Part shown: in pieces, positions 1-64,000 of the stretch | Layout of the letters: each line of letters opens with the position of its first letter | Numbering within the stretch: position 1 is the first letter of the stretch | Assembly: GCF_004010195.1 (NCBI RefSeq) | Contig: NC_057734.1 | Location: 21,357,261 to 21,421,260 of the forward strand | Reading direction: 5' to 3' | DNA: 64,000 nucleotides | Source: Chiloscyllium plagiosum | Lineage: Eukaryota | Made by a program: the position numbers and the translations under genes | Notes under the pieces: model-generated | Seen by the model: only the letters and a program-made list of their open reading frames with translations | What the model was told of the DNA's origin: nothing | The model's database searches: none

Positions 1-53
1 GGGGGGGGGGAATGGGGTAGGGGGGGGGGGTTACTGAAGTCCCCCTCACTCAC

Positions 54-653
54 CATGGCGTCCAGGTTCTTGAAGTCACAGAGCCTCCTCTGGGCTCGGG
101 GTTGACCGAGCTCCTGGTCAGGGGGCTCCTGAAGGGCATCCCGGATCTCCTGGTCGATCTCCTCCTCCATCTGGATGAGGACCGGGGCTAACATGCCGAA
201 CTTGGATCCGCGGCGGGCCACCTCGAGCAGGCACAGCACGAAGTTCTTCTCGTTCTTGCGGAGGACCAGGTCGTCGGTCTCGAACATGAGCGCGTCCCGG
301 ACCCGGAGCTCCCGGCGGCACCAGCCGATGAAGTTGGAGAGGTTGTCGCGGGCGATGAAGGAGCCGGGGCACACGTTCCTGGAGCTGAAGGTGACCTCGG
401 CCCGGGGGATGGTGACTGCAGCCTCGGGCCAGCGGCTCTCGAACTCCCGGGCAGCCTGGTTCACATTGTTGGCGTGTTGGCACAGCACACAGCCCGTCTC
501 CAGCACTTCCATGAACATGTCGACGTGGATATCCAGATCATACAGGGCGTTCAGCCACTCCGCCAAATCCTCCTTCATAGCGTACAGATACTCCTCACTG
601 GTCCTGAAAGGCCGGATACTTTTACTGGCTGCGGACTGAATGTGATCCGCCAT
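54..653 (-). CDS. GAS2L1: GAS2-like protein 1, first coding exon (calponin-homology domain); gene continues beyond window start
   Basis: Minus-strand translation [64 protein letters not shown]...[51 protein letters not shown]...KNLDAM. It is 600 nt and ends at a gtgagt donor (53-48). GAS2L1 rather than GAS2L2 by N-terminus and adjacency to EWSR1. Confidence 0.93.
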
Positions 654-879
654 CTCTTCCTCTGTCAGTCTGCAGTGGACTGTACTCTCCTCCTCCACAC
701 CCCTTTCCCTTAAACCCGCTCAGGTAGAGCTCTGCTCAGAATCCAGCTCCATCGCGCACACCCCTTTCTCCTCCCAATCCCTGTCTAACTCCCACTCTAA
801 CCTGGCCAGGCTAACTCTCTGAAACACAAAAACCTAACTCCTCCCTGTCTCATCAAATCTGCAGAGACGCCCAGTGGGT

Positions 880-1010
880 CCAATCTCTGTTTCCCTCCTC
901 CTCCTGCTCCTGCTCCTCCTCTGCCTTTCTCTCTCACACTCACACCCGCCCCTATAATTCCCGCTGGTGCTTATCTACTGGAATATACAGACTTCCGGCG
1001 GATTGAGCCC
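880..1010 (-). promoter_or_regulatory. Putative GAS2L1 promoter/5'UTR region
   Basis: GC box (ggggcggg on minus, ~945-952), ETS-type ccggaagt (~991-998) and a purine-rich leader upstream of the ATG. No transcript evidence. Confidence 0.35.
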
Positions 1011-1744
1011 TGCCTCTAATCCCGATGGAACCTGTTTCTGGTAGGTTGACTTCCCAAGAGGAGGTTAACTCTGTGCAAATGGGTCTCTCCTACCACCCCA
1101 CTGCACACCAGGTTTTATCACGTCTGTCTGGAAATGTATTGGAAGAGTTCACGACACTTGGTAAAATTAACTGAATCTAAGTCCGCATTTGGATTTTTTT
1201 TTTGGTTTAACGAGTGTTGGATAGACGTATGTATCTTGGCTCTGTATCCTGCTGTGATGTAATTCTCTGACCCTGTGTGGTGCCAGACTGATTTGCAAAA
1301 AGTCCCATTACCTCACTGGCTTGTCAGGAACAGTAACACGGCTGCAACACCAGCCAACATTTTTAATACGGATGTCTTTGCACTGTCACAAGATGTGATT
1401 CAAGGAACAGATACTTTACAAATGCGGTAGAAACACAGCAAACGTTTGGGAGCTGGAGTCGGGGAAACGTAGGGGTTGGTCAGCCAGTTTTGGAAATAAA
1501 AAAAGCTGGGTGGAGCCTTTCAAATGCAGATCGGTCAGCTGAGTATTTCCAGTAATTTTTTGTTTTACATCTTTAAAACTAGATAACTCTAGGGGGCCGG
1601 CGAATTAAGTTACCTAGTGCAAGTTCTTGTTTCTCTGCCGATATTGACAAAATTGTTCTGGTGTTAGGGCTTAAAAAACGAGCTCCCCCGCCCCATTGAA
1701 ATATATATAAAATCCAGAGTTGTTTTGACGAAGTGCAAGTTGTG

Positions 1745-2010
1745 CGAGGTCTAGAACCGAGGGATCACTTTAAAAATCAGGAGTTGTTCATTTAAAACAG
1801 GAGTGAGGCAAAATGTTTTTTTCTTTTAGAGGATCCCAAGTCTGTCAAACTCTTGCTGATAAAGGTGATGGTGGAAGAAACAGGTTTTAATATTTTTGAA
1901 GTAGATTCCTGTCAAGCAAGGGGGTGAACGATTATCAAGAATAGAACGAGATGTAGATTTGAGGTTACAATCGGATGAGCCATGATTTTTTTGAATGGTA
2001 GAGTAGGTCT
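1745..2010 (+). mobile_element. CR1-type LINE 3' fragment, decayed
   Basis: Resembles the CR1 ORF2 C-terminus (ctagaaccgagg...tttaaaacaggagtgagg...) and the gccatgat...gaatggtagagtagg tail seen in other copies here. Confidence 0.6.
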
Positions 2011-2019
2011 ACACCTTAT

Positions 2020-2220
2020 TGATTTATCCTAGCTAATCTTTAGCCTCCAATCAATATCACACACATTATCTGGTCTTAATCACATTTGTGTGTGGGAGCT
2101 CGCTGTATGCAAATTGGCTCACCTATACTCAATATTATATCAGTAACTGCACATAGTTGATTGTCTCAAACTCTCTGGTTTGGCTTGTGGTCACAGGCTA
2201 TATGAATTCAAATCTTCCTC
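2020..2220 (+). mobile_element. DeuSINE (SacSINE1-like) 3' fragment
   Basis: attatctggtc..atcacatt..tgtgggagctcgctgtatgcaaattggct...ggctatatgaattcaaatctt matches my recollection of the shark DeuSINE 3' half. Confidence 0.5.
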
Positions 2221-2394
2221 TAATTCCCAAGGGTATTTTGATATTGAGCCACAGGCTTCAGATGGACAAATAAGGCCCATATTCTGAAAGGAAGTATGAC
2301 TTCTGGAGAAGACTGCGGCAAAGCTTCAATGCATGGGATCAACTGTGGGCCCAAGAAATGCTGGCTCTGTGGAGGTGAAAGAACAATAGAAGGA

Positions 2395-2580
2395 GGAGAC
2401 TTAAAGTCACCATACTCCTCCTCTCTCATTCGACAGAGATGAGCAGTGGTCGTTTAACCTGGTGGTGTCCAGGAGTTGAGAAGGAGAGTCCTTCATAGTA
2501 ACGGCAGGGTGCAGGAAGTGAACTCCCATTGTTGGCGTCAGTATGCATCACAAATCCAGCCAAATGAACTAACCACCATC
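2395..2580 (-). mobile_element. tRNA-derived SINE, diverged
   Basis: Minus strand starts ggttagttcatttggctgg...gacgccaacaatgggagttcacttcc (A/B-box-like head). Confidence 0.45.
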
Positions 2581-3764
2581 CTCACTAAAGAAATTGCATG
2601 GAGTGCAACTTCGTCAAGTTATTAAAATATAAAGTAAACTACATGACTACAAAATGAATGACATTTTCAAGTCTATCTTGAATGCTTCTTCAGAATTTGC
2701 AATTTTGTTAAACTTCAAGTTAGTTTTTGTTTGGAAATGCAATTAGAGATTGATTCAATGTTTCACCAAGGATATCCAGTCACTGGTACATAACAAGCCT
2801 AATTTGATAATTTAATACATTGTTCCTTTTTGGTAAAGGGAGATAAATGGGGAATGGTTGAGAAATATAATTGGATGACATTTTTAAATTAGTTAATTCT
2901 GAAGCAGTCTGGACTGCAATTGCTAATGAAGTAATTGATCAAGTGAGCAGACCACTGGGGATTACAACAGAATAGAGCCCGTTTATGCTGAGTTAGCAAA
3001 ATGTCAGATGAGATGAAATAGATAGGTAGGAATGATGACTTGGACTGATCTTGTAGAATGCCTGACAAAGCTACTGCTGCAAAGAATCTCTTTCCGACAG
3101 AAGACAGCTGAGGGGGAGGATAGGGTCAGTTTGACAGTGTCTTACCATCTTTCACTTTAATTACAGGTCACAGCAACTGGTACAAACTGCTTAGAGTCTA
3201 ATTATAAGGTGTGTCTTGATGCATTGAGAATGACAAGCTACATTTTCCTCATCAGCTTCTTAAACAGTTGTATAGAACTGGGAAACTTGTTAGCAGGGCT
3301 TTGAGTCTAATCATCAGTCTGAGAGGGGACAGTGTATGTTAGGTGTACATTAGCAATCACAGTACTATGGACAAACCAATCAAGGCTTGGATAATACAAA
3401 ATGCTGTTAAGGCAAATTAGTGATTGTGGTTAAATCAATCCATTTGTCTTTGCGGAAAAGTGTTATCAGCAAACACTTGTGCCATCTAGTGTTGCTTTAC
3501 TGATCTGCAATTCTTCCATTTATTCCAATGTCTGCAGCATCACACATTGGTTGAAGTCTGGCACAAAAGTTCTCTGTACCCATTTCAGACATGTACCTCT
3601 CTCTCTCCCTCCCCTCCCCTCTTCTCTCCTCCCCCCAACCATCTTTCATTTTTACTTGAAAGTCGAAGTTTCTCTGCACTACCATTTCATCATTCGTAAA
3701 CTGTTGGCCACCCCTTTGAAAAAATAGTTTTACTGGCTTGAGCGTGAAATTCTCTTCACTAAGA

Positions 3765-3870
3765 GGAAGGGTTTGGAGGGATATGGGCCGGGTGCTGGTA
3801 GGTGGGACTAGATTGGTTTGGGATGTCTGGTCGGCATGGACGGGTTGGACCATCTCTCCGACTCTATAAA
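3765..3870 (+). mobile_element. CR1/HER1 LINE 3' tail
   Basis: aggaagggtttggagggatatgggcc...gggactagattgg...ggcatggacgggttggacc; the same tail occurs at ~7000 and ~47680. Confidence 0.75.
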
Positions 3871-4048
3871 TCGTTTATCTATTCAAAAAAAAATTAACAA
3901 GTAAATTTCCCCACTTCTACTAGGAATGTGCTAAGCATTGAACGTAGACGTCTATTATAGCAGTGCAAACTCAAGAAAGCCTTGTGTACTTTAATTCGTT
4001 TCGAAGTGACAACTTCGCCACCCTTGTTTCTTTTCACACATGGCTTTT

Positions 4049-4287
4049 AGATTCCCTACAGTGTGGAAATAGGCCCAAGTCCACACCAACCTAACACTAT
4101 GAGCAATTTAGAATGGCCAATTCACCTGACTTATACATCTTTGGACTGTGGAAGGAAACTGGTGCACCGGGAAGAAACCCACGCAGACACGGGGAGAATG
4201 TGCATACTCCACACAGTCGCCCAAGGGTGGCATTGAACCGGAGTCTCTGGCGCTGTGAGGCATCGGTGCTAACAAGTGAGCCACCGG
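4049..4287 (-). mobile_element. HE1-type (V-)SINE
   Basis: Reverse complement of the tRNA head, ctccccgtgtctgcgtgggtttc core and tttccacactgtagggaat tail shared with the 20409 and 33091 copies. Confidence 0.9.
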
Positions 4288-5799
4288 GTTCAAATAATGG
4301 AAACACCTGACCCCCATCCCGACACATTGTTTGTTACAATCAGCCCCTGGATGAGGTTCCCATTCTAGATGCGATATCCAACAGCATTAAGCTCTCAGCC
4401 ACAGATAAACTGTCACTCCTTTAGTCACTCGCCTCTTCAATTGGTTTTAACAAGGTGATAAATTCATTTCATTTGGGAGAAAGGTATGTTCTAAAAGGAG
4501 TCAATTTAACCAGGCTTTGAGTAAATAAATTCACTGTTTGGTTGACTAAGTGCAAGAATAAATAATAATGCAACAGAAACAGATTAAGAGTAAGTAGTGA
4601 AATCAAAGATTATTTTTCAAGCTATTCAGATCAGTCTCTGACTAATTCAAGAAGGGTAGTGGAACATTGTACCTGTTACACTGAATATTGCCGATAGCAT
4701 TGACATTGGTTAAAATACTTTTGACCTGGTTCCTTTTGGTGGTTATGGGCTGGTAGCACTCTGCATGAGAGAATTGTTTTTGTAAAAAACCTATAGTACA
4801 GACGTTTAATGGACATATTCTTCACGCAGTTTTCCACCTAATTTGCAGTGTGATGCTGAAACTAAGGCTGAACACGCCCCTTCACATTTAAATTGACCCA
4901 ATGCTGACTATCAGGGAAGCCTAAAAATATTGAGAATCAATCTTTCAGTTGTCATGCAGATTAGATGCAAGATATTGCATCCAAAATTGGTTTACTTGGA
5001 AACCAGAGTGCACACTGAAATTGAACAAATGTATAACCCAGTGAGTTTAAATAACTCTAAATGCAGCCCACACGAACTACTGGGATGTTGGATATGGTCC
5101 ATCATGCAAATGGAGTTTGATTCCTTAATCTAGCAAGTATGGTTGACACTTGAACCAACTATTAAAATTGAAAAGAGCAGACCTTCCAATTATGATTCAC
5201 AAGATTGGAATTTAAAGACAAAGATATATTTTGCCAAACCTATTGTACATGTATTAACACAGAACTCCTTGTCAATTTAACATATCACAACGTTACCACC
5301 AGCCCACAGTTGCTGAAAAATAAAAATACCGAATTGAGGAGGTGGAAGCTTGGCAAAATTAAACTAGGGGAATCGGTAGCAAATAGGAACCCAGTCAGCG
5401 ACATCATCAATCCCATGAAGGGAAGAAATAAAATCCTCCATTAGCTCTCTGGTTTCTCCAGAGATCGTTCAGCTTACATGCCACATTGTGTTAATATTTT
5501 ACTCCTTCCCCAAAGCCTTCAGTTCTAAACTGGTTGTTGCAAAATTCTGCAGATGATGGAAATTTGAATTAGAATGCACCACAGGCCTTCAAATCTTTAA
5601 CTTTGCCAAACACATTCTTCTCTTTTGACCTGAACAGCAAGCACTTACCTTGTCCATTGTCTTCAAAATTTTCGGCAAACAGGCCCCAGTGTTTCCAATT
5701 CAGGCACACGTTTAAGTTTTTGAAAGCTTGTATTAATTTACTTCAGAATTTTGTGAAGTATGCTTTCAAGCCTCTAGACACGGCATAAGACATCCTTTA

Positions 5800-7110
5800 A
5801 ATTGCAGCTCAGTGGTTAGAATATTTGGCATTAGTGAATATGAGAAGAATATGGAATCTAGAGAACTTAGGGAAATAGTGATACTTTTGAAAAAAAGTGT
5901 TCATATTACAGTGGTGGCAGTGCCGGACATAAAACAAAGTGGTTAAATCACCAGGATGTATCAGAGAACATTGTGGAAAGTGATTGCTGGCCACTTGGTG
6001 TCATTTGTCACATGGATAGCCATAGGTGAGGTGCCAGAAGACTGGAGCCATGGTTGAGGAAAGGTGGTAAGTAAAAGCCAGTTAACTATAGACCAGTCTG
6101 CCTAACCAGTGGCTGCAAATTGGAAGAGATTGAGAGACTGGATGCTTTTTGAACTGGAGGCCAGTGACCAGTGCACTGCTTTTTGTCATCTACATAACTG
6201 ATTTGGATGTAAATATTGGAGGTATGGTTAGTAAATTTGCAGATGGCACCAAAATTAGTAGTGTAGTGTAGTGTACCCCAGAGTACAATAATATCTTGAT
6301 CAGATAGGCCAAGGAATTCAATGTTTTATCTAGATAAATGTAAGGTACTGTTTCGATAGGACAAATTGGGATAGGAGCGATACAAAGGTACGTTCCAGGC
6401 TTTTGGATGGGGGTGGGGCACCTTAAGAGGCCAGGTTCATAGTTCCTCGAAAATAGTGTCACAGGTGGCAGGGTAGTGAAGGCAGCATTTGGTACACTTG
6501 CCTTTATTGGTCAGCGCATTGAGTATATGAGTTGGGAAATCATTTGTTAGCTATACAGTTCATTGATTAAACCAATATTGCAATGCTGCATTCAATTCTG
6601 GTCCTCTTGCTAATAGGAAGGATATTGTTAAACTTGAAGGGTTCAGAAGAGATTTACAAAGGATGTTGCCAGGGTTGAAGGGTTTGAACTATAGAAAAAG
6701 GCCAAATAGGCTGGGGCTATTTCCCTGGAGAGCCAGAAGTTTAGGGGTGACCTTCTAGAGGCTTAAAAAAAAGCACGAAGGGCATGAATAGTCAAGATCT
6801 TTCTCTCCAGGGGAGGAGGAGAGTCCAAAACTAGAGGGCATGAGATTAAGGTGAGGGGAAAGATTAAAAAAAAAGGGTCCCAAGGGGCAATTGTTTCATA
6901 CAGAGGGTGTTGCATGTATGGAATAAACTGTCAAGAGGAACTGATTGAGACTGGTACAATTACAACATTTCAAACAAAAAAAGCACCTGCATGGGTATGA
7001 CTAGGAAGGTTTGGAGGAATCTGGGTCAAAATCTACCAAATGGGATTAGATCATGATATCTGGACAGCATGGATGAGTTGGACCAAAGGATCTCTTTCTG
7101 TACATCTGAG
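5800..7110 (+). mobile_element. CR1/HER1 LINE ORF2 (RT) remnant with internal deletions
   Basis: Motifs gtgccagaagactggag, aactatagaccagt (NYRP), aaatttgcagatggcaccaaa (KFADDTK-like), gggttcagaagagatttaca and the 3' tail; frameshifted. Confidence 0.88.
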
Positions 7111-8589
7111 GCAGTGGTACAAAATGATACAAGGGCTTGCTTAAAGTTTTAAGAGGCTACTTTAGAAAAATTGAACAGAAATTGAACAAATCCATTGGAG
7201 TAAATTGGTAATATAAAATTAGGACAGCAGAATATAGTGCATCACCAGAATTATATGCAACCCAGCAGGTTAATGTATTGCTCTCAAAAGACAAAAAAAC
7301 CCAGCTAAGGCAGTATTGATTACAAAAGACCTTAAAAACCAAATCAAGTGGCAATAGCTGCTTCAGGAAATAAACTCTGGTTTTCACAGGACTTTCATAA
7401 TCATAATTCAATCTTGGATTTTTCGATGAAAATAAATCTTTCAATAATAGAAATCTTAATGTTGTGACGAAAGCTATAGAAAAATAAATTAGATGTAAAT
7501 ATAGCCATGTTAGACACCATTAACAAAACAGTTCAAATGCTGGACTAGCTTCGAAACAAAATCCTAACCCTCAGAAATATGTAAGCATTTAGCACACCAT
7601 CTTCCCGCCCCACCCCCACAACACTTATTCCACAAGTTACAAAATTGTTTTGCTAAGAGATGGTGTACCAGACACTGGAGATCAGTTCATATTACATTAT
7701 ATTGTCACTTTGGATGAGCATTTGGTTAATAATTTGAGCCCAAGGCATTAAGGATAGAATATCATACCTTATTACAGTTTGTCTGAAGACTAATAACTAG
7801 ATAATTAATATTGGCAATTAATCAGGAATTCAACAGTGGTGTCAAGATTCCAACTTGACTAATGTTGCATATGCTTGATAGTAGCATTACAATCCAACTT
7901 CTGAAATGTAATCTAAATTCAATCTACAAAGTTACAGGTTGGCTACTGTCACATTTTTGGTAGAGGCTTGTATAAATAAAAACTTGAAGCTGGCATTTAG
8001 ATTTCTTGATCAGCCTAGCTTCTGAAAGTCAGTGAACAGGATTAGTGTGTAGCTGGCAAAACAGCTCTTCTGTGGCAAGTTTGTACCCCTACCTCTATCA
8101 TTTTAACCAACTTGAGCTTCAAAGGAAATTGCTGACACCAAAAACATCAGTAACTTTCAAACAGGAATAATCTGAAAACTGAAGTTTGAGGCTTAGATTT
8201 GCATGGACAATGGAAATGAATGGAAAAGAACCAACTTGTACACCAATAAAAAATGGCATGAGAAATAAAGCACTATTGGCTGAGAAGATAGTGCTGGTGA
8301 CCACAAAAGGTACACTGCTCACTTCTTGTGAGGAACCATAAATGATTGAAAACCATTTTGCTCAAAGTCCAAAGGAATCATTACGTTTAGGCAGTCAGAG
8401 ATTGGGGAAGATGATGAGGCAATAGAAACTGAAATGAAGCCAAGTCATGCTAAGTTGTCAATGCAGCATCAACATTTGGTTTAGAAAGTATCACAATTTT
8501 CAGGAAGTATGATTGTGCACCATCATTCCTTAAAATGCAGACACTAATTTTGCACAATGTTAGAGCTCACCTCACTAAATGGAGAGAGG

Positions 8590-10167
8590 TTGAACTTATT
8601 TATTACTCAAAACAATACAAGGCCAGGGCTGAATCCACAAACAAGTACACATTACTGAACTAATCACACCTCAGCCAATAAAGAAAAACTTTATTAATCA
8701 AGTTTAATCACTTAGAAAAATAACAGCAATACAGAACTCTAATGGTGAGTGAGTGTAGGGGATTTTGGAAATGGATCCAGACAGTCAACTTTATATACTG
8801 TGTGCCTAGACTATGCGTGGCAAGCATTATTCACAACCATAATGCACATCACCTTTATTATACAACATTCTGCAAATGTAACCGTAAATTTCATAGGCTA
8901 TTAAGCAATATTCAACAAATTGTTGAAAAAGGAGAATTTAAACAGTACACCTATGAAGTTCAATCTTAAAAATAATGTTCCAATAGGCTGTTTACCATAA
9001 CAAATTATTTTCAGATATTATTTTAAAGAGTATCCGCTACGGCAAGCAGTTTCAAATAGTGACTTGTAACCAATGGTTGATGTGCACCGTTTCTGACGAG
9101 TGAATCCATAGTTAATTCTGCAACAGTAATCAAGTACTGGAATGTCAAATATTTATTGAAATGACAGGTTACCAGTCCATATCTCACTACTGAGAAGTTA
9201 ATATTTCAGATAAAGAAACTAAAAATTGATATCGTTAGATTTAAAAGATAGAGCACAATTTGTAATGTGTCAGAATATGCCCACATCAATACTCGGGTCA
9301 AAGTAAACCTAAATGCTCAACACCATTACTAGTTTTCACAGGTCAAGTGTACAGAATACCTGGGATCAGAAGACTGATCTCTGAAAAGCAGCATTGGGTG
9401 ACAAATTTACATGGCTACAATGTTATGTTAATCACTGAAAAACTAGTGATTGAATATGCTTAAGTGACCTACAGATCTGGGTATTTCACAACTGAAATCA
9501 TGAATGCTTTCACATCATGCATTAAAAATCAACCCTAAGCATTTCATTTAGCCTGCTAAGTTTTTCAAATATACAAAGTTGCTAATTGAGGTGGTCAGGG
9601 ATATTTAGAATTATCCAGTGTACTTTTGGATTTTCTATAGTAATAACTGCACATTAAATTTGTAAAGAGACTCACGCAACAATTTTTTTTTTTTTAATAG
9701 CTGTTGAACTTTTTAATTAAGCCGCAGAAGCTCAGTTCAGTGTTATTTCAAAAAAAAACCTTTGCAATTTGTGGACTTACTTCCATCTCTATGGAACACT
9801 ATTTCAAGTTACTTGGAGCAGAACTTCAGGAAGCCACACTAAACAGAGCGACTCAGCTTTTTATTGCAGTATCACCATAGTATAAACAGAACAAAAAGCT
9901 ATGCACTGTACATTTTTGTTTTGCATGCTCTTCAGGATCTCGTTCACATCATTACATTCACCTTGACAAAAGTAAAAATTAAGCGAAAAGTCACCCTAAC
10001 ATGAAATTTACTTCCTGACTTGGCTATATCCACTGAAAAACTAATACAATACCGAAATATTGCCGTAATGTTGTTGCAAACAACATTATAAATACGGAAT
10101 TACAAATTTAAAACATTTTTAAAAAATATTTGTTGTAGTAAACAGAAAACCAGATGGATCATCTACT
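8590..10167 (-). other. EWSR1: EWSR1 3'UTR with candidate poly(A) signals
   Basis: AT-rich region without recognisable repeats after the stop codon; AATAAA on minus at 9860-9865, ~9152-9157 and 8690-8695. The 3' end is not determinable. Confidence 0.5.
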
Positions 10168-10207
10168 TCAATATGGTCTCTCCCGACGGTCCTGGCGACG
10201 GTCACCC
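10168..10207 (-). CDS. EWSR1: EWSR1 exon 17 (last coding exon; PY-NLS)
   Basis: ttttag|G GGT GAC CGT CGC CAG GAC CGT CGG GAG AGA CCA TAT TGA = (K)GDRRQDRRERPY*. Confidence 0.95.
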
Positions 10208-10407
10208 CTAAAAAGAAAGGACGACATTAACATTTCACTTCAAAAAAAAAGGTTAAGCCACTAGCATTTACAGCAGTTCCTCACTGCTGCTTAATAAGTT
10301 AGCTTCCAATCACATTAAGTGCACAGCTTTCACTTCCATTTTGAACACATTCTTTTCACAAAATGATTTCCGCATAAACATAATTTCAAAAGGGCTGGTC
10401 AACTTAC

Positions 10408-10627
10408 TTTCTATCCATTTTTCCTGGTCCACCTCTGCCACCTCTGAAACCCATTAGCTCTCCCATTGGAGGACCACCAAGCATGCCTCTTCCGCCTCTA
10501 AAGCCACCTCTGTCACCACCACGCCCACCTCGGAAACCACCTCTGTCACCACCACGTCCACCACGGAAACCACCACGATCCATAAGGCGGCCACCTCTCA
10601 TCATAGGGCCACCCCTCCCACGGTCAC
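10408..10627 (-). CDS. EWSR1: EWSR1 exon 16 (RGG3)
   Basis: tag|..GDRGRGGPMMRGGRLMDRGGFRGGRGGDRGGFRGG...GPGKMDR(K)|gtaagt; 220 nt, phases 1/2 consistent. Confidence 0.95.
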
Positions 10628-10902
10628 CTATGAAACACAAACCAGAGAGGAAAAGTCCTTCATGAAAAGATCCCCAAAACATGTTGCATACAAGCTTCAG
10701 GTCAGGGCAAAAAAAAGGGAAAGAAAACACTGATCCTTAAACACCAAAAATGAAATTGCTAGTACCAATCTCATGATTTTAGGGATTTTTTGAAATTGAC
10801 AAATAAATATTGAGATTGACAAGTCCCCCACGGACAGATGCTAGTTAATACTCAACATGAGTCTAAGAGACAAAACATACCACCATAGTTAAAATTACTC
10901 AC

Positions 10903-10997
10903 CAGAAGGAAATGGTGGTGGGAGGGGACCGTCTGGTTTTGGGGCCTTACACTGGTTACACTCAGTCCTCCAGGCAAAGTTGGAATTCCCACATGTC
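10903..10997 (-). CDS. EWSR1: EWSR1 exon 15 (RanBP2 zinc finger, second half)
   Basis: [31 protein letters not shown], flanked by tag and gtgagt. Confidence 0.96.
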
Positions 10998-11083
10998 CTA
11001 TAACACAAGAAATCTCAATTACATCTGGCAGTTTGTATGGCAAACTTTAGTATTTGAAAATCCTCAAACCAAGTCAAACATAC

Positions 11084-11198
11084 GGATTAGGGCAACGCCA
11101 GTCACCAGCTCTTTGCTGCGTATTTCCTCCAGAAGGTCCACCACGACCACGTGGACCACCTCGTCCACCAAATCCTCCCCCGCCACGTCCCATGGGTC
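11084..11198 (-). CDS. EWSR1: EWSR1 exon 14 (RGG2 and zinc-finger start)
   Basis: GPMGRGGGGFGGRGGPRGRGGPSGGNTQQRAGDWRCPNP, flanked by cag and gtatgt. Confidence 0.95.
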
Positions 11199-11554
11199 CT
11201 GGAATTAAAGGTGGACAAAAGACTCAGCCAGTTGGCAATATTGACAGCCATACAAGTTTAAATTCAGGGTATATTGACAGCAGGGGAACTTGCTGCTCTA
11301 AAAAGAGCTATGACATTAAAATTTCATTCCATGCAAATTACACAAGGCATAGTGAAATATACAAAGCTCCAAAAGTAACTGTTGTTAGGCCGGCACGTTT
11401 GAGATTAAGTTTTTTTCTTCAAATTCTTTGGACCATCATTCTATTCCCCAAGAGATAAAAAGGGCACAATTTCAAATCAAGAGGAAATTAAAGTGGTGTA
11501 TAGTTTCATAATAACGAATATTTTCTTTTTATTGCACTGCCAAATTGAATGGAG

Positions 11555-11755
11555 TAGACAAGGAGGCTCGAAGACGACTGCAAGCCAGACAGCATTAGGT
11601 GGTAGAGAAGTCAACGTTTTGGGTATAAGCCTTCTTCCTGAAGGGTTTACTCAAAACGTTGACTTCTCCATCTCATGATGCTGCCTGGCTTGCTGTCTTT
11701 TTCCAGCCTTCTGCTTGTCAATTTTGGATTTCAGCATCTGCAGTTTTTTGTCTGT
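11555..11755. mobile_element. Foldback (inverted) Penelope-derived repeat
   Basis: Arms gagaagtcaacgttttg / caaaacgttgacttctc and caagccagacagcat / atgctgcctggcttg are reverse complements; cagcatctgcagtt tail as at 34950 and 54590. Confidence 0.7.
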
Positions 11756-12599
11756 ACTAAACCAATTGAAGCAGTGGAGCTGAAAAACATGACCTGGTAG
11801 CTCTAAGTGCTTTCAAGTGGTTATAACCCAAAAGAATTCAATATTTCCAAGGACAATACAGAAAGTAGAATAGGACAAGACAGTGGTCTAAAAGTTGACA
11901 ACATGCAGGAGTAAGTCTAGAGGTACCTATACAATGTAAATTAAATTAACAAAATTGATAAGTAACTCAATTTATCAAATACAATATTTGATTGCATGAA
12001 GTTAGTGTAAAGCAGATCCAGGAAGAGGGATAACAATGAAAATTTAAAACTATACTGTTAAGATCAGAGTTTACACAGCACTACACATGGATTTGCTTTA
12101 AAACATCAACTAGTGTGGATTAGGCTAAAAAAGGTCAAATTATGGTTAAAAAGACTATGCAGTTCATCTTGATTTGATGATCCAATTCACTGGAACATCT
12201 CTCAAAAATGATCAAATGAGGAAATGGAATCTCAGTCAACAGTTAATGCTCTAACAAATTGAATTTAGGGCACTGCGTTCAGCACAAAGAACCCAAACAC
12301 CTTTTGCCTAGATGTGAGTGGCAAACCCCATTTACAGAGCTTGCTCACACATGCAGATTGCTCTAGCAGTGTTGAAGGATAGCCTGCATTCAGAACATTG
12401 ATCTGTGGTAGGTAAGGAGCAGATAGAGTACTCAGAAGGCAGGTTTATTTGTTCATTTAACAGAGGTAGAGTAGGGCATCCAAAACCTCTAGGATGCACT
12501 GGATGCTGCAGAATGTTGATGGGAAGGACAGACTGTGGACCAACAGTACCAACGATATAGTAAAAGCAGGAGGTCCTGGTAGCAGATTTTAGGGAGGGG

Positions 12600-13315
12600 N
12601 NNNNNNNNNNNNNNNNNNNNNNNNNNNNNNNNNNNNNNNNNNNNNNNNNNNNNNNNNNNNNNNNNNNNNNNNNNNNNNNNNNNNNNNNNNNNNNNNNNNN
12701 NNNNNNNNNNNNNNNNNNNNNNNNNNNNNNNNNNNNNNNNNNNNNNNNNNNNNNNNNNNNNNNNNNNNNNNNNNNNNNNNNNNNNNNNNNNNNNNNNNNN
12801 NNNNNNNNNNNNNNNNNNNNNNNNNNNNNNNNNNNNNNNNNNNNNNNNNNNNNNNNNNNNNNNNNNNNNNNNNNNNNNNNNNNNNNNNNNNNNNNNNNNN
12901 NNNNNNNNNNNNNNNNNNNNNNNNNNNNNNNNNNNNNNNNNNNNNNNNNNNNNNNNNNNNNNNNNNNNNNNNNNNNNNNNNNNNNNNNNNNNNNNNNNNN
13001 NNNNNNNNNNNNNNNNNNNNNNNNNNNNNNNNNNNNNNNNNNNNNNNNNNNNNNNNNNNNNNNNNNNNNNNNNNNNNNNNNNNNNNNNNNNNNNNNNNNN
13101 NNNNNNNNNNNNNNNNNNNNNNNNNNNNNNNNNNNNNNNNNNNNNNNNNNNNNNNNNNNNNNNNNNNNNNNNNNNNNNNNNNNNNNNNNNNNNNNNNNNN
13201 NNNNNNNNNNNNNNNNNNNNNNNNNNNNNNNNNNNNNNNNNNNNNNNNNNNNNNNNNNNNNNNNNNNNNNNNNNNNNNNNNNNNNNNNNNNNNNNNNNNN
13301 NNNNNNNNNNNNNNN
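12600..13315. other. Assembly gap (N run) in EWSR1 intron 13
   Basis: Run of N. Confidence 1.
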
Positions 13316-13329
13316 ACAGTTGTAATTCT

Positions 13330-13900
13330 AAATTATTCCTCGCACAACATACCAGTCTGGAAATTGGGAGAGCAAGAAGACCTCTGCACAGACGTTGCAG
13401 GAAGGAATGCCTGGGTTGGGAGCAGATGCAGCCTGTAAAGGGCCAGGCAGGTCCCAGTGCTAAGGTGCAACCAAAAGTCCTTGTGGCGATTTGCAAGAGC
13501 TTCTGGGCATGAGAATTTACAGCTTGGTGATGGGGTGGGAGAAAACAAGTCTTGCTATAAAATGAATCGGAATGGAGAACACCCTCCATGAAAAAGCAGG
13601 ACTGGGCACTAAATATCCCTGGATAGATGTACAAATAGGACAGGAAGATACTGGACATTCATCCTGAAGGAGTTAATTTGGGTACAAATTAGTAATAGAA
13701 CAGACCAGTTGTAAAAGTATCAGCAGGAAAGGTAATAGCAATTCTGAAGCAAAATATTAGAGTGGTTGTGTTGGGGTAGGAGTGAGAAAACAGCATTATT
13801 GCATGATAATCATCATGGAATAAAAAGGCTGCAATGGTTGACAAAAAAATGTCCAGATGTCAAGGAGAACTTAACTCAGCCAGATCTGCATTTCTGATGT
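13330..13900 (-). mobile_element. Decayed Tx1/L1-like LINE fragment
   Basis: Minus-strand peptide CPEALANRHKDF...LPTQAFL..NVCA resembles the SPELSNKHQD...LP..FL region downstream of RT in Tx1-type elements. Confidence 0.4.
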
Positions 13901-14549
13901 CTAGCTCAATGCTGGGTGGCAAATCTAGTTTTATTCTTTTCTTTAAACTTTACTCCAATTTGATGCAAAGTAGTCATTAGGCACTACAGAAGGCAGAAAG
14001 GAGGATTTAAGGGTCAACCACACTGTCGTGGGTATGAAGTTACATGTAAGACAAACCAGGTAATGGCCTATTTCTATCCTCCAACAAAGACATTTGTGAT
14101 GGACTTCAACATAAGTAATAGTTATATGGTCACCAGTTAATTAGTAATGAATTTAGTTAATTCAATTTGTCATTGAGATATGAATGCCTCCCCAGTGTAT
14201 TCACCTAGGCTCTGGATTTGCATGTTATGATGCCACTTCAGTGGCAGACAAGTTTCCACAAGTGACAAGACTAATCACTTTAAACTCAAAGGAGCTACCT
14301 ATTGATGGATTCTGGAGATTTTCATTCGTTAAAAAAAGATGCTATTGCTAAACACGCCAGTTAATAGGCAATTATACCTTATAGTCTAAATAAAAAGACT
14401 AGATAACTGACTAAAATGCATGCGTATTTCCCACTTTCAGTAAATAAGGACAGTGAACAGAAAAAAGATTTAATTTTGAACAAAGGTAGAAAGTTGACAT
14501 TGCAAATCTGATGCTGAAAGCAAATAAAGTGCCAATGAGTATAAATTTA

Positions 14550-15085
14550 CAAATCACAACACCAGGCATGCATCAACATGGGTGCACACCATTTGTGGGG
14601 TGAATTTGTACTTGCACAGTTACATTGTACTTTGCTCAAAAACTGCATGAATCCATGTAAGACTGTTAACTCACTTTTTAGATTAGAATCAGTCTAAACA
14701 TTATGGCACAGACAGGGAACACAGGGGGCTAACACCTTCAACATCTCACCTGCGCTGATACCATTTGTTACAGTTAACCTGAGAATGTAACTTTTAAAAA
14801 TGTTTTGTAATTTGCATATGAGAGTAGTGAAACTATCATGGTCATGCTAACAGATGAGAGACTTAAAGAACAATCAAGGTGTTTTTCAATGTATAATTTC
14901 AGATGCATCACACTGTAACCTTTTGCTATAAATTCTGTGTCTTACAATTGTGCCCTCCACAACCACCTGAAGGAGTGATGCTCCAAAAGCTAGCACTTCC
15001 AATTAAACCTGTTGGACTATAACCTGGTATTGAGAGATTTGTAACTTTGTACACCCCAGTCTATCACCAGCATCTCCAAACCAAG
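14550..15085. mobile_element. Penelope-derived repeat (same family as 30080-31035)
   Basis: Shares aaacctgttggactataacctggt...tttgtacaccccagtc and ggtgaatttgtacttgca...actttgctcaaaaactgcatgaatccatgtaagac with 30080-30785. Confidence 0.75.
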
Positions 15086-15399
15086 GAGTATAGATTGTAC
15101 CATTCATTGTACAGAAAACAGGTGCAGCAGAATATCCAGCAGCTGAACACAAAGAATTTGGTGGCGTAGGCCTCAGACACACACTACAATTCAGTAAAAT
15201 AATGGTTCATCTGGTGGAAAACACACCAGCTAATCAAGAATCCATGTACCTATGCATTTGAATATTCAACAACCCTGCCTCTACCAGCAGAGAGAAGGCT
15301 CAACCTCAAAAAGCATCTCATCTCAATCTTAAATAGAGAACTCTAAACAGCACCACAATTCCAGTCGCTTCCTTTCAGCACCCATCCGTTTTATAGAAT

Positions 15400-17030
15400 C
15401 CTCAAGATGCCACAATGCAAGAAAGCATACGGATTTTAGAAATGAGAACATTAGCTCTTCATAACGGGTCCCAGTTGGTCTAGACCCCACCTTGGGATAC
15501 CCTCCTCGCCGCACACACACACGCACACACACACCAGTCTCAAGAATCAGTCAAGTAAATATGCTTTAAATTCTTAAAGGAGACCAAAACTACAGCAATC
15601 CAGATGTGGTGTCACTAACACAATGTACTACAAAACATACATTGTTCCGGTTGTCTCTCAAATGAGAACATTCCATTTGGCTTAATTACTTGCTAAAACT
15701 GTGTTGCAATTAATTTGTATAACCAGGATCTAATGTTACTTCAAAGCTCTGCCACCTCTCCATTTAAATAATACTGCTTTTCTGTTCTGCCATGCAAAAA
15801 GGCAGACAAGTTAATGTTTTCCTATACAATACTGCATTCATCAAATCTGATGGAGCCTTTCCTAAATTCAATATATTTGGGGAAACCTAAACAAACGCAC
15901 ATACTGGGTTGACCATTTCTTAAGATCAAAGGATGAATTGCTTCAGGATCTGAGGATTTGTCATCCTCCATCTTTGCAAAATTGTAAATGTGCTCTTTCA
16001 CACAGTATCAGTTCCTTAGATGCCATGGATAGGAGGCCTCTCCTTAGTGTCTCACTGGTTTTATCTTGGCTGCATCTTTTGAAATATTTCCTTACAAGTG
16101 CCTGTATGGCAATCCTAACTGATCCCTTAAACTAATTTATTCACATTAACCATGTCAACGTTGATGCCCTCACCTTTAAAAACACTAACCTTAGATTTAC
16201 ACTCATACATAATTCAAATCATTATCACTACAACCTGGAACATCTGTAAATGTGATTTTTCAATTCTGTTGAATTGCATATCTCCGATTGGCTCGAGAGT
16301 ATATCGTTTTAAGAAACGGTTCCCCAAGCACTAAGCTCATTGGTCAGGGTACTTTGCCAACCTCACTGTCAAATCTATATCAATCTAATATGCCTCTCAC
16401 AAAGACTCAATTTCTTACTGAATATCCTATCCTATGGTGTGGTTAGTGTGACGATGCTAAGACATTGCTCCCACAATGGCCATGCCTTCATCAGCTCATC
16501 TCTAGCCCATATAGTTTCTAAGAGCATTTTCCTAACATACCAGAATTAATTAGTTACCAGACCCCACTACCTTCTCCCCTTCTGGTCCTTAGTTGTCCTG
16601 CAACATTAAATATTCAGGTCTCAGTCTCTATCATGCGATTTAAACAGAGAATGGATTTACTTTATAAAAAAGGTATTCAGGTTTGTACATTGTTGTTTGC
16701 TGCAACACTAATCGTTTCCCTTATTGGTGCCAGTAACTTCTTCCAAAACTATCCATTACTCCATTACGTAGTCTAAAACCCTCTACCACCCTGGTTATAT
16801 TCAACTTGCCCAAATACTGTTCCCAATTTGGTTCAGGTGGTGATGACCATCCCAATGGGATGGCATCCACTTCCTTTAGTGCTGGTGCCAGTGCTTCATG
16901 CATTAACCATTGCTCCAACATTCCTTTTCAAACAACGCACTTAACACTAATTTTAATCCAAGCTAACAGCATACTTAGAAATCCAAAAAGATTACCTTTG
17001 AGGCTCTATTTTTAAATTTTGCCCCAAATC
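15400..17030 (-). mobile_element. Heavily decayed CR1 LINE pieces
   Basis: ggagaccaaaac...tccagatgtggtgtcactaac and later cccaat...ctggtgccagtgcttcatg resemble CR1 ORF2 and ORF1 segments. Confidence 0.5.
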
Positions 17031-17673
17031 TCACTTGTTCTTAAGTTATGGCTAGGTTTTATTGACCAGTCCTTGAAAGAAGCAGTTTATAAATTTAACA
17101 GTTTCAGGAGTCCCACCCTCTGAACCAAACCAGATTATTGTAAACTGACTTGGAACAAGGCAATAAGAGGATTTTTTTGAAGGTGTGAGGATTCCAAAAA
17201 TTCTCAAAAAAGCCGAAAATTTAGCAAATGTTTTATAGAAGAATGGAGTTGGAAAAGTCTGGATTTGTGCCACAATATTCCAGCATAAGCGTATAGAACA
17301 GGACAATAAGTGTCAACCACTGGGGAAGGATACACAATATTGAACTTCAACTGGACTACAGCAGAGTAACATGTTTGGCAAATTCTGAAACCTTCAAAAG
17401 CTGCTTCAGCCACCTAAGCTTTTGAGGTGGGAGGCTTTTAAAAAATATGCTGAAAACTTAACTCAATCATGGTATAAGAACGCACACGATAAATATGAAA
17501 CTGATACCAAATCTCCCACTCGGCTACAGAAGGCCACTAAAATCTAAAAATCTAACACAGAAGTCCCTAGTTTCATTCCTCCTTCATCCAATTGGAGCTA
17601 TGCTCTACAAGCAAACTGAGACATAAAATACAAAGCCAAACAGTATTACCTGGTCTGTAATGCAGATTCTCAC

Positions 17674-17841
17674 CACCTCGACCAGGGAGTCCACCACCTC
17701 TTCCATCCCGGAGGGGGACACCACTTCGCATATTATTAAATTGCAATGGTGGTGGTGGTTGTTGCAGTTGTGGTTGAGGCTGTGGCTGCTGCTTCTTTCT
17801 TGCCATAGCAACCTTGATTGGGTTTGTATCAAACTCTTTGC
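17674..17841 (-). CDS. EWSR1: EWSR1 exon 13 (RRM end, Q/P-rich insert, RGG2 start)
   Basis: GKEFDTNPIKVAMARKKQQPQPQPQLQQPPPPLQFNNMRSGVPLRDGRGGGLPGRG; cag / gtgaga; 168 nt. Confidence 0.94.
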
Positions 17842-17927
17842 CTGAAAAAGGAATATAAATTACCATTAATGATAGAACAGGGAGCAATGTGTTTTGGTAT
17901 GAATGACAAAACCAAAAAAAAAATTAC

Positions 17928-18057
17928 CATCAAACCATTCTAGAGCAGCCTTCGCAGAAGGAGGATCATCATAGGACACAGTGGCTTCACCCTTAGGTTT
18001 TCCAGTTTCCTTATCAATGTAGATGTTGATCATAGGCTGCCCAGTTCGCTTGTTGAT
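17928..18057 (-). CDS. EWSR1: EWSR1 exon 12 (RRM core)
   Basis: [43 protein letters not shown]; 130 nt, tag / gtaatt. Confidence 0.97.
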
Positions 18058-18139
18058 CTAAAGACATACAGGTGCAAAATTAACAGCAAAGAAATTCCAA
18101 AAAATGCAGCATCAGTTGACAGTATACGCCAAAACAAAC

Positions 18140-18327
18140 CTTTATAGCACCAGTTTGCTTGAAGAAATCCAGAAGCCTTTCTGGAGTTATATTTTCACCC
18201 AAGCCTTGCACATATATAGTATCATTTTCCACATCTTCCTGTGGGGCTGGAGTCGGAGTTGGGGTTGGGGTTGGAGTCAGAACTGGAGCCGGAGCCGGTG
18301 GTGGTGGTGGTGGTTCAGCAGCTGCTA
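18140..18327 (-). CDS. EWSR1: EWSR1 exon 11 (Pro/Thr-rich linker and RRM start)
   Basis: (V)AAAEPPPPPPAPAPVLTPTPTPTPTPAPQEDVENDTIYVQGLGENITPERLLDFFKQTGAIK; acceptor cag|tagcag, donor gtttgt. Confidence 0.92.
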
Positions 18328-19204
18328 CTGCAAAACAAGTAGAGGACAGTTAAATGTTTTTGTCTTAACTCCAGTACCCATCACACAAGTTCAACTTGAG
18401 AACTTTTCTCAAGGTGTTAATATATTGTTGTGGTGATTCAAGTTACCATGAACATGGAGGAAAGGGTCATTGTATACAAACTTTTGAACCACACAAGTTA
18501 CCAATAAGGATGTCACTGTGCATGCAAATTAATTGTATCACAAAGTGAAAATGTTCAATGTGGATGTACTGTAGGAACCTCCCTAAAACAATGCAGGATG
18601 GAGGCAAAAGACCTTTGGTGCATTTGATGTTTTATTTACAGTTAACATTACAAGACTTAAAATTAAGGACTGAACCAATGATAGAGAAGGAAGCAAGGTT
18701 CTTAACACATTTGACAAGCCTTGTTAAAAAAAATTACATACTAAATATTGCTGGCTAATGCAAGTTATGCAAGGACAAAAACACCTAAGCTATTGGTTCT
18801 TCCAGAAACACATTCATATTAAATCCAACTCCAACAAACAAGTGTACAGGATAAGCAAGTGACTGACAGTTAAAGACAGTCAAGCCAGTAAATAAGCCAA
18901 TAAAACAAAAATCCAGTGAACTACTGATTAATGAGGTCATAAAAAGCTTTTGAAGTGTGCACTGAGATATCTTCAACTGCAGACAAGTTCTTTTCCTCAG
19001 CATTATAGTTATATAGGTAAACTGCTGTAACTAACTGTCTACTTGTTTATCTGAAACCCAAAGTCAAATCAAAGACAAAATACGGGTCTTCCAATTACAG
19101 CCTTCTTACACAAATTCAGGAGGATGCAGAATTTATATAAATGATAAAATCCAATCCTAAAAAATGTTTATAAAAAAAAACTTTGCAGGTAGCTATGCTA
19201 GCAG

Positions 19205-19410
19205 CTAAAGGGCAGGAACATTCAGGAAAATTACCGAGATTGGTCTGACAGTATCTGAAGAGAGAAGAGTTAATGTTTCAACTTCAGTGATCCCTTTGAA
19301 GAGTCACAAGACTCGAAACATTAACTCATCTTCTGTACAGATGCTGCCAAATCTGTTTCTCCAGCACTACTTTTGTTTCATATTCTTTGCATCTGCAATT
19401 GTGTTTATTT
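19205..19410. mobile_element. Penelope-derived foldback repeat, decayed
   Basis: Inverted gagttaatgtttc / gaaacattaactc pair, then cagatgctgcca...tttctccagca...gcatctgca tail. Confidence 0.55.
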
Positions 19411-19747
19411 ACCTATCAATGGTACTTTGTGGGGAGTCTTTGTTGGTGAAGCTGCTCCTTTTTGTCATCTTTAGTTAATCCCCAAAGCGCAGCTTTTCTC
19501 TGGATTGGTTTACTTAGCAAGCAGTAGTGTTTTTGAAGCTGCTGGACCCAAAGCAGGAGGTCAAGACTGGTGGTCTCTGACTTCTTTCCGATAAGAGCCT
19601 GATTTTGATTTTATTTGTGCCAAGGTGTCTACGGGGAATTGTTGCAAGTAATGGGGACAAGGTGGGATTCTCTGTTGGCTTTTCAGATAGGTTAAGTTAT
19701 TCTGTCCTCTTGTTTGTGCTTCATTCTGTAAACTTGTAAATATATTT

Positions 19748-20015
19748 GTGGTGGCACAGTGGCGAGCACTGCTGCCTCACAGCGCCAGGGACCTGAATTC
19801 GATTCCAGCTTCAGGCAAGTGTCTGTGTGGAATTTCCTCCAGGTGCTCCGGATTCCTCCCACAATTTAAAGATGCGCAGTTATGTAAATTGGCCATGCTA
19901 AATTGCAGCGTTCAAGGTTAGGTGCTTTAAATATAGGTTAACAGGGTAGGGGAACGGGTCAGCGTGGACTTGTTGGGCCGAAGGGCCTGTTTCCACACTG
20001 TAGGGATTCTATGAT
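19748..20015 (+). mobile_element. HE1-type SINE
   Basis: gtggcacagtggcgagcactgctgcctcacagcgccaggg head; ggccatgctaaattgc; gggcctgtttccacactgtagggattctatga tail. Confidence 0.9.
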
Positions 20016-20408
20016 ATTCTGTTGTTTGTTTAAAACAAAGTGGTTTAATCAGCTGCATCTCTCCTCGATTATTCCTTTTACACCAGCTTAAAACAACTAG
20101 CAAAGATTAACTGCTGTGAAACTACACGAAATGTATTTTTTGACTGATCAAATTATGTTAACCTACAAGATGGGAAAGCATGAAATTAGGTTTTGAATTG
20201 GACTGATAATTGGCAACTAGTTAATGAATTCTATAGTATGGATGCTGTGATTCACCCAAATGAAAGCACTGTATAAATCTATACACAAACAAGGAAATCA
20301 TTAAACATGAACCCTGCCCCACTCAAAAATGTTTTTGTGCGTTTAGTGTTACTTGCAACCACTTTCTAAACTATTGCATAAAACTGAAGCACAAAGCGTA
20401 ACATTTAT

Positions 20409-20710
20409 GGGCGGCACGGCGGTTAGCACTGCTGCCTCACAGCACCAGAGACTGGGGTTCAATTCCCGCCTCAGGCGACTGACTGTGTGGAGTTGGCACA
20501 TTCTCCCAGTGTCTGTGTGGGTTTCCTCCGGGTGCTCCGGTTTCCTCCCACAGTCCAAAAATGTGCAGGTTAGGTGAATTGGCCATGCTAAATTGCCCGT
20601 AGTGTTAGGTGCAAATGTAGGGGAATGGGTCTGGGTGGGTGCGCTTCGGGGGTCGGTGTGAACTTGTTGGGCCAAAGGGCCTGTTTCCACACCGAGTAAT
20701 CTAATCTAAA
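20409..20710 (+). mobile_element. HE1-type SINE
   Basis: Near-identical to the 33091 copy; (aatct)n tail. Confidence 0.93.
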
Positions 20711-20773
20711 TAAAACCCGATAAGAAATAGATAACTATTTATAAACGGGTGATACATTTTAATAAGCAATTAC

Positions 20774-20809
20774 CTGGTTCAGGCTCCGGAGTTTCTTCTA
20801 CAGCTGTTA
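20774..20809 (-). CDS. EWSR1: EWSR1 exon 10 (36-nt acidic exon)
   Basis: ttctcatccag|TA ACA GCT GTA GAA GAA ACT CCG GAG CCT GAA CCA G|gtaatt = (V)TAVEETPEPEP; phase 1/1 fits its neighbours. Confidence 0.8.
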
Positions 20810-21455
20810 CTGGATGAGAAGGAAAGAAAGCAGGAACAACATTATTTTGCATTCCACTAACCCAATACCTTTAAAAACATCTAGATCTAAAATTCCAGCA
20901 CCTTTTGGTTATTCATTCAACAGAGATGAACTGCAAATGCAAGACCATGATGTGAAATATTCTCCAGTGGAATTTAAAATTAAAAATGGTATTACTCAAA
21001 CTAAAACATCCCCATTTAAAATGTTTAAAATAAACCATTTGGTACTTTATACCACTTCTGACAAGTGGTCATTGACTTTTATTAAATTACCAGCACCAGG
21101 TAATTCAAAACCCATTTTAATGCAAGCCCTCACACTTAAAAGTGTTTACTCATTTTACATTTTCTATTCACCACTTTAGGTAATCTCAAACCCATTTTAA
21201 TGCACGCCCATCACTCAAGTGATTATTCACTTTATACATCCATTTTCACCATAGTATCAGGCAAAATGAAACCCATTTTAACGCAAACCCATTTTAATGC
21301 CGGCAGGCGACTCCAGTATATATACACACACACACACACGTATGTGTTGAATTTTGTATACAAGGAAATTTTACTACGCAAAAGTTTTTCCCCCAAATCA
21401 CAAACTTCAAAACACAAAAATGTATTGACTAACCATGTTAATGCTAAGAACTTAC

Positions 21456-21490
21456 CACCAGGCTTACTGAAGCCACCCCGGTCGACACCG
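21456..21490 (-). CDS. EWSR1: EWSR1 exon 9 (35 nt)
   Basis: ccctgcag|C GGT GTC GAC CGG GGT GGC TTC AGT AAG CCT GGT G|gtaagt = GVDRGGFSKPG. Confidence 0.94.
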
Positions 21491-21941
21491 CTGCAGGGAC
21501 AAATATGAAGAAATGAAGTATTCCCTTAAGCCAGTACCTCTTGAGCCTAAGGCTCAATGATGATGAAACTCGTGCCTCTTTTAAAGCACTGGCTAAGGCC
21601 TCTGAAGTTTCACCAGTTTTCATCTGCGAGTTTGCCTTTCTTCACAGTAGTTCTCCTAAAGCTTTCGTACACCCTCCAAAACCATATACACCTTCACTGT
21701 TTGACTTGCCAGTAACAGGGTTCTGAACAACTATAGTTGGTGCATGCAGTTTTATAACAGAACTGTTAAGAAACCATTAAACTAATTTTTACATTACTCT
21801 TTAACTTCCAATTAAATTACATATTACTGTATAATAAATACCATGTTTACATTACAAGTGTACAATACCATGCTTTTATGTATTACTCCACTTGCATACA
21901 CCATACATATTTTTTTGTCCATACATATGTAGAAAACGTGT

Positions 21942-22024
21942 CTAGTCCCATTTTTCAATATGCTGCCGGCTCAGTCAAAATAGTTTAAAGTATTGAAGTG
22001 TAAACAAGGCTCTCACTTTGTAAC
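21942..22024 (-). other. EWSR1: EWSR1 intron-8 alternative terminal/poison exon
   Basis: ctacag|G TTA CAA AGT GAG AGC CTT GTT TAC ACT TCA ATA CTT TAA = LQSESLVYTSIL*, in phase with exon 8. A second frame gives LSRQHIEKWD* (21974-21942). Both match the human short-isoform tail as I recall it. Confidence 0.8.
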
Positions 22025-25000
22025 CTGTAGCATATAAATGCGACAAAGCATGTTAACATAGTTTCCATATTCAAGCATTTAAAAAACTGTATTGGCATTA
22101 TTAAAACTACATTCTAATACTTACCTGCAGACAAGGGAGTGAAAGCAGTATCGTACTGCTTAGGCTCTGTATTTATAGTTAAATTCTTCCACAGAAGAAC
22201 AAACTTGTAACAAGTTGTGTAAAATGGTTAACTGCTCAATGGGAATTTTAGCTGCACCCACTACAGCCCTTCTCCCAAAAGAAAAAAAAACTGCCAACCA
22301 ACCCAAACTTTAAAACATTCTGAATATTTATATTTTATCCTGATCGATTATATGTGTCCTTTCCTTCATCCTCAAATTTATTTCCTTACCCATTGCTTTT
22401 ATTTAGGCATTTAAAAAATAACCTACCAATAATGCACTCATTTCTCAGGTTAAACAGTTTTATTATACTTTTACCCATAACTTTTAAAAAAAAACATAAG
22501 TTTAAATCTACTCCTATAAAAAAAGGTTCAGGTAGGAGAGGACAGCATGTTTGGGAAATTATCCTGTTTTTTGGGAGGAGGAGAAAAGAATCTACACCAA
22601 AGCTGAAACACAGGTCAATACTTTTATAAGGTTATTTCTTAGGGAAACATTAAAAACCACAGTATCTGCTCATAATACAACTTTAGAGTATGAATATGCT
22701 TTCGCTTTGACCAACATTGGCACAGTGTCGTGGAATCCCAATTTACAATAACAGTGTAGGAGAAATATAGCTGTTGTCTCCCAAACTATAACGATTTTTA
22801 AGACTGGTGCCCCAGTGCAAGAGTTTTCACACAATCTAGGGAACAAATGGACGGATGGTCAACAAACTCAATTTCCAACATCTAGACCAACTCCTCTGAC
22901 CCAACCACCCTTGAAACTAATTGTGTCTTCCACCCACACTTGTGCATGGTTCAGAGAGAAATACTAACCACACAACTGTATTTGGTTCAAGAATTCTTTT
23001 TTTTTAAATCAAAAGTTTTAGAAATAGGTCATTGTACATTGACTAAACATGCATCCAACAATTCAAGAATATAAGGATGTATGGACTTGGAGTAGATACC
23101 AGAGACCCTTAAAAATGGATATTTAATACATCTGACCAATGTTGAGAAAATTTTGCAAATCCGTCATTTGCGCCACCACATTTTACTCTAGCTATACTCA
23201 TTTTTCAGAGCAACAAACCTGCTCAAATAACATACATGATTTATGAATAGAGAACAAAAAGAATTTCATTTCTTTCATGTTCAATATTATATTTTAAAAG
23301 CCAGAGGCTCATGTTGGGATACAAACCCGCAGGTGCTGGAAACCATATTACCTCACTGAAGTAACCAAATTATGTTGTGATTAAAAGAGAGCAAAAGCTG
23401 ACAAGCTGCACAACCACAGAAGGGCAGTATAGCAGAGCTGGTTCTGCTCCACAACTGACATTCATGCTCTCCAGCAAGAGCACAATCTCTGGCTGATACA
23501 TTTCCCTAGCCCAAGGAGATGGAGCAATTTTTAGTGCCGCATTGTTACACTGTTTGAAACCAGTTAACTCAGCACCAACCACTGATAAGACTTTTGGGTT
23601 AGCATATTGTGTGCAGCTCAGCCACTCACCATGTATACATTTACCCACAAGTGGTTTTTAAATATAGCCCAATAAGTCACATTTACATTTAAATATCAAT
23701 ACATCAACATTTCATATAGGTATCCTTTAGATACTTGCAGGGCATTTAGTCATTAATAAATGTTACCAATGTGGGAAACTAAGTCATTTTCCACATGCCC
23801 ATCAGATGAGCATTTAAATTTTCTTTAACAGAACCAGTGGTTAAAATATATTACACCAAACTGCCCTGTTTGGAAGGGTACCACAAAGACTGAGCCATTT
23901 ATGCGTTTTCATTATAACGCACAGAAATGTGGGATGACAGGCAACTTCAGATTTAAAATGGCAGTGCATTAAGTTTTTGTACCTCTGGAGAAACAACATA
24001 CTTACCTTCATTTTTTTCAAATATATATCATGCTGGATTGGCAACTTTGGATTCTTAATTTTTATTGTTATCACGGTAGCAGTAAAATTGGGATACAAAT
24101 GTGCGTGGCAGCATGAATCTAACAGATTTGAAATTGTTGCCCAATCCACTCAAGTGCCAAAACTGCATCTACAAGGATGCCAGGAATCACTCGAACATCT
24201 CTTAAGTGGTCACTAGTATAATACAAGTAACATCCAGTTGCCAGGGTCAGTGGAATTAGAGTATGCATACCCATAGATGTGCATTATGTGTAACCTGGGT
24301 ATCACTATCCAAAGAAAAAAATCTTTAATTTTTTTCAATAAAAGCAGTAACATGCACACCCTTTACCCTCTGGTCACTTCCCTTTCTAAGAGCAATGGCA
24401 TATCAAGGGATAATGTTCTATTGGTGCCAGCAGCTTTCTGATGCATCAACCAAGTGGTCATTCTTAAATATTTGACAGTATTGTTGAAAGCTAATTGTGC
24501 ATTACCCAATTCTTATACCACCATCCCAAAAGGGACACTAGTCAAACAGGAGTAAAATCTTGGCCAATATTTCCTGTGAGCCCTCGCAAAATCAAGGCTG
24601 GTTGCAACATTTATAACATTGGCTAATTTGGTATAAACCAAGGATTAAGACCATATGGCTCAACACCATAATTTACAGGGCATAGACAAACCATCAGAGG
24701 AGTAAAATCTAGACTACTATTAGAATAGCAATCCTGCACCAAGAATGACATTTAGGACGATAGAAGAAGTTTGGTCATAGCAATTCAGTTGATAGGCAAC
24801 CATTTTAAGCAATTAAAATTAAAAAACCCATTTGAGGAGGTTGCTCAATGCTCTGCCTCTAATTCAAGCATATTTTTACATTGTTAATTTTAGTGCAAAC
24901 CCCTTACTGGCAAGTCCAAATTTTAAGAAAAAGACCTGTAAAAAGAACTCTATTTTCCACTGACCCTGCCTATTACTGCAAGGAATATCCCGATAATGCT

Positions 25001-26347
25001 TTCAGCTCCCTTGTTGATTAATATACAAATACAATGGAGTTTTTTAAAATGCAAAGACTATAGGGTTTCCATTGCCCATATTTTCTTAGGCAAAAAGCAT
25101 AAAGGAGCATTTAGGGCTACAGTGATTCATTTACATTACTTAGCACATCACTACACATTTTTAAAAAACATTAGCTTCCTGGCAAATGGAAACCCTATTA
25201 ACTTAAGTCAAGTTAACTTCCAAATGTTGAAGTGAAACCTTTATCATATCCTCCTATATAGAAGCACAGCAACCAGCTAGTTTCTACATTGAGGTTGCTA
25301 GTGAGACAAACAAAATTAGCCACAAGTCAACTAACTTTTATAAATTGCTGCATATATTTTGAAGTAATTAATAATGGCATATGCATAATGCAAAGCCTAT
25401 ACTGGCAAACTGCAAGTAAATGCATATTAAACACTACAAAATGAAACCCAGGCTCCAAACAACCAATTTAACAAGCTTGTAACACTTGTACCCCACAATT
25501 TTGTCATTTAAAAAAAAAATTAATTCACATTCCTCAAATTAAGTAAAATACCCAGATGGAAGGAACCAAGCCTCCCCCCCACCCGCCAACTTTCAAAACA
25601 GGAACTAGATTAATGTTTGAAAACACCAAATTTCAATGTGTAATAAAATCACCCAAGTTTTCATCCACCTTAAAAGATAATCATATTCTTTTATGAAATT
25701 GGATTTTTTTTAAACACTCAAAGCACGTGTTTCAGGATTAAAAGGTTTCACCCAGAAAGGCAATGTCTGATTTATGTGGAGTTAGGTGTTGCTGCATTTT
25801 CATTAAAAATTAATCATTTCATTTAATTAACAGACAATTGGTTCACCAAGTTTTAAATAGTTTCCAACTGCAAATTCCATTAATCTGCTGATTTTACGAA
25901 GTATTTAAAAGCAGTCACAAAGCAAAATTAAGAGTACATCTATGACTCTGCCTGGACATTTATTTTCTACTTGAGTAGCAATTAGAATAAGCACACTGGC
26001 AAATTATTCCACAGAGGTTGGACATTGCCTTTGGAAAATTAGAACCAGGGCTGAAAATTGCAATCATTTTACTTTTTAAAGATTTGAAAATAATTTTAAG
26101 GTAGACAACTAATTTTTTTTAAAAATATCATGTACAGATATTTACTTTTCAATTAAAAAAACAAGCTTTAGAACCGGAGCATCTGGCTCTCAATGACTGC
26201 AAAACAACTGGAACTTTGCCAGTTCTACCTGAAGGACCTTGTCAAGTACTTCAGAAAAATTCACACTTTCAGCCCAGTATAAGGTAATTGTTGCTTTGGG
26301 GTGACTTTTTGCATTAAAACCTCTCTAAAAGGAAGAGGTCATCTTAC

Positions 26348-26528
26348 CCCATTGCACCTCGTCCACTCCGACCGCCTCTACTGTAACTACTTCCTCTACT
26401 TCCTTGATCATAGCTCCCACGACTTCTGCTCCGGTTGTCAGAGCTACTGGTTGGTGCTCCATAGCTACTCTGGTCTTGTCCATACCCACTCATGCTATTA
26501 GTGGATGGCTGCTCCTGCCTATAAGTAC
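26348..26528 (-). CDS. EWSR1: EWSR1 exon 8 (RGG1)
   Basis: TYRQEQPSTNSMSGYGQDQSSYGAPTSSSDNRSRSRGSYDQGSRGSSYSRGGRSGRGAMG; 181 nt; tag / gtaaga. Confidence 0.94.
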
Positions 26529-26926
26529 CTAGGAAACATTTCAGTAGTTCATTTAACAGAAATTGACCCATTGAAACAATTGATATTTACTTGCTTTGTT
26601 GCAAGACATTGTGAATGTACTTTACTTTGTAATATGCAATAATACCAGTAAAAATGCTACTAGAGGAGAGCTTGATTATACAGAAAAGAGAACAGAATAT
26701 CTATGAGTATTTCAACCACAAGTGAGAAAACATGATTAACCCATTTCTTCAAATGGGAGGTACCCCTTCCAAGTTTACTGAATGATAGCCTGTCTTGCAC
26801 TGGCTTCCTTTCCCATTGACTGGATTAGACAACTGGTCTAACTTAACAAGGCATTATAAAACATTAAGGCTGGAGATAGGATATAGTCACCACTAAGTGA
26901 TAGAGAGACAAAATACTTCCACTTAC

Positions 26927-27123
26927 TGTACTGGCTTTGTTGGCTGTAATCAGTCTGCTGTCCATAGCTAGATTGCTGACCAAATCCAGAAGGTGGTTGC
27001 TGCTGGGTGTAGCTTCCAGTTGGTGGTGGTGGTGGTGCATAACTGCTTCCCTGTTGTCCATAACTTGGCTGTTGGCTGTAGGTACTCTGATCATAGCCAG
27101 TTGGTTGAGTAGTGCTACTGTAA
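26927..27123 (-). CDS. EWSR1: EWSR1 exon 7 (SYGQ low-complexity domain)
   Basis: YSSTTQPTGYDQSTYSQQPSYGQQGSSYAPPPPPTGSYTQQQPPSGFGQQSSYGQQTDYSQQSQY; tag / gtaagt. Confidence 0.94.
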
Positions 27124-27629
27124 CTAATTAAAAAAACCTTAGTAAATGGATCAGTATCTGGAGTTCATAAATTTAAAATAAAGTGAACTAGAGGGGAAAC
27201 AGGATATTGCATTATAGGATTACTTAAATCTGGAATGCTTCCCTAATGTGGAATCACATTCTACGAGAAACTTCAAAAGCTGGATGATATTCATGAATAT
27301 GGGTAAAAGCTAGAAAACTAGGCCCAAGAGCTGGTACAAAATGAATGGGTCAAATAACATCCCTTGTGCAGCAAACACAACTTATCAAAAAAAAAAGCAG
27401 AAAAGTACAGTTCTTTGTACAACTGAAATTGGCAAAATAATTTGTATTCTAGTTCCCAAGGTTACCTAACAAGTGACAAAGCAGACCTCAGTTAGATTAG
27501 AGGCAGCACACAGTCTTGCAATGCTTCATAGGGATGTGGCACCTCCTTTACAAGTCTGCCTGCTCACTGCCTGCATAACATGACCTACCGAAGATAGTAG
27601 CATGGACAGAACAGAAACGGTAAGCCAAG

Positions 27630-28030
27630 AGCACGAACAGACCATTTAGCTCTTCCAAGTCTGCTCTGCTATTCGGAGATAGTGGATTATCTCAATGATC
27701 ATATTGTCACTCATACCCCTTGGTGTCATTAAAACTTCCCCCACCCCCCCAAAAAAAAAAATCACTCCAACATATTCAGTGAATTTTCACAGCCTTCTGG
27801 GGAGGTTCCACAGGTTCAATACCTTTGAGTGAAGAAACTTTTCCACCTCAAAAGTGGCCTACCATATATCCTGATAGTGATCCCTCGTTCTAGATGCTGC
27901 TACCAGAGAAAGCCACATCTAATCTGTCAAGCTCTGTGTGAAACAGAATTCTAAACTCCAGTGAAGTAAAGGCCAGTTCAACCCCAATCTCTCCTTCAAT
28001 AGATAAGCTTATAGGTAGAATATACCCAGG
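27630..28030 (-). mobile_element. CR1 LINE 3' fragment, decayed
   Basis: cagccttctg...ttccacaggttca...tgagtgaagaaa...ctagatgct pattern of the CR1 3' end on minus. Confidence 0.55.
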
Positions 28031-28127
28031 AATCCTAAAACTTTAAAAAAAAAATGCTGAAACCTTTAGAGAGAGAATCTGACTGGGCCCAGTTGCCATG
28101 CTTACATAAGACATTCAAAAAGATTAC

Positions 28128-28292
28128 CTTGTAGGAGGAAAAGATGGAGGAGCACTAGGAGGTTGAAGAGGGTAACCACCATGGACACTCATCTGAGGAT
28201 AGCCATAATTTGTTTGGCTGTATCCCAAACTGGACTGGGCATATCCAGTACTTGGTTGGCTATAGTCATCCTGCTTCGTCGTGTCTTGTGCT
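28128..28292 (-). CDS. EWSR1: EWSR1 exon 6 (low-complexity domain)
   Basis: AQDTTKQDDYSQPSTGYAQSSLGYSQTNYGYPQMSVHGGYPLQPPSAPPSFPPT(S); ttttcag / gtaatc. Confidence 0.93.
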
Positions 28293-29035
28293 CTGAAAAG
28301 ACAATTAGACAAGATTAAGGTACCACTTAAAGTACTGTGAAAGAGTCATACTGGTTCACAAATATGGTTGCGTGCATGAAAATGTTGTTGCCTTAAATGT
28401 TAAAATGCTAGGAGGTCAAAAAGCTCTACAATTCTGATTAAATTACTAGAAGTCATTTTTTTCTTTCAACACTTGCACATCATATTGGGGGGGGGGGGTC
28501 ATGTGATCCAAGGGGAGAATTTCTTTTGAACAGTATCAGTCAAGATCAAATTAACAGTCATTTTATGAAGAACTGAGGATGCAAGTGTTCTCCAATTTTG
28601 TGCTTCAAGAATTAAAGAGGTTGAATGTTTTAAGCCACAGGCTAATTCTACATTGCAGATTTATAAACAATTTCAGCACTCAAAACATGCAGCCTTACCA
28701 CCTTAAAATGGTACAATATCAAAACTAGTTATTGAATTAGCAGTCACAATGCAAAACTAAATGCAGGACAAGGTAATTGCACTAAAGGATAGTCAACAAG
28801 TGACAGTGCCTATGGAGAGCACAGTTGGAGGAAAGAGTGGTCAGAAAAATACATCATAGGTATTTTTTGTGCAGGTTGTTCTGTTGCAACATGTTTCGAT
28901 AACATGAATTCCATGTAACAACTGACAAAGTGGGGAGACTTCCTAAGGCACAAACTTTTAAAACGTGTGCCAGCTGTAATGTGCTTACATTACCAACACT
29001 AAGTGCTGTTTGTCAAATGTGATTTTTCTGTAATG

Positions 29036-29535
29036 NNNNNNNNNNNNNNNNNNNNNNNNNNNNNNNNNNNNNNNNNNNNNNNNNNNNNNNNNNNNNNNNN
29101 NNNNNNNNNNNNNNNNNNNNNNNNNNNNNNNNNNNNNNNNNNNNNNNNNNNNNNNNNNNNNNNNNNNNNNNNNNNNNNNNNNNNNNNNNNNNNNNNNNNN
29201 NNNNNNNNNNNNNNNNNNNNNNNNNNNNNNNNNNNNNNNNNNNNNNNNNNNNNNNNNNNNNNNNNNNNNNNNNNNNNNNNNNNNNNNNNNNNNNNNNNNN
29301 NNNNNNNNNNNNNNNNNNNNNNNNNNNNNNNNNNNNNNNNNNNNNNNNNNNNNNNNNNNNNNNNNNNNNNNNNNNNNNNNNNNNNNNNNNNNNNNNNNNN
29401 NNNNNNNNNNNNNNNNNNNNNNNNNNNNNNNNNNNNNNNNNNNNNNNNNNNNNNNNNNNNNNNNNNNNNNNNNNNNNNNNNNNNNNNNNNNNNNNNNNNN
29501 NNNNNNNNNNNNNNNNNNNNNNNNNNNNNNNNNNN
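29036..29535. other. Assembly gap (exactly 500 N); likely hides EWSR1 exons 1-5, the bidirectional promoter and the RHBDD3 5' exons
   Basis: N run between EWSR1 exon 6 and an internal RHBDD3 exon; no CpG island or missing exons seen on either side. Confidence 0.85.
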
Positions 29536-30079
29536 GATGGTGCTGCTGATGTTGGAAAATAAACCCAAACTGTAGCAGTGGCAGATGCTGAACTGCTCAT
29601 AAAAGTAACAATGAAAAGTTTGCTAACAAAGCAAATCATGTAGACTATTTTACGTAAGTTCATCAGCTGACCTGATGATTATTCATTTACATTAAACATA
29701 ATCTTCCTAAGAAAAAATGATTCTTGGAGTGGACCATTGCACCACAGAAGGAACTTGCTTGGGAGTGGTTGTAAACAATCATTTCAATGTTAATTAGTTC
29801 GTGATTAATAATACAAAAGTGAGAAGTTTGTTGACCCTAATCACTTTAATAGCTTCAGAGATTGTTTCTATGTTTTTACAAGTTCCTATCACAGTGGCTT
29901 GAGTAGAAGTGTGAATTCACTTGTTGACACTTCTTGCAAAAACAAAAGCAAAATACTCAGCCTTGGAAATATAAACTAAAAACAGAAAATACAAAGGTAT
30001 GAAGTAGGAGTAAGACATTTTGCCCATCAAACCAGCTCCATTATTTGATAAAATCATAGCTGATCTGAATATTAAAAAT

Positions 30080-31035
30080 CACACTACACCAGGTTATAGT
30101 CCAATAGGTTTATTTGGAAGCACCAGCTTTCGGAGCGCTGCTCCTTCAGCAGGTGATTGTGGAGAACAAGATCGTAAGACACAGAATTTATAGCAAAATT
30201 TTTCAGTGTGATGTAACTGAAATTGCGAATTGAAAAAGACCTGGATTGTTTGTTAAGTCTCTCATTTGTCAGACTTAAACCCCTTGAACTCTCACACATG
30301 CACACCCACATGTACACATATAAGTTTGTGGGTGAATTTGTACTTGCAGAATTACATTTTACTTTGCTCAAAAACTGCATGAATCCATGTAAGATTCTGT
30401 AAATCCATTTTTTAGATTAGAATCAGTCTGATCATTGTGGCACAGACAGCCTCACAGGGAGTTAACACCTTTAATACCTTATCTGGGCCGACATGACACC
30501 AATTGTTAAAGTGCACTGGAGAATGTAACTTTTTAAAAAAGTTTTGTGATTTACATATGAAAGAACTGAAACCAACATGGTCATTCTAAAAGATGAAAGA
30601 CTTAAACAATCCAGGTTTTTTTTAATATATGATTTCAGTTACATCGCACTGTAAACCTTTGCTATAAATTCTGTGTCTTACAATCTTTTATCCACAATCC
30701 CCCTAGTGCTTCCAAATAAACCTGTTGGACTTTAACCTGGTGTGGTGTGATTTTTAACTTTGTACACCCCAGTCCAATACCGGTCAGTTTGCCAGATCTG
30801 AATGTTGGCAAAGGCCCAGTAGATCACACACTATCTGTGGAGAGTTTAAAAAAGCACAGCACCAGGTTATAGTCCAACACGTTTATTTGGAAGCACAACA
30901 CTTGGAGCGCTGGTGAAGAAGCATCGCTTCGGAAGCTAGTGCTTCCAAATAAACCTGTTGGACTATAACCTGGTGTCATGCAATTTTTTTTAACTTTGTA
31001 CATCCCAGTCCAATAGCGGGACCTCCAAATCATAT
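30080..31035. mobile_element. Two adjacent Penelope-derived repeats with inverted termini
   Basis: Each begins caccaggttatagtccaa.a.gtttatttggaagcac and ends with the reverse complement gtgcttccaaataaacctgttggact.taacctggtg (30080-30785; 30855-31035). Confidence 0.78.
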
Positions 31036-33090
31036 CTGTGGAAAGAGAAATAGACATTCTGTTTTAGGATAATGACTTTTTACCAGATTGAGAAGTTGTT
31101 AGAAATGCACAATGCTTAGCATGGAAAGGGGGAGGGGAAGGAAAGAACAATAGCGCAAATGTTTGAGAGGGTGGATGGCCATAGTGATTAAATCACAAAA
31201 GAGCAAATGACAGAGTGCTCTGGGTCATGCTTTTGAACTGACTGGAGATGTTCAGCTAAGCAATCATCAATCAGCATTGCTGAAAAGAGAGAGATATCGC
31301 TGAAGCTTTCTGCCTTGCACTCAACACAATAAATATAAGAATGCCAAGTTTAAAATGATTGGAACAGTTGATACCACAGGAGAAACGTGGTGTGGAAAGT
31401 TGACAAGTAGGCAATAATTGACTGAGGCATTTGCCACGGAGAAAGCAATGGAGAACATTAGAAGTAGGAGGAGGCCTGCCCAGCTTCTTGAACGTATTCT
31501 GCCATTTGCTATGACCATGATCTTTAAAACTGGATGCTGCTGACGAGCTTTGCAAGGTTGGTGATCATGCGGTTAAACCGCAATCACAAAAACAGAAGGC
31601 ACTGGAAAGGCTCATTGAGTCTGCTTTTTCTCCAGAGATGCTGCCAGATCTGCTGAGTTTTTTTCAGTGACCATTCAGAATCTGCTTTGGTAATCTCTAA
31701 AACTATGTAGACCTGTGTAAAGCCAGAAGAACAAGAGCAAAAAGCATGAAATATTGAGTAAAGCCCAAAGTAGGCTTAAATGATAATGATAGAATAGTAT
31801 TGATGGAAGGGAAGCATTAACGTTTTGGCAGGATTAGATTTAGGTTTAAATTTTATTGTCTTGTGAAAAGTGTATAATGTCACACCGCATGGCACTATCT
31901 TAGGTACAAAAGTACTTCGATACAAAAAACTTTAAGTACAGGTAGTAAAAGAAACGCAAGTTTAAAAAGTTAAGCATTATCTTTATAGAATAAGTGGAAA
32001 AATAAAAAAATAAGACAATAGTTAACATTAAAGTCCTTAATATAAATGACAAAAATAAAGGAATAAAGTTAAAAGTTCTTTGAACTAATTATATAAGATG
32101 TTTCCATGGCTAAAGAATATGGTAGAGAAAGGTGAGTATGCCACAGGGAGATATAGGCCATTCGACCAACCAAGGGATCTTCAGTGTAAATATGAACCCA
32201 CACTTCCTCCATTCCTCAAACCTTAATTAGGGCTTATTTTCTCTCCAGAAAGAGATTCTGACTCTGTTAGGAAGGAGTGGGTCGCAGCACAAAATGAGAT
32301 TATTGTTAGGCAAATGATATGGAGCTTTAGCAGGTGAGTGAAGTTGAAGTACAGATTATTCCATTGCTATTGCAAAGCAGGCTCATAGGCTGAAAGGCCA
32401 ACTATTGTTCCAAACATTTTAACACAGTGGCCCCACATATTTGAATAAATATCAAAGCAAACAAATATGTATGTGCCCTGCTTAGAACATAAAACGTTCT
32501 AGCGCCCTTTGACCCTCGATGTTATGCTGTCTGTGAAATCAATCTGAAGCCCATCCAACCTACACTATTCCATTCTCATCCATATGCCTATCCAATGACC
32601 ATTTAAATGCCCTTAAAGTTGGTGAGTCTACTACTGTTGCAGGCAGTGCATTTCTCCCCTACTACTGAGTAAAGAAACTACCTCCTGACATCTGTCCTAT
32701 ATCTATCACCCCTCAATTTAAAGCTATATCCTCTCGTGCTAGCCATCACCATCCAAGGAAAAAGGCTCTCACTGTCCACCCTATCTAACCCTCTGATAAT
32801 CTTATATGTCTCAATTAAGTCACCTCTCAACTTCCTCCTCTCTAACGAAAACAGCTTCAAGTCCCTCAGCCTTTCCTCGTAAGACCTTCCCTCCATACCA
32901 GGCAACATCCTAGTAAATCTCTTCTGAACCCTCTCCAAAGCCTCCATATCCTTCCTAGAATGTGGCCAGAACTGTGTGCAGTACTCAAAGTGCGGCCACA
33001 CCAGAGTTTTGTACAGCTGCAGCATGACCTCTTGGCTCCGAAACTCAAACCCTGTACTAATAAAAACTAACAGACCGTACACCTTCGTAT

Positions 33091-33410
33091 GGGCGGCACG
33101 GTGGCACAGTGGTTAGCACTGCTGCCTCACAGCGCCTGAGACCCGGGTTCAATTCCCGCCTCAGGCGACTGACTGTGTGGAGTTTGCACGTTCTCCCCGT
33201 GTCTGCGTGGGTTTCCTCCGGGTGCTCCGGTTTCCTCCCACAGTCCAAAGATGTGCAGGTCAGGTGAATTGGCCATGTTAAATTGCCCGTAGTGTTAGGT
33301 AAGGGGTAAATGTAGGGGTATGGGTGGGTTGCGCTTCGGCGGGTCGGTGTGGACTTGTTGGGCCGAAGGGCCTGTTTCCACGCTGTAATGTAATCTAAAT
33401 CTAAAATCTA
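33091..33410 (+). mobile_element. HE1-type SINE, full length, young
   Basis: gggcggcacggtggcacagtggttagcactgctgcctcacagcgcc..gggttcaattcc head; CpGs intact; aatcta tail. Confidence 0.95.
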
Positions 33411-33449
33411 ACCCTATCAACCTGGGTGGCAAATTTCAAGGATCTATGT

Positions 33450-33750
33450 ACGGTGGCTCAGTGGTTAGCATTGCTGCCTCACAGCACCAGGGTCCCAGGT
33501 TCGATTCCAGCCTTGGGAGACTGTGTGGAGTTTGCATATTCTCCCCGTGTCTGCGTGGGTTTCCTCCGGGTGCTCTGGTATCCTCCCGCAGTCTAAAGAT
33601 GTGCAGGTCAGGTGAATTGGCCATGTTAAATTGCCCATAGTGTTAGTGCATTAGTCAGAGGGAAATCGGTCTGGGTGGGTTACTCTTCGGAGGGTTGGTG
33701 TGGACTTGTTGGGCCAAAGGGCCAGTTTCCACACTTAGGGAATCTAATCT
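33450..33750 (+). mobile_element. HE1-type SINE
   Basis: Same head, core and tail as the 33091 copy. Confidence 0.93.
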
Positions 33751-33824
33751 ACGTGGACACCGAGATCTCTCTGCTCATCTACACTACCAAGAATCTTTCC
33801 ATTCTTTCTGCTGTGTTTGAATTC

Positions 33825-34430
33825 TTGATTAGAGTTCAGCATGGAAACAGATTACTCGTTCCAACTTGTCCACACCAACCAGATATCCTAAATTAATCTA
33901 GTACCATTTGCCAGCACTAGGCCCATATCCCTTTAACCCTTCCTATTCATATACCCATCCAGATGCCTTTTAAATGTTGTAATTGTACCAGCCTCCACCA
34001 GTTCCTGTGGCAGCTCATTCCATACATGTACCACCTTCTAAGTGAAAAAGTTGCCCCTTAGATCCCTTTTAAATCTTGCTACTCTTACCCTAAACCTATG
34101 CCCTCTACATCTGGACACCTCCACCCCAGGGAAAAGATCTTTTTTATCTTATCTATGCCCCTCATGATTTTATAAACCTCTACAAGGTCACCTGTCAGCC
34201 TCCGATGCTCCAGGGAAAACAGCCCCAGCCTATTCAACCTCTCCATACAGGTCAAATCTTTCAACCCGGGCAATATCCTTGTATTTCTTTTCTGAATCCT
34301 TCAAGTTTCAAAACATCCTTCCATAGGAGGGAGACTAGAATTGCACACAATATCCCAAAAGTGGCCTAACCAATGTCCTAAAAAGCTGCAACATGACCTC
34401 CCAACTCCTACACTCAATGCTTACTCTAAT
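33825..34430 (-). mobile_element. CR1/HER1 LINE 3' fragment
   Basis: ORF 34085-34273 ERLNRLGLFSLEHRRLTGDLVEVYKIMRG plus 3' tail. Confidence 0.9.
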
Positions 34431-34750
34431 CAACAAGATACCAGCAGCTCCCAATACTAGACAGGTAGCTTCTGACTCTCAAAGTGTTCTGTTACTCTCA
34501 TCTCCAATTAGGCCTTTGCATTGAAAAATAGTTGTCTGGGAGTGATGCATCTGAGGTTAGGACCCAGAATTCATCTGAATTCTGCTTTGAAATTCCAGCC
34601 CATTCCTGGGTTAGTGAGGCAAAGTTTGCCTAGTGCTCCTAGTCCCGATAACCATTTGACAATGCTCACTTGAAGTATGGATGCTTGATGGGGCTTGGCT
34701 TTAGTACTATTTGGTAGTAGGCCATCCCTGGCAAGCAGCCAGTGCCTTTT

Positions 34751-34875
34751 GGCCCCCATTCCTGATGAAGGCCTTTTGCCCGAAACATTGATGGCCCCCA
34801 TTCCTGATGAAGGCCTTTTGCCTGAAATGTCGATGGCCCCATTCCTGATGAAGGCCTTTTGCCCGAAACATCAAT
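34751..34875 (+). ncRNA. Tandem trimer (42/42/41 nt) of minimal hammerhead-ribozyme-like units at the end of a Penelope-derived repeat
   Basis: Unit ggcccccattcCTGATGAaggccttttgcc(c/t)GAAA..(t/c)gat; CTGATGA at 34762, 34804 and 34845; followed by the repeat tail to ~34975. Confidence 0.7.
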
Positions 34876-35221
34876 TTTCCTGCTCTCAAATGCTGCCTGG
34901 TCTGCTGTGCTTTTCCAGCACCACTCTAATCTAAACTCTGGTTTCAAGCATCTGCAGTCCTCACTTTCGCCTATCTAAATTTTCTTCCAAGTGTTGTGCT
35001 TGTTTAATCCTAACGATGTTAGTATGTTTTTTATGTTGGAGTCACCATAGTTGCTCCTGATCCTGCCTTTATCCACAAGTTCATGTTCTTCCAAGGAGGT
35101 CTCTGGATGCCACTAAATAGTGATGGGATTTCAAGCTGATTTTATACTTTTCAGGTCCAGGATTGTGAAGTCATTTGTGTTTCACCCACTCCCGCTTTGC
35201 AAGTTCAGCATAGACAAAATA

Positions 35222-35552
35222 GTGACAGTGGTTAGCACTACTGCTCTCATAGCACCAAGGACCTGTGTTTGATTGCACCCTCAGGCAACTGGTTGTGTGG
35301 AGTTTGCACATTCTCCTTATGTCTGTGAGAGTTTTTTGAGGTGCTCTGGTTTCCTCCCATAGTGCAAAGATGTGCAGGTTGGGTGGATTGTCCATGCTAA
35401 ATTACCCATAGCATCCATGAATGTGCAGACCAAGTTGATTAGCCATGGTAAATGAGGGTTACAGGGTGTGGGTCTGGGTGGGATGCTCTTCAGAGGTTTG
35501 TTGTGGACTTGATGGATCGAATGGCCTGCTTCCACACTGTAGGGATTCTATG
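35222..35552 (+). mobile_element. HE1-type SINE, diverged
   Basis: cagtggttagcact head, tgtggagtttgcacattctcc core, ccacactgtagggattctatga tail. Confidence 0.88.
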
Positions 35553-35845
35553 AAATACTGAACTTGTTTATGTCTGACAGCACTGCTTGTCCCACTTGAG
35601 AAGCCAAAATTAAAACAAAGTATATTATTAATTACAGTTTTCCTGAAGAAAGAGTTGTTATAGTATGTTGGCTGTCAAACCTTATTAACTATTGTGCAGC
35701 ATTTGCTGGACAATCACAATTTTCCGTACACAACTGCAGATAAGTTGTGTGAGTTGTTCTACAATTATTGATTGTATGTATATTTTAAAAATGTGCTACA
35801 CCATTAGTCACCGTAAATTAACTACCTCCTTTTTTATTCCAACAG

Positions 35846-36226
35846 TGTACCGTTTACTGAGCTACTGCTTTTCCCATGACAATGTCTTTGCCTTGCTCAT
35901 CAATGTTGCATTGTTAGTTGTCTTGAGCAGCCGCCTGGAGCAACAGTTGGGCACCATTCGATACTTCTACCTCACCATCCTTTTTGCTGTTTTTTCTGCA
36001 TTGTTTTATCTTCTTTTGGGCAAATTACTAAGTCTTGATGAAACACCAGTGTGTGGTTTTACAACTGTTCAGTTTGCTATGGTGACACTAAGTTGTTGTA
36101 ATTCTGGAATGAAAAGGACCATCAGAGTTGCAGCAGTACCTTGGATATTCCTCCCTGTTGCCTACCTTATTATTCCAGGTTCATCTGTCTTTCTCCATAT
36201 CTGTGGAATTATTGTTGGGCTGACCT
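35846..36226 (+). CDS. RHBDD3: RHBDD3 internal exon (rhomboid-like TM core)
   Basis: aacag|(V)YRLLSYCFSHDNVFALLINV...LEQQLGTIRYFYLT...CGFTTVQFAM...PWIFL...VFLHICGIIVGLT; aligns to RHBDD3 VHRLLTHALGH..LGTLRF..CGY.PVHLAM; ends at a GTATCCTTT donor. Confidence 0.92.
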
Positions 36227-36659
36227 GTATCCTTTCTGATAGTTGCAGGAGAATGGGTTAAAACTCTGAGTAACTTTGCAGGTGTGTAATCCACTATGTT
36301 GTAAATTAAATTCCCAATCAGAATTTTCAAACTGGTTGCAACAGTTGTTATTCAATAATTTAAAGGATTTCTGCTGACAGTCAGCCTCCTTCATCGGTTA
36401 TGTTCATGCCCAGGTGTCCTTGGAGAAGGAGCACGTGATGGCACTAATGCTATTGATGCCTTCAGAGAGAGGTGGGCACCACGGGGTATACAGTGCTTTA
36501 TTTGCCCCTCCAACTCTATTTCAATTTAGTCCCTTCTCACTATCCCTACCCACTTCACCTTTGATGGCTTGCATTGCTAGTAATTGGCTTTGCTTGTAAA
36601 TTTCACAGACGTTTTACTGGTGGTGGTTGCTAGTTTTAGTAGAAAGCAAAAAAAAAATC

Positions 36660-37510
36660 ATAGTCATAGAGATATACAGCACGGAAACAGACCCTTCGGT
36701 CCACCTTGTCCATGCCAACCAGATATCCCAACCCAATCTAGTCCCACCTGCCAGCATCCGGCCTATATCCCTCCAAACCATTCCTATTCATATACCCATC
36801 CAGATGCCTTTTAAATGTTGCAATTGTATTAGCCTCCACCACTTCCTTTGGCAGCTCAATCCAAACACGTGCCACCCTCTGCGTGAAATATTTGCCCCTT
36901 AAGTTTCTTTTATATGCTTCCCATCTCACCCTAAACCTATGCCCTCTAGTCTGGACTCACCCACTCCAGGGAAAAGACTTTGTCTATTTATCCTATCCAT
37001 GCCCCTCATGATTTTATAAACCTCAGCCTCCAACACTCCAGGGAAAACAGCCCTAGCTTATTCACCCTCTCCCTATAGTTCAAATCCTCCACCCTCGCAA
37101 CATCCTTGTAAATCATTTCTGAATCCTTTTAAGTTTCGCAACATCTTTTCTATAGGAAGGAGACGAGAATTGCATACAATATTCCAACAGTGGCCTAACC
37201 AATGTCCTGTACAGCCACAACATAACCTCCCAAATCCTGTACTCAGTACTCTGACTAACAATGGAAAGCATACCAAACGTTGCCTTCACTATCCTATCTA
37301 CCTGCGACTCCTTTTCCAGGAGCTATGAACGTGCATTCCAAGGTCTCTTTGTACAGCAACACTCCCTAGGACCTTCCCATTAAGTGTATAAGTCCTGTTA
37401 AGATTTGCTTTCCCAAAATGCAGCACCTCACATTTATCTAAATTAAACTCCATCTGTCATTTCTCAGCCCATTGACCCATCTGATCAAGATCCCGTTGTA
37501 ATCTGAGGTC
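36660..37510 (-). mobile_element. CR1/HER1 LINE 3' fragment
   Basis: ORFs YFTQRVARVWIELPKEVVEA..FKRHLDGYM; tail atagtcatagagatatacagcacggaaacagacc. Confidence 0.92.
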
Positions 37511-37679
37511 CTGTTGTAATTCCCCTTGGGAAGGTGGGAAGCTTGCTCAGTTGTGCATAATTGCACGTCTGGGTAGAGAAGAAAGTGGCACAGTGGTAGT
37601 GTCTCTAACTCTTAGCCAGAAGATCCCATTTAAGTCTCAACCATTCTAACATGTTATATCAACACCTGTGTGAACAGAA

Positions 37680-38240
37680 TCACATAATTGTTACAGCGCT
37701 GGAGGAGATCAGCCTATTGTATCTGCAGTAGCTCTCAAAACATTTTAACCTATTGCCAATCTCCTGTAGGTTCTCTGTAGCCTTACACATTACTTAAATT
37801 GAAATAATCTTGAAATCTACAGCTGCACCTGCTTCCACCATACGTCCATGCAATGCATTCCATACCCTAACTACTCACTGTGTGAAAAAGGTTTTTCCCA
37901 CCTTGCATCTGCTTTATTTTGAAAAATCTGAACTCTCTGGTTCTCAATTCATTTAGAAGCGGGAGCAGTTTGCCTCTATCCACTCTGTCTAGACCCAGAC
38001 CGCTTACGATTTTGAAAACTTCTGCCAAAGTTCCTCAGCCTCCTTCTGTTCAAGAAGAAAACAGTACCAACTCCTCCAGTCTTTCCTTATAACTGAAGTT
38101 TCTCAACCCTGGAACCATTCTTGTAAATCTCTTCTTCATTGTTTACAATGTGTTCATATCCTTCCTATGATATAGTCCCCAGAATTGTACACAATACTCT
38201 AGCTGAGGTTAAACCAGTGTCTTCATATATGTTTATCATA
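37680..38240 (-). mobile_element. Older CR1 LINE fragment
   Basis: gcattccataccctaactactcactgtgtgaaaaag...cccagaattgtacacaatactc pattern. Confidence 0.7.
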
Positions 38241-38242
38241 AA

Positions 38243-38712
38243 GGATGTTAGTTTGCTTGCTGAGCTACAAGATTCTTTTCAGACATTTTGTCATCATACC
38301 AGGTAACATAATCAGTGAGCCTCTGGTGAAGCACTGGTGTTATGTCCTGCTTTCTATTTATGTGTTTAGGCTCCCTTGGATTGGTGGTGTCATCTTTTGT
38401 GTTGGTGTCATTTCCTATGTAGTGATGTCATTTCCTGTTCTTTTTCTCAAGAGGGTGGTAGATGGGATCCAAATTGTTTCCTGTTCTCTTTCTCAGAGGG
38501 TGGTAAATGGGGTCCAAATGACACCACCAACACAGGAAATGACATCGACAGCCCAAGGAAACTTCAACATATAAATAGAAAGCGGGACATAACACCAGCG
38601 CTTCACCAGAGGCTCACCTAGTACGGTAGTGAAATGTCTGAAAACAAACCTTCCAGCTCAGTGAGCAAACTTGCATCCAGAACCTCAACCTGAGCTACAA
38701 ATCTTCTCAAAA
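38243..38712. mobile_element. Penelope-derived element with inverted termini
   Basis: Left gagcctctggtgaagcactggtgttatgtcctgctttctatt is the reverse complement of right aatagaaagcgggacataacaccagcgcttcaccagaggctc; internal ~44-bp direct duplication. Confidence 0.72.
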
Positions 38713-39582
38713 AGTTGATTATGTGTTAGATATTACTGCTATACCTTAGTAAGTCAGCCTGAGATTTGATTTGGCTATTTAATTCTTCTATTAATTTGAA
38801 AAAAATTGTTTCACATTTTATTGAAGTAAAGAGAACATTTTGATCTTTCCACAAGTACATAAACTGCTAAAACACATTGGCAACTGTGTTTGAAAAATGC
38901 CTTTAGTTGCAATATAGTGCAGCAGGTATGAATTTTCAGACAATGTGCAGAGGCAGTGGGACCTAGACAGTGTAAATAAGAAAAAACTGTTCACATCAAT
39001 AAGATGATAAAGAACAAGAAGTCACATATATAAATTAATTAGCAAAAGAAACAATAGAGATGAAGGGGGAAACTTATACTGTCAGTGATTATACCGTGGA
39101 ATGTGCTGCTGAAGAGTGTGGTGGAGGTAGGTTCAATCAAAGCAATCAAAAAGGAATTGGATTATTAACTATAAAGGAAGAATGTGGAGGTTTACTGGAA
39201 GAAGGGAAGGAAATGACATTGGGTGCATTGCTCATTTCAGAGAGCCAGCACAGACAAAGGACTGGAGAATGCTCTCCTATGTTGTAACAATTCTGTGAAA
39301 TGTGATTAACTTCTGGGATAAAACATGTTATCAAATTAGCTGTTGCATACATTTTTACTGCTCTAAAATGCATTTTTCTTTAATTTTGGGCATTGATAAA
39401 GAATGCTTTTGTTCTGGCTGTACACTCAATGAGTATTTTTTTTAATCCTTTGAGTGCAGTCATTCTCATGACATGTAAAGTACATTCATGCAAAAACAAA
39501 ATGTGAAGTTGAATGGTTGAAATCTGCCATACCTACACTTGGTCCAACTGATTTGAATATCCTTGACATTATTTTTATTCAG

Positions 39583-39736
39583 ATAGGTATAGATTTTTAT
39601 TTTGCCAGGAGTTGTCAAACTCATTGATAGATGCTGTTGAAAGGCTGGCTATCTGTAAGTTTCTGCAACATAACTCCTGGATTCCATTTATCTTCTCTCC
39701 AGCAAAATATCATCTTCCTGTTAGTAACACTGAGAG
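39583..39736 (+). CDS. RHBDD3: RHBDD3 exon
   Basis: (Y)RYRFLFCQELSNSLIDAVERLAICKFLQHNSWIPFIFSPAKYHLPVSNTE(R)|gtgagc; 154 nt, phases 1/2. Confidence 0.87.
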
Positions 39737-42700
39737 GTGAGCAGAACATTTTAAGCTTAGGACTTTTTGTCAACATATAATATACAGTGGAAATGTTGTA
39801 AATGTTATGTACAAATTTCTGTTCCCTATTTCATAGTTTTATTTTTATAAGAATTGCCATATGTTAATGCAGTCTGTTTTGACAAGTATTTAGTTTGCAA
39901 CACACTATACTTTCTAATATTTATAGAGGGAAATTCACTTGTGTTGAAATTGCATTCTTCCTGTATTATTCTTGACTGAGATGGCAGATGGACAACCTGC
40001 TATCAGAGTTCTGCTAATGCTTTTCAGCAGGCTGCAGGCAGGTCTATAATGTGGCTTTCTTTCACAATGCTCCCTTGGAAAACATCTGGTGGTTCTTTAT
40101 AGATTGAATGATTGGGAGCCATTTGGCACAGTTTTATCCCCACTCTAATCTTGCCTGCAATAATTTTGGAGTATTAGCTACTTGTTAGAGGGTAGATCTG
40201 TGGATGTTCTTGGCCTTTCAGTTTTGAGTTGTGTGAGATAAAACAATTTAACCTCAATCTTGTTCTTCCTTTGAATTACACAATGACTTTGAGCGGATGC
40301 CAACTGCAGCATTCCTATTGCCTTTTGGGCTCAAAACATCTATCTACCTCACTTAAAAAAAAGAGTAATCTGTCTTGGGATGGATGAACTCTGAAGATCT
40401 TCAGTGGAACCTTTGCATGGTTAAAGAACAGTACACACTGTTTTATAATGCCTTTTTTATAGTGTGATAGTCTTCCAGGCAGTGTAGCTAGTATACAATG
40501 TAGTAATTGCTATGCGATTTTAATTAGGAATAAATTTGTAGTTGTACATTTTGTTTATAGCAGCTATTCTTTATTCTTTACAATGATATAATACTACTTA
40601 CTCCAAAGCCGCACTCATTGTAAAACATAAAAGCACAGTACAATGAAAGGACAGAAATGTTCTACCCAAACAAAAATAAAACTTAGTAAAAAATGTAAAG
40701 CATGGGTGTGTAAGTTGCTATCCAAAAGTAATGTAAATATGTCATCTTCTAAAAGGTTATGTTATAGAGAAATCTATCTCGTTCCAGTTCATGGCTTCTG
40801 TCACATGAAATGGTTTCAGTGTTTGCCGTTTTAACACTGGCCACTTTAAAGCAATGTCATAATTATATCTGAAATACTGCTACCTATCTAACAGATGGTT
40901 AATGGGCCATATAATTGCAACTCTTGCTTTTAGTTCTAATTTTGTACCATTCATTCTTTTCGTGCAACTTGAGTTAATTTTCTTTGGAAAAAAAAGAGAA
41001 GTTGACAAATAAACGGAAAGACAATTTAAAAGCTTTTGAAATTGAACATGTTGGCAAAAAAAAGTGCTAAAAACAATTTGGCAGCATCAAGTGTAGGTAA
41101 TTAAATCCACTCACCTTATACAGAATTAGTTGCTGAAGATACAAATCGGATTAGGAGAACAAGTTGCAAGCCATGTCACGCTGACATTGCACGATCACAA
41201 ACAACCACTTTATTTAAATGTTCAGCTATACCATTGGGTGGGGTATCCTGCCGTGATTAAAAACTGCTGATTGTGGCCTCCCTGATTTGTGACTTGGTAC
41301 TACTTTATTAAGTAGTGAACTAGAGTATGTTTATCTGCTTTTCTTAAAAAGACTCCTCTCTAAATAGAACACAGATAAAAATAGCTTTTACTTTACAGTA
41401 GTACTGTACTCATAATAGATGTAACAGTTAAGTATATTATTGTGATGTACTTTAACCACTTTTTATCTCCCTGAGCACATATAAAGAGTTGATTTGTATC
41501 TCCAAATTCTTTGAGTCAGTCAGCATCAGCCATTTTAGAATTGTTAAGTACTTCATACATATTGTCCCTTGATGCTGAGGGGCTCTGTATCTTGATGAGG
41601 GCTGAGGAGAAGACATTTTGAAATTCTGCATTAAGAATGGTGTATTCTGGATAATGGTAGATGTTTTGGCTTCACAACTTAGGCATTTATAAAATTAAAA
41701 TACAAAAGATTACATTTATTCAGAGTCCTCTTCAAAAAAACCTGAAACATCACTCATCCTACCTCACAGTGCCACTCCACTAGCCATCACTACTAAGACT
41801 GAGAGGGGAAGGGACAACCACTCAGATACTTCCTGTTTCTCCTGTGGTTTACAAGAGTACTCGACATTTCTTAATTGACGATTAAGGTGATGCTGGCTAA
41901 AAGGCTGCTGAAGTGTACTGAACTTAAATAATAGTCTGACTAAATTGTTTTGAAAAGGAGAAACAATAACACCTGAATCATCTTGAAAATGAAGTTAACT
42001 TAATAAATAAAATTGAGTTTTTTGGTGTTGAATGTGCCCTTTGGTGCCCACTTTATGGAAGACCTGAGGTACACTGGTGAGCTCCATGTGATATTTCTTC
42101 AAGATCAGTGGGGTACATATTTGGCTGTGGAAGGCAGACAGTGCTAACAAATTTATCAGTGGTGTTTAATTTGGACCTGAGGAAGGCCACCTCCACCATG
42201 AGGCGCAACAGGTGGTCTGAGTGGGGGCCTAGAGTACCCCACCTTGTTTGATGTGCTCATTATTGGCTGTTCTGGCTATAATCCTACCTGGTGATGTTGC
42301 TTTATTCCTGGATGCAGATCATGTACTTCAGGTAGAAATTCCTAATTTAGTAAATTATGTAATGCTATGTATGGCACCAACTTTATTCCTGGAACAGAGC
42401 AGCAGAATCAATTATGAGTGGAACTGAGAATCAATGAACAGAGTGCAGCAGTATTTTAGGCTGAAATTCTGAGTATCTTTGGAGTTTCAACTTAGACTTT
42501 AACTTCAAAAGCTGATTTGCTGCTTTGAGGGATTGAACTATGGCATCATTTCAAAAAGCATTAGAATACAATTTAATGTGGATTTGAACATTTAGCATTA
42601 ATTGTGACAGTGTGATTGTTTGAATACAGATTTGGACCTTTGATAGTGATAAATCAACATTTATGACTCAGTAAAACAAATTCCACTGCCCTCTGGATTT

Positions 42701-42868
42701 CTGGATGTTAGGAAGCTAGACTACATTTGGAATTGAAAATCTACATGTGAATCAAAGTTTGTTTTCGAAAACAGAATTCAAGGCAGTTCATGCTTCTTCT
42801 CATTCGCTCTTCTCCCACCCCAGACAGTAGTAGAGTTCCTGGAGCAGAGACAGTCACTTTATAAACAT

Positions 42869-43195
42869 GGGGAGGCGATGGCCTACTGGTATTATCATTA
42901 GACTATTAATCCAGAAACTCAGCTAATTTTCTTGGAACCTGAGTTTGAATCCTGCCACGGCAGATGAATTTGAATTCAATTAAAAAAAATTTGGAATTAA
43001 GAATCTACTGATGACCTTGAAACCATTGTTAATTGTCAGAAAACCCATCTGGCTCACTAATGTACTTCAGGGAATGGAATCTGCTATCCCACCTGCTCTG
43101 GCCTACGTGTGACTCCAAACCCACAGCCATGTGATTGAGTCTCAACTGCTCTCTGAAATGGTATGAGAGATAGGCAACGAATACTGGCCCTAAGT
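42869..43195 (+). mobile_element. tRNA-headed SINE (family B)
   Basis: ggggaggcgatggcctactggta...gagtttgaatcc head; body shared with 48775-49085 and 61475-61740. Confidence 0.8.
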
Positions 43196-43479
43196 GATTT
43201 AAAAAAATAGCCAAGTGGTCATATTGAAAATGATGAACATATGGGAAACTGTGCAACTGTGAGGCACTTCATAAATTTACCTTATCTGATGCTTTCCTAA
43301 TAGGGGGACATTATTTAACACTGAAAAGCTGAACTTTAGCTGACATTTTGTTTTGATCTGCCTGTCTAGTTCAGAATGCTGAGACCAATTCTAGTATCCC
43401 AACTGAGTTCCCAATTCAGTAGATATGGAATTGCTAGGACTCTTTGTGGTCTACATTAGTCAGGACCATAAAAGTATCT

Positions 43480-44340
43480 ACTGCATGATTGAGAGAGCTT
43501 GTAGTTGCATTTTAGAAACCAGTCAGTCCATTCTGCTTCCCTGCTCTGACCTACAAATCTTGATGTTTATTTAGAATACAAATTCCTTTTAAAAAAGTCA
43601 TTAAATCTTTTTGTGCCATCCTTTCATGCATTCCTGTCAAAAAAAGCCTTTTCATTACCCTTGTTTTGTTCTGCCAGTTATCTCAAAGCCATGTCTTGGA
43701 GTTATTTATCCTTCTACCAGTGGAAACAACTTCTTCGTATTTGGTCTACCAAAACCTTTCAAATTTTTGCACCTTTAATGCATCTCCTCTTCATCTTCTT
43801 TGCTGGACGGAAAACAGTCCCAATTTCTGTAGTCTTTCCTTATAACTGACGTCTCTCACCCCTGGTCATGTTCTAGCAATTCTCCTCTGCACCCTGCCTG
43901 AAAGTCTTGATATCCTTCTTAAAATGTGGTGCCCAGAATTAGACCAAATATTTCAGCTGATGTTAAACTTCTGATTTAGAAAGCTTTTGCATAACTTCCT
44001 TGTTTCGTGCTTTATATATCTTCTATAAAGTCATGGGTCTTATGATTTTAGTAACCTTCTCAATTTGTCCTGTTACCTTTTTAAAGTTTTGTGTTTGTTT
44101 TGTTTTTGTGTCTGTGTTCCTATACCAGCCTTACAATTGTATATGCCCTTATTCTTTCTACATAAGTTGTTTTCCATGCTGTAAGTCCCTGATACCCAGG
44201 TACAGTATGGACCATTAATATATCAGAAAATGGTCCTAACATTGACCCTTGGAGAGAACTACAGGAAAACCTTCTGTAATCTGTAAGACTGCTCAGCACA
44301 AAGTTGCTTTTTGTCTCTTGGTTATTTCATATCTGTGCTG
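43480..44340 (-). mobile_element. Old CR1 LINE fragment
   Basis: ctcctctgcaccct...tatccttcttaaaatgtggtgcccagaatt pattern. Confidence 0.6.
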
Positions 44341-44369
44341 CCTGTGCCCCTTTAATCCCAGGGACATCA

Positions 44370-45290
44370 ATTCAAATACTCCACAAAGAGTGGTGGAGTA
44401 GCAGAAAGCATAAGAGACTGTCAGACTACAGGAGGATATAGATAGACTGGAGACTTGGGCAGAAGAGTGCAGATGGCTTTCAGTCCAGACAAATGTGAGG
44501 TGATGCATTTAGGCAAGTCTAATTTTAGAGTGAATTATACAATGAATGGAAGAGCCTTGGGAAAAGTTGATGGGCAGAGAGATCTGGGGGTGCAGGTCCA
44601 TTGTATCCTGAAGGTTGCTGCACAGGTGGATAGAATGGTCAAGAAGGCATACAGTATGCTTGCCTTTGTTGGACTGGGTATTGAGTATAACAGCTGGCAA
44701 GTCATTTTAAAATTGTACAAGACATTGGTTCAGCCGCATTTAGAATACTGTGTATAGTTCTGGTCGCCACATTACCAAAGGGATGTGGACGCTTTGGAGA
44801 GGGTGCAGAGAAGGTTTACGAGGATGTTGCCTGGTATGAAAAGTGCTAGCTATGAAGAACGGTTGAGTAGGTTAGGTTTATTTTCACTAGAAAAAAGGAG
44901 ATTGAGGGGGACCTGGTTGAGGTTTACAAAATCATGAAAGGTATAGACAGGGTGGATAGAGACAAGCTTTTTCCCAGGGTGAAGGATTCAATAACGAGAG
45001 GTCATGCTTTCAAGGTGAGAGGTGGAAAGTTTAAGGAGGATACACGCAGCAAGTACTTCATACAGAGGGTGGTGGGCATTTGGAACATGTTGCCAGCAGA
45101 GCTGGCAGAGGCAGGCACAGTATTCATTTAAGATGCGTCTGGACAGATGCATGAGTAGGTGGGGAGCAGAGGGATACAAATGGTTAGGAATTGACCGACC
45201 GGTTTAGACAGTACATTTGGATCGGCTCAGGCTTGGAGAGCCGAACGGCCTGTTCCTGGGCTGTAAATTTTATTTGTTCTTTGTTCACTA
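44370..45290 (+). mobile_element. CR1 LINE ORF2 3' fragment
   Basis: QMAFSPDKCEVMHLG...RDLGVQVH..LYKTLVQPHLEYCV..; FPRVKDSITRGHAFKVRGGKF. Confidence 0.93.
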
Positions 45291-45516
45291 ACAAGGTTAA
45301 TATAAATCATGTAATTATTTCAGGTCCTCTAATGTATCTAAGAATTAAAAGATGTGCACAACATATTTCTTGGGAACTTCACTGTTCGCCTGTTTGTTTT
45401 CGACATATTTTTGTTTGATCTGCGAATTATTACTAAATATTTCAGTTTTGGATCTGCCATTATGAATATTTTCAAAAAGATTATATTGCACTCCATGTTT
45501 ATATTCACATTTGCAG

Positions 45517-45942
45517 ATTCCATTCTATGCCAGAACTCCACAGGACTCAAGGGTCTTCAACAGCACATTTATCAGCTGCTTCTGATGATTGTACTACGAG
45601 AGAAGGCAACAGCTACAATATTGAAATAGATTCTCAGTGGACAGAAACTTCCAACCAGACATTTCCTGCTTTGCAGCCTCACACTGGATCTTCACATACC
45701 AATTACTTACAAGCAGAACTGTATAATTCATATGATTTTGCACATCTTAGACAACTAGATTCCAACTATCATCCCTCTGGATTTTATCACCTGAATCCAC
45801 ATGATGTCTATGCTGCTGCAGCACATGGTCTTCTCACTGATGAGGATCTTCTTCATGCTGGTGTTATTGCCTCCTTATGGGAATCTGGAATGGACCTGAA
45901 TCGTAAAGTGGAAATACCTAAATCTTCAGTCTCTTCTCTGCG
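45517..45942 (+). CDS. RHBDD3: RHBDD3 exon (cytosolic linker ending KSSVSSLR)
   Basis: ttgcag|A TTC CAT TCT ATG CCA...DEDLLHAGVIASL...EIPKSSVSSL(R)|gtaggt; matches RHBDD3 DEQMLQEGIQASL..SKSSVSSLR. Confidence 0.9.
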
Positions 45943-46049
45943 GTAGGTAACAGGCAATAAAAGATGTTTGTAAAGCACTTTGTGCATTTTACGGGAATAT
46001 TTTATTTTAAGTAGTCAAGTTCAGGAAGGATTACTGAGCAGTCAAACTA

Positions 46050-48500
46050 GGTTACCAACAATTATTGTTGTCAAGGATATGGGGATAGTGTAAGAGAGTG
46101 AAAATCAGTCATGATCTTATTGAATTCTGGAACAGGCTAAAGAAGTCGAATGGCCTACTTCATTCTTATAACTGAGTATGATACAAACATATGAAATAGG
46201 AATAGAAGATGGCCATTTGGCCACTCAGCACTACGCCACCATTCAATGAGATCATAACTCATCTGTTTGTTTTTCAAATTCCACATTCACTCCCAATAAT
46301 TCTTCATTCCCCTACTAACAAGAATTTATCCTCTCTTTGGCAAAGTTCCAAAGTCACATAACCTTCTGAGAGAAAAAAAATGCTCTTTATTTGACCCCTC
46401 ATTTTAGAACACTGCCCCCTATTTCAGGACAAATCTATAAGAGAAAACATCCTTTTCATATCTACCTTGTCAAAACCATTCAGAATCTGATACACTTCAA
46501 TCAAGTCAACCCTCACTGTTCTAAACTCCATTGGATAAGCCCAACCTGTTCAACTTCTCCTCAAAGACAATTCACTTATTCTGGATATCATTGTCAATTA
46601 CTTTACATCCTGCTTTAAATAGGGAAACCAAAATCGCACACAGTGCTTGTGATGTGGCATCACATCACTGAAGCATAGCATCCTTTTATGGTCAGTTCCT
46701 CTTGCAATAAATGATAGTATTCCATTCACCTTCTTGATTACATGCTGTCTCTATATACTAAAGTTTGTGACTCACGCAACATTTGTCTGCACTTCAGAAT
46801 TCTGCAGTCATTCTCAATTCAAATGATACTGTGCTTTTTTATTCTTCCTGCCAAAGTGAACAAATTCATATTTTCCCTCATCATACTCTAGCAGATTTTT
46901 ATCCACTCACCTAACCTATCTATTTCTACCTGCAACTTTCTTATATCTTCACAGTATATTTTCCTACCTACTTTGGTGTCCTCTGCAAATTTAGTTACCC
47001 TGCCTTTTCTCCCCAATCTAAATTATTGATGTAAATTGTAAAAAGTTGAGGCCCAGCAGACTTCTATAGGACTCTAGTTGTCACATTACATATCACAGAT
47101 AAAGATCCATTAATGTACACTGTTTTCTGCCAGCCAGTCTTCTTTCTGTGCTAGTATGCTACCCCCATACCATGAACCTTTACTTTCAATGATAACATTT
47201 GATGTGGTACCTTAGCAAATGTCTTCTGGAAATCCGCACATAGCAAGCAGGCTCTCCTTTTGCATAAACATGATTTCCCTTTGATTAAACCGAGCTGATT
47301 CTTTTTGATTACATTGAGCTTTTTGAAGTGTTCAGCTATAACCTCTCTGATGAGCATTTCAGCGCCTTCCCCATGATAGGTGTTTTTCCCTGGAGTATTG
47401 GAGGCTGAAGGGTGACCTTACAGAGGCTTGTCAAATCATGAGGGTGAATAACTAAGTTTTTTTTCCCAGGGTACGGAAGCCCAAAACACTGTTTCTGTGC
47501 TGTACATCACTGACTGTATGACTGTAGAGAGCACAGGTTTAAGGTGAGAAGGGAAACATTTAAAAGAGACATGAAGGGCAACTTTTTCACACAGAGGGAG
47601 GTGCGTGTATGGAATAAGCTGCCAGAGGAGTAAAAATACAATATTTAGAAGGGCATCTGGATGGGTACATGATTAGGAAGGGTTTAGAGGGAAATGGACC
47701 AAAATGTTGGCAAATGAGACCAGATCAATTTAGGATATCTGGTCAGCATGGACGTGTTGAACCGAAGGGTCTGTTTCTGTGCTGTACAATTTTATGACGC
47801 TGGCCTATAGTTTCCAGTTTCCTGTCTCTCTCCTTTCTTTAATAGAGAGATTATAGTTGCTACTTTCTCATCCATTGAAATCTTTCCTGAATTTTGGAAA
47901 ATGAATATTAAAGGTTCAACTGCCCCACGACCTTATAAGTGACCTCTTTTCCCTGGATAAAGACTACCAGAGACTTGTCAACGCACAGCTCCATCAGTTT
48001 GCTTAGTAACACTTACCTCATCATTGTAATTTCACCAAGTTCCTCTCTCCTTCCACCTCTTGATTTACAACATTTAATGGAATGTTTTATGTTTCCTCTG
48101 TTTGTTCATTTCAACTGTAATTTCCTTATTATCTACAATTAGCCCCCCATTCTAATTCTCTAGAGGATTAAAATTCACGTTCTCAATCCTTTAATTTTCA
48201 AATACCCACAGAAACTCTTACTGTCCAATTTTATATTCTTAGCTAGCTTCCTTACATATTCTAACTTTTTTCTCTTGATTAACCTTTTAGTCATTTTCTG
48301 CTATTAATTATATTCTGACCAGTCATCTAACTTGTCAGCCATCTTTGTGCAGTTCTTTTTGTTAAAGTTTGATGCTTTCCTTAACATTCTTAGTTAACTC
48401 GAGCTTCAATTTAGATATTTTCTTTATTGTAGGAATCAATGTCTATTACTGTGTTCCTATTTGCTATCTATTTCCTAGCTCAGAACTTCATTTAGCTCAG
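46050..48500. mobile_element. CR1 cluster: minus-strand RT remnant (46180-47380, resuming 47800-48500) interrupted by a plus-strand HER1 3' fragment (47380-47800)
   Basis: ORF 47151-47357 NQLGLIKGKSCL..ADFQKTFAKVPH (RT motif); the insert carries the aggaagggtttagaggg tail. Confidence 0.8.
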
Positions 48501-48774
48501 TTTTCATGCTCACATAGTCACCCTTGTTTAGGCTTAAACCACAGCTGTGGACCACTCCCAGTTGTGACTTTGTTCCCCAACTATTTCTCATTTCCACTGA
48601 AACTGAGTCCACATCCTGATGTCCTGAACCAAGGTCATTTCTATCACCCATTTTAAATCAACAGCCCAATAAAACCTAATTGCATTTTTCTGCGTGTCAG
48701 CTGTTTACATTTCTACTGGAAAATAATTGCTATTTTACTAGATGAATTTGCAGAAATATAATTGTGGAGCAAAC

Positions 48775-49085
48775 AGTGGCATAATGGTAATGTCACTAGA
48801 CTAGTCATCCATAGGTTTAGGCTATTGCTCTGAGGATACGGGATCAAATCTCACCACTGTAGCTTTTGGAATTTAAATTAGTAAACTATGAGTTTAAGTG
48901 TTAATATTTGTGACCATGAAGATATCATCAACTGTAATTAAAAACTGTCTGGTTAGTAATGAATCTGCCACCCTTGTCTGGTCTGGCCTATGTGTGACTG
49001 CAGGTCCACAGTAATATGGATGCCTTTTGGATCACTAATAAAATTAAGGGCAGTTAGCGATGGGAGACCAACAGCACTCGCGTTC
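48775..49085 (+). mobile_element. tRNA-headed SINE (family B), diverged
   Basis: gtggcataatggtaatgtcactagactag..gggatcaaatctcacc..tctggtctggcctatgtgtgact shared with 42869. Confidence 0.7.
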
Positions 49086-49149
49086 CATTAAAATATTACT
49101 TTCACATAATCATACATGAATTTTAAAAAAAATTTTGTCCCTCTCTCAG

Positions 49150-49309
49150 ATTACAGCAATTAAAACAGATGGGTTTTTCAACTGAAAAGGCTGTTTTAGC
49201 ATTGTCTGCTTCAGGAAAGATAGAAAGTGCCATTAACCTTCTAGTGGAAGACCAAGTTGGAGACGATGCTGTTGTGACAGCAGCCAAAGTGAAAACAACA
49301 TCCACGTGA
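49150..49309 (+). CDS. RHBDD3: RHBDD3 last coding exon (UBA domain)
   Basis: ctcag|A LQQLKQMGFSTEKAVLALSASGKIESAINLLVEDQVGDDAVVTAAKVKTTST*; MGF UBA motif. Confidence 0.95.
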
Positions 49310-49466
49310 TTATGATCGATACTGCTGGTTAATGTCCTCAGCAGAAGCAATTGACTTTACAGGCTCCTGAAAGATGACTTAATAATGGCCATATGATGCA
49401 ACTTTTGATTGGGTCGCAAAATGAAATATAAGCGTCGTTCAGTCCTTTTTTGTACATATACAGAAC

Positions 49467-49472
49467 AATAAA
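49467..49472 (+). terminator. Candidate RHBDD3 poly(A) signal AATAAA
   Basis: First AATAAA ~160 nt after the stop codon. Confidence 0.5.
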
Positions 49473-51645
49473 ATTATTCCTTACATTTTCAAGCCTAGTG
49501 GTCAATTTTTAATGGTATATTTCAGCATGATCAATAATACTTATACATATGTTGAAAGGGATAGTGGACAGATGGATATGGTTTCAAATCTGTTTTCCAT
49601 ACATCAGTGCCAAGTCCCAAGATGGCATGCTGCATGTAGAGTCAATTAAAGAGAAATACATCAGTTTTAGATAGCTAAACACTGAACTTGTACTTGCTGT
49701 CCCATTTGGAATTATATGAAATGTCATGAAGAATACAAACATATATAAAATTAATTCAAATGTGTTCCTAAAAAACAATCCAACAGCCTAACCAAATTTG
49801 GTCACATAAACAACTTTTAGTTTTTTTTGTCTTTACATAGCAATACGGTTTGTTATAAATGTAAAGAAAGGCATCAAAACAAATTGGTGAAAAGACTTAA
49901 TTTACCTTTTAATGAATATTTTTGACATACTTCTCATAGTTGGTATAAAACAGTGCTCTGTACATGAAAATAAGTAGCCCTTTCAGACAGTATATGAAAA
50001 CACAGTGGTACCAAAAGTTGTACATTGTAAATATACTTATTAATTGAATACTTTTGCTAGCAACCTGCATTAAAAGCCCTTAGACATGATAAATCTGCAA
50101 ATAAACAAATAGCAAACTGAGATCAGAAACATGTTGTCTTAATCATAGAGTCAAACACTGCACACTGAGCACCATTAAGACACACACAATTCAGTTACAG
50201 CCCAAAATGACTGTATTTGAAATGCTACCTTCAAGTACAAATTCCAAAATATCTGTACATAAATACTTAGTACATTTTCATGCTCTGCTGGTAAAATGTC
50301 CCATTTATTTTGATCTAGAATTTTAAGTAGCAGTCCTCTGTTGTCATGTGTATTAAATTGGATGTGCAATTAATCCACATTTTTTTGTCGATTTGCTATC
50401 TATTTTAGCATATATTCTTTAGAATTAAAGTATAAACTTCTAGTGAGATTTTTAAAATGTTTAGGAATTACTGGTATTTAATGTTCAAATTAATAGGAAA
50501 GGCAGTGTTCCTTCGGATTGATACCTTGAGTAATACACGGATCATCTCAATATGCTACGAAATAGAATTTCTAAATTATATTTCATCTGATCATCGAAAA
50601 ACAACAAATGGCTCACTTCAAGATTTGAACTACCATTCCTTACTGCTGTTAATAATAAAAGTAAATTGATCAGTAATGAAGCTCTAATATAATTTAAAGA
50701 GACAGGATCCCATTTATTAAACTTCTCCCAAACATTCATTCCAATTCTAAATGTATTCAAATGCAAACTGATGCCAGCTTTAGTTTATAAATGTCCAATG
50801 TGAGGGAGGTGGGCTACACAAGTGGACATTCCAATGCAACTATGCTATCTGCATAGTCTGTATTTCTTGATCATTGAAAACACTTGTTAAAAGTGAAAGA
50901 AAACTTTAAAAATCTAAATCTCTGTAATTGTTCATTCCCTTTGATCTAAAACTTGTTTACATTCCAATTAAGTAATCATTACTGGCAAGCCTACTTCAAA
51001 CCAAAAACACTAGTAAAAAGACCCTGAGTGCACAGAGATGTTAGATTCATAAACTGGAAGGGACTAATCTAACAAAGAGTCAATAATCTGTCATATATTG
51101 AGCAGGTAATCATTCCGGAGAGAACTGTATGCAAGGAAATGACCAAGGGACAGTGTCTCATTAAACATATTTTTCCAAGTAATGAAACTAATTTACCTTT
51201 TGAAATACAAAATTTAAACTGACAATAGTATGATTATACAGCATTTTAGAAAAAAGTAATTTACTTGTGATAGGAAGTAAATGCAAAGTAAACACTTTCA
51301 CAAATATAGAATAGTGGCTGCTTTATGAAATATTCACGAGAGGCTATGTTTATGAAAAAATACAGAATAGTCATCAAATGGTGAAACATTTTGTGATATC
51401 TATAGCAATACTCTGAGATTCCCATTAAGACAGCAGCCTAAAACACAAGTTATTTTCAGCACAAGTAGAGCTAAATGCTCGCAGTTGGACAAGGCAAATC
51501 AAGTTAGTCCACTGATGTATTACACACAGGACAAATGTTTTATGAACAGTTCCAGTGGTTTGGTAATCTGCTTACCCCAGTTTACCATATTGTTTCAAGA
51601 AGGCAACACAGAGTTTACATTTGTTGACATTTACATTGTTCATAA

Positions 51646-51776
51646 TCATTTCTCTTCGGTTTTATGTGCAAGCCTGTGAGAGATTATCTTGTAGGCTGCA
51701 AAGCTGCCTCGCTTGCCTCTGAAGAAATTTGGAGGTACAGTAGCGTAAGGATCTACTCCAGATCCATGATCAGGTT
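51646..51776 (-). CDS. EMID1: EMI domain-containing protein 1, last coding exon
   Basis: acag|(E)PDHGSGVDPYATVPPNFFRGKRGSFAAYKIISHRLAHKTEEK* resembles the EMID1 C-terminus EPELGSG...LLRGKRGG..YRIV; tail-to-tail with RHBDD3 as in human. Upstream exons not found in the window. Confidence 0.85.
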
Positions 51777-52479
51777 CTGTTATGATAAAGACAACATCGT
51801 AAGTTCAGTTGGATGGAAAATTCATTGTACTGTAAAATGTTATGTAATAATCTACCAGTAAAGATTAAAAGGCAAATAATTAACAAATTAAGTTATCTAT
51901 CATGTTTGCTTTGTTGAATCTTAGATTTATATTTTCTATTCCCTCAGTAGAATCTGAGGGAGTTATTTAGGGGAAATGCACTAGTTTGGATTGTCCATCT
52001 AGAATATTGACCTTCATAAGATAGCATTTTACGAACTGTAATTTAGTTGTCAGAATTTGACATGTGTGGCGTGGCAACCCTGGCAACATCCTTGTAAATG
52101 ACACTGTATGTATGCATTAATTTCAAATATCCCTCTCTAATATTTTAATTCTACTTTTTTTGATACAAATGGGTTAACATTCCAATTGAAATGGAGAAAA
52201 AAATTGCAATGAATGCAGAGTATTCTCAAGGTAACAGTAATCATGATCTTTTTCAGATTACCTTTAACATTTCGACAGTGGAATTACGATATCCATTCTC
52301 TGCAGCTTCATCACTTAGTCAGTTCCAAGCTTCTGGTGTTACACCAAGAATTTACGTTCAGCAAAGTGTGGAGAAATTACAGGAAAATACTGGCTGAGAT
52401 AGAAAGGGAAATTCCAGATTTTCCAATAATGGAGGGAAATTAGTCTAAAAAATTAAGGATCTAAAGATGTTACTCACTA

Positions 52480-54430
52480 CATAGAGTCATAGCGTCATAG
52501 AAATGTACAGCATGGAAACAGATGATTCGGTCCAACTTGTCCATGCTGACCAGATATCCAAAACTCAATCTAGTCCCAAATGCGAGCACCTAACCCATTT
52601 CCCTCCAAACCCTTCCTATTCATATACCCATCCAGATGCATTTTAAATGTTGCAATTCGTCTGGCAGCTCATTCCATACACGTACACCCTCTGTGTGAAA
52701 ACGTTGCCCCTTAGGTCTCTTTTATATCTTTACTCTCTCACCCTAAACCTAAGCCCTCTAGTTCTGGACTCCTCCACCCCAGGAAAAAAGACCTTGTCTA
52801 TTTATCCTATCCATGCCCTTCATGATTTTGTAAACCTCTATAAAGTCACCCTCAGCCTCCGACGCTCCAGGGAAAACAGCTCTAGCCTGTTCAACCTTTC
52901 TCTATAGCTCAAATCCTCAAACCATGGCAACATTCTTGTAAATCTTTTCTGAACCCTTTCAAGTTTCACAACATCATTCCGATAGGAAGGAGACCAGAAA
53001 TGCATGCAATATTCCAACAGTCATCTAACCAATGCCCTGTACAGCCGCAACATTACCTCCCAACTCTTGTACTCAGTGCTCTGACTAATAAAGGAAAGCA
53101 TAACAAATGCTGCCTTCACTATCCTATCTACCTGCGACTCTACTTTCAAGGAGCTTTGAACCTGCACTCCAAGGTCTCACTCCAAGGTCTCTTTGTTCAG
53201 CAACACTCCGTAGGACCTTCCCATTAAGTGTATAAGTCCTGCTAAGATTTGCTTTCGCAAAATGCAATACCTCACATTTATCTAAATTAAACTCGACCTG
53301 CTAATTCTCAGCCCATTAGCCCATCTGATTAAGATCCCATTGGAATCTGAGATAACCTTCTTCGTTATCCACTACACTTCCAATTTTGGTGTCATCTGCA
53401 AACTAACTAACTATACCTCTTTTGCTCACATCCAAATCATTTCTATAAATGATGAAAAGTAGTGGACTCAGCACCGATCCTTATGGCACTCCACCGGTCA
53501 CAAGCCTCCGGTCTGAAAAACAACCCTCCACCACCTCCCTCTGCCTTCTACCTTTGAGCCAGTTCTGTATCCAAATGGCTAGTTCTCCCTGTATTCCATG
53601 AGATCTAACCTTGCTAACCAGTCTCCCATGGGAACTTTGTTGAATGACTTACTGAAATCCACATAGATCACATCTACCACTCTGCCCTCATCAATCCTCT
53701 TTGTTACTTCTTCAAAAAACTCAATCACGATTGTGAGACATGGTTTCCAACACATAAAGCCATGTTGACTATTCCTAATCAGTCCTTGCCTTTCCAAATA
53801 CATGTACATCCTGTCCCTCAGGATTCCCTCCAACAACTTGCCCACCACTGAGGTCAGGCTCACCGGTCTATAGTTCCCTGGGTTGTCTTTACCACCTTTC
53901 TTAAACAGTGGCACCACGTTAGCTAACCTCCAGTCTTTTGGCACCTCACCTGTGACTATCAAATAACTCAGTAAGACGCCGAGCAATTACTTCCCTAGCT
54001 TCCCACAAGGTCTAGGGTACACCTGATCAGGTCCTAGTGATTTATCCACTTTTATGCGTTTCAAGACATCCAGCATTTCCTCATCTGTAATATGGACATT
54101 TTTCAGATCTATTTCCCTACATTCTATATCTTCCATATCCTTTTCCACAGTAAATACTGATACAAAATACTCATTTAGTATCCTCCCTCTTCTCCTGTGG
54201 CTCCACACAAAGGCCGCCTTGCTGATCTTTGAGGGGTCCTATTCTCTCCCGAATTACTCTTTTGTCCTTAATGTATTTCTAAAAACCCTTTGGATTCTCC
54301 TTAACTCTATTTGCCAAAGCTATTTCATGTCACTTTTTTGCTCTCCTGATTTCTCTCTTAAGTATACTCGTACGCCTTTATACACTTCTAAGGATTCACT
54401 TGATCTATCCTGACTATACCTGACATATGC
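52480..54430 (-). mobile_element. CR1/HER1 LINE, ~2-kb ORF2 remnant
   Basis: ORF 53579-53986 VPKDWRLANVVPLFKKGGKDNPGNYRPVSLTSVVGKLLE..QHGF..VDVIYVDFSKSF (RT N-terminus) plus 3' tail. Confidence 0.95.
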
Positions 54431-54431
54431 C

Positions 54432-54615
54432 CAAGTCCCTTCTCCCTACCTTTTAGCTTAGCCTGCTTGGCACACCCTCCTCATTCCTGAAGAAGGGCTT
54501 ATGCCCGAAACGTCGATTCTCCTTCTCCTTTGATGCTGCCTGACCTGCTGCGCTTTTCCAGCAACACATTTTTAAGCTCTGATCCCCAGCATCTGCAGTC
54601 CTCACTTTCTCCTAT
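54432..54615 (+). mobile_element. Penelope-derived short repeat carrying an intact hammerhead core
   Basis: Family tail gatgctgcctgacctgctg..ttttccagca..cagcatctgcagtcctcactttc; ctatacctgacatatg occurs on both flanks (54414, 54623). Confidence 0.8.
54487..54514 (+). ncRNA. Minimal type I hammerhead ribozyme core
   Basis: CUGAAGA-A-GGGC(UUAU)GCCC-GAAA-C-GUC: core, perfect stem II, palindromic ACGU helix III and GUC cleavage triplet. Confidence 0.72.
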
Positions 54616-56869
54616 ATGCCTTCTATACCTGACATATGTTTTAATGCACACAGAGAGAGGGAGAGAGAGGCGGGGCGGGGCAGGGGGAAGTCAAAGCAAC
54701 TAATTTCTCTTGGGTTGGTTTTCTAAATTATAATATAGAATTTTTATTGAAGAAAATTATAAGAAAATATTTTCAGATCGAAACTTAGGTTTAAGGATTT
54801 GGGAACCATCCAAAAAGTTTCAATGTAAATACTTTACCAAATTAGTCCTTTCTATCCACAATTTGATAGTTAACTTAAAAAGGAAGCTCTCTCAGTTTTA
54901 GTGTAGATATTAGCTTTTAGCAATTAACACTGTGGCACTAATTATTTTATATCAGAAAAAGTCCCTTGTGAATTAACTATGATCAGGTAAATTCAATAAT
55001 CTATTGCGATAAAAATAGAAATACTAGGAATACCAGCATGCGAAAAATAAATTGGTGAACAATTTTTGTGGGACATTAAAAAAGTAATCCAAGAAAATCT
55101 CTTAGAATTGGCCAGAACAAAGGGGTTGGATGTCAAATGTGTTAAAAATTGGTACAATAAGATTAATAACTTGAAACATGAACCTGTCTTTTGTTTTTCA
55201 AAAGTTGATATCCCCACTGTGTACTTTGAACAATTAGCTTTATTTCAGATTTTACTGATTTACTTCAGTTTAACTGCAAGCAATGTGAATCAAACTACTG
55301 GAACAAGAAGAGCAAATAATTGGTGGGTTGGGCCCAAAGAAATACTTTCTCCATGACAGGTGGCATAATCGGGACATCTCAGGGCCAACCCGTCCAATTA
55401 TTTGTACTTACAGCCAAATCTGAGGAGACAATTACTCCTCTGAACACATTACAAATGAAGTAAAATAAGACCAGTCCATATTTCGTGTCTTAAGGGGTTG
55501 TCATTTTAAAAGTAAACAGGATTAAAAACAGTTGTTGACCCCATGATTAAGAAATTGACTGATTAACTCCTGTTTTCCGGATGTCACAAATGCAGCATGA
55601 GTATATTTACAGGTAGGTTGCACAGCCTGTCTTATTGTTGCAGATGTGAACATCCAGCAGAAGTGTGCAGAGCCAGTTGTTCATCAACATGAAGGAAGCC
55701 TCCAATACTACTATTTAACAGGATAAACCACCTCTTGCAGGTTGATGTCCTCTGCCTGTTGCTACAAATCTTCAAGTGCTTGTTGCTTTGTGCAGTTATG
55801 TCAAGTTGGAGAAGTCTATTGGGAGTGATATGTGCTGAAGGATTTTGTTTACTAATTTTACAATATCTGCACAAAACAGTTAAAGATAGGATGCTTCTCA
55901 GCAGCTGGCTGTATCTGCCCACCATGTTTTGGAACTCGTTTTCCCACGTGAACCTGAGCCAGGAGCAATGTGTGAAATGTCAGCACTACTAAAGACATCT
56001 AGACTGCAATCTGCCACCTGCTAATGCCAAATACAAATCAGGACAAGACTGAACGCTACTAGCTTTGAGGATGGCCATGTGAATGAAGTTTTCTCTGTTT
56101 GGCTCATTGAGACTTGCAGCTGGGGATAATTACAACATCTTGCAGTTTGACATCCACTGTTAAGAAAGAGAGTTCACTCAGGCTCTCTATTCAAGGAAAG
56201 TTAGAATTACTTTCAGACTTGCCAGAGATAAGCAGATAGAGAAAGCATGCAGCTCTGGTAGGATTGCAGGCTGTTCAAGTTCCAGTATGCCATTGAATGG
56301 ACAAACATGCTTTACATGTGCCACATAGCAACTGTACCAAAAAAATCCATGAATGTGTCATCACAGTCATGCACAGTCTCCAATTTGCAGCAGTCCATTG
56401 AGTCAACTGCATTTGAACTACCATGGCAAATCAGAGGGTGATGAGGACTATTTGTTGATTATTCTAGTAAGGAACCCAGGTATGTGCATACTGAAAAGAC
56501 ACAAGAAGTCAAAGCTTTTTGTCTTGTGCTCATCAGGATAGGATGCAAGAAACAAAGATGAAAAATGGATTGCAATTTATACAGTGGGTGCTAATTGGTT
56601 GGGCAATTGTTGATATGGAGATGCAGCAGGAACATGACTGTCAATCTTAGTTCTCTGTCAGGCAGGTGGATTCTGATTGGTATTTCCATTGGAATGCAGC
56701 AGATTGGCAGTCTCTATGACCCTTCTCATTTTCAGCAACTAAAAAGGTGCAATGCATGTATGAATTCATTTTGAGACCATAAAACAGGGACCTGTGTTTA
56801 GAATCACATCTAATGTTGAACTCAGTGTTCTGAAACTTGCAAGCACATTCGTGCTTGGAGCCAGCTGTG

Positions 56870-58270
56870 AATGTTGTTTTGTATAGTCCATCAGTTATTG
56901 GACATGGCAACAGAACAGCACTAAAACTCATATATCACATTATTCTTGGTGTGATAAGCAAGACTGTTGTGTCCAGTTAGTGAAGAAAACCACTCAAGGA
57001 TTTTCTGTAAATGAACAGCATGAAAAGCTAGCTTCACCTGTTGTTCAAATTTATGAGACAGCTTTCCCTTTCACGTTAATCAGACTGGGATAGAGAACTT
57101 GGACATGAGCTTCTGTAACATACAGCAAATGTTGATTTCATCAGTGTAGCCATGTCTTTACAAAAATGAAGGAATCCTGCAAAGTCTATGTGGAAAACTT
57201 ATTCAAACTCGTTGTAACAGCTCACTCAATTATTTGGTAAATTTATGGCGTGTTGAGCTATTCAAGGATAAAGTAGGATATAATGGAATATTGCTTTTGT
57301 GATTTTAAGTAGGTCTTTCATTCATGAATGCAGTTACTCCACGGATTTGACCTTGGCGATTGGCATCAGTTCCCGAAGTTGCTGACATGCATGGACCCTC
57401 GGGGCCTGCACAGCTGGAAAGCAAATTAGAAGGAATGCTGGCAATAACCTAACAAAGTTAGGTGGACAGGCAGGTAGTACTGAGGAAGTGGGGAGGCTGC
57501 AGAAGGAACTAGACAGTTTGGAGGAGTCGTCCAGGAAATGGCTGATGGAATTCAATGTGAGCAAATGCGAGGTCTTGCACTTTGGAAAAAAGAATAGAAG
57601 CATGGACTACTTTCTAAACGGTGAGAAAATTCGTAAAGCCGAAGTACAGAGGGATCTGGGAGTGCTAGTTGAGGATTCTCTAAAGGTAAACATGCAGGTT
57701 GAGTCCGTGATTAAGAAAGCGAATGCAATGTTGTCAATTATCTCAAGAGGGTTGGAATATAAAGACTAGGACCCGTGGACACAGCCTTAGAATTAGAGGG
57801 GGTAAATTCAGAACAGAAATGCGGAGGCATTTCTTCAGCCAGAGAGTGGTGGGCCTGTGGAATTCATTGCCACAGAGTGCAGTGGAGGCTGGGACGCTAA
57901 ATGTCTTCAAGGCAGAAATTGATAAATTCTTGATGTCACAAGGAATTAAGGGCTACGGGTAGAATGCGGGTAAGTGGAGTTGAAATGCTCATCAGCCATG
58001 ATTGAATGGCGGAGTGGACTCGATGGGCTGAATGGCCTTACTTCCGCTCCTATGTCTTATGGTCTTAACCTGTGAGGATGAATCCACTATCTGTCTATAC
58101 CAAGCAGATGACCACCTTTACATGGTTCAAGAGCCTCTGCAACTTGCCAGTGTGGCTGTATGGCCAAGTGTCATGGTGCATCCTACAGATATAACCTTGG
58201 AATGATCATTGAGCACAGAATGCATTTTGTTCATATGAGTGCTCCAGTCCCCTTGCCAGGTTTAGGTATA
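56870..58270 (+). mobile_element. Possible very decayed Harbinger transposase (split by CR1 at 57440-58070)
   Basis: Scattered resemblance to Harbinger motifs (GNRTAL; ID..VA; LV..H; TW..PL.N; IE). Weak alone; supported by the convergent Myb/SANT remnant. Confidence 0.3.
57440..58070 (+). mobile_element. CR1 LINE ORF2 3' fragment with internal deletion
   Basis: WLMEFNVSKCEVLHFG..RDLGV..; TRGHSLRIRGGKFRTEMRRHFFSQRVVGLWNSLP; ctcctatgtcttatggtctt tail. Confidence 0.93.
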
Positions 58271-58924
58271 TGCATATCAGATTCAGTAAAACATTTGCAT
58301 TGCAAATGAAAGTCTGTTCATTCATTAGGTGTTCCAGAACTGTCACGTACATTCAGGGCCTAGCATCCTTGTTGGATGCTGGTTTGTGATGAGTTAGAAT
58401 TTTAATTTAGCAAGTATCCCCTCCTGTTTAATGTGAAGTTAGTTGTCTTATGCTGCTACTTTCTCCATCGCAAAATAGCATCATTGGCCCATCAACTACT
58501 GCAACATGGTTGGGTTTGCAAGTATGTCAGCACTTCCATGCTGGAGAAGAGGCTCCAGTTTCTGCACAAAGCCCAGAGTAAGGTTGGTGCTACATTTTTC
58601 CATACTCTTTGGCACTGACTGTTGGCCTTCTGGTAGACTTCCTAATGCATCAAGCATTTTGCTACAAATGTCCATCCGCATGTCTCATTGAAGCCCTGGT
58701 CCAAGGTAGTGGAATCCGTGTGTGTTCAATGCTCTGGCAAGCTGGAGCTTGTGCTATTCTTACCCTCTGTGTTTGCTGCAGGCCACTTCTTCCTGATCTC
58801 TCAGCAAGCGCAGATCCCAAAATATTCCCTTAAGATACATGTACTATCAGTATTTAAGGTGGTGGCTAGGTGTCAAATCCAAGTGAAGGTGATGCAATTT
58901 TTTTCCAAGCTCTTCCACTGTGCA

Positions 58925-59487
58925 GCTGGTTGCAACTATACAAAAAGCTGGTGCGGCCACACTTGGAATATTGTGTACAGTTCTGGTCCCCATCTTTCAG
59001 GAAGGATGTGGAAGCATCGGAAAAGGTGCAGAGGAGATTTACCAGGATGTTGCCTGGTCTAGAGGGAAGGTCTTATGAGGAAAGGCTGAGAGACCTGAAC
59101 CTGTTCTAATTGGCAAGAAGAAGGCTAAGAGGGGATTTGATAGAGACATACAAGATGATCAGAGGATTAGATCGGGTAGACAGTGAAAGTCTTTTTCCTA
59201 GGATGATGATGTCAGTGTGTACAAGGGGGCATAACTACAAATTGAGGGGTGATAGATTTAAGACAGATGTCAGAGGCAGGTTCTTTACGCAGAGAGTGGT
59301 ATGGGCGTGGAATGCCCTACCTTCTAATGTAGTCAACCCAGCCACATTAGGGAGATTTAAACAATCCTTAGATAAGCACATGGATGATTTTGGGATAGTG
59401 TCGGGGGATGAGCTGAGAATAGTTCACAGGTTGGCGCAACATCGAGGGTCGAAGGGCCTGTTCTGCGCTGTATTGTTGTATGTTCTA
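58925..59487 (+). mobile_element. CR1 LINE ORF2 3' fragment
   Basis: [48 protein letters not shown]. Confidence 0.95.

Positions 59488-59513
<26 letters not shown>
59488..59513 (+). repeat. (GT)n microsatellite
   Basis: About 13 GT units directly after the LINE tail. Confidence 0.9.
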
Positions 59514-59520
<7 letters not shown>

Positions 59521-60049
59521 GCGGGATGGGCTGGGGGGGATGCGGGTGAAACAGAAAGGTTTGAAGGTTGGGCTGGAAGCAAGAAGTGTAAGCTCACACC
59601 ACCTGCAACTTATAAATGAGAATAGAGTGTGAATGAGAGGCAAATTGAGATGTGGTGGAAGGATTAAATGTAAAGATGCCATCATCTTCAACAGTTTCAG
59701 CCCTGCCAAGGGCACATTTTCAGCAATGGCTGTTTCAGCAACATCCAAAGCCATCTCTTCCATAAGATTTAGAAGGGATGATTGTTTTCTTCAATTTCCT
59801 CCAGTTATAAAATAGGTGAAGCAAGTGAGCGATGTGAGAACTGTTTGGTTGATGTGATTGAATTAGTGGCAATGCATGCACTCTCAGAGATGAGGGTGTA
59901 AGGCTTGCATCTGTGCAAAATGAAAGATGGTCCAGTAAGATGTATGAATGGTAGGCATAAAATCCTATTGATGGGATTATTTGTAGATGAGTAATGGGAT
60001 CTTGATAAATTGACAATGTTTCAAAACTAATAGTACAGTTGGTAGATCA

Positions 60050-60172
60050 TGGAGGAGAAAGTGGGGACTTCAGATGCTGGAGAGTCAGAGTCAAAAAGTG
60101 GCACTGAAAAAGCAGGCCAGGCAGCATCCGAGGAGCAGGAGAGTTGACGTTTTGGGAATAAGCCCTTCCTCG
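60050..60172 (-). mobile_element. Penelope-derived short repeat (truncated hammerhead end)
   Basis: ggagaaagtggggacttcagatgctgg...gcaggagagttgacgttttgggaataagccctt, same family as 54432 and 62657. Confidence 0.75.
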
Positions 60173-60184
60173 GAGATCACGGCA

Positions 60185-60440
60185 ATTTAAGGTGCATTCT
60201 CTTGACTATTCATATGAAGACACTGAATTTCTTCTGGGACTGTGTCCAGATCCTTGGGCCTTGATTCCTGGTAATGGCCTCCATAGATATCTGCTCCTGT
60301 TACCCTTTGTGTATCAGGAAACTCTCCTTTTCCCTTGATGGTACAGAGCACCACCTTCTCGCTTTCATCCACTCCATCAAAACCTTTAATGTAAAGTCCA
60401 AAAACTTCAGAGCCCACTCTTTCCCTCGTTGTGCCATCTT
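60185..60440 (-). pseudogene. Frameshifted Myb/SANT-like DNA-binding protein remnant (PIF/Harbinger second ORF type)
   Basis: Joining frames gives MAQRGKEWALKFLDFTLKVLMEWMKARR-VL..-EQISMEAITRNQGPRTWTQSQKKF, the R..F..LEVL..V..R..L / W..I..V / RTW.QC.KKF pattern of MSANTD/NAIF1-like Myb domains. Confidence 0.6.
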
Positions 60441-60767
60441 ATGCTCCTTCTGATGACTTGCAGCATCTGCTCCAGCCACAATATACCTCCCCTTTAAGAA
60501 ATGCAAGCTAACCTTCAGAAGTGCAGTCTGATTTCAATTGGCATTTACTACATGTAACACTGAGTTCCTGCCTAGGCATTGTTGGTGTGAGATCACTCAA
60601 ATGAATAGGCAGTAGGTTGGGTGTGGATTAATCATACATCTCCCATTTTTGGGGGCTATCCAAAATAAATTCCTTATAATCAAACAACAGTGGGAATGTG
60701 ATTCAGACAAAGTAAAATCTTCTCAAGGAAAACAGGCAATGAAGGATCAGACCAAGTCCCTAACCTA

Positions 60768-61150
60768 TGGGTGGCACAGTAGCTCAGTGGTTAGCACTGC
60801 TACTTCACAGCACCAGGGAGCTGGGTTCGATTCCATTTTCAGGTGACTGTCTATGTGAAGTTTGCATGTTCTCCCTATGTTTGTGTGTGTGTTTCCTTCA
60901 GGTACTCTGGTTTCCTCCAGGTACTCTGGTTTCCTCCTACCATCTTAAGATGTGTAGGTTATGTGGATTGGCCATGCTAAATTGCCCTGTAGTGTCATAA
61001 GGGTGTGGAGGCTAGGTAGATTACCCATGGGAAATGAGGGTTACAAGGATAGGGTAAGGGGGTGGATTTGGGTAGGATACTGTTCGACGGGTCGGTGTGG
61101 ACTTGATGTACCGAATGGCCCGCTTCCACAACGTAGGGATTCTGTAATTC
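60768..61150 (+). mobile_element. HE1-type SINE with a short internal duplication
   Basis: Head ggtggcacagtagctcagtggttagcactgc; caggtactctggtttcctcc repeated; gtagggattct tail. Confidence 0.88.
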
Positions 61151-62656
61151 TAAAACAATTCAGTCAGTTTGATTTATTGAAGTTGACTGATTCTGAGAGA
61201 GATTCACTTTGAAATTCCAGCACCTGTGACAACAGGTAAGAGAGAAAGAGTGTTATTTGTAGAATGGATCATTTCAGATTAATAGGCTAAGTACTTTGCC
61301 ATGAGGACAGGAAACAAAAGAAAATGTCGAAGAAAATGTATTTAAATGGAAACATTGAACCTGACAAACGGCTTGATCAATTGACTTTAAAATAAAACAG
61401 GAGAAACCATTTTGCAGAGGTTCATGATAACTCAGTATATTAAGTTCATTGTAAGTTTTGCAATGTATTAAATTGGTGACCTGGGTTCAAATCCCGCCAT
61501 GTCAGATGGTAGAATTTGAACTCAATGAAAAAAAATCTAGAATTAGGAGTCTACTGATGACCATGAAACCATTGTCAATTGTTGGAAAAACCCATCTGGT
61601 TCACTAATGTCCTTTAGGGAAGGAAATCTGCCATGTTCACCTAGTCTGGTCTACATGTGATTCCAGAGCCACAATAATGTGGTTGACTCTCAACTGCCCT
61701 CTGAAATGGCCTAGCAAGCCACTCAGTTGTATCAATCGCTAGAAAGTTATAACAAAAAAATGAAACTGCAGCTGAACTGAACTCCAACACAATCTGTAAC
61801 TTCATGGCCTAGCATACCCCCCACTCAACCATTACCATCAAGCCAGCGGATCAACCCAGGTTCAATGGAGAGTGTAGGTGGACATGCCAGGAGCACCATC
61901 AGGAATAGCTAAAAATGAGGTGTGAACCTGGTGAAACTACCAAACAGGACTACTTGTGTGCCAAATGGCATAAATGGCAAGTGATGGGCAGAGCTAAGCA
62001 ATCCCATAATCAGTGGATCAGATCTAAGCTCTGCAGTCCTTCCACATCCAGTTGTGAATGGTGGTTAACAATTAAACAACTCACTGGAAGAGGAGGAGGC
62101 TCCACATATATCCCCATCCTCAATGATGGAGGAGCCCAGCAAATGAGTGCAAAAGGCTGATGCATTCGCAACAACCTTCAATCAGAAGTACCGAGTGGAT
62201 GATCCATCGGGCTCCTTCAGTTGTCCTCAGTATCACAAATACCAGTCTCAGCAAATTCGATTCACTCCATGTAATATCAAGAAATGGCTGGAGGCACTGG
62301 ATACTAAAAAGACAATGGGCTCGGATAACATTCCAGCAATAGTACTGAAGATGTGTGCTCCAGAACCTGCTGCTCCCTTAGCTAAGCTACAAGTGCAAGT
62401 AACATTCGTGCCACACAAATGCCTGACAATGACCATCATCAATAAGAGACACTCTAACCACCATACTTGACATTCAGTGGCATTACCATCATTGAATTCC
62501 CCCACTGTCAACATCCTTGGGGTTACCATTGACCAGAAGCTCAATGGACTCACCACATCAACACAGTGGCTACAAGAACAGGTCAGAGACTAGAGATAAC
62601 GCAGCAAGTTAAATCCACCACCTACAAGGCACAAGTCAGGAGTATGATGGAATACT

Positions 62657-62808
62657 AGGCAAACGTGAGGACTGCAGATGCTGGAAACCAGAATTTAGAT
62701 CAGAGTGGTGCTGGAAAAGCACAGCAGGTCAGGCAGCATCCTAGAGCAGGAAAATCGACGTTTCGGACAAAAGCCCTTCATCAGGAATAGAGGCAGGAAG
62801 CCTCCAGA
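62657..62808 (-). mobile_element. Penelope-derived short repeat inserted in the LINE with a 7-bp TSD
   Basis: gaatact at 62650-62656 and 62809-62815; the LINE reads through when the insert is removed. Confidence 0.8.
62757..62784 (-). ncRNA. Minimal type I hammerhead ribozyme core
   Basis: Minus strand CUGAUGA-A-GGGC(UUUU)GUCC-GAAA-C-GUC; stem II kept through a G-U pair. Confidence 0.7.
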
Positions 62809-64000
62809 GAATACTCCCCACTTGCCTGGATGGGGCAGCTCCAACAACACTCAAGAAGCTTGGCACCACCCAGGACAAAGCAACCCACTTGATTGGCACC
62901 ACATCTACAAACATTAAAACCCTCCGTCACGGGCGCTCAGGAGCAGCAGTGTGTACTGTCTACAAGATGCACTGCAGAAATTCACCAAAGATCCTTAGAC
63001 AGCATCTTCTAAACCCACAACCACTTCCATCGAGAAGGAAAAGGACAGCAAGTACTTGGGAACACTACCACTTGCAAGTTCCCCTCCAAGCCACTGACCA
63101 CCCTGACTTGGAAATGTACTGCTGTTCCTTCATAGTCGTTCAGTCGAAATCCTGGAATTTCCTCCCTACTGGCATTGTGGGTCAACCCACAGCAAGTGGA
63201 CCGCAGCGATTCAGCAAGTGGACTGCAATGATTCAAGAAGGCAGCTCACCATCACCTTCTCAAGGGCAAATAGGGACGGGCTATCAATGCTGGCCAGCTG
63301 GCGATGCCCAAGAACACAAATGAATAAAAAAAAGTAATGAGAATGGAGAAGATTTTTTAAAAATCTTAAATTCAGTTTTTGGGAACTTGTACCTCAAGCA
63401 AATGCTGTCTTTGCTGGACTAGGATTTTCAAAACTTATTGAATGAATTCAATCAGTATTGTTATTGGTAAGTCCAATCTTTCCATAGAATGTGTTGATTG
63501 AATGTGATGCAAAGCTCACTCTCTCACAATTACTCTAGAATCTAAATTTTGATGTTGAACCCATATTGTCTGAAGAATATCATTAATTTGTAATTATCAT
63601 CAGAGACAGAGGACATGAATTTTCAGATGAGAGGGTTTCTGCTGACACCCAAAGAGTTGTTGGCGATGTAGCCCCATAACAATTTAATGTTCTTTGACCA
63701 GAGAGGGCACTTCTGCCCCTAACTCAGTTGTGAGTCCCACCTCAGGGAGCTGCTGGCCAATCTAACTCACTGGCAGCAGAGGCTAGGGCTGCAATTGCAA
63801 ACGGTATCCAGATTCCAAGTCCCTGAGTCCAGGATGAGTTAAGCACGGGAAGTCTCTTGATGGGGAGCAGAGGGCTGAGGAAGGGTGTAGAAGGAGCTGG
63901 GTACTTGACAGAGAAGGCAGTGGCAAATGTAGCACCTGCAGAGGGCAGACCTTGTGGATGAAGGTTTGGTGCAGCAGCTGTTGGAAAGAACTTCTGAGAG

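What the first reader, a model, noticed from the sequence alone, without database searches (positions are those of the whole stretch)
22118..22145. Juxtaposed 3'/5' splice site (uucacucccuugucugCAG|GUAAGU) in EWSR1 intron 8: candidate recursive splice site
Seen on minus: a pyrimidine tract plus CAG followed immediately by a perfect GTAAGT donor at 22124, exactly 100 nt upstream of the alternative-exon acceptor at 22024. If exon 8 splices here and reads through, the result is ATG GG|G TAA, an immediate stop. Established: recursive sites have this AG|GT form and their cryptic exons often carry premature stops, but they are mostly described in very long introns. Inference: a ratchet or switch in a ~4.9-kb intron that chooses between productive exon 9 and the truncating exon.
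Basis: partly seen in the sequence, partly recalled or inferred. Interest (0 to 1): 0.7.

Follow-up and report, generated by a model that had tools for sequence, protein, structure and literature searches.

The report
Back-to-back splice site in EWSR1 intron
In a shark EWSR1 gene, an intron's strongest splice-acceptor and strongest splice-donor signals sit back to back, 100 bases before an alternative last exon known from humans, and they likely form a switch that helps decide whether the RNA is held back, cut short or completed, although no RNA evidence shows this yet.

Summary
The motif is real and unlikely to be chance. At 22124 (minus strand, EWSR1 intron 8, 4,857 nt) lies a perfect 11-of-11 complement of this genome's U1 snRNA 5' end, the best of 320 GT sites in the intron. 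Directly before it is the intron's best YAG acceptor by pyrimidine count (14 of 16). The 11-mer occurs 1,574 times genome-wide; 0 of 30 sampled copies have such a tract. The acceptor 100 nt downstream starts the known ntEWS alternative last exon. The FUS paralog has a homologous internal acceptor, with its best internal donor 134 nt upstream and an acceptor-like site 10 nt before that donor. Use of the site is not shown: the read lay had no coverage there, and conservation in other vertebrates was not tested. Best reading: a zero-length decoy exon / U1 gate for the last exon (0.40). Rivals: true recursive site (0.25), donor of an upstream poison exon (0.20), chance (0.15). Ten literature searches found no description of the site.

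The parts
26348..26528 (-). EWSR1 exon 8 (human numbering), ends ATG GG, phase 2; its own donor starts at 26347
   Evidence: Exons 8+9+10 translate to an exact substring of the named EWS-like protein P0004; donor 6 of 11 U1 matches
21491..26347 (-). Intron 8, 4,857 nt
22125..22144 (-). Pyrimidine tract and CAG: acceptor half of the dual site
   Evidence: 14 of 16 pyrimidines; top YAG of 265 AGs in the intron; above 9 of 10 real EWSR1 acceptors scored, below the annotated exon 10 acceptor at 15; branch-like yTnAy at 22140 and 22179
22117..22127 (-). Perfect 11-nt U1 complement: donor half, GT at 22124
   Evidence: 11 of 11, -14.0 kcal/mol; best of 320 GT sites in the intron and above 10 of 10 real EWSR1 donors scored
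22143..22161 (-). Predicted 8-bp hairpin that covers the two AGs nearest upstream of the site
   Evidence: In both MFE and centroid structure; one of 2 perfect-stem places in the intron; the region as a whole folds no better than shuffles (z -0.58)
22025..22124 (-). Possible 100-nt inner intron between the dual site and the last-exon acceptor
   Evidence: Branch-like yTnAy 29 nt before the acceptor; its 3' part aligns with the FUS paralog; splicing not shown
21770..22024 (-). Ortholog of the ntEWS alternative last exon; the 3' end is inferred from the human length
   Evidence: First 37 nt match the human 3'-RACE exon printed in PMC3712730 at 36 positions (by eye); frame gives GLQSESLVYTSIL*; no AATAAA or ATTAAA between 22024 and exon 9
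22017..22124 (-). Candidate 108-nt RS-exon ending at a weak donor at 22016
   Evidence: 5 of 11 U1 matches, -4.6 kcal/mol
22125..22271 (-). Rival: candidate 147/144-nt poison cassette exon ending at the dual site
   Evidence: Acceptors at 22271 (GAG, 14 of 16 pyrimidines) and 22268 (AAG, 12 of 16); in frame with an internal stop; use not shown
21456..21490 (-). Exon 9, productive route
   Evidence: P0003 and P0004 read RGxMG-GVDRGG

Best explanation
The site is a back-to-back acceptor and perfect U1 site 100 nt upstream of the EWSR1 alternative last exon, and it likely works as a zero-length decoy exon that gates the fate of intron 8. Shown by sequence: both halves are the strongest of their kind inside the intron, the neighbouring exon is the ntEWS last exon, and FUS has a similar donor/acceptor layout. 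Inferred: U2AF/U2 and U1 would load here and compete with the exon 8-exon 9 pairing, favouring retention. U1 bound about 320 nt before the presumed poly(A) region would block cleavage or mark unspliced, cleaved RNA for nuclear decay; exon 8's donor is about 4.5 kb away. Only RNA in which exon 8 is spliced to 22024 loses this U1 site and could become stable ntEWS mRNA. Occasional catalysis at the site would be recursive splicing that leaves no trace in the mRNA.
For: Rarity and coincidence of the two halves. In 10 other EWSR1 introns no internal GT exceeds -11.1 kcal/mol, and that best one has no tract. Unanchored, the best of 235 windows of intron 8 against the FUS intron is 22147-21978; the 170-nt unit scores 62 with 0 of 300 shuffles as high. 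The same window is best against TAF15, with 2 of 300. The best internal donor of FUS (of 148 GT) lies 134 nt before its homologous acceptor and has a top-ranked AG 10 nt upstream; the best donor of TAF15 (of 437 GT) has an AG 54 nt upstream. Literature passages: decoy exons sit in retained introns of 1.8-3.3 kb in RNA-processing genes and need both splice sites (PMC7373989); Ewsr1, Taf15 and Fus carry FUS-regulated retained introns (PMC7337901; the Ewsr1 intron is not named in the passages seen); FUS controls the Ewsr1 intronic poly(A) site (PMC4441052); a 5' splice site plus a poly(A) junction triggers exosome decay, one example 208 nt apart (10.1101/2024.07.23.604837).
Against: No RNA evidence at the site: 0 depth over 22062-22441 in 4 of 4 runs laid. 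Conservation outside this genome was not tested. Homology of the donor-side part to FUS is not significant alone (score 27, 242 of 300 shuffles as high). In the EWSR1-like TAF15 element the donor is degenerate, and FUS versus TAF15 is not significant (24 of 300). GTRAGT counts per intron are at chance (3 vs 3.48, 1 vs 1.24, 0 vs 3.15). The shark last exon has no canonical poly(A) hexamer, so it may not be terminal. One fold leaves the U1 site mostly paired, another unpaired in the centroid. A U1 and a U2AF footprint overlapping at one CAG may not be bound together (inference).
Confidence: 0.4

Rival explanations
1. True recursive (ratchet) site. Exon 8 splices to 22124 and the rebuilt donor then splices to exon 9 or to 22024. 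The reverse order is also possible: the 100-nt or 634-nt inner intron goes first and regenerates an acceptor.
For: AG|GT form with both halves strong; rebuilt donor stronger than exon 8's own and than the donor at 22016; stop at the start of the would-be RS-exon; recursive sites occur over a range of intron sizes (PMC10156609).
Against: Intron only 4.9 kb; defining downstream donor weak; FUS and TAF15 have 10 and 54 nt, not 0, between acceptor and donor; no EWSR1 row in the supplements searched (weak, tables may lack gene names); no junction data.
Confidence: 0.25
2. Donor of an ordinary poison cassette exon upstream (22271 or 22268 to 22125, 147/144 nt, in-frame stop). The tract at its end is incidental or a distal exonic recursive site that promotes skipping.
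For: CAG|GTAAGT is simply the consensus donor; a T-rich tract with 14 of 16 pyrimidines precedes 22271; typical exon size and a stop; distal exonic RS sites are described (PMC10156609); the FUS candidate microexon shifts the frame to a stop.
Against: The acceptors are GAG/AAG after a T run in an AT-rich intron; no protein with such a tail was found, but the two searches gave only 1 hit of 34 and 0 of 11 candidates; it does not by itself explain the strong tract at the donor.
Confidence: 0.2
3. Chance or lineage-specific sequence beside a conserved exon, without function.
For: The 9-mer is at chance level in the window; tests are post hoc within a large scan; donor-side homology to FUS not significant; a second near-perfect U1 site at 24005 shows such words occur in this intron.
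Against: If independent, 1,574 copies times 0.7% gives about 11 such dual sites in 3.6 Gb; this one lies on the sense strand 100 nt from a shark-human conserved exon.
Confidence: 0.15

Closest known systems
ntEWS alternative last exon of EWSR1 (NM_001163287; PMC8364332, PMC3712730, PMC4441052)
   Same: Same acceptor and exon start, in the same intron; FUS-controlled intronic polyadenylation in mouse.
   Different: The passages read do not mention an upstream dual splice site. The shark frame stops earlier and lacks the ATTAAA used in mammals.
Vertebrate recursive splice sites / RS-exons (PMC6224609, PMC10156609; Sibley 2015 seen only as cited there)
   Same: Acceptor directly followed by a donor motif; strong rebuilt donor; early stop.
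   Different: Short intron, weak defining donor, sits beside an alternative last exon; use not shown.
Decoy exons in retained introns (SF3B1, OGT, SNRNP70, SPTA1; PMC7373989)
   Same: Internal acceptor and donor in a kilobase-scale intron of an RNA-binding-protein gene whose family is regulated by intron retention.
   Different: The decoys whose length is given in the passages are 60-87 nt; this one would have none. Retention in the shark and dependence on the site are not shown.
Distal exonic RS sites / dual-specificity splice sites (PMC10156609)
   Same: One junction can be acceptor or donor.
   Different: Needs an upstream exon, which is only a candidate here.
U1 telescripting and the 5' splice site + poly(A) nuclear degradation code (10.1101/2024.07.23.604837)
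   Same: Strong unspliced donor a few hundred nt before an intronic poly(A) region.
   Different: Does not need the acceptor half; the shark poly(A) site is not mapped.

Membership tests
Recursive splice site / RS-exon | 3' splice site directly followed by a 5' splice-site motif | tested here: met
Recursive splice site / RS-exon | Rebuilt donor strong enough to outcompete the RS-exon's own donor | tested here: met
   -12.2 versus -4.6 kcal/mol U1 duplex; a duplex energy, not MaxEnt
Recursive splice site / RS-exon | Downstream donor that defines the RS-exon | tested here: inconclusive
   Only weak donors among 45 GT sites to 21500; nearest 22016, 108 nt, within the range of the weaker real EWSR1 donors
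Recursive splice site / RS-exon | Very long host intron (classical cases, recalled; relaxed by PMC10156609) | tested here: not met
   4,857 nt; not a strict criterion
Recursive splice site / RS-exon | Junction reads, lariats or sawtooth showing two-step use | tested here: inconclusive
   No coverage at the site in 4 of 4 runs, and the laid stretch held neither exon 8 nor the last-exon acceptor
Recursive splice site / RS-exon | Conservation of the site in orthologs | not tested
   No relative genomes held; the related-species contigs laid stop at 22530
Decoy exon | Lies in a retained intron over 1 kb | tested here: inconclusive
   Length met; run X8 holds 22530-24900 as unspliced contigs at depth about 200, but its RNA status is a guess
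Decoy exon | Has both a 3' and a 5' splice site | tested here: met
   By sequence, with zero length between them
Decoy exon | Blocking its splice sites lowers retention | not testable with these tools
   Needs antisense or minigene work
Distal exonic RS / poison cassette exon | An upstream exon ends at the site | tested here: inconclusive
   Candidate 147/144-nt exon with a stop; no transcript or protein support
U1 gate on an intronic poly(A) site | Strong unspliced donor upstream of a used poly(A) site | tested here: inconclusive
   Donor met; no canonical hexamer in the shark exon, only variants at 21884, 21880, 21756 and GTTAAA at 21805
ntEWS alternative last exon (the neighbouring exon) | Same intron, acceptor and start sequence as the human exon | tested here: met
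   36 of the first 37 nt identical, by eye; frame GLQSESLVYTSIL*

The most novel reading that the evidence does not exclude
All three FET genes inherited, from before their duplication, one intronic control unit: a very short exon-like acceptor/donor pair upstream of an internal acceptor. In EWSR1 the exon has shrunk to zero length (10 nt in FUS, 54 nt in TAF15), giving a traceless splice switch that routes each transcript to retention, ntEWS or full-length EWS, inside the intron where sarcoma translocations cluster.
Probability: 0.2. Interest if true: 0.75.

Novelty: new variant of a known kind. Interest (0 to 1): 0.5.

Why it matters
EWSR1 intron 8 holds a regulated short isoform and is a frequent translocation site (PMC3712730, PMC8364332), and FET proteins control each other through retained introns (PMC7337901). 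The cis element that sets the choice between retention, ntEWS and exon 9 was not named in the passages read. A single 30-nt dual site is a precise target for one alignment, one junction query and one antisense test. If conserved in mammals it would offer a handle on EWS dosage and a link between microexons, decoy exons and recursive sites. If it is shark-specific it is a curiosity.

Tried and rejected
Sequencing runs: no RNA holder listed on record among the 19 holders; this is no evidence either way. The one lay that ran (4 of 24 listed runs, stretch 22062-24900) gave 0 reads from X22 and X20, only a 35-nt spurious piece from X2, and X8 contigs over 22530-24900 with no splice-like joint. It did not cover the site and could not show junctions to exon 8 or to the last exon. 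Protein searches for truncated or cassette isoforms: 1 of 34 candidates passed (full-length type) and 0 of 11; 5 of 5 cluster members show only the exon 8-exon 9 join or start later; too shallow to count. blastn of intron 8 parts against the paralogs found only short low-complexity hits. Secondary structure is not above shuffles. The stop codon was rejected as evidence. An 8-nt microexon at the start of the last exon was considered; its donor is weak. Earlier findings of the scan: none. Literature: 10 searches gave no paper describing the site. Supplement searches for gene names or recalled hg19 coordinate prefixes were blank (only eCLIP rows; no such motif; one search showed only GO rows of a cut file). 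Files 14-15 of PMC6110456, file 11 of PMC4441052 and bioRxiv supplements were not seen. Metagenome collections were not scanned for vertebrate orthologs. No MaxEntScan or SpliceAI was available; strength was scored by U1 duplex energy and pyrimidine count.

Full report
Gene and place. The window's minus strand encodes, letter for letter in exact 10-mers, 549 of 549 residues of P0004, which its source names RNA-binding protein EWS-like of Chiloscyllium plagiosum. A close relative has RRM and RanBP zinc-finger domains, and the flanking open frames match CH and rhomboid domains. That fits the GAS2L1-EWSR1-RHBDD3 order recalled from human. Exon 8 is 26528-26348, exon 9 is 21490-21456, and the intron between them is 4,857 nt. 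Exon numbers follow human usage.

Observation. The tract, the CAG ending at 22125 and the GTAAGT at 22124 are there, 100 nt before the acceptor at 22024. The short motif alone is ordinary: 1 seen, 1.14 expected. The site is more than that motif. It is the exact complement of the first 11 nt of U1 in 4 of 4 U1 copies read, of 42 found. It ranks first of 320 GT sites in the intron and above 10 of 10 real EWSR1 donors scored. Its tract (14 of 16 pyrimidines) ranks first among YAG acceptors of 265 AGs in the intron and above 9 of 10 real acceptors; the annotated exon 10 acceptor has 15. The 11-mer occurs 1,574 times in the genome, fewer than its reversed control at 2,102. None of 30 fetched copies has a tract of 13 or more, and 26 of 3,748 CAGs in those loci reach 14. 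Assuming independence, about 11 such dual sites are expected genome-wide. These tests are post hoc and use simple scores.

The neighbour is known. The exon starting at 22024 matches, at 36 of its first 37 nt by eye, the cryptic terminal exon cloned by 3'-RACE from human EWSR1 intron 8 (PMC3712730, passages and appendix table). It encodes the ntEWS tail (PMC8364332, passages). In mouse, FUS promotes use of its ATTAAA poly(A) site (PMC4441052, passages and 10 of 11 supplements). The shark exon has no canonical hexamer; GTTAAA at 21805 lies at about the matching distance, so termination there is inferred only.

The stop codon is not diagnostic. Exon 8 joined to 22124 and plain retention of intron 8 both give RGAMG*. 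Recursive use in either order would give mRNAs identical to direct splicing, so only intermediates can show it.

Paralogs. FUS (contig C39) and TAF15 (C28) were found with the RRM exon (names from recalled exon patterns) and fetched. In the equivalent intron, after the phase-2 exon ending in MG, the best of 235 EWSR1 windows against both paralogs is 22147-21978. The unit scores 62 against FUS (0 of 300 shuffles as high) and 62 against TAF15 (2 of 300). The signal comes from the acceptor side; the donor side alone is not significant (242 of 300), and FUS against TAF15 is not either (24 of 300). Still, the best internal donor of FUS (of 148 GT) lies 134 nt before its homologous acceptor, with one of four top-ranked AGs 10 nt upstream; that 10-nt exon would shift the frame to a stop. 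The best donor of TAF15 (of 437 GT) has an AG 54 nt upstream and lies 452 nt before a FUS-like acceptor element; its separate EWSR1-like element has a degenerate donor. So the internal acceptor looks older than the FET duplications. The upstream acceptor/donor pair is suggestive only.

RNA. No listed run was usable at the site. In one search all 4 runs had zero depth over 22062-22441, and the stretch held neither exon 8 nor the last exon. One run of a related species holds 22530-24900 as unspliced contigs at depth about 200; this fits retention but its RNA status is a guess, and the tool warns that holes prove nothing. Protein searches were too shallow to test isoforms.

Mechanism. I rank a zero-length decoy/U1 gate first (0.40). 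The intron is in the size class of decoy-bearing retained introns (PMC7373989, passages), FET genes are regulated by retention (PMC7337901, passages and one section), the paralogs suggest a tiny exon rather than a fixed zero-length junction, and the donor is the nearest strong U1 site to the presumed poly(A) region (319 nt against 4,542 nt), where it could block cleavage or trigger decay (10.1101/2024.07.23.604837, passages). All functional steps are inferred. A true recursive site (0.25) fits the form and the strong rebuilt donor, but the defining downstream donor is weak (criteria from PMC6224609, passages; PMC10156609, passages). A poison cassette ending here (0.20) has a plausible 144/147-nt candidate. 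Chance is 0.15. These readings are not fully exclusive.

Novelty. Ten searches of the held library and supplement searches in five papers found no description of this site. The library lacks most subscription papers, some supplement files were not seen, and tables may list coordinates without gene names. PMC6110456 was searched in supplements only (13 of 15 files). PMC13561874, PMC8573982 and PMC6547761 were read as passages and had nothing on the site. The last exon is known; the dual site is a candidate new variant of known decoy and recursive elements. Verdict: real, well-placed, function unshown; interest 0.5.

Noticed in passing
G000:C39:27200800-27200656 (minus; in L005): FUS paralog intron: pyrimidine tract and AAG, 10 nt, the intron's best donor, then 134 nt to an internal acceptor homologous to the ntEWS acceptor; a candidate frameshifting microexon and a FUS counterpart of the last exon.
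   Followed up: partly
G000:C28:42071330-42071470 and 42073124-42073650 (plus; in L009): TAF15 intron holds one EWSR1-like element with a degenerate donor, one FUS-like acceptor element, and a candidate 54-nt exon ending at its best donor.
   Followed up: partly
window 23998-24008 (minus): Second near-perfect U1 site in intron 8 (10 of 11), no tract directly before it; possible acceptors 163-532 nt upstream. Two contigs of run X8 meet at 23995, unexplained.
   Followed up: partly
window 20809 and 20803 (minus): Tandem acceptors 6 nt apart at exon 10; the named protein uses the upstream one. A similar repeated CAG start is at exon 11.
   Followed up: partly
window 26528 and 22024 (minus): Exon 8 and the alternative last exon themselves begin with GT, so both are AG|GT junctions with weak rebuilt donors.
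   Followed up: no
window 25260-25050 (minus): A block within intron 8 that looked by eye like a possible second regulatory element; not compared with anything beyond the paralogs, where it gave no hit.
   Followed up: no
window 22464-22377 (minus): Three AATAAA hexamers 260-340 nt upstream of the dual site, around a further donor-like site at 22389; possible upstream intronic poly(A) signals.
   Followed up: no
window 18327-18240 and 17800-17740 (minus): Shark EWS carries proline/threonine and glutamine/proline insertions around the RRM; related proteins P0003 and P0007 vary in their length.
   Followed up: no
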